NCBI RefSeq assembly: GCF_001194135.2
Contig: NC_068982.1
Location: forward strand, 151,953,631-151,997,405
Direction of reading: 5' to 3'
Length of the DNA: 43,775 nt
From: Octopus bimaculoides
Taxonomy: Eukaryota
Part shown: positions 1-43,775 of the stretch, piece after piece
How positions within the stretch are numbered: position 1 is the first letter of the stretch
How the letters are laid out: every line of letters begins with the position of its first letter
Position numbers and translations under genes: made by a program
Notes under the pieces: model-generated
Told to the model about the DNA's origin: nothing
Databases searched by the model: none
Seen by the model: the letters and a program-made list of their open reading frames with translations, nothing else

Positions 1-71
1 GTTGTCTCTTGAGGTCTCTGGGTGAGACTTGGATCCAACTTGTACAAATGCAAAACAAAAGTCAAACATAA
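1..71 (+). mobile_element. Probable 3' UTR end of an R4/Dong-type LINE, running into a (TAA)n tail
   Basis: Non-coding sequence ending abruptly in a long (AAT)n tract. It resembles a remembered octopus LINE 3' end; not verified. Confidence 0.35.

Positions 72-157
<86 letters not shown>
72..157. repeat. (AAT)n microsatellite
   Basis: Pure trinucleotide tract. Confidence 0.98.
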
Positions 158-160
<3 letters not shown>

Positions 161-199
161 TAGAAAAACAATACTGAAATAGGTACAGATAGTTAAGCA

Positions 200-430
200 A
201 GTCTTAGACAAGATCAGAAGTAATGGTAATTGGTCTTGGACAAGATCAGAAGTAATGATATCACCATGACCAACAACTTATTGTGTGTTGCAGCAGTTAC
301 AGTAACGGAAAAACTTGGAGCGAAGATATCACAACTCCAAACGACAGAAAGAAAATACTGGTGGGAAAGAGGGTTGCAAAGACAGGTAGACCAGTTGCAA
401 AAATCAAGAGGAAAGTATTAAATAGTCGAA
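200..430 (+). mobile_element. R4/Dong-type LINE, N-terminal ORF fragment
   Basis: Translation DITMTNNLLCVAAVTVTEKLGAK...KYWWERGLQRQVDQLQK fits the pre-RT region of R4-clade ORFs (N.L.Y.AA.V...LG / PWW.RRL...I..LRK pattern). Confidence 0.55.
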
Positions 431-489
431 AAGAAGAGATAGCATGGTACTATAGATGGTAGGTAGCAAGCCCACTACGTATACAAAAG

Positions 490-522
490 CGCGGGTGTTC
501 TAATAACACCCGAGTTGAAAGA

Positions 523-580
<58 letters not shown>
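490..580 (+). mobile_element. LINE/SINE-like 3' end: 8-bp stem-loop followed by a (GAT)n tail
   Basis: CGGGTGTT-ctaat-AACACCCG at 492-512, then (GAT)n at about 523-580. Confidence 0.4.
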
Positions 581-581
<1 letters not shown>

Positions 582-876
582 GATAGAATAGAAGATCAAG
601 CTATGAAACCTTAAATAGTTGAACTAGGAATCTAACTTACCTTGCACAACATACACCACCCTAAAAACAATACTCTTAGGTTCTACCAACCAAAAATGCA
701 AAGGATTCCTAACGCGGAAAACACCGTTAGTACTGCGATAGTGAAGCTGAAAAACTATGATGTACGTAGTTAAGAAACAACACTTGTAATTTTCTGACTT
801 TATTAGAAAAAATAATCATTAGAAGCGTTGGTTGTGCCGTAACAAATTGAGAGAGAGCTGGACTAAATGCCTTATG

Positions 877-914
877 GCTTTCTGAATTCTAATCATGATT
901 AGAATTCAGAAAGC
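877..914. repeat. Perfect 38-bp palindrome with no spacer
   Basis: GCTTTCTGAATTCTAATCA|TGATTAGAATTCAGAAAGC; the two 19-nt arms are exact reverse complements. Confidence 0.97.
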
Positions 915-1540
915 TTTTCATTTTCTTGTCAAATAAGTACTTGCCAATTATTAGGGGAACTCTACTCACCACCAACATAATTTATAATATTCTGCCATTC
1001 TCATGTTGTATGAATGACCATCACCACTAATCAAACATTCAGTTACTGTTCAGGTGTATTTCAATAGTAACTATCTTTTTTTTCGTTTTTTTTTTAATCT
1101 ATTCTCTTATTTTTATCTAATTAGGATCTTAAACAAATACAACAATAACGCAGAGAGCGAACAATAAAATTCCATCAAATAATGTTCTTAATTTTCAGTC
1201 AAAATATCGTATAACAGAGAAAAAAAACATTTTGTGTATAAATGAATCAAATTAAATAATTTTCTGATAATTATATAATCCCTCTCTCTCTCTCTAAATA
1301 AAATTTTGTTCAGTTTTATAAAATCAATTTATTCTTTATCATTTCTGACAATAGCAACAATTTTAAAAATTCTGTTTAACTACAAATATATTGGTATTAG
1401 GTGTTACATTCTACAATGTGAATTATGTAGCTATGCGTGTCTGCTTAGAAAGATATCGCTTGATTTTATTGACTACAGATAGAATGAACTGGATAGAAAC
1501 GAAGTACACTCATCGAATACTAGCTATGTGTGTGTATATG

Positions 1541-1664
1541 NNNNNNNNNNNNNNNNNNNNNNNNNNNNNNNNNNNNNNNNNNNNNNNNNNNNNNNNNNNN
1601 NNNNNNNNNNNNNNNNNNNNNNNNNNNNNNNNNNNNNNNNNNNNNNNNNNNNNNNNNNNNNNNN
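1541..1664. other. Assembly gap (N run); other gaps at 3061-3070, 19626-19787, about 23808-23822 and 30041-30210
   Basis: Runs of N, each next to a microsatellite or homopolymer. Confidence 0.99.
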
Positions 1665-1717
1665 TGTGTGTGTGTGCGTGTGTGTATAAATGTATGTAGT
1701 TCTGTGTGTATGTAATT

Positions 1718-1817
1718 GTCCCACTGCGCAGTACCTTGGGCAAGTGTCTTCTACTATAGCCTTGGGCCCACCAAAGCCTCATTAGTGAATTTGGTAGACG
1801 GAAACTGGAAGATCCCC
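1718..1817 (+). mobile_element. SINE fragment with CORE-like domain
   Basis: Contains ACCTTGGGCAAGTGTC, matching the CORE-domain motif ACCTTGGGCAAGT; the 5' part is truncated. Confidence 0.55.
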
Positions 1818-2179
1818 GCTATACTCCACGGTTGTAACTTTATATTCTTACACTCCATAAGAGATCTCTTAAGGTTGCTATCAGCAATAAATCTAACCCA
1901 ATCACCATATCCCACCATACTGAAAGCGTCGATATAATACCCTGTGTTATTGATTAAGATTCTCTCATTCACAGAAAAATTAGATATCCTAATCAATATA
2001 TTCCTAACTTCATTAATGTACCTCGTATCATTACACAACCAATGGACGTAATAAAGATGCTCTTTGTCTATTTCTATGGTAGCTCGGATTCTGCACAATA
2101 GCCTATATGGAGTAATGATAGTTGTCAAACCGCGTCGAACGGTTTGAATACATGCACGTATGTGTGTGTGTGTGTGTGT

Positions 2180-2990
2180 ACCAGAGTAAGCACATAAATG
2201 CGAAACAAGGTGGAAAAAATAGTACTCGGATACCGGAGGTAGAGTAATATGCTTTATTAAAAGACCAGCAAAGATATCACTAAAACTGTTACTCGGAGTT
2301 TCACGTTCCCGTTCGTCGGACCGTTTAGAATGGAACAAAATAAGGTTATATGCATAGATATACAATTACTTTGATAGATACACATTTGAAAATGGTTTTG
2401 TTTCATTGGTCCTTTCAACTAATGGTCTTTTCTCAACCGGTTGTACGAAATTACAATTACAGTTTAAAATCATATTATTATAAAAATCGAAGAAAACCTT
2501 AAATCAAAAATATGTAGAAGGAAAAAAGACTTGAATACCCAGGATAAATAATTAGTGGCAAAAATAATAATAAATTTAAATAAATTAAAAGATGTATCCG
2601 TTTAAAAAAAGAAGACTTTTAACAAAGGACTAACATCCTAAAATACATATACATTTAGCAATACATACACATAGCAAACAACCTATATATACATATATAT
2701 ACTAAACATACAGGCGTTGGTACACGGCTACATACATATAAAGACAAATATAGGCAAAATATAAATAAATACAAATGCATATATATGTATCTCGCGGGTA
2801 TTGGAAAGAATTTCGGTGGGAATAACACCGAGTCTTGAATGAATTTTCCGAAGCCCCTGTGTAAGTTTTATATTCTTGTGAGCCATCTATTTGCACTTTA
2901 GCTTTATAAACAATTATTTTTTCAAGACATTTACCTTCTAACGGACAGCAAGTCTATCTTTAAAATTGCAGTTCCTCAGATTAGATTCGG
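2180..2990 (-). mobile_element. Penelope-like element 3' portion: GIY-YIG endonuclease remnant plus downstream pLTR-like region
   Basis: Minus-strand translation near 2787-2960: (CN.KD..)CCPLEGKCLEKIIVYKAKVQIDGSQEYKTYTGASENSFKTRCYSHRNSF, i.e. a Cys cluster plus a VY..Y.G GIY-YIG motif. A hammerhead motif follows on the same strand. Confidence 0.8.
2283..2326 (-). ncRNA. Minimal type I hammerhead ribozyme motif (U4C core variant)
   Basis: Minus strand AAACGGU-CCGACGA-ACG GGAA CGU-GAAA-CU CCG AG-UA-ACAGUUU. Stem I pairs 6 of 7, stem II has 3 bp, stem III is short, and the cleavage triplet is GUA. Confidence 0.7.
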
Positions 2991-3329
2991 CACTGTGGTT
3001 GTTTGTAATAATTTTTGCGTTCTTGTCCTATTTTTTATATTCTTATATATATATATATATNNNNNNNNNNGAACGATGAAAATGAGTGCTCAATGCTGCA
3101 TTGGTGAATATAATTTCTTTATTTGTGAATTAAGGTTACCATTGGTTTCGTGTTAAAAAAGGTAGGAAAATGTCCTTAATTTTTCAAGCCGATCACATGG
3201 AGAGAGGTGTTCGCTTCCAGTTTGGAAAACACAGCATATATATGCATACATGTATATGTGTATATACATACAGATATCTATACCTATGTATCTATTTTCT
3301 ATGTATGTGTGATTGAGTGAGTGAGTGCG

Positions 3330-3364
<35 letters not shown>

Positions 3365-3629
3365 CTTTAGTTTTTACATGTTTGTTTTGTTCTGTCTTTT
3401 AACCGGAGAAGCAATTTAAGTATTGAATACATAAAACACAATAGTTGTATTCTAAATTGTTAAACTAATGACTCTTAGGACTAGTACTGTTCTTTGTTCT
3501 TATAATACTAAAAAAAACCAGAGAAAACAGAGAAAACAGAGAAAACTGATCAAATCTTGTAAGATTCATAAATTCAGTATATACATATATATGCATTCAT
3601 TCATACATACATACATACATACACACATA

Positions 3630-4070
3630 CAAGTCGATAGAAAACAAACCGATCTAATGTTATACGCGATGGACCAAATAACAGAAAAACGATTAGCAGA
3701 GACTGAAAATCCTAAATTTTGGACACTGAATGTTCTACTATATCGGTCTGCTGTTACCATTCACCAGCAGAAGGCAATAGCGTAGATCGATCGCAGTGAG
3801 AAGAAATAACCAAAATAGATTAGTTTTCACCAGACACATGTCGACAAACTTAAGAAAAATTTTCGACAACTAGACACTATCATTAAATGTAAAGTGAATG
3901 ATAAATTCACGAACAACCAGCTGCAACTTTATGATAGATTATTTAAAGTCTATAGGAACCATCAACAAGAAACATTAACGGGCAAATTAATTGCTCTTAA
4001 GCATGAAATGCAGGCGGCAAAGGAACAATTTCATTATAAGAAAGATCTTCAAAAACGAAAATTCATCAAT
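3630..4070 (+). mobile_element. R4/Dong-type LINE, N-terminal ORF fragment with in-frame stops
   Basis: WTLNVLLYRSAVTI...VDKLKKNFRQLDTIIKCK...KLIALKHEMQAAKEQFHYKKDLQKRKFIN matches the helical pre-RT region of R4-clade ORFs. Confidence 0.5.
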
Positions 4071-4199
4071 TGTATATATATATATATATACAAAGTATAC
4101 ACGGTATACAATAAAACAATAGAGGGAAGCATACATAGTATAGAACAGTAAAAAGAAAGAAGGGAAAAAAGATGATAGTGATATGGTCCTCCTGATACA

Positions 4200-4860
4200 G
4201 GCGGGCCGCTAAGAATAATCGAGGATCTTCACCATGCAAGATTCCTCTAAACACCAAGAGTAAGTACCCTCTTCAATTTTTGTTCTCTAGAAATCTATAC
4301 TTAGGTCCATACTCAGAGCGATACCATCTGCTCTTATCATTTACGCAACTTTCACCCACCTTTCAATAAATTCACTCGAGGACAGAACCTCGGTCTCTAT
4401 TCTCGCATACCTTTTCAAGTGAAACTTGAAAAATTCGATAAGGGCAGTGTCTCTGTCCGCTAGCTTTTCAACCTCGTCCACAAGACAACCCCCTTCACCT
4501 CAGCCACCATGCAAAGGAAAACTGCACTACCTGACCGAATAAAGAAATGTGGCGGGGCAGTCACCTCTATGGAGTCGGTCAACAGACAGATCTGTTCCAC
4601 AGGCAACAGCAGCTATTCGGCATAACTCCACAAATGAGCAATGCCCGGGCACTGTACGAGTGCGTGCAGAATGGCTTCGTTGCTCTGCGCGCACATCGGA
4701 CAGGTCTATCTGGCACATCCTTCCTCAGCAGGCTACCTCACACATACTAACAGCAGTAGGAATTCTCCTGTTCTGCTACTAGTTACAGTAGACGTCTGTC
4801 AAGAGGCCGTCATTCCATCGCCCATCTGCTAACCAACTCCAGTACTAAACTCCAATTTCG
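4200..4860 (-). mobile_element. L1/Tx1-type LINE, C-terminal fragment (CCHC knuckle) plus 3' UTR
   Basis: Minus-strand CPMCAQSNEAILHALVQCPGIAHLWSY (knuckle at 4649-4702), then after a frameshift LIEFFKFHLKRYARIETEVLSSSEFIERWVKV. Homologous to 34545-35000. Confidence 0.75.
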
Positions 4861-7017
4861 TTAACTTGTTAACAAAAAGCCAAGATTAAATTTGTTAATC
4901 CCCTTCCAAGCACATCTGTACTTCACCTGCGAAAAGGTATCTATCATCTATCACCTATCATCTGTCTTGTCAGAGATATAATGATAATCTCTCTTATCTG
5001 TATTCTGTCTATCTGAAAGTTATATTCCTACAACAGACTCTTAATATCGTCCTTCTTTTCTTTTAGTTTTCACTGATGCAAAAATATAACACTTTGCACC
5101 AATCGCATTTCTACATTTTCTCCTTTCATATATTGCGTGCGTGTGTGTGTGCGTGTGTGTGCGTAATTCTTTAGTATTTAAATCTCTGAGATGAGTTGAT
5201 GATAAGATAGTTAATTTTTGGATTATGAATACTTATGACACTGCGAATTCTGCTAAAGACACCAATGAACCAGGTAATGTTTTTAAGTCAAGTAGCATAT
5301 TCGGCCTCACTATTCAGGAAAGGGGGATATAGTCCATTCCAGTGAGATTTGAAAGTTGAAACGGCAGGTAACAAATTTGATGCCTCAAACAGTTTAATAT
5401 GCTCACGTACACAAATTCCAAGTGTAAGAAATTTCTTCCAAATTTTTTGTAATATGTGATCAAATAATTACTCCCAATATAAAAATCTTATTGTTTACTA
5501 GAAGTTATTTTTCATTATCACTGATAGTTCCTTCAAATATTTAACCTCAAGTAGTTCTTGCAACAAATCAACAAATGTTTGTGTAGTGAGAAGCTTTATA
5601 GAAGTTTTAATGAAGCTACACAAAAGCAAACTAAGGTCAATAACTGCATTACGCAGAGATGACGGACAATCTGGTCAGAGACACCAAGACAGGTGAGATA
5701 AATGTAGTCAATGCCTAGTTTGAAAAGCTGTAGGTTTTGAATTTTAAGATACCTCCAAATGCCTCAACCTTACTCTCACACACACACACACACTCACACA
5801 CACACATGCACACACTTCTGTGAAGACGCTATCTTTAAGATAGCATGTCTTACATTGATTTGATATCATTGTATCATATATTCCTACAGTATATCTGCGC
5901 AAGAATACATGTGGCATGTATGTAGCAAGAACGCTGGCAAGACATGCAACACGAAAGAAGCTCGAACGTCAACAGTAGCAAAGTAAAACAAAAGCTACAA
6001 GATGAAATTCAACTATGTTGAAAGAAAGTACATTTATTTATAAAGCATTGAAAAAGTACTGCCTAAATACTACTAAGTCTATATGCACACACACACACAC
6101 ACAAACATACACTTACACTTCGATGCATTTTAATACAGTTAGTATTCGTTACTAAGCACACTACCATCGTAAATACCGTTATCCTATCTCGTTTACGTGT
6201 AGTGAAAAATTAAGCCAATCTCATTCACATTATTGTCACACTTTTGATACAAACCGAATGAAAGAAGTGTATTGTTTGTTTATATATAACATTCAGTTAT
6301 ATAATCAAATATTGCTACATACAAAATTAAAGTGAAGTGAAGCAAGCTCATATGTAGATATTTAATAACAATATAGATTTATGTTGAAAAGAAAAATACT
6401 AAAAATATAGTTACCTTTGTTAATGCAATGGAAGCATGTAACAGTTGAAAATGCAAAAGCAAACAGTTATAAGATGAAATATTGCAACGCAGTTTTTAAC
6501 AGAATGGGCATTTAATGTTAAAAAAACAATGATGAATAAATGAAAAATATTAACTGAAAAAAAATGAAACACAAGCTGTAATAATAATAAGAGTGAATCC
6601 TACTACCGAAAAAATTTCAACACAAAATGTTGTCAACAGCTGACACAGGCTTAAAACAAAACATTATTAGCATTAAACAAACAGGAAGAAAACACACTAT
6701 TAATGATAATAGATATGTAAAAAAAAAAATCAATAAAAATTTTTGAATGGCTTATATCATACAGAAATAGCAAATGGTGGTATAGAGATATTCAAACATG
6801 CAAGATTTGCCAAGTAAAAATTCAAATAAAAGGTTACTTCTGTTCGTACAAACGCATAAACTGTAACCTGATCATGAATACTTCTCTCCGGCTGGGGACT
6901 GTATAAAAGAGATTAGTGCATATCATTGCACATGTGTTTTCGGAAGTACATACTAAACATGTATTTCTAAAAAAATATATGGAAGATTAAACTCTTATTA
7001 AAACAATCATTGAAATT

Positions 7018-7270
7018 TATGATGTATGCTAGACTTGGTAGATAGAGCAGCCAAATCTTCCTCAAATTACATCCTACTGCTTTATGTATATATCTTTTGA
7101 CTATTGTGGGATATCTCTACGTTGTAATGGTTCTGTTAGAAATGGCAGCTAAATCTCCCTCAAATCACTCCACACTAAAAAAAATATTTAAATCTATGAT
7201 GTATAAAGCTTAATGTATGCTAGAGCTGGCAGAAATTGTCGCCAAATCCCCTTCAAATTAACCATACTTT
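7018..7270 (+). mobile_element. Dispersed non-autonomous repeat with internal subrepeat GCAGCCAAATCTYCCTCAAAT; related copies near 7607-7830, 9372-10015, 39005-39150 and 41600-41760
   Basis: The same motifs (ATGCTAGA..., GCAGCYAAAT..., ATGATGTATAAA) recur in order in the first three copies; the last two share parts. Confidence 0.7.
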
Positions 7271-7384
7271 CTAAAAATAGCAACCAAACCTTGTCCTGGA
7301 GCTGATAGAACACAACTCAAATATACATTCCGAATGAAATCTTTTTGCAGACGTTATATAAATAATGATTAATCTATGTATAAT

Positions 7385-7433
7385 TCAACTGCTATTTCTA
7401 ACTTATGTGTGTGTGTGTGTGTGCGTGTGTGTC

Positions 7434-7516
<83 letters not shown>

Positions 7517-7520
7517 GTGC
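7385..7520. repeat. (TG)n microsatellite; similar tracts near 3320-3364, 9048-9088, 15003-15063, 20447-20470 and 29010-29112
   Basis: Dinucleotide tracts. Confidence 0.98.
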
Positions 7521-7883
7521 GCGCGCGTTTTACCGTATTTATTTTATGCATATATTTCATTACTATAATCAAATGTCAAAGTTTTAAAACGAACATGAAT
7601 ATTTTTGATATATGCAAAACCTGATAGATATAGCAGCCAAAGTACCGTCTACTGTTTTATGTATGTATATGTTTATTGACCATAGTGGGACGTTTCTAGA
7701 TGCCCCTGTTTAGAAGTAACGTAAGTCTCCTTCCAATCACACCCTCCAAAACAAAAATATTTAATTCATGATGTATAAAAGCGGTAATGAATGCTAGAGT
7801 TGTTAGAAACAGCAGCCAAAGATTTGTATATTGTGGTATATCAACATCTTTTAACCACAATTTAATGCGATAGCACGAATTTA

Positions 7884-8283
7884 AAAGATTTATCCGAAAG
7901 AAAAAAAACCGTGATTTTGTTATTTTTAGCACACATCAATGACAAAAAGAAATGAGTAAACAAGTAGTTTTAGGCATTCAATATGTATTTAATGCAAATG
8001 CGATGAACAACACGTTACAAGCGATAAACACATTACAATTTTCCCCACAAATGGTTTCAATACAGTTTTAATGGAAAGATTTGGAAGAATTAGATGAAAG
8101 TTCTCCAGTAATTTTCTTTCATGTAAATAAATACTTATGTTAATTAGAAAGATTTATCCCAAAAGCGTTATTTAGCTGTTATTTTTAGCACATTTCACAA
8201 CCACCTTCATAACTAAAAAAAAAACGAGTAAAGAAGTTTTAAGTATTCAATACGCATTTAATGCGATGAACAACACGTTACAA
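7884..8283 (+). repeat. Imperfect direct duplication, period about 263 bp
   Basis: ATGCGATGAACAACACGTTACAA is identical at 7998-8020 and 8261-8283; AAAGATTTATCC occurs at 7884 and 8148. Confidence 0.85.
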
Positions 8284-8425
8284 ATTAAATATTTAAAAAA
8301 AAACATTTTGTTGACCAGTTCATAAATTCACATGCTTAACTGTCAACAGATAGGTAAAACAAGTGGTTTGAATATATTTGTCAGCAGATGCTTTCTCGCA
8401 GACAAATAATTCTCATTTTCCACTT

Positions 8426-8642
8426 GTTACTATGGAAACGGGCATGAATGTGTGTGTGTCTTACGATTGGCTAAAATTACCAAAATTTTCAAATTTTAAT
8501 TGCTAATAACTATTTATTTATTGATTTATAGCGAAAATGATTTTCACGTCATTCATTAGTCAATAAAAGCGTATCATTACACCGAATAAGAAATCAATTC
8601 GAACAAAATTGATGCTGGCAGCCAAACCGACTAGATCCCGCC
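8426..8642. promoter_or_regulatory. Motif cluster: RFX X-box, reverse CCAAT box, CRE-like site, GC box
   Basis: GTTACTATGGAAAC 8426-8439 fits GTHNYYATRRNAAC; ATTGG 8466-8470; TCACGTCA 8544-8551; CCCGCC 8637-8642. Motif matches only. Confidence 0.3.
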
Positions 8643-9047
8643 TTTCTTCTGGGCTCCTCAGTAGAGGAAATTAGTTGGTCTATGTTCATTTAAAATCCTT
8701 AGGAATTCTACACGACCAATTTTCTTTTCTTCTTTTCTTTTTTTCTTACTCTCTTAACAGTGGAGAAAAGAAATGAAGAGATAGAGGCAAGGAAATGAAT
8801 GCCTCATAGTCGTTTAAAATTGAAATTAACATTATAGATAAGCATAATCGATATTTTCTTTTCTTTTTTTTACTTTTAACTGTGGAGGAGGCGAAGAGGA
8901 AAAGTCTCTTACGTGTTAGATTATCATTCTTGGAGTTTTAGAAGGATTTTGAGTTCTTTTTTTATTTTTTGTCTTTATTCGCCTTGTTTGATAGTTCTTA
9001 ATGTAGACACGTTTACCATTTTCTCTCTACAAACTACATACGAGTCC

Positions 9048-9093
<46 letters not shown>

Positions 9094-9400
9094 GGACATG
9101 CATGTGGGATCTCTGGTCGTATTTCCATGTTGTTTATTACGTCGAGATGACTTAGGATCAATTTTCCATTATATTTCATTTCGCCATGGCACTTTGTCAT
9201 CAGTTTTGTGTGTAGCATTTAGAATTCGGCCAGCGTTTAATATTTTATCTAAATATTCTTTGACATATAGCACATTACATATGTGTCTGTAACTGTCTCT
9301 TTTACATGCATTTATTTCATTACGATAATTAAATGTCAATTAAAATCTGATTAAAGCAAACTGTAATTTATTATGTATGCTAGACCTGATAGATATAGTA

Positions 9401-9802
9401 GCAGCGCTGGATTAAGGCATTAAGCAAAATAATATCGTGCTTAGGGCATCCAGGGAAGTGGGGAATGGAGGAGGGGGGGGCAACTCAGAAATGGTAAGTG
9501 TCTTACGGCACAAAAGAATCATTTTAAATTTACCAAGATATTTTCGAAGTGTCTTATATTATCGGAAATATAATTTCGATATGTTCATGGTGTCATAGTG
9601 AGGATCTGATCAAAGATTTTGAAATTAAAACAAAATGTAGGAAACTTTTCAAACATAAATAAAATGGAACTGTGCAAAAAATAAATATCATTTTCTATCT
9701 TACTATTAATTTTGTTCTATTTTCAAAAATAACAATTTATCTTATGGCTTATTATTGCTTATATTTAGAATTACATATATAAGGGGCACCAAAATCGGCC
9801 CT
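9401..9802. mobile_element. hAT-type MITE with 8-bp target site duplication
   Basis: ATATAGTA at 9393-9400 and 9803-9810. Ends are degenerate (CAGCGCTGGATT / reverse complement AGGGCCGATTT). Removing the insert restores the host repeat seen intact at 7025-7070. Confidence 0.6.
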
Positions 9803-11908
9803 ATATAGTAATCATATCTTCCTCAAATTACAGCCTAGTGGTACATGCATGTATACACTTATTGACCATAGATGGATGTTTCTACGATGTCGATGGGCCT
9901 GTTAGAAGTAGCAGCTAAATTTCTCTCAAAATTATTTCAGTTTATGATGTATAAAGGTTAATGAATGCTTGAGCTGATAGAAATAGTAGACGAATCCCTC
10001 TCAAATTACACCGTACGTATCTATTCAATGCAGCTGCGTTTTGGCGTCTCGCTTCAGGGAAAGTTGAAAGGTTACCTGCAGTTTAGGTCTCAGCCATAAA
10101 ACAGCATGTCTTGGAATATTTACACTTACGTCCCCGAAAATAAATTTTCAGAATTTTGAAAAAGTCGCGTTTTTTTTTGTTTTTTTTTTGTGTGTGTGTT
10201 TCAGTGTATATTCACATTTATATTAATAATCATTAGTGCACTTGGATATGTCAGTAAATATCTAAGTGACAATCTGGAAAATCTAAGATTTTTAGAAATA
10301 GAACAAGACTAGCTAACATGCACTTTACAGCTACAATCTATAAGTGGAACAATAAAAATATGCAAGACTTACATAAGTTCAAAAGTAACCATTATCACCG
10401 TTGTTATCCACATTCCAGCAATAAAGCTTTTGTTTCTTTGTTAAGAACCAGCTCCCTTCAAGGAAGAATTCTAATATATGCACAGCACATACATGCCTCT
10501 ATGTACATGCATACTTACAAAAAAAACATGCATGCAAGTTCACACTCACGCACGTGTACACACTTAGACATACACATGCATACATACACATACAATATCT
10601 GCATGCTGACATGCGTATATACAGACAAAAAAAACAAACAAACAAATAAAGCACTTTCAAAATGTTTCAGAAACTTAATGTTTTTTACATCTTATAAAGA
10701 AAAATGTTTCTTTCTGTTCTTTTGCTTTTGCTTTAAATTGAATGGTTTTTCCAGACAGGTTAATATGAACAAGCTTTCTTGGATTACTTCTTGCAAATAT
10801 AAAGATAGGATATAGTAGAATGTATATAATATTTGGTATCCTATCTGTCTCTCGAGACTTTACAGATTCTGGATCTAAAGACATTATTAAGATATCAACT
10901 ATTCTTTTATTCCTATGGCATTGTTGCATTGAGCAAAATACATTTGTGTATTTTCAGCATTTCCATATTTACATTTTTTGTTAGTGCCCAGAGGATAATG
11001 TAGTGTTTAGAAATGCTTCTAACAAGAGTTATTTATAATGGGATTACTATCTTTACTATAAAGTTATACGAATGTTCTCCTCTCATTTCTTGCTTTGATA
11101 GTTTTTTTTTTAATGGTTTTCTTCATTTCTGATATGTAAGTGATTAGAGATGTATATTACCAGATCTTATTGCAATTCTTTTTATTCAATATGATTACCT
11201 GCTAAGTCTTCATAATTATCAATACTTTTGGGCTTAGCAAAGATTACTGTCATACATTTTCTTCTGAATTTCAATATATTCCATTTGATCACATGATTAT
11301 AAAGAACACTATTTTCAAATATATAGCATTTGTATTGCTGTTTTATCTTTTTTATATTCTAAGCTATAACTTTCTTTAAAAATTATGTATCCATCATCAC
11401 TTTAGTTTTTCCGTTTTTAATTTCTCTTTGTTAAGGACCAACTCACTTTATTAATTTCATCAGCACATATCAGAATATTTAAAGGGAAATCTGGGATTAA
11501 TCCTATTTCTTTTGATTTAGTACATTATAAATTTGTTTGCATTTGGTGTCCATGATGATGAAGAAACAATGTTGTTACCAAAAGATATTATTTACCATTT
11601 GCAATTTGAATTCATTAAGTTTTACACTAACTGCTAACAAAAAGAGCAAATCAGTGTTCATACTGGGAGAAAATATTTGCCTTTAGAGATCAAGCATTTA
11701 AATCCACAAGAAACACAAATGCTACAGTCCTGACTATCATTAAATAGTTGTTGGTAGGCATAAGAGAACAAAATGAGATATTATTTCCTCCTTTTCATTT
11801 TTTCCATCATTTCTATTCTCAAAATACTCTCTTGAAATTTTGCTGTTTGGTCAGACTTACCACAATAACTCTGCAAGTATTTGCTATTGATTCTAATCAA
11901 CTAGAGGT

Positions 11909-12013
11909 GGCTGAGGCTAGTTGAGGCTGACTAAGGCTGGCTGAAGCTGCTAAGGGTGACTAAGATTGGTTGACACAGCTGAGATAACTAAGATATCTGA
12001 GCAGCTGAGCAGC
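11909..12013. repeat. Degenerate decamer minisatellite (GRCTRAGGCT-like)
   Basis: ggctgaggct/agttgaggct/gactaaggct/ggctgaagct, then decaying units. Confidence 0.75.
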
Positions 12014-13447
12014 CATTTACCACTTCTACTACTCTGAAAAACTACAGAAATATATTCAAATTGATATGATTTTAATAATTGTAAAAATAATAGCAAATTC
12101 TTGATTTAAAAAATAAACATCTTATAACTCATTGTTTTTGCTATCCAGTTATTTTTACTTTTTAATTTCAAAATAAATTAAGACAAATTGAATGGCAAAA
12201 AAAAAGAAGCAACAAAGAATTTCTTGAAACACAAAATCTAAACATAAACAAAATAATCAAAATAATAAGAGTCAGAGCTTCTTTGAAAAATTTTCAATTC
12301 TATTTAGTAAAATGAGTAAAAGAATACATGTAGAGTCCATAAAAATAGATCTTTGAAAAATACATCTTTTTTACTTTTGTTGCTATTATCTTTTAAATGG
12401 TAAACTGTGAATAAATGACTGCTGGCTCTTTATAATGAAAACAAATAATCTGAATTTTTGTCACATACATATTGATTTTTTTTAATACATTTTAATGTGG
12501 AATAATAGACAGATTTCACTTGTGAAAAAAACATTTGTACTGCAGTTTCATTTGAATTGAGAACAAGCTTATAAACTATTGACAAAACCAAACTAAATCT
12601 GCTATAACAACTAGCTTATCAATGTTGAATTCAAACTGTTTTTCCACCAAATAAAATATGGATTGAAGCAAACTTTTTAATCTAGTATAAATTACTTCAT
12701 TTAAAACAGAAACTGATTTTTTTGTCTAAATGAAAATATTTTTTATGCTTTTAAATACTTTTTTTCAAACACACAAGCATACATCATCATCATCATCATC
12801 CATCCATCCATCCATCCATCCACACACACACACACACTCGGACTTGTTTGTTAGCTATAAATCAGCTGTAAATGTGATAAGGCTTATAAGCTTACTATTA
12901 ATTGAGCAGCTTTCTCCAGTCTAAGTGCCTGTACAAGTCCATATATGTACAAGAATCTATCAGCAGCAGCAATATTTTACGTAATTTTTTTTTCCATGCT
13001 TTTATGGCCTGTTGCAGTCTGAGTCAGCTTGAATGCACAGTAATAGAAAATACCAGCTAACTTTGGTATTGTGTATATCTTGCAGTATAGTTTAAGTGTT
13101 TTATTATTCTACACATACTAGAGACGTTGTGCTATACAGAATGACTGCATTGCTTCTTACTCAAAGTTATTGTTCTTTTAGATGGATAGACTGTGATTGA
13201 ATATGTAGACAACATATCATGTTCACATGCTCGTGTATTCTGTTTTTGGCCTGGTTTCTATAATTGGATACCTGTTGTACCATCAACCATTTTATATACT
13301 GTACTGGGTGCTTTTTATGTAATATCAGCAGCAGTAAAGTCACCAAGTAACTTGCAGGACAAAACCTTTCAAATGGGAGAGGGAATTGTATTAAGGGACA
13401 GAAAAGGTGTCTTGCATTAGAATAGAAACATGGCTACCTAAAATGGG

Positions 13448-13498
<51 letters not shown>
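13448..13498. repeat. Compound (GA)n(GACA)n microsatellite
   Basis: Read directly. Confidence 0.95.
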
Positions 13499-13499
<1 letters not shown>

Positions 13500-14160
13500 A
13501 GAGAAGGATGATGAAGATGTGACAGGAAGGGGTGACAGCATTAAATTGTGGGTGAGGGGGAAGTGCACATGGATTCTACTTAGCTGAGTGTGTCTTCTCA
13601 AGCACAGCAATAATCAATTGTCTCAGTCCTTGGTTGTCACTTTTGAAGATCCTTTCTCTCTATTTCATTCCATGTCTTCCTGGGTTCCAGAGTTTGAAGG
13701 AAAGTTTGCTTTGGTATTCATCAACATGATGACTATGTAACGACTCTGAATATACTCTAGAAAATGCAGTTAATGAACCCTTTAGGGAAGCGACATTTTA
13801 ATGCCCCTGTTTTGTAATGAGGTTGCCATTTTCATTGTTGAGCAGTGGCTCTACAAAAATAACTTAATCCTGCAGAAGAAGCATGGGCAGAAGTATTTCT
13901 TTTCCTATACTTTAATGATCAGATCAAGTAGAAGTCTACTTCATCACTTTTTTGCCAATTTAATCAGTTTATAGTGGATATATATGCAAAGATGGAATTG
14001 GAATCAAAGCATCAGCAAAGTACATTCTGTTGTAAAATTTTGAGCCCTATAACATATCCTATAACACCCTCCACACATACTTTTCCTATAAAAATTGATT
14101 TTCATCTGTTCATCATGGTCAGTGTCAAGTACCTTGTAGGTAACTTTATTTGAATCCAGT

Positions 14161-14580
14161 ATCGTCATGTTTTAATGTGAGTCATCTAGAGTTATCTCCC
14201 CTGTCACGTCGTTAACAACTAGGTGGCGCTCGTTAGATAGATATAAAAAGATGTGCACAGCCAAGTAACATCTTCTTCACCTCTCCCATGCAGCCTGCAG
14301 CTAACTACATCTTCTACATCTCTGTTCCTGCTACGGGACAACCTTGTGTTGATTTGAATTTTGTTAAATCCTCTATATCATTCATGGAAGGCGGCAAAAC
14401 AAAATCCTTTTCTTATTCAACTTCCATTCTGTTCTGTTGAATGTTAATATACAAGCTGTGTAAAATGTTCTCATCCCGGATCGGAATAAATACTCCATGT
14501 ACATGAAATCTTCGAAAACTCATACGAGTTGCTGCTGTTCCTCACTGGATTAATTCCTACAGCTATCGAAGGATGAACGA
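14161..14580 (+). promoter_or_regulatory. CpG-retaining island with AP-1, CRE-like, CTCF-like and TATA motifs (candidate intronic regulatory element or solo LTR)
   Basis: TGAGTCA 14178-14184; GTCACGTC about 14203-14210; CAACTAGGTGGCGCT 14216-14230; TATAAAA 14242-14248; 13 CpG in 420 bp. Confidence 0.4.
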
Positions 14581-15026
14581 ACATTATATGAAATTAGTGG
14601 GCTAAAAGCTTGCTAAAACCTTAATGTTAGCAGTTTGAACTGGTCTGCAAAGATTATTACAACTGCCCACTTCTGCTCTGATTAATTCATTAAACAAAGA
14701 GTAAAGAAAAAATCCCAAGAATGAAAAATATCTGAAAATTGTCTATTTACCAAGTATCTACTATCTGACCCTTCAAACACAAACACACACACTCACACAA
14801 ATTTGGTAGATCACACAATAATAATAAAAAAGAACTCAATTCATGAGTACATGTATTTTTTCAATTTCAATCAATTGAAAGTTATAAAAGAGGCTCAATG
14901 CTGAAAGTTTCATTCATGGTACTTTGATAAGCACCATGCATAAAACTGAAGCCATCAAGTCACTTGCTTAACATTTTTCCAATTAGAAACAAAAAGTATG
15001 TACACACACATGTGTGTGCACACACA

Positions 15027-15065
<39 letters not shown>

Positions 15066-17797
15066 TATTTCATTATAAATCCCTTTTGTAATGAGCTGAT
15101 ATTTGAGCTGAACATCAGTATTGATTTGATGTCTAGCCATTAATTCCAAACAGAACATAAGAATCAATAGAATGTCTAGTCATGAAGGGGTTTATTCTTT
15201 GGAATTTAGATAATCAATTAAGTGTTTGGTTTGTTATGAGACTGCTTTTTAAAATAGTCTTTCTTCTGGTTTTACAGCAAATAATTTTAGATTTAAGCAA
15301 AAAAAAATAGAATAACTGTTCTAGTAAGTTTTCAAAGTAAATAAGTGACACAGATGCAGACCACTTTAATCATCATCGTCGCCATCATCAATGAACATTC
15401 ATTTTTCCATATTTGAATTAGTCAGGTGGGATTTGTTGAAACAGATTGGGTCAGTTCTTATTCAGATTTATTGCCCTATAGATTACATTTCACTCATACA
15501 TTCCATTTTTAACCAGTTTTCTATAGTCGGACGCTTATTCGAACAACAACCATTTTAAGGAGTGTATTGGGTGAATTTAATGTGACACGAACACTAGTGA
15601 TAGTGTCCTATTTTCAGTAAAACTAAAGAATCCTACAATCCTATGTTGTCTCTTTCATAGCTCCAACATTAATGAAGTTATGTTGTCTCCTCCAAAACTA
15701 GAGGGTCTACTCTACATTTTTTTCATTCATTGAAAGCAAGTTAGATCAAGAGAGAGTGATTAGAAGAATACAATGACCAAGAGGGTAGATGAAAAAAGTG
15801 TAAGTATGCATGCAATGTGAAGAAACAAAGTTAAAAGATAGAGGGGGTGATAGAGAAGTTGGTAAGAGAAGTTGAACAGGAATAGTTGTATATTTTGCTG
15901 TTGGTAGAGATTGAATAGGGAAACAAACATGATTGACATGATGGGATAGCATTAAATATAAATTAAGTAAGAGGGCTCTTTAGTTGTTTACCTTGTATTT
16001 TGAGGATCCTACTTCCAGGATTTCTTTCCATTTATGGATCAGCTCATTAGTAATGTGTAACGCAAGAGATGTGGGTGTCATGCTTGGGGTTTTCAGAAGG
16101 AGAAGAAAGTTTCACATGAATGTTTATATATTTTCATCATCTTCCCCATAATCCTCATCACTATTCGTATCATATTATTTTATCATTTTAACATTTGATA
16201 TTTAATAATGGTGTATGTCAGATGGCTCTGTCATATTATTTCCACAATCTTATACACATTGACATCTGGCCAATATTTTTATTGAAATGCCTTTCCTGGA
16301 TATCCCTGTTATATCCATCTTGTCCTGTCACAGCTTCTCACTACTTCAGAGCTATCTTTCACTGTCATAGCTACATGTTACTGTCACATCTACCTTCTAC
16401 TATCACATCTGCCCACTACTCTTCCAACAACCATCTATTCTTACAGTTATCCTGTCATATTGCAAGTGGCTTCTATCATCACCACTCTTTCACCCAATAC
16501 TCATTGTCCATTCTTATTCCATGACCAGTGCTATAATCTCTCCTATGTAGAGAAAACAAAAAGAATGTTTTTCTCACAGGAAAACTGTGTGCAAGTACCA
16601 CCACTTAGGTGGGTAAGGTATGCCAATATGAGTTATCTAGAGTTAGTCAGCAACAAAAGAAGGCTGTTCAACTGATTAGCAAAGTCTCATTCACAAACAC
16701 TATATCCACTGAGCTACAATTATACTAACTCTCCTTCCTGCCTATTTTATTGCCACAACAATAAGCTTCACACTTCCTATTTGGCCGGTTGCATGCAATC
16801 TTGACCAAAGCACACTCAACACATTCATTTTTATTCTTTGGGCTAGCCGTTCCACATCATACTCATCAGGTCAGGCCAGGCCATGCACTAATAACCCTCC
16901 CAATCCTTCCTTCCTTCCTGCTGTTCTGATCATCTCTTCTTAGGCAATTTTTTTGCTGATAGACATTAGCTTTCAAAAGATAAACATCAACCATATCAAT
17001 CTCAGCAGTTTCAGAAAACCTGAAAAGGTCACAAGCATTTTCTCTCTCTCTTGATTAAACCATAACAAAGAAGGGAACTTCATCACTGAAATTAAAATTT
17101 TGACCATAGGCACAACACATTACTGTAATGTGTTGATAATGTGCTCTGTCTATGATCAGATTGCAAAAATTTGAGTGGCCAAGTCCACCAAATTCGCTAA
17201 ACACACACACACACATGAGTGTGTTTGTGTATAAATTTAAGTATGTATAGGCGTATGTGTGTGCATATATGAATATAAAGGAATGTTTATGTGTGTAAGC
17301 ATGTGTTCATGTGCACATATGTGCATCTGTGTAGAAATATGGCTGTGTGTAGTTGTGTGTATATGTATGAGTATATGTGTGCACACATATGTGTATGTAT
17401 GTGAGTATAGTATTCTAAAGAACAGATTCTACATAAAAGTTATCAAGAGACAATGGATTCAATCTAATTAGTGCAATTTAACCCTTGATTAATGCCAGAA
17501 CAAAAGGTTTAATACTTCTATTGTCATATTGTTCATTGAGGCATGATGGAATGGATGAGAAAGGATTTACAATTGTTCTGAAAATCACATCAGTAAACTC
17601 TAACTGAAAATAGACTGCAAAATTATTGATTTTGCAACGAATATTTATAATGTTTCCGTAATAGACTTCCATTTTTTCAAAAAACTTTACAAATAGACTG
17701 TAAAAAGTATTGTGATTTGAAATATTATGCATCTACATTAACTATATGATATACATATATATATACACACACATATATATGTATACTATCATCAGCT

Positions 17798-19396
17798 TCA
17801 TCATCATCATCATCATCATCATTTAACACCCATATTCCATGTTGGCATGAGTTGGATAGGTGCTGGTGAGTCTAGGAGCTGCACCACGTTCCATAGTCCG
17901 TTTTGGCTAGATTTCTAAAGCTGGCTGCTCTTCCTAATGCCAACTACTTTACAGAGTGTACCAGGCGCATTTTACATAGTACCAGTACTAGTACTTTTTA
18001 TGTGACACCAGTACTTTTTACATGGCACCAGCACCAGTACTTTTTACATGGCACCAGCACCAGTGCTTTTTATGTGACACCAGCACCAGTGGCCTGCATA
18101 GGCAAGCATTACCAGGGCGGTTTTAGGATATCGATTCTGTTTTTCTGTGATGGGCAGGTCATCTTGAGCACTGCAATGCACCACATACCTCAGTCCTTTG
18201 TCATCTTCTTTGTAAAGAAGCCCAGTATTTTGAGATCAGCTTTCAGTACCTCATCCTATGCCTTCCTGGGCATCCTCTTTAAGTTATCACCACTTCTTTA
18301 TGCAACTGTCTTCATCCATACACATTAACATAACCAAATCAGCATAGTCTTATCTCTAGCACACTGATTCTCATTCTTCTCATGCCTAACTTTTCCCTCA
18401 ATGCACTAGTGCTCTGTTGCACATGTTCACTGATATTGCACATCCAGCAGAGCATGCCAGCTTTGTTTCTCTATAGTCTTCACATGCCCTCTGCATTCTG
18501 GGCCCACATCTTACTACCATGTAGCATTGCAATCCATACACATACATCATACAGTCTTCCTTTCACTCAGAGAGAGAGAGAGAGACCTTTGGTTGTCAAC
18601 AGAAGTAAATGCTCTCTGAACGTACTCCATCCTATTCTTATTCTAGCAGTTTCACTATTGGCACATGCTCCTACACTGCAAATTAGGTTTTCTAAGAAGC
18701 AGAAATTATCTAATACTTCCAGAGCACCTCTCGAACATTTGAAGAAATCAGTTTCCCATGTATCAGTACATGGTTCCTGTACATTTTCCACACACAAACA
18801 CTACTCTCTCTGTTAACTCTCCTACTATTTCACTGCATCTCTTGTGTGGCCAAAGCTTGCACTGTGTACAACAAACAGAATGTTTTCCTACACCTTTCCA
18901 ACTCATTGAGCATGGCCATTTATCTGAAGTGGGTTGGGCCCTGTCTAATTTCTTACTAGGACCTACGTCTTTGTTAAGTTAACTTTAAGACTTTTCATTC
19001 CAGGTTTTGTTTACACACCTGAAATTTCTTTTCTAGTTCTATAACAAAATCTGTTATGAAGGCAAGATCAACAGCATATAATAGTTCCCATGGGCTTCCA
19101 GTCTTAAATTCTTCTGTTATGGCCTGGAAAATGATGATGAATAGGAGGGATTGAGGGCAGGCCCTTGGTGAACACCTAACTGTACACCAAATTTTTCACT
19201 GTACTCATTGCTAACTCTTACCTTACTAATAGCACTTCTGTACATGGCCTGTACTGCTTTCACAAACCATTTATCTATTCCTAGCTTCCTCAGAGTCCAC
19301 CATATCACAGTGCAAGGTACTCTGTCAACGGGTTTCTTCAAGTCAACAAATACAATGGATTATTCTCAGCTAAAAACTTCTCTTGCACTTGTCTGA
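17798..19396 (-). mobile_element. RTE-clade LINE, 5'-truncated, with RT remnant and (GAT)n tail
   Basis: Minus-strand RQVQEKFLA..FVDLKKPVDRVP..WWTLRKLG..KVRV..GVHQG and EVLDNFCFL..ARIRIGWSTF; (CAT)n on + at 17798-17821. Confidence 0.85.
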
Positions 19397-19419
19397 TATA
19401 TATATATATATATTATTAT

Positions 19420-19610
19420 GATTGACCGTTGACTGAACACTATTCAATTTTTTTTCTCCGTATTTTTCTCCTTGTCTCCATATTCTTTCTGTTGAAGAGC
19501 GTAGCTCGAAACGTCAAAGACTTTCCGTATTCCCGAGCGTCATACTAATATATACTTTTGTTATTTACACCACCTGTCCTCGTCTGTTGTTATTATTTGT
19601 ATATTCTCCC
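19420..19610 (+). mobile_element. Penelope pLTR-like non-autonomous repeat carrying a hammerhead motif
   Basis: CpG-retaining block that shares the 3' motifs TTCCYGAGCGTC and GTCCTC..TGTTGTT with the element at 29735-30030. Confidence 0.55.
19484..19520 (+). ncRNA. Minimal type I hammerhead ribozyme motif (A6U core variant)
   Basis: UCUUU-CUGUUGA-A-GAGC GUA GCUC-GAAA-CGUC-AAAGA. Stem I has 5 perfect bp, stem II has 4 bp, stem III is the palindrome ACGU, and the cleavage triplet is GUC. Confidence 0.7.
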
Positions 19611-19989
19611 ATATATATATATATANNNNNNNNNNNNNNNNNNNNNNNNNNNNNNNNNNNNNNNNNNNNNNNNNNNNNNNNNNNNNNNNNNNNNNNNNNN
19701 NNNNNNNNNNNNNNNNNNNNNNNNNNNNNNNNNNNNNNNNNNNNNNNNNNNNNNNNNNNNNNNNNNNNNNNNNNNNNNNNNNNNNNNTATATATGTAGAG
19801 AGAGAGAGACAGAGAATTGTATAGGATACAATTATATATCTCTATATATGTATTTTACTATAAAGGTAAACACACAAAGGTAAAATTTTGCAGTCTATTT
19901 TCAGTTAGAGTTTACTGATGTGATTTTCAGAACAATTGTAAATCCTTTCTCATCCATTCCATCATGCCTCAATGGACACACCCACGTGC

Positions 19990-20415
19990 ACATTGTGCTT
20001 CCAGAATCTCAGTTTCACTGAGGTGGGTGAATTTCTTGAGAATCATATATTGCCAATCATCCTGGTCCTTTGTCATCTCCTTTGTGTTGTTCAAGGTTCA
20101 CCACTTCATGCTATGTCTTTCTGGGTCTCCTTCTTCTGCAAACTCAACCCACTTTAAGTGAGCAGTACTACTTTACACAGCTGTCCTCATCCATATTGTA
20201 TCACATGTCCATATCAACACAGTTTTCTTTTTTGAGCAAATATCTGATTCCTCTTGTACCCAGTTTTTCTCTTAACACATTTGTATTTTGTCATTTATGC
20301 ACATTTACATTGCAAATCCAGCAGATTGTGCTAATTTCATTTTCCTCCCATCTTCTCAAGTCTTCTACATTCAAGGCCTGTCTCACTACAGCATCTTAGT
20401 TCTAACACATACACC
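19990..20415 (-). mobile_element. Degenerate RTE LINE C-terminal fragment
   Basis: Minus-strand MDEDSCVK..RPRKT..EVVK..MTKDQDDWQY, matching the other RTE copies here. Confidence 0.7.
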
Positions 20416-20446
20416 ATGTAATGTGCCATTCAATCTCATGAGTAGA

Positions 20447-20480
<34 letters not shown>

Positions 20481-20740
20481 CACATGCGTGTGTTTATGGC
20501 ATGTTTTTCATTGCTAGAACACTTGGTCATAAATTAACAGAATTATCTAAACAGCAAAATAAGATTATTACTTTTACAACTTTTACTTCTGAATCAGAAA
20601 AATTTTTGTTAAGTAATTTTCCTGAACAAAATCTCTAGTTTTTATATATGTTATTTTAATATTAAGGTGCTTAATTCACCTTACTTCATATGTCAATTTA
20701 TTCATTGTATTTTATTGTTTTCTTTCTTCTTTTTATCCAG

Positions 20741-20908
20741 GTGTCATCACAAATGATTTTGCAGACGAAATCATATTAGATCCAAAACTCATAGCCAAAC
20801 ATTATATAAGAACATGGTTTTTCTTGGACCTCATAAGCTCAATTCCAATGGACTATATCTTTCTCATGTGGGACACTGAGGCTAACTTCAATCAATTGTT
20901 CCATGCAG
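20741..20908 (+). CDS. HCN: HCN (Ih) hyperpolarization-activated cyclic nucleotide-gated channel, internal coding exon (S2-S3 linker, S3, S3-S4 linker); phase 1 at both ends
   Basis: Pyrimidine tract plus CAG acceptor at 20740 and CAG|GTACGC donor. Translation (G)VITNDFADEIILDPKLIAKHYIRTWFFLDLISSIPMDYIFLMWDTEANFNQLFHA(G) matches the HCN signature ILDPK.I...Y...WF..D.ISSIP.DYIFL. Not in the supplied ORF track. Confidence 0.96.
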
Positions 20909-20941
20909 GTACGCGAATGGATGTATCCCAATACTGGCAAG
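20909..20941 (+). CDS. HCN: Candidate in-frame exon extension through an alternative 5' splice site (+11 aa, GTRMDVSQYWQ)
   Basis: 33 nt, stop-free, ending at CAAG|GTGATC in the same phase; composition turns AT-rich soon after. Confidence 0.5.
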
Positions 20942-21059
20942 GTGATCATTCTCGTTTTTTTAATTAATATTTCATTCCAAATTTCACTATAAAAAGTCAT
21001 ATAACTTCCTCATTTCACTTAATTTTTAAAATTCTTCTTTATATGTATTGTTTTTTAAA

Positions 21060-21840
21060 CACTCTCATGGCCATCATCAACACCACCATCATTATTATAA
21101 TCCTCTTTGTTGTCAGAAACCACATCATTAGCATTATCAATATCAGCATCAGCATTATAATCATTAACATCATCATTATCATCTTCACCAACATCATCAT
21201 CATTATTACAGTCATCTTTCATCGTTGTTGGCTTTAATCATCATTAGCATTAGCAAGATCATTGTCATTGTCATCATCATTATCATCATCTTCACCATTA
21301 TCACTGTCATTGAAATCATAAAATTGCTAACTTTGATCTATTTTTCATTAGTATTACATGACTGAACATTAATTATCATCATTTCTGACCTTTAAAATAT
21401 TAACAACAAAAACAGAAACAAAACTGAGACAACATTAGTAAAAAAAAAAACAACTGCTAAAATAACAACAACAACAACAACAACCATAATAATATTATTA
21501 ATATTTTGTTTATTATCATTATCATCATCCTAGTAATCATCTTAATTACCCTTGTCACTTATTTGATTCTCATGAACTGTTATTTCTACAATTATTGACA
21601 CTCATTGTTATTTACCATTATTCATCACCATCATCACCACCATCACAAACATCAGCAACAGCAGCATCACCATCTTCCTAATTTCCATCATTATTACCAA
21701 CATGACCATCATCACCATTATCACCACAACTACCATGATGATAATGATAATCATCATCATATTCATGATCACCATCATCATCACCATCATCATGATCACA
21801 GTCATTATCATCATCATTATCATTACAGCTACCACCAGTA
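21060..21840. repeat. Cryptic (ATC/CAT)n low-complexity region
   Basis: Degenerate trinucleotide blocks near 21060-21310 and 21620-21840. Confidence 0.9.
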
Positions 21841-23439
21841 ATAGGAATCCAACCAAAGTTGTCTCTAATAACAAAAGACAAAATCACTATACATATAACA
21901 GAAATTTTATTGCATCTCAACCTTTTGTCTCTCACCACCAAACAAGATCAGCATGTAACAAAAACCCTAATTATTGCTTCAAATGCTAAGTCTCAATCTC
22001 TTCCAGTGAACACTCATCCTCAGCATAACAAAGACTGCATCACATAAACTGATCATCACTTCTAAACCAAAAAATCCGCCCATTGCTATTAACTCACTAC
22101 AAAGCTAAGATGAGAGCTACAATGAAAGCTCTTACACCTAGAATAGTGCTGCTGATACAAACACAGACATCTTAAACTGCATCTAAAAATGAGCTGCCAC
22201 TCATGTGATAGGCATGAAGTCAGTCAAAAACACACATCATTCTCTAGTCTGTCACATACTGTTCTCTCACTTTGTCTTTTCTGCTGTTATTACAATTGGT
22301 TCTATTCTTCTGAAGGGGCTGACCTTGGTATTATCTCCACTCAAGCACTTCCAGCCCTCATTTCTACCACTCTCATCACACATTTTGTGTCCATGCCAGC
22401 TTCATACTCATACTAACCTCAACAGCTAGTCTTTTCAACCTATAATGCCTGCACTCAGAAATTCCCTTCCTGCACAAGTTTTTCAAACAACCATCAGTTT
22501 GTAATTATTCAAGAGGAACATTAATTACATTAATCTCATTAGTCTGGGAGGGCCTTCTTCAAGAGCAAAGCAATAGTGAAGATTAAAATAAAGCATTATA
22601 TTCTACATTACCATCATCATCTAGCTATTTTGCAAAATCATTTACATCTCAATCCTGTTATCCTTCACCTTCTCCTTTTCATCAACAGCAGTAATATTCT
22701 CATCATCACCATCATCATCATTATTGTTGTCTTCTTTGCTACATTGCTGTTGTAGATATTATCGTCATTCTCATTGTTGTTGTAGTCTCCAGTCTTGCTC
22801 TCATCACTACTACTATTATTACTCTTGCTGCTAGCATTGTTATTTAGTTTATTATACTAATTAATACACTAATTGCAATCTCACAATCATTAGAATCATA
22901 TCACATACTAGCCACAATAATTGTTAAAAATACAAACATGCCTTCCAGGTATATAAGATCACAGCTATCAATTTGTCAAACACCCATGTATTTTCTGTTA
23001 TTCTTATACTATCATATTTTCTCTCCAACAAATATATTTTTCAAAAATTATATATTTTTCTTGGGTAATTAGCTTTGGGGTTTTCCTCTTGATCTTGTAA
23101 GGAGTCTGTTCAACAAATTTTAAGGATTCTAATTGATATGCATTGACTTGTATAACATTAATGATGCCTAAGAATTAATAAGCAAGCACATCATTATTGT
23201 AGAGTTGTGATTGGTATATAAATTAATTGGTGTACCATTACACTGCCACCATCACTACTACTGCCAATAAAAGAGAACCCATCCATATTTTGGCTTCGAC
23301 TTCTTATTGGAGTAGATTCTCTTTAACATCTTAGGAAAGAAACGCACAGCAAAATTTTCTGTACCTTCTATCCTGGAATTTTAAACTTCATGCTTCTAAC
23401 TTCAAGTGTAATCAGTGGATTAATAAATTCATTAACACG

Positions 23440-23880
23440 TCAGATAAAATGTTTTGCAGAATTTGTTCTGGTTGTAAACAGTCTAAATTCAAATTCTGTC
23501 AAAGTTGGTTTTGCCTTTCATCCTTGTGGGATGACAGAATAAAGCACAAATCAGGTACTAGGGATTAATATTAATCAAGTAACTGCTCTTCCCAAAATTT
23601 CAGAGTAGTGGATTGGCAGATTCAGGAAGATGTCAGAATAAAATGCTTTACAGTATTTCTGTTTTTACCTTTTTTTTTTTTTCCTTAACATTCTGAGTTG
23701 AAATCCTCCAGATGTCAACTTTACTTTTCGTCTCTCTTGGGTTAATAAAATAAATTATCATTCAAGTTCTAGAGGCAATGCAATTGCTTTACCTCCCCCC
23801 CCCCCCNNNNNNNNNNNNNNNNCCCACCACCACTCTCCAATACTGCTGGCTTTGTGTCCCAAAAATTGAAACTATTATTA
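23440..23880 (+). mobile_element. Two tandem degenerate tRNA-derived SINE copies (Deu/Nin-like central domain)
   Basis: B-box-like AATTCAAATTC / GAGTTGAAATCC followed by GCCTTTCATCC-type sequence; same family as 39168-39374. Confidence 0.6.
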
Positions 23881-23989
23881 TTATTTTCTAGTAGTCATTT
23901 TTTAAAAGTGTGCTTCTTCTACACTACTGAGTACAGATATGCCTTAGGTAGGTGTGGTGTTTTTTTAAATTTATTTTCTGCTAGATTGA

Positions 23990-24520
23990 AATTACTTTGA
24001 TACATGTGCATTGCCTAAAATACCCTTTTCTGTATATTTGTAAATTCTGTGGTTTTTGGTTATGTATTTGTGTGTTCAGTGTTTTAATCTGTTTCAAGGC
24101 ACCTATTATTATATAGATTATTTTAGTTTTCATTTGCACATTCTGGTTATCTCTATTTCCAGATTTGTACATGTGAGAGTGATATTTCACCTAGGAGGTC
24201 TCCTGCTGATCCTTAGCAACAATATCGAATTCTTTTGATTTCATCTTTTTTGACTGCATTGTATTCCAGAGATTTTCATCTGGTGCATATTTAAGCCACC
24301 TCTTTTCAGTTAGCATTTCATAATGTTGGTGCAGTTTACATTGTATGAAAACCCAAACTTGTTTTACCTGTAGATGTATTTTCACTTATCTAAGACTGGG
24401 TGGCCATGTTGGTAGTTGAGTGGTGATACTTCCAAGTGCACCAATTACTATTTGTATCACATCTACTCTCTTCATTGACCACAACTTTCGTATTTCCCAC
24501 TTCAGATCATCATAGTTGTT
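23990..24520 (-). mobile_element. Two abutting R4/Dong-type LINE endonuclease-domain fragments
   Basis: YDDLKWEIRKLWSMKRVDVIQIVIGALGS (about 24370-24520) and ..FDIVAKDQQE..MKTKIIYIIIGAL (about 23990-24350). Confidence 0.7.
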
Positions 24521-24546
24521 TATATATTTATTTATTTATCTATTTA

Positions 24547-24547
<1 letters not shown>

Positions 24548-24618
<71 letters not shown>
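24548..24618. repeat. (TTA)n microsatellite
   Basis: Pure tract. Confidence 0.98.
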
Positions 24619-25089
24619 TAAATCAATCCATTGTTATTATGAAAATTGCTCTATGACTTTCCTTTAGCCAGAAAGGGCAGGTAGTTTTCTTCAGTCTAGT
24701 GGATGGCTGTGTTGAAAGAGATTGTATGGTTGATGTGATTGAAAGGGCTAAAGACAAACACATTTCCATTAGGTCAAGCCTTAATCAATTTTTTTGAAGC
24801 ACTATTTATAGAGGAGAATGAGGGTGGAGAGAAAGGGGCCGATTTCCAGTAGAATGATCAAAAGACAGGTGAAGGTAGTGACATGGCACAAATGAGTGGG
24901 TCTACTCTCAGCATGTATCTGCAGATTGGGGAATGACTGATAAGGAATGACATTTTACTCTTGGTAGTCAAAGGAAACTGATATTTGTAGAGATCTATAT
25001 TAGCCCATAGTGGCCTCCTCTATGAACACTATAGAATTTTGTACATGTACACTTTCACTTTCTTTTTCAACATAAATCACTACCATTTT

Positions 25090-25790
25090 TATAAACTGTT
25101 GATATTATATGTTTGACTCTCATGGCTGCCACATTTCAGCAATCTCATTTCTCAGGTCTCCATATTTATCAACCTTTTCTCTTTCTTTCATGATGATATG
25201 TTGATCTTCTGGCACTGCCACATCAATTATTAGGCACTCTTATTTGTCCCTCCTAAAGGTTACTATATCCGGCCTTCGGTGCTCTAACACCTTGTCTGTC
25301 TGGAAATCAAAGTCCCAGAAGATTTTTGCCTTCCCCTTTTTGTCCATTACCTTTTCTGGTGTATGGTGGTACCAAGCACCCATAACCTCATATCCATACT
25401 TACAGCATAGTAGCCAGTGGAGGCTTTGGGTTACCATGTCATGTCTATGCTTGTACTCTTTCTGTGCAAGACTTTCACAAGAACTAACAATGTGAGTCAT
25501 GAATTCAACCTTCTTTCCACACATTCTGCAGAGGTCCTTCACACTTGTGTGGTATATATTCTTTTTCACTGAGTTGGTATTCAATGCCTGGTCTTGGGCA
25601 GCGATGATTAAGGCTTTCAGTATTTTTTTTTAAGTCAACCTTGTTGAGCCACCTCCATGATGCCTCCTGGTCTTTTAATTTGTTGGTTTTGTGATGGAAT
25701 TGACTATGTAATTCCATGCAGTGTAAGGTTTCTTCTCTTGGACAATGGTGTTTGTCCATCCCATTATGCTTTCTGTTGAACTACAGATAA
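25090..25790 (-). mobile_element. R4/Dong-type LINE fragment: CCHC knuckle, RHD motif, PD-(D/E)xK nuclease
   Basis: CRMCGKKVEFMTHIVSSC..KHRHD..IFWDFDFQTDKVLEHRRPDIV..*ECLIIDVAVPEDQ..EREKVDKYGDLRNEI, with one premature stop at 25240-25242. Confidence 0.9.
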
Positions 25791-25849
25791 TGATTAGTGT
25801 GGAGAATATTTTGTACCTTCAATGTAAGAATTTGTCTGCTCTTCATATC

Positions 25850-26200
25850 TGTTCTAACTTTCTATAGAAGACTTTCTCAATAATTTTTGCTGATCTTAAT
25901 AAACATATTTCTGCATTGTACCTACTGCCAGATTAAGATCAAGTTTTCCAAGTTTGCTCTCATATCCATTTTCACTGTTTCCAAGACCCTGATGATATTT
26001 AAGAGAGTCATGACCTTGTTAACTTCTCTAGCGCTTAATCATTTCATACTTCAAGTGAGCATAAAACTCAACTTTTTCTTTCCTTTTTACTCTTGTATCA
26101 AAGTAGCCACATTGCTTATAATACAATTTCTTCTTATCACCAACTGGCACATAGTCTCTTCTTATCAATGATTATGCAGCAGCTTTATGTGAATTTGTAT
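25850..26200 (-). mobile_element. C-terminal end of another R4-type LINE copy
   Basis: CCIIID..VPVGDK..KEKVEFY..LKYE..LGKLDLNLAVGTMQK, broken by frameshifts. Confidence 0.55.
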
Positions 26201-26769
26201 TGCACCATGATATGAACCTCAGTATTTATGTGCAATATCGCTTTGGGGCTGTTGAATTTATTTTTATGCTGAATCAGTCTATGTGTCATAGGCTTTGTTT
26301 TGTTGGTTATTTTTGATGCTATTTTAGTCTTTTGATGGCTGTGCAGAGCATTTGAAATTTGAATTTTGTTATTTTATTGGTTATTTTATTGTTATTTTTT
26401 TGTTATTTTATTTGTGTTTATATTTGATGTGTGCATTGTTCTATATTAATGACTGGCAGTTGTGTTGAATGTGAGTTGTGTGAGTTATAAGAGTTATAAT
26501 GTTGCATATTGCTTAATAAAAGTATGTATTATGTTCTTTAATTGGGCCTTTACTATGTAGGTTTATGCTGTATGTTATTTGGTAGTGATTTTGTAGAGCA
26601 TAGTTTGTGTGAGTTGTGTTATGTTATTGCTGATCTTGAATGGTAATTGTACAATGTTTACATGTGTAGTGCATAAATTGTTTGAGCTATGCAGTTGAAT
26701 TAAAAGTGTTTTGCATAGGTTGTGGGGTATGCATTACATGCATATCCCATGATTTTTTTCTCCTTTTAT

Positions 26770-27260
26770 TCATCATCCTCGTCATCATCATCATCATCAT
26801 TTAACGTCCATGTTCATGCTGGCATGGGTTGGACAGTTGACTGGTCTGGTACGCTGGAAGGCTGTGCCAGGATCCAGTCTGATTTGGCATTGTTTTCTAT
26901 AACTAGATGCCCTTTCTAATGCCAACCACTTCAAGAGCGTAATGGGTGCTTTTCCGTGCAACTGGCATAGGTGCCATTTTCATGACACCGGTATCTGCCA
27001 CAGCTGTGACTTTGTTCGCCTTGATGAGTTTTCTTCTCAAGCATGACATAATGCCAAAGGTCTTGGTCATTGCCTCCATGAGGCCCAACACACAAAATGA
27101 GCTTGGCTACTTTGCCTAATTGTGGCCCAATGCTCAAAAGGAACTCAGCCACCTTGCCTCCATGAGGCCCAACACTCGAAAGCAACTCAGCCACTTTGCC
27201 TCAATGAGGCCCAATGCTTGAAAGGTACTCAGTCAATTTGCCTCCATCAGTCCCAACATT
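26770..27260 (-). mobile_element. RTE-derived 3' fragment with five 42-bp tandem units at its 5' end
   Basis: (CAT)n tail on +; TGCCT anchors at 27071, 27113, 27155, 27197 and 27239. Confidence 0.8.
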
Positions 27261-27529
27261 CAAAGGTTGATTTTTTTTTTCCATATTTTTATTATGCTCA
27301 AATGACCTGATCATTGCTGACTCTGTTTTCCCTCTCATGTTCCATCTGCTCACTACAGTTTCAAGAACCTTGTACTTTAACAGTTTCTTCACCCACTTCT
27401 TGTGCATCAGTGGGGAAACATTTTCATTCCTGTCTTGGATCATTATATCTGAATATCATTGTTAATCACCACCACTTTTCGATTTACCTATAATTCAAGA
27501 CATCAGAAAGAAGTCATCAAGTGCAACTG

Positions 27530-29114
<1,585 letters not shown>

Positions 29115-29734
29115 TGTGCTGTGTATCTTTAAGCACTAATCTAGAACAATAAAAGGAAACACAATCTAATGGGATTCAAACCTCATAAGTAATGTAGATC
29201 ACTATAGCAACAATTTCACCATAGAACACCTGCATATCTCACTTTCTCTCTTTGTCTCAGTCTCTCTCTCTCTCTCTCTCTCTCCCTCTCCCTCTCCCTC
29301 TCTTAAAATAAGCTTTAAATGTTTTAATGGTACAAACCATCAGTTAGACCACCTCAAATATCGCAGCAGGATTGCAGTTAATTTGTGATTCACTCCACCC
29401 CAGCTATTATATAGACTGTTATACTATTATCTTACCTTAACCCTAAGAGATAAGCTATTCTACAACTGTCCAGCATAATGTTTTATCATACTTTGATCCG
29501 ATATCTATGATGAGAATTAACCTCAAGAATATGTATATTTTTAAGTAATGGCTAATATTTTAAATATAACAAATATAAAATATTGTAAGCAGTAATCCAA
29601 GATAGGAAAAGAATGCCCTTCTGATGGGCTTAGTATTTCACAGCTATCTAATTCTAGTTGATAAGAGCTTATAATATCTTACAATAAATATATACACACA
29701 CACACACAATATATATATATATATATATATATAT

Positions 29735-30030
29735 AGTTCAAAAAACAATAATAAAAAAACAAAAAAACAACAAAGTGAGGACGTGATATGGATAGTATTA
29801 TTGGACGCTCAGGAAAGGAAAGAGAGAGTGTATGACGTTTCGGGCGTAGCCCTTCGTCGGAAAGATGGAAAGTTCGGAGAATGGAAGAACGGAGAAAGAG
29901 GAAAATGGTACCGATGCCCACGAGGTTACATGATGAAAACACCGGAAGAGGAGGTGGTGGGGGAAAAGTTCTTTCTAAGATAGGAGAGTGAAAAAGGGAG
30001 ATGAATCTGTGCGTTTGCGAAAGTCTGCGA
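29735..30030 (-). mobile_element. Penelope pLTR-like non-autonomous repeat carrying a hammerhead motif
   Basis: CpG-retaining block related to 19420-19610. Confidence 0.55.
29831..29864 (-). ncRNA. Minimal hammerhead ribozyme motif (U4C core; stem I poorly paired)
   Basis: Minus strand CUUU-CCGACGA-A-GGGC UAC GCCC-GAAA-CGUC-AUA. Confidence 0.55.
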
Positions 30031-30210
30031 GTGTGTGTGTNNNNNNNNNNNNNNNNNNNNNNNNNNNNNNNNNNNNNNNNNNNNNNNNNNNNNNNNNNNN
30101 NNNNNNNNNNNNNNNNNNNNNNNNNNNNNNNNNNNNNNNNNNNNNNNNNNNNNNNNNNNNNNNNNNNNNNNNNNNNNNNNNNNNNNNNNNNNNNNNNNNN
30201 NNNNNNNNNN

Positions 30211-30250
<40 letters not shown>

Positions 30251-30261
30251 CAAAAAAATTC

Positions 30262-31005
30262 AGTGTATAAGGAGAATAATACATCGACCCATTTTTTATA
30301 TTAATTATATATTATCATCATTATTTAACATCCGTTGTCCATGCTGGCATGGGTTAGACAGTTTGATTGGGCTGGCATGCTTGAATGCTGCACTAGATTA
30401 CAGTCTAATTTCTATGGTTTCCTATGGCTGGATGCCCTTCTTAACATCAACCACTCCAAGAGTGTAATGGGTGCTTTTACATGCCACCAGCACAGGTGCC
30501 AATTTGTATGACACTAGTATCTGCCACAACTGCAATTTTGCTCAACTTGATGGGTCTTCTTCTCAAGCACAACATAATGCCAAAGATCTCAGTCATTGCC
30601 TTCATGAGGCCCAACACTCAAAAAGAACTCAGCCACTTTGCCTCCGTGAGGTCCAATGCTAGATATACAGTATATTTATTTTAAATCTGTCTAACATATG
30701 TTTCTGCTGCATGGATATCTTGAAATGTGGTTTTCATTTGCAACCAGTTTGTTCATCTGGCTAAAAGTCTATGCACCTTCATTCAAGATGCTGCACACTG
30801 CTGCTGCAGTTTGAAGTTAGTATGCAATACCTTGAATGCAGCTACATAGATTTTTAACCTGATGAGCAAACCAGATGCAAAAGAAAAGCACATTGCAAGA
30901 TATCCATGCAGAAGAAATATATGCTGGACAGATTTAAATTGATTATACTGTATAATTGACTGTAATAATAAAAAATGTGAAGATATATTATTCTCTTTAT
31001 ACACT
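30262..31005. mobile_element. Fold-back MITE with long inverted arms; the left arm is interrupted by an RTE fragment
   Basis: 30664-30798 matches the reverse complement of 30820-30954 at 111/135 without gaps (hand count). The outer arm 30262-about 30310 matches the reverse complement of about 30955-31005. Confidence 0.85.
30311..30663 (-). mobile_element. RTE-derived 3' fragment with two 42-bp units
   Basis: Same 3' sequence as 26770-27260; TGCCT anchors at 30597 and 30639. Confidence 0.8.
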
Positions 31006-31749
31006 CTGTACTATTTATTATCCAAGAAATCTTTGGATGAAATAGCCATTAAGATTGTTTAACTTGAATAGTCCTAGGTTGTTCCTTGCCATTCGATGTG
31101 GTTAGCCATGACTTGGATTATAACAGAGTGCTTAAATGGTACCATCCTAGATATAAATCCTTATATATTCACTACATACATACATACATACATACATACA
31201 TACATACATACATACATACATTCATTCATTCTTACATCTCACAACTGAAGCAGCATTAAATTAAAATTATCATTTATGTATCATACATATATCATATGTG
31301 TATCCATAATGACAGGCAAGATACTGCAGTTTATATTCAAGATAAAATCTCTTATAGATTTGGTGCTAAAAACAATATATATAGGAGGAAGACAAAACTT
31401 TGTCCCAGTAATGGCTAGCAAGAATGCTGGAAACATTTTGACTCTCTTGCTTACATGTACCTATAGTTACATATCTAGACAAAATTTGTCATCTTTGATA
31501 TATAAGAAACAGAAAGCCAAAATGTATCTGGCATTCTCACTAGCCACTACTGGGATCATTTTTGTCTCTCTCTGACAAATGTGTTAACACAGAATGTCTA
31601 AAAGAGATTTTATCATGGGCAAAACTATCATATCTTGTATGTGTATATACATTAAGCATGTTACATAGCTGGCTATTATATATATTTGGATTTAGGGGAT
31701 CTTAAGATATATAATTGTGTCTCTTTGCATAATTCATAACATATTTATT

Positions 31750-32180
31750 ATTATGGGAATTATTTCTATTCCAAATGTCATATTCTGTATTTATCTATTT
31801 CTAGATATTTATATTTAGATAAATTCTCCATTTCTTCTAAAGATACGTGTTTGCCCACTGGGATTGATATATCTATCAAGAGATATTTCTTGTTCTGGGC
31901 TCTTGAATAATAAAAATCAAGATGACTGCCTTTATTATTTTCTGTCAGTAACAACTGACCTCTTCTCATTGATTACATTGTCATATTTTCTCAGAATCAT
32001 CATGGTGTGCATTTATAGTATTTTCTCTATTGGGATTCTTGGTAATAATAGAATATTTCAGTGTATGAAGTTTGCAATTCTATCATTAAAAAAATATATA
32101 CTGTTTTGTCTGAGACTGGGAATCCAGAGAAAAATATGATTATCAGCTTCTCCAGCTTCCACCCAGTTACTATATTCTAC
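31750..32180 (-). mobile_element. Degenerate R4/Dong-type LINE fragment
   Basis: HIFSGFPV..NDRIA..KKYLLIDISIPVGKHVSLEEMENLSKYKYLEI. Confidence 0.75.
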
Positions 32181-32619
32181 TTCATTGAGTAACATTAATA
32201 GCTTCAGATAAAAAGATATTGTTTTAGTTCAATGAATATTTACTAACTCAATCCAGCTCTGAGCCAAGGAATTTTCAGTTAGGATTGAATTCTTTCTTGA
32301 TTTATATCTGCTCTCTTCATCTTTTTCTGAGTAATTATCATGGAGTGACTTTTCATGCTATGACATTTTAAAATATCATGATACAGGTGTTTTTATTAAT
32401 GTTTATTTTTTCTTGTAAATTTTTTCTATTTCTATAGCTCTTTGCTTCAGTTTTTTTTTAATTAAAATGGCTGACCTCCTTGGGTGTAGGATTTTTTTAT
32501 GTTACTTAGATATTTAATTTAAACCCTGCTCTGCATTTAATATTTTTGTATTTCTGTTTCAAAATTAACTAAAACTCCCTGTGTCATCATCATATTTATG
32601 TCTGCTTTTTCATACTAAT

Positions 32620-32930
32620 AATGGTTGGACAGATTACTTTTAACACAGCATCTCTCCACTTGTCTCAGTCCTTTGTCACCTTGAATTCTGCCTTCATCAT
32701 TTTCTTCAGTTACACTTCTTCGGTCTTCCTTTTTTACAGACATTTTCACTTAGCAACATTTGACACTTTTTTTTTTTTACCCAACTATCACTGCATGCAT
32801 GTCACATCATGGACTCCTCTCTCGAATAGTGCAGTGAGTATTTCTGATGTCCAGTTTCCTCTTAGCACATTCATGCATACTGACATTACACAGCCAGTAG
32901 TCAATGATTTGTCATTTTTGTCATGTCTTT
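32620..32930 (-). mobile_element. Highly degenerate RTE C-terminal fragment
   Basis: Minus-strand ..RKTEEV..KVTKD*DKWRDAVLK resembles the RTE ORF end. Confidence 0.5.
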
Positions 32931-33426
32931 TCTATGATAGGATGTCTTTCCTTTTACCAACCATTTTATTGCATAAACCTGATGCATTTTATTGAGCAAC
33001 CAACAACAGAGAAGACATCTTCTACATTAAAATATTCTTTTTTTACTGTATCAGTTGTATAAATATGAGATATAGGATTTCAGTTAAAGCTTATAACAAT
33101 TATATATGCTTCAAAAATATTTATCCTTGCAACTAAAAACATATTTGGAACTAAACACCAAATGTTTTAGTATCAAGTCCAGAATGGTGACTCTATTATA
33201 TATATTTTTAATTTTATAGATCTGTCTTCAGATAACTGTGTAAACTACTCCCTCACTTATTATTTTAACTCATTGACTTATCAAAACAAAATTTTGAATT
33301 TAGAGCAACACAAAATAGTTTTAAGAATTTTGTTAAATCTCTTTACATTCTGAGCTCAAATCTTGCCAGGAACATACATTGTGAAAATTTAGTCAAGTAT
33401 ACTCCCACCAAGGAAGGAATTTCAAC

Positions 33427-33746
33427 CATGTTTCGTGGTCTGCTACCACAACAGCTCCTTTATAGGATCCAGTTAGCTCAAGACATCATCAGGAGGAACC
33501 ACGTCCGGTTTTGGCCCCTACTCCTCTACCGTTTTGACGTGGCGGGGCCCCTCCTTTCGGAGGTGTCTTCAGCTCTGGTGTTGGGTGCATGTCTTCTTTC
33601 ACTGTTTGTGACTGTTCTAATTCAACTGTGGAATGTCCCTCACTATGGTTATTTTCCAGGAGGTTCTGGCCACACGTCTTATGGTTCATCAACCTGCGTT
33701 GTTGAATTACTTTCTTCTGACATACCTTCCCTTTATAGGATCCAGT
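33427..33746 (-). mobile_element. GC-richer block with 17-bp direct repeats and separated hammerhead-like half motifs
   Basis: CCTTTATAGGATCCAGT at 33457-33473 and 33730-33746. On the minus strand, CTGATGA (33492-33486) precedes GTGGT-agcag-ACCAC-GAAACATG (33449-33427). Confidence 0.35.
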
Positions 33747-34544
33747 ATATATATGGTTTTATGAGAATACTGAATGAAAGAATCAGAGGAGCTTAAAAAA
33801 AAGAGATCCCTTGACACTTTAAATTATTTCCCTGCATATTCTGAGTTCAAATTCTTGTAATTTTGAATCTGTTTTTCTTCTCTTGATAGGTTTACAATAT
33901 AATTACTAGTTAAATCATGAGATGACTCAGTTGACTACATTTCTATTAAAATGTGTGACCCTAGGGCACTTACCATACAGTGGTCAGTAATCTTGCATCT
34001 GTGGGGTTCCCTAATTGGCCTGAGTTGAAGTTATCAAGGAGAACTGTATCATTCTTGTATTTGTATACTATGTATGATTTGTTCATCTCATGCCCACCGC
34101 CACCACCATTTGATATTATGTAAGCCCCAACAAACTATGTAACCTGTCTTTGTAATGTTCTTTTCTTTTCATGTCCAGTTTACAACAGACCCCTAGTGGT
34201 AAGAATGGTGAGTCTGAATGAGCTACTCTGAGTATGCTTTTCTAAGAAAGAGGAAAGAAACTGGGAGAGCACACTTTAGATGCCTGGGAGATAACTGAGT
34301 AATCTAAGCCTTTTTGTGTGGGCTTCTCTCCAAGTTACCCAAGGTGAACTGTGCCACTATTGGGGAATTATTTTCTTGTTGAAATCTTTTTTAAATTTAA
34401 ATTTTTGTATTTTTGCTATATTTTGATTGTTGATTTTCTTCTGATTGATGTAAACCTCAACTTTTGTGCATTGTATTTCATCCTTCTATATTGGCTTCAA
34501 TGTCTTGAGTCTTTGTGGCTAATAATAGACAGTATTATAACAAT

Positions 34545-35000
34545 TATTATCATGTTGAACACCTGCTGTTGCATGTAGGAGAAATCCATCACTCAGGTGA
34601 GACCACTGTGAAGATTGCCCTGCCACCTTCCTTATGTAGGGAAGGACAGGCAGTTTTTATCTGTTTTGGTGGCCTTAGATGTTATGTAGCAGACCAGACT
34701 GAAAGAACTGAAGACAGATACCTTCTTCTTAGGCCAAGCCCTCATCAACTTTTTAAAATTTCTTTTGAAAAGGAAAGTAAGGTTGTATAGGGAAGTGCTA
34801 ACTTCCAGCAAATTAGTTGAGAGGTGGATAAGAGTGGTAAGGATGGGTTCTGTGGCCCTACTTGCTCTGAGCATGTGTCAGTACATGAGGGAAGAGGATA
34901 GCATGAGAGCACTTGCACTAGTAGTCATGGTGACCATGGTTTTGTGGGATGTCCAGAAGAAGAGCAGTTCCTGGAGGTTTCCCTGCTTTTTGGAAATTAA
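34545..35000 (+). mobile_element. L1/Tx1-type LINE, C-terminal fragment
   Basis: EHLLLHVGEI..KIALPPSLCREGQAVFICF..KRKVRLYREVLTSSKLVERWIRVVRM, homologous to the minus-strand copy at 4200-4860. Confidence 0.7.
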
Positions 35001-35052
35001 TTTTTTCTTTTTTTGCTTCTGTTATTTTATTGCTTACACACCATTTATTAGT

Positions 35053-35152
35053 GTTATTATTATTATTGTTGTTGTTGTTGTTATTAATATTAACAACAAC
35101 AACAGCAACAACAACTATAACAACAACAACAACAACAATAAAAAATAATAAT
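35053..35152. repeat. Head-to-head (TTA)(TTG)n / (AAC)n(AAT) microsatellite
   Basis: Opposed trinucleotide tracts meeting at ATTAATATTAA. Confidence 0.9.
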
Positions 35153-36556
35153 ATTGCCATTTTATTTTGTTACAAGTATTGTTTTGTTAAGAAAAAATAT
35201 ATATATTTGGAACAAAAGAAATGGAAAGGATATTAGAATAGCATTAAAGTTTAAATTCAACATGAGGTGTGATTAACATCTTTCCAAGCAGAAGGTATGT
35301 GCATTTAGACTTAAAAGATGAACAATGTTAGATTGTCTGAGCTGATAAAAGTCTACCATGGAAATAAAATAATGGCACAGTTTCAGTTGTACATAGATAG
35401 TCATGTACTGACAGGTCTCAAGCATAAGGTGAAGCTGCTGTTGATATCAGAATTATAAGAGAAAGAGAAGTCATACTGGAAAATCTTGTATGACATCTAC
35501 TACTGACAGTTTTTGCAAAATGTATATCACAGAGCTTGAAATATAAGAGATCTGAATGACTCAAAGTGACTGCATTGTTGATAAATTGATAGAGCTGGAT
35601 ATCTGCTAAATGAATTTAATTTGCATATGCTAGTTCTTTTTGTTCCTGTTTTGGAATATATTTAATGGAACTAAGCACTGAAAGGAATATTTCCAGTCCA
35701 TGTCAAAATGTTTTATCATCACATAAAATTCCAAAATGTTGCCTTGATCAAAAGGCCAAGAAGGAAAATAAAATATATGAAATGGTAGACAATAGAACTA
35801 AATACTTTTCATTGTCTACTTTCTGTCTCTCAACATTCTGAATTCAAATTAATAGCAAGAAAGGTGATGGAAAAAAGTAGTTACATTCTCTCTAATGCTG
35901 ATAAATTGAAATTTTATCATGTACTGGAATCAGCTCAGTCAATTATAATCATCTACAGTTTTGTGGCCTAGAAATAACTATTCCTAATTTATTACTTCAG
36001 AAATAATAAGTCTCAGAAACAGTTTGCTGCTATTTAATAGTTCAAATAATCTGTTTATTGGCTAGTATTCAAACTGAAGCTTCCTTGATATTCCAGTCTA
36101 ACTTAATGAGTTTAAAATTATAAGCATTAATTTAATTATATTTACTTAATATTATACTTTTCGCTTTCTTCAAAGTTCAATACAAATTTGTATAGAAGAA
36201 AGATCATACTTCACTCTTTTATCCCCGTCTTATTTCTATGACCACATTGTCTAATGTGACTTTCTCTACTTAGAGATGATAAAGTTTAAGTGCAATTTTT
36301 AGCATGTCAAACAGACACATAGAGGTTACCAAATAATATCTTTCACAACAGTTATCAAACAAAGTAAAAGTGCCTTTCTCTGCCTAGTTAAAGGAGAGTA
36401 GCAGAATAGTCATTACAATGGAATTGGTTGACAACCAGATCTGTCCTACACATGACAGCAGCTGTTCAACATTACTCCATAATTCAGCAATTCCCTGACA
36501 CTGAACAAGTGCACACACAACAGTTTCATTGCTCTGTACACAGGTTTATCAGAGCA

Positions 36557-37082
36557 TGTCTCCAAAGGTCTTGGTCACTTGTCATTGCCTTTGTGAGGCC
36601 CAGCGTTCAAAGGTCATGCTTCACCACCTCATCCCATGTCTTTCTGGGTCTATCCCCTCCACAGGTTCCTTCCACTGTTAGGGTGTGACACTTCTTCCCA
36701 CAGCTGTCCTCGTCCATACACATCACATCATGACCATACCAGCACAGTTGTCTCTCTTGAACACCACTTCTGATGCTTCTTATGTCCAATTTTTCTCTCA
36801 ATTTTTCTACTTTGATTTTTGCAAGGTTAGCTCTAAGGCCCTTCGATTCTAGACCTTGTTTCCACACCTGGAACTTCTTCACTAGTTCTGGTGGGCAAAT
36901 TCATGAGCATAGAGGCCCTGTCAAAAGTTCATGCAGCTGTCTTACCAGAAATATAGCATCAGTGGTGCTTCTCCCTGGCACAAACCCAAACAGCATCTCA
37001 TCTAAACTAACTCTCTCCCTAATTAGTTGGGCTATGACCTTCTCCATGACTTTCATCACCTGATCCAACAATTTGAGATATA
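36557..37082 (-). mobile_element. RTE LINE with multiple internal deletions
   Basis: KLLDQVMKVMEKVIAQLIRERVSLDEMLFGFVPGRSTTDAIFLVRQLHE, then KFQVWKQGLESKGLRANLAKIKV, then EKLREKL..WYGH..RPRKTWDEVVKHDL. Confidence 0.88.
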
Positions 37083-37083
37083 T

Positions 37084-37222
37084 ATCATCATCATCGTTTA
37101 ACATCCGTTTTCCATGCTGGCATGGGTTGGATGGTTCAACTGGGGTCTGGGAAACCAAGAGGCTGCATTAGGTCCCAATCTGATCTGGCAGTGTTTCTAC
37201 AGCAGGATGCCCTTCCTAACAT
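37084..37222 (-). mobile_element. RTE 3' UTR fragment with (GAT)n tail
   Basis: catcatcatcgtttaacatccgttttccatgctggcatgggttgg on +, shared with the other RTE ends. Confidence 0.8.
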
Positions 37223-39167
37223 GCAACATGCATAGTATTTGTCTTGTACATGCAATTAGGATTTTTCATTGATCTGACTGTTATGTTTTGGTGTAGCTTT
37301 GTGCAAGTTTGATGCCTTTTCTATCACCATCCCCATCACAATAGAATGAGTGAAATTTATTGTCATCAGCATGAAAGTGGCTACCTTCCAGACTGAAGGG
37401 TTGCCCCTCTTTAATGTAATAGTTTTAGTTAAAGCTACTACTCTCATAGATAGGCTTTCAAAGATCATGCATTATCTGTGCAATGAATGTTTGTCTTTTG
37501 TGAAATATCTTATAGTTTTAAAGAATAAATCTTGAAAACTGAAATTAAAATTTTACCAGCATTAACTTTATGCAGTGTGAAAGAGTTCAAGTTCAACATC
37601 GATGTAATCTATAAAATTTGTACATGGTGTATCGTGGGCATATATAATAGAAATATTCAGATTCTCTCAACCATCCCTAAATTCACCACTCTCATTTTAC
37701 TTGTGAGATTATTTAGAATGATCTGATAAAAAAAAATGTAAGATGACATATATTATATAGGGATAGTAACTTTTGGGCAGTAGGGCTTAACATATTGCCT
37801 GGTTTCACCATCAAGATCATGCAAACATTTAAAACAGAATCCACTCTGTTTCCAGCATTTTGTCCTCACCCTTCACACATTAACCTGCAGATGTTCAGGC
37901 TAAGTATTTGCCTTGTCAATGTCAGCTATCATGAAATGTGCTATAAAGATTTGGGCACTGCTTCTTCTCCTTTAGCTAATTAATAAAAAAGTAATTTTCT
38001 AACTTAACAGCAAGATATCTTATGTGGCAGATCCTATAGCATGACTGAGGGAAGAGCTGTAAATGTTCACAATTCTACATATGAATGAATACTTTTTAAA
38101 ATTCTTCTTTTATATAAGTTTTTCCACCACTTCTATCTTCAAATAAAAAACCAACAGACAGCTGGCCTTTGGTTGCATCCTTCCAATAGAATCAAACTGT
38201 TTCACTGAGAGGTTAACATAGACTTCAGGGAAAGACGCATCTCACTCTATATATATATATATAATAGAAAACTTCCAAAGAAGGGTTAAAATTAGAAACT
38301 GAATGATGAAGTTTAAGAATCTAAGGAAGACAAATAAAACTAATTCTTCAGTTCAAAGTGTATATTTCTAAACTGGCAGCATGGAAAACTTTGAGACTCA
38401 TGGTATTCTATTTTGAACTGGAATACAGTAACCTCAATATTCGTTGACTAACATGTTAACCATAGGATTTCTATGCATTTCAGATAAATCAATACTGCTT
38501 GAAGAAGGATTGATTTTGGTTTGCACACTCTCCCCACGTCACTGATATCAACCCAGGCACCTTCATTACTTAGTTAATTTACTTCAAAGTCAGTTAAATT
38601 TGGTCATGCTAATAAAATCTCATAATATTTTTATAAATATCCAAGAAATCATAGTAGTTCAACATTCATACTTGAGAAATAAGAAAATATACAGTGGAAA
38701 GAGTAAGAGATTTTGGTCATTGAAATTTAGATCAATTATACCTCTGTATTTCAGTTTGAATTGTATAACAAACTAAGTCAGCTTGATGATATAAAAGATT
38801 TAGTTTATGAATTTGACTTGAAATTTGTTCAGGTCAATTAGAGTTGGATATATCATATAAAAATACAAATGTCTAAAATGCCATCAATTCAGAAAACAAA
38901 GTAGAAATATTGTTATAGAATGTGAAAGATACTAAATTATAGACTAGTTTCTCATAGATTCACATATAAATTATAAACATTGTATTTTTGGCTAGTTGAG
39001 TGATCTCTATGTTGTCATTTGACTTGCTAGAAATAGCTGCCAAATCTCTTTTACATTATTCCTACTGTCTTGAAAAAGGACACAATGTATACTATACTAT
39101 ACTATAACCGAATAAAAGGCAAGACGGTCATTGTTGAATAACATTTGATTAAGACGCATAATATATA

Positions 39168-39374
39168 TTCTTTTCTACTCTAGGCACAAGGCCTGAAATT
39201 TTGGGGGAGAGGGCCAGTCAATTAGATTGACTCCAGTACACAACTGGTATCCAATTCATTGACCCCGAAAGGATGAAAGGCAAAGTCAACCTCAGTGGAA
39301 TTTGAGCTCAGAATATAAAGACATGAAATACCACTAAGCATTTTGCCTGGGATGCTAACGTTTCTGCCAGCTCG
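39168..39374 (-). mobile_element. tRNA-derived SINE, near full length (Deu/Nin-like central domain)
   Basis: Minus strand: A-box-like TGGCAGAAACGTT, B-box-like GAGCTCAAATTCC, then GCCTTTCATCCTTTCGGGGTC. Confidence 0.75.
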
Positions 39375-39483
39375 TTGTTTTACGCATACTATATATTATA
39401 AATCAGATAAGCTAATATGTGTGTATGTGAGTATATACATTTATATATGCACACACACACTCATACATACATACATATATACA

Positions 39484-39516
<33 letters not shown>

Positions 39517-39539
39517 GCATATATATGTATGTATGGACA

Positions 39540-39995
39540 AGGACAGCTATGTAAAAAGTGCCAATCTCTAACTGTGGAGGGAATCCATGGAAGAGGTAAA
39601 CCCAAGACGACATGGGACAAGGTGACAATGACAAGCGACCAAGATCTTTGGCAATATGCTGTACTTGAGAAGACCTGTCAAGCCAAGTGCAACCACAATC
39701 ATGGTCGACGCCAGTGTCATGTAACAGGCACCAATGCCGGTGGTGCATAAAAAGCACCATTTGAACTTTGGGCCTCATGGAAGTAATAAGTGACCAAGAC
39801 CTTTAGTGATGTGCTTGGGAGGACTCATCAAGCCAGTGAAATCGTAGTTGTGGCTAATGGCAGTTTCGCATGACTGGTACCCATGCTGGTGGCACATAAA
39901 ACGCACCCATTACATTCTTGGAGTGATTGTCATTAGGAAGGGCATCCAGCTGTAGAAACCATGCCAAATCAGATTGGAACCTGGTGCAGCTCTCT
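39540..39995 (+). mobile_element. RTE 3' fragment (the only clear plus-strand RTE copy)
   Basis: KKCQSLTVEGIHGRGKPKTTWDKV..DQDLWQYAVLEKT plus 3' UTR. Confidence 0.8.
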
Positions 39996-40035
39996 TTTAC
40001 TGCTGCTCCCTGTATGTATGTATGTGTGTGTGTGT

Positions 40036-40081
<46 letters not shown>

Positions 40082-40089
40082 GGTGCAGT

Positions 40090-41030
40090 CAACATCATTA
40101 TCATCATATAATGTTCATTCTCCATCCTGGCATAGTTGGACAGCTTGACAGGTGCTGGCCAGCTGGAAAGATGCTTAGGCTCCATTTGTTTGTTTAAATA
40201 TGGTTTCTATGGCTGGATACCCTTCCTAACGCCAGCCCATTTACGAAGTGTATGGGGTGCTTAAATCATGGCATCAGCACAGGCACTTTTACATGACACC
40301 GACATGGGTGTTTTTATGTGGCACCAGTATGGGTGCTTTTATGGAACACCAACACCCACAAGCTCACAAGACTAGGATCTCTCAGCTGAGAGAAAAAACT
40401 GTGGAGGATATATCTGCATGCATGGATAGCCATGATTTTACTTAACTTGATGTGTTTTCTCAAACACAGCAAGCCACCAGAAGTCTTGGTCCCTTATCTC
40501 CTCTGTGAGGCTCAATGTCTGAAGATCTTTGCTCACCACTTCATTGCAAATCTTCCTGAATCTACCTCTTCCACATGTTCCCTCCATATTTAGAGACCAG
40601 CACTTAATGCAGTTGTCTTCATCCATATGCATCATATGACCATACCAGTGCAGTCCTCTCTTGCACACTACATCTGATGCCTCACATGCCCAATTTTTCT
40701 CTCAAATCACTTACACTCTGTAGTACATGCACACTGACAATATCCATCCAGTGGAGCATGTTGGTTTCACTTCTTTCAAGCCTTCACATGTTCTCAGTAG
40801 TCACAGCCCATGTCTCACTGCCATATAGCATTAGCAAACAGGCATCATGCAATCTATCTTTCAAAGGGAGAAGCCCTTTGTTACTAACAGAGGTACCAGC
40901 TCTCTGAACTTTGTGCAGCCTGTTCATATTTTAGCAGCTGCACTTTCAAAACTATCTCCTCTACTGCTAACTTGGTTGCCTAAGTAATGGAAATTGTCGA
41001 CAGTTTCTCAGGATTCTTCTGGACATTTGA
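40090..41030 (-). mobile_element. RTE LINE 3' fragment
   Basis: LHWYGHMMHMDEDNCIKCWSLNMEGTCGRGR..DQDFWWLAVFEKT plus 3' UTR and tail. Confidence 0.85.
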
Positions 41031-41299
41031 GGAAGTCAGTGCTGTACATTCTTCATGTTTAATGTGTCAGCATATCTGCCACATACAAAGACTGTTTTCT
41101 CTGTTAACTTTCCTGTGATACTGCTGCATCTCTTATGTGTACATACCTTGTACTGGGTACAGTGTATGAAGTTTCTAACACACACCCACACACACACAAA
41201 TGCACTCACATATATGTGTGCATATGTATGTATACTGGAAGTAAGCTCACATATGTGGCCTGACATTAAATCACTGGACTCTTACAAAACAGACTGGAA

Positions 41300-41760
41300 A
41301 ATAGCTTGATGGCATTGACCAAGCAAAGCTATGATCAAACAGGTTTGACTGGCTTTCATCTACCCATTGGGAAGAGCCAATATGTTTGTTGTAAAGAGAT
41401 AAAGTAGCTTACATGTTAGAAGGCTATGTGTTACAGGTACAGACAAAGTACATCAGTATACCAGTACAATCATTTGCAACACATACTAAATTACTAAGAC
41501 ATAATGTATTTATTAAATGAACAAATAAACTTGTTTACAATTTATCCACATACATGCTGTCTCAAATAAATCAACTCTGATGATAAAGAGTCAATGGAAC
41601 ATACTAGAAATCACTTTCAAATTTCTCTCAAATCTCACAGCTCTATTTCATAAGAGATGACATTTTGATAGCAAAGTCCTTGATATACTTCTGAACAAAA
41701 TACTTGATGACCACAGCCTAGACACATTTGATCATAGCTTTACTTGGTTAAGCCATGCTA
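41300..41760. mobile_element. MITE-like segment bounded by 22-bp inverted repeats
   Basis: ACCAAGCAAAGCTATGATCAAA (41318-41339) versus TTTGATCATAGCTTTACTTGGT (41727-41748), one mismatch. Confidence 0.55.
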
Positions 41761-42149
41761 AAGTTAATAAGTTCTGATGAAACTAACAAACAGAAATATG
41801 TTTTATCAAATCTCATTTTCCTTTTTTACCCCACCTTTTAAATGAATAAATCAACTGTTCTTCCTGTATTTAACTATTTATCATGATTATTTTAATTTAA
41901 AAAGGTTTTCGTTTAATCAACTATTGGCATAATAGCTTAAAAGATTCTCAAACGTAATTAATCTTGAATGTATTTTTGCTTACCATATATAAGTCTTATC
42001 CTTATTTTATGAAACAGTTGTAGATTTCCATATCAAAGCTCCACAAAGAGTTAGTTAGAAAGTTAGTACTTTTGCTACATCATCGTATTACCACAACTTG
42101 TAATGGTTTTGGACAAGTCTAGGACATTCGTTCATAATATGGGTAATGG

Positions 42150-43650
42150 TTTCATCCACTTTATTACAGTTGTGGCACAGTGAAAATACTTGCTCATTCA
42201 TAAGGTTGACCCTCCAGTTTGTGGCCAAAACTTGGTCCCGTACTGTCAGTATGGTGCTCTCAGTCTCTTTTTTCAGTGCTCCTTTTTTTGGCCAGTCAAT
42301 TCTATGTTTTCCAGCAACATCTGCTGTGGCTCTTGGGCGTGTGCATCTGTCTGCATGTTATTTTTTTTTTTATCATTCCCAAAACACCTGTTATTGTTTT
42401 CATATCCTACATTTAGAATATCACTGTTTTCAGATCTTATTTTAAGTATTTTCTCCTTTTCTTTTTGAGATACATTATCATCTGTTGGGATTTTTCCTAT
42501 TGGTGTTTGACAGCAACACATGACTAATTAATCTTGATTTCCCTGTCAGTGTGTATCAGCATATCACAGAGATTAGTAGTTTTGCCATTCTTGAAGCTTT
42601 TCCTTGTGTATGCTTATACTAGCTTTTTCAGTTGGTATTTCATAGTGTGGCATAACTTCCACAGTATGTAAGTCCTAACTGTCATTCCTGTGAATTTATA
42701 CTTTCTTGGCTAAAACTGGGAAACCAGAAACAATGTAACTGACTCTTCCTTATCTGTGTATATTCTGCAGTTAGCGTATTCTACTTCCTTATATGCTTCT
42801 GGTGATATCTGATGGAGATTCTCTAATCCTTTACAGCAGTCAAGAACTCCTCAGTTATTGCTTTGATTCCTGAGCTTTTTAGCCACTGTTAGGATTTTTT
42901 CCTTGTCTTCCGTTCTGATTAACTTTTTCCAGTATTGGCCATGTAAAGGTTTTCTTGTTACTGCTTTATTGTGGCAATCTGTTGCACCAAATTTAGTTAA
43001 GATTTTTTAGCTGTTTCATAGTTTCTTTAGTTACTCCTTTTCCTTCCTAACTATTTCTCATTGCAGCTTCTCTTAAATTTGCAGATTTCCTTAAAGACAG
43101 AAAACAGTTTTTGTTCTGTTCATGTTCCATAGTTGTTTGTGTTAATTTTCAATGATTCTTTACAAAATATTTTTGGCATATTTTGTAATATTTTCCTAGT
43201 TGTATAAGACATCTACCACTTGCATTCATGGTAAATACCTTTCAATGATGGTAAAAATATTTCTATGCTGGATTTTGGAGTGTATTCTAAATTAAATCAT
43301 TCTTTCCTTTATTTTCTTGTTTACTCTTGGTAGTTCCTTTTGTACCTACATGAGAATATTATAACAATGCTAGGACAGCAGGAATATTGATGCCTATTAC
43401 CTCTATTTTTTTTTTTTTTGCATTAAAAAAAATGTCCTGTTTTAAGTATTAATCTAAAGTGCTTCTGATACTATTTCCTAATTTTTCTTTCAATTGTGTG
43501 TTGCACAGTTCACTGATTCTTAAGTATTTGTATATCTGCATTTGGTCAAATTCTCATATCTTAGTTTCTTTATCAAGCCTAATACTAGCATTCTTAATAA
43601 ATCTTTTCCCTTTCAAGGTGACCTTGGTACATTTTTCTAACCTGAATCTT
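42150..43650 (-). mobile_element. R4/Dong-type LINE, late RT region to ORF end, degenerate
   Basis: FRLEKCTKVTLKGK..KPLHGQYW..WLKSSGIK..CRIY..IVSGFPVLAK..IPTDDNVSQKEKEK. Confidence 0.8.
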
Positions 43651-43669
43651 ATATTGATTTCTTTAGTGA

Positions 43670-43755
43670 TGATTATAATATTTATAATAATAATAATAAT
43701 AACAACAATAACAACAACAGCAAAAACAACAATAACAATAACAACAACAACAACT
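43670..43755. repeat. (AAT)/(AAC)n compound microsatellite
   Basis: Read directly. Confidence 0.95.
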
Positions 43756-43775
43756 ATAATGGTTTTTAACATAGG

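Follow-up and report, generated by a model that had tools for sequence, protein, structure and literature searches.

A single exon of an HCN channel gene lies in the stretch of Octopus bimaculoides DNA analysed here (43.8 kb, hereafter the window). Translated in phase 1, the constitutive part of this exon reads (G)VITNDFADEIILDPKLIAKHYIRTWFFLDLISSIPMDYIFLMWDTEANFNQLFHA-G, ending in ...NFNQLFHA-G, and by homology it extends from the S2-S3 loop through S3 to about halfway along the S3-S4 linker. The protein encoded by this part is 97% identical to that of a cloned HCN cDNA from the squid Doryteuthis pealeii and 72-81% identical to full-length HCN proteins from Lymnaea and oyster. Together with the extension described below, it matches full-length HCN proteins that carry the domains PF08412, PF00520 and PF00027 at 72-97% identity. 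When the window exon was joined to its squid flanks and used as a query, the structures of human HCN3 and HCN1 were matched with E values of about 1e-66, the exon falling on S3 and the S3-S4 region. Neither a motif scan nor a tblastn search with the squid protein found a further HCN exon in the 43.8-kb window. Since the window thus holds a single HCN exon, the introns on either side of it must be longer than 20 kb. The features of the exon and its flanks are collected in Table 1.

Table 1. Features of the HCN exon and its intronic flanks. Positions are those of the window; a slash marks an exon-intron boundary.
Feature	Position	Strand	Description and basis
Intron 3′ end, pyrimidine-rich	20718-20740	+	acceptor AG at 20739-20740; read from the sequence
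HCN exon, constitutive part	20741-20908	+	168 nt, phase 1 at both ends; translation and homology
Donor 1, CAG/GTACGC (GTACGCGA)	20909-20914	+	use would give the short linker ...FHA-G-RALR
Alternative exon extension	20909-20941	+	33 nt; would add 11 residues (TRMDVSQYWQ-G) just before S4
Possible hairpin enclosing donor 2 (tentative)	20915-20951	+	RNAalifold and MFE folds
Conserved block TACTGGCAAG/GTGATCATTC	20932-20951	+	20 nt; nucleotide-level conservation
Donor 2, AAG/GTGATC, with intronic +1 to +10 (GTGATCATTC)	20942-20951	+	same in nine mollusc loci
Intronic stretch GATCATTC			intronic side of the conserved block around donor 2
Intron flank alignable with squid locus L014	20952-20964	+	4-nt indel; blastn and MAFFT

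The remainder of the window is marked by gaps and simple repeats. Runs of N that represent assembly gaps lie at positions 1541-1664, 3061-3070, 19626-19787, 23807-23822 and 30041-30210, one of them about 1 kb upstream of the HCN exon. A long, imperfect, ATC/ACC-rich microsatellite occupies intronic positions 21060-21830, beginning about 120 nt 3′ of donor 2, and the TRF rows for it cover 21622-21828. Tandem repeats with 42/84-nt and 26-nt units are present at 27070-27265 and 17970-18090, several di- and trinucleotide microsatellites occur elsewhere in the window, and no long open reading frame of obvious function was seen.

Two candidate 5′ splice sites follow the constitutive part of the exon. 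An earlier, sequence-only reading of this DNA had called donor 1 with the G of its GT at 20909 and donor 2 exactly 33 nt farther on, with phase preserved and no intervening stop. Both sites are present as claimed. The added stretch reads GTRMDVSQYWQ when counted from the Gly codon that is split by donor 1, and the G at 20941 forms the first base of the Gly codon that the next exon completes. Other particulars of that reading were likewise borne out. Two CpGs fall within the 33 nt, whereas the surroundings are CpG-poor (window CpG o/e 0.31, or 0.88 CpG per 100 nt), and the 168-nt constitutive exon has a single CpG. Neither donor is strong, with moderate pairing to the 5′ end of U1 that amounts in each case to 7 Watson-Crick pairs and one wobble of 11. 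The next HCN residues, RALR.., form the start of S4, an assignment with which the orthologous proteins agree, and the exon for S4 lies outside the window. We also considered a U12-type intron, and rejected removal by the minor spliceosome because neither donor 1 nor donor 2 is like the consensus /RTATCCTT.

By itself, a donor pair of this kind is not significant. The window contains 430 G/GTR sites. For 48 of these (11%), another in-frame G/GTR follows within 60 nt before any stop, and for 5 of the 430 such a second site is AG/GTR. One might therefore take the second donor for a chance in-frame GT without biological use, since roughly one site in nine shares the pattern. We regard this explanation as hardly credible because, as described below, the pair is conserved across three classes of molluscs, both a cDNA and annotated isoforms attest to its use, and the indels within the extension are exclusively in frame. 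It is conservation in other species, rather than the pattern alone, that makes the donor pair significant.

The closest comparison is with squid locus L014, where only window positions 20718-20964 align, at 89% identity, in a comparison that took in about 10 kb on the upstream side of the L014 exon and 5 kb on its downstream side. The conserved unit thus runs from position -23 at the acceptor to position +22 at donor 2, continuing past donor 1. Within the extension, the differences between the two loci are an in-frame indel of 6 nt, a single Ala/Val exchange and a single synonymous substitution. The conserved block is immediately followed by a 4-nt indel, which is not a multiple of three, and soon thereafter the similarity ends. 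The translation of L014 is 100% identical to residues 181-251 of the D. pealeii HCN cDNA (ALT57286.1 / A0A0U2UTV7), whose protein reads ...FHAGTNARMDASQYWQ-GRALRMLRLAK. Because this cDNA joins ...YWQ directly to GRALRMLR, the squid mRNA must have been spliced at the counterpart of donor 2. The cDNA is identical to the genome here, and its exon stops exactly at the donor-2 GT. The squid gene is an ortholog by both protein and DNA identity of the exon (97% and 89%), and the counterpart of the extension, TNARMDASQYWQ, is joined to GRALR. The octopus extension differs in being two codons shorter and in having Val for Ala. For D. pealeii the long form alone is on record, and this cDNA is the one cephalopod transcript that we examined.

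A broader comparison was made with the DNA of eight relative loci (L001, L002, L006, L008, L010, L011, L013 and L014), which were chosen from genomic open reading frame fragments matched in protein searches with the exon. With the window included, these nine loci represent cephalopods, gastropods and bivalves. The fragments from the relatives run in frame through donor 1, and all of them end in ...(P/S/Q)YWQGDHS. Donor 1 (CAG/GTA) is kept in nine of nine loci, as is donor 2 (AAG/GTGATCATTC), and the flanking intron is conserved along with them. The distances between the donors are 33, 39, 39, 42, 48, 39, 54, 39 and 39 nt. The open frame noted in the octopus by the sequence-only reading therefore extends to every one of these loci, with all lengths being multiples of three and with neither stops nor frameshifts. 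The residue that follows Gly at donor 1 is T, N or S among the nine loci and K in other fragments. Upstream of the 20-nt block the loci vary as coding sequence does, with indels of 3n only and with changes at third positions.

Around donor 2, conservation reaches the level of individual nucleotides. The sequence TAYTGGCAAG/GTGATCATTC is invariant in the nine loci, with one TAT for TAC as the sole variation, and apart from that substitution the 20-nt pattern is matched exactly in every mollusc locus that has the extension. At L007, a more distant relative, the block is absent both in frame and in the 10 kb downstream. None of the 23 synonymous third positions of the constitutive exon is invariant across the same nine loci. 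Given that the synonymous sites of the exon are saturated while the 10 bases past donor 2 do not change, these intronic bases must be under strong selection. Specifically, positions +5 and +6 of donor 2 deviate from the donor consensus, and the whole of +5 to +10 lacks a consensus match, yet all of these bases are invariant. This pattern suggests that a bound splicing factor or a structure sets the choice between donors, and the 20-nt block is likely to be a recognition or regulation element for donor 2. Across species, donor 1 forms 6-9 Watson-Crick pairs with U1 and donor 2 always forms 7 plus a wobble, and such similar, middling strengths fit a competition between the two sites.

If a structure is involved, it might be a hairpin that encloses donor 2, which we put forward as an idea only. 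In the predicted folds, an outer helix joins GAATGG (20915-20920) to TCATTC (20946-20951), and inside it 20924-20927 pair with 20941-20944. The 5′ arm coincides with the codons for Arg-(Met/Leu/Val)-Asp (GA-N-TGG), and its pairing with the intronic UCAUUC would place donor 2 in the stem. When nine species are considered, 79% of cells are paired compared to 31-49% in slid controls, and the pairing is absent in two of the species. With a 3′ arm that never varies, there can be no covariation.

One could go further and propose that the block at 20932-20951 is mainly an RNA element, such as an editing-site complementary sequence or some other structure, and that the reading frame is secondary. An invariant stretch of 20 nt that includes 10 intronic bases, along with the excess of predicted pairing in several species, is what this proposal would lead one to expect. 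We nonetheless consider it very unlikely. The same invariant 3′ arm rules out any covariation and two species lack the pairing, Rfam yields no match anywhere in the window, and the variation upstream of the block is of the coding type. Moreover, no exon partner for an editing duplex was found, and the squid cDNA, in addition to agreeing with the genome here, has its exon end precisely at the donor-2 GT.

Annotated transcripts of other molluscs indicate that each of the two donors is used. Queries with the exon-length protein return short genomic open reading frame fragments, whereas a representative search with a full-length query returns spliced models. These models are products of the RefSeq pipeline, and for at least nine non-cephalopod molluscs they include annotated isoforms spliced at either donor. 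Forms with and without the insert are assigned to one gene in oyster (P0361/66/70/72 with, P0373 without), Biomphalaria glabrata (P0346/P0463 with, P0462/P0467 without), Haliotis (P0482 with, P0480 without), Mizuhopecten (P0355 with, P0489 without), Pecten (P0495 with, P0357 without) and Mytilus galloprovincialis, in which isoform X3 (P0514) carries TETRLDVTPYWQ and X4 (P0513) lacks the insert. The corresponding pairs in two clams are P0359 with versus P0498 without, and P0527 with versus P0367 without. Both forms of one gene are also annotated in a second pulmonate-like snail and in two further oysters. The model for Lymnaea stagnalis has the long form only, and those for Pomacea, Littorina, Babylonia and Elysia have the short form only. 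The RefSeq molluscan sets agree with the window in where the exon ends and in having both donors, and they carry an insert that closes with (P/S/A)YWQ right before GRALR. As modelled by the pipeline, their inserts differ in length (10-17 residues) and have variable N-terminal halves.

From these comparisons, the octopus exon very probably makes both a short linker and one that is longer by 11 residues, although for cephalopods the use of donor 1 is something that we infer from sequence. The sequence-only reading had likewise proposed two isoforms, with donor 1 as the normal site and donor 2 as an extra. The first part of this proposal is well supported by orthologs, for which forms spliced at either donor are annotated. 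The second part needs qualification, because the squid cDNA uses donor 2, and the evidence favours donor 2 as a main donor rather than an occasional extra.

An explanation that dispenses with donor 1 must also be weighed. In cephalopods, donor 2 might be the sole donor, such that the 33 nt are constitutive coding sequence and the GT at 20909 is a look-alike that goes unused. The squid cDNA is of the long form, no short cephalopod transcript was seen among the sequences examined, and conservation between octopus and squid is unbroken from the acceptor to position +22 of donor 2. In addition, the GGT-ACG at donor 1 encodes Gly-Thr in both cephalopods and may be kept for coding alone. Coding would not readily account for the retention of CAG/GTA in nine molluscs while the residue after Gly varies, and short isoforms of the same gene are annotated in many gastropods and bivalves. 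Furthermore, the pairing of donor 1 with U1 equals or exceeds that of donor 2. We therefore judge it unlikely that cephalopods rely on donor 2 exclusively. Our preferred reading, which we hold with reasonable though not full confidence, is that this HCN exon has two tandem 5′ splice sites that are an old feature of molluscs, that the choice between them is probably regulated, and that the resulting channels are expected to differ in activation.

A third kind of junction is found in Haliotis, where P0350 and P0484 read FHA-DIPWRTLYL-GRALR. This arrangement looks like a 27-nt, phase-1 micro-exon that is used with donor 1. No micro-exon resembling DIPWRTLYL was found in window positions 20942-43775, which cover about 22 kb downstream of the exon.

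Outside the molluscs, the HCN proteins that we examined from flatworms, the nemertean Lineus, the brachiopod Lingula and arthropods have only HAG-RALR or its equivalent. An annotated protein from another nemertean, Tubulanus polymorphus, reads HAG-SIVHVLAGSVWQ-SRALR (L015, about 44170-44270). We rejected this insert as a homolog because it derives from a separate predicted micro-exon located 1.3 kb into the intron, and the read-through at donor 1 is unrelated to it. The junction of this micro-exon to S4 does not obviously produce the annotated residues, and it may be an artefact of the gene model. Insects have the intron of this region at an earlier point, following ...IFNQ, and several genomic open reading frames read through it in frame. 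In the arthropod genomic fragments examined (P0122, P0051, P0126 and P0130), HAG-RALR is contiguous and there is no intron at HAG/RALR. This contiguity would fit the loss of a lophotrochozoan intron together with the insert.

The position of the molluscan insert invites comparison with vertebrate channels. It maps between S3 and the first arginine of S4, immediately before RALR. In HMMER alignments to structures of human HCN1 and HCN3 (PDB 5u6o and 8inz), the S3-S4 linker of vertebrates is matched by the extension and not by the end of the constitutive exon. The aligned segments are TRMDVSQYWQG-RALR in the window, PRLDAEVYKTA-RALR in HCN3 and GMDSEVYKTA-RALR in HCN1. When molluscan extensions were anchored and scored without gaps against the HCN3 segment by using BLOSUM62, ten of twelve species gave scores of 13-18 (shuffle p <= 0.002) with 3-5 identities in 10 positions, whereas Lymnaea scored 7 and the scallop scored 0. 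The preceding segment, ANFNQLFHAG, scores about 0 against the same HCN3 residues. An origin of the insert by tandem duplication of the exon end was also considered and is unsupported, with scores of -4 to -9 for the insert against that preceding segment (p > 0.18). An AlphaFold2 model of the squid channel, built from an alignment of 27 sequences, was too poor for a structural reading (mean pLDDT 42, pTM 0.27).

This likeness suggests, as loosely as is fitting for so short a stretch, that the insert has long been coding sequence and did not originate as exonized intron. A bolder version of this idea is that the insert is the S4-proximal linker of ancestral bilaterians, homologous to (R/G)(L/M)D(A/S)EVYKTA, which molluscs switch in and out through a regulated choice of donor under the control of GUGAUCAUUC. 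Perhaps GUGAUCAUUC would exert this control via a hairpin that would hide donor 2, and the intron-less short form of arthropods could have arisen by loss of the insert segment. We consider an ancestral origin of this kind possible but rather doubtful. If true, then nature would have performed in molluscan HCN channels an on/off experiment on the very linker segment by which HCN activation voltage is set.

Regardless of where the insert came from, the consequences of two tandem donors can be outlined. Splicing at donor 2 would yield an extracellular S3-S4 linker that reads ...NFNQLFHAG-TRMDVSQYWQG-RALR, whereas splicing at donor 1 would drop 11 residues to yield ...NFNQLFHAG-RALR. The long form would hold the segment that resembles the vertebrate linker, and the short form would be like the arrangement in arthropods and flatworms. 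Which donor is taken is probably controlled by way of the invariant sequence surrounding donor 2.

Pacemaking and resting excitability are under the control of HCN channels, whose S3-S4 linker is a known lever on activation voltage. Engineered changes to the S3-S4 linker of HCN1, made by Li and colleagues, reportedly shift activation. Because of the analogy with these engineered linkers, with exon 29 of CaV1.1 and with variants of the lobster channel PIIH, the two molluscan channels would be expected to differ in the voltage range of activation, in its speed, or in both.

Each of these analogies is incomplete. Work on the S3-S4 linker of HCN1 (Tsang, Lesso & Li 2004; Lesso & Li 2003; Henrikson et al. 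2003) is cited in PMC2765624, which mentions a deletion of residues 277-279. The segment altered in those studies is reportedly GMDSEVYKTA before RALR, with which the molluscan insert aligns. Those channels are artificial vertebrate mutants, whereas the molluscan change is natural and made by splicing. For CaV1.1, the voltage dependence of activation moves by about -30 mV when the 19 residues of exon 29 are left out (PMC5330888), and there too a voltage sensor has its extracellular S3-S4 loop lengthened or shortened by splicing. CaV1.1 differs in that a cassette exon is spliced in a depolarization-activated, four-domain channel, whereas in molluscs an alternative 5′ splice site acts on a hyperpolarization-activated tetramer.

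The published analogue that is closest in kind is the Ih channel PIIH of the spiny lobster, which is also an invertebrate HCN channel with a short, alternatively spliced insert in the S3-S4 linker. According to the passage in PMC5096308 that cites Ouyang, Goeritz & Harris-Warrick 2007, the A forms carry YRDKE and Bs-I is without it. The lobster insert is distinct from the molluscan one, in that it is a 5-residue stretch that follows ...IFNK, 12 residues ahead of RALR, and has an unrelated sequence.

A full-text literature search found no paper that describes a splice choice in the S3-S4 linker of molluscan HCN channels. For relatives of the octopus, the event is already present in databases, in the form of the squid cDNA and the RefSeq isoforms, where it has gone unremarked. 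The window adds a species to this set, and the mechanism is not new. We believe that the system is worth specialist attention for its conservation in three classes, for the invariant intronic element and for the likeness of the insert to the vertebrate linker. That the splice choice has been kept in three classes of molluscs suggests that the animals require the short as well as the long linker, each probably in its own cells or states. In the neurobiology of cephalopods and other molluscs, including Aplysia, Lymnaea and squid, an expression study that relies on one cloned isoform may therefore overlook half of the channels that are natively made. For biophysics, the two forms offer naturally occurring constructs whose sole difference is the segment that aligns with the MDSEVYKTA linker of mammals.

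The models also reveal other sites of variation in the same gene. A second splice hot spot lies right after S4 (...VQQWEE/FLA...) in molluscan isoforms such as P0365, P0369, P0371, P0480 and P0497, with inserts that include LLKSKK, FDANPCMTNCGRRRKPG, VG and VSMLRGTMNMFPALRRSKFSQ, and the lobster protein P0421 has VSS at the same place. Finally, Biomphalaria and another snail show two alternative exons for S5, and the tandem presence of both exons in some models probably reflects an error of modelling.
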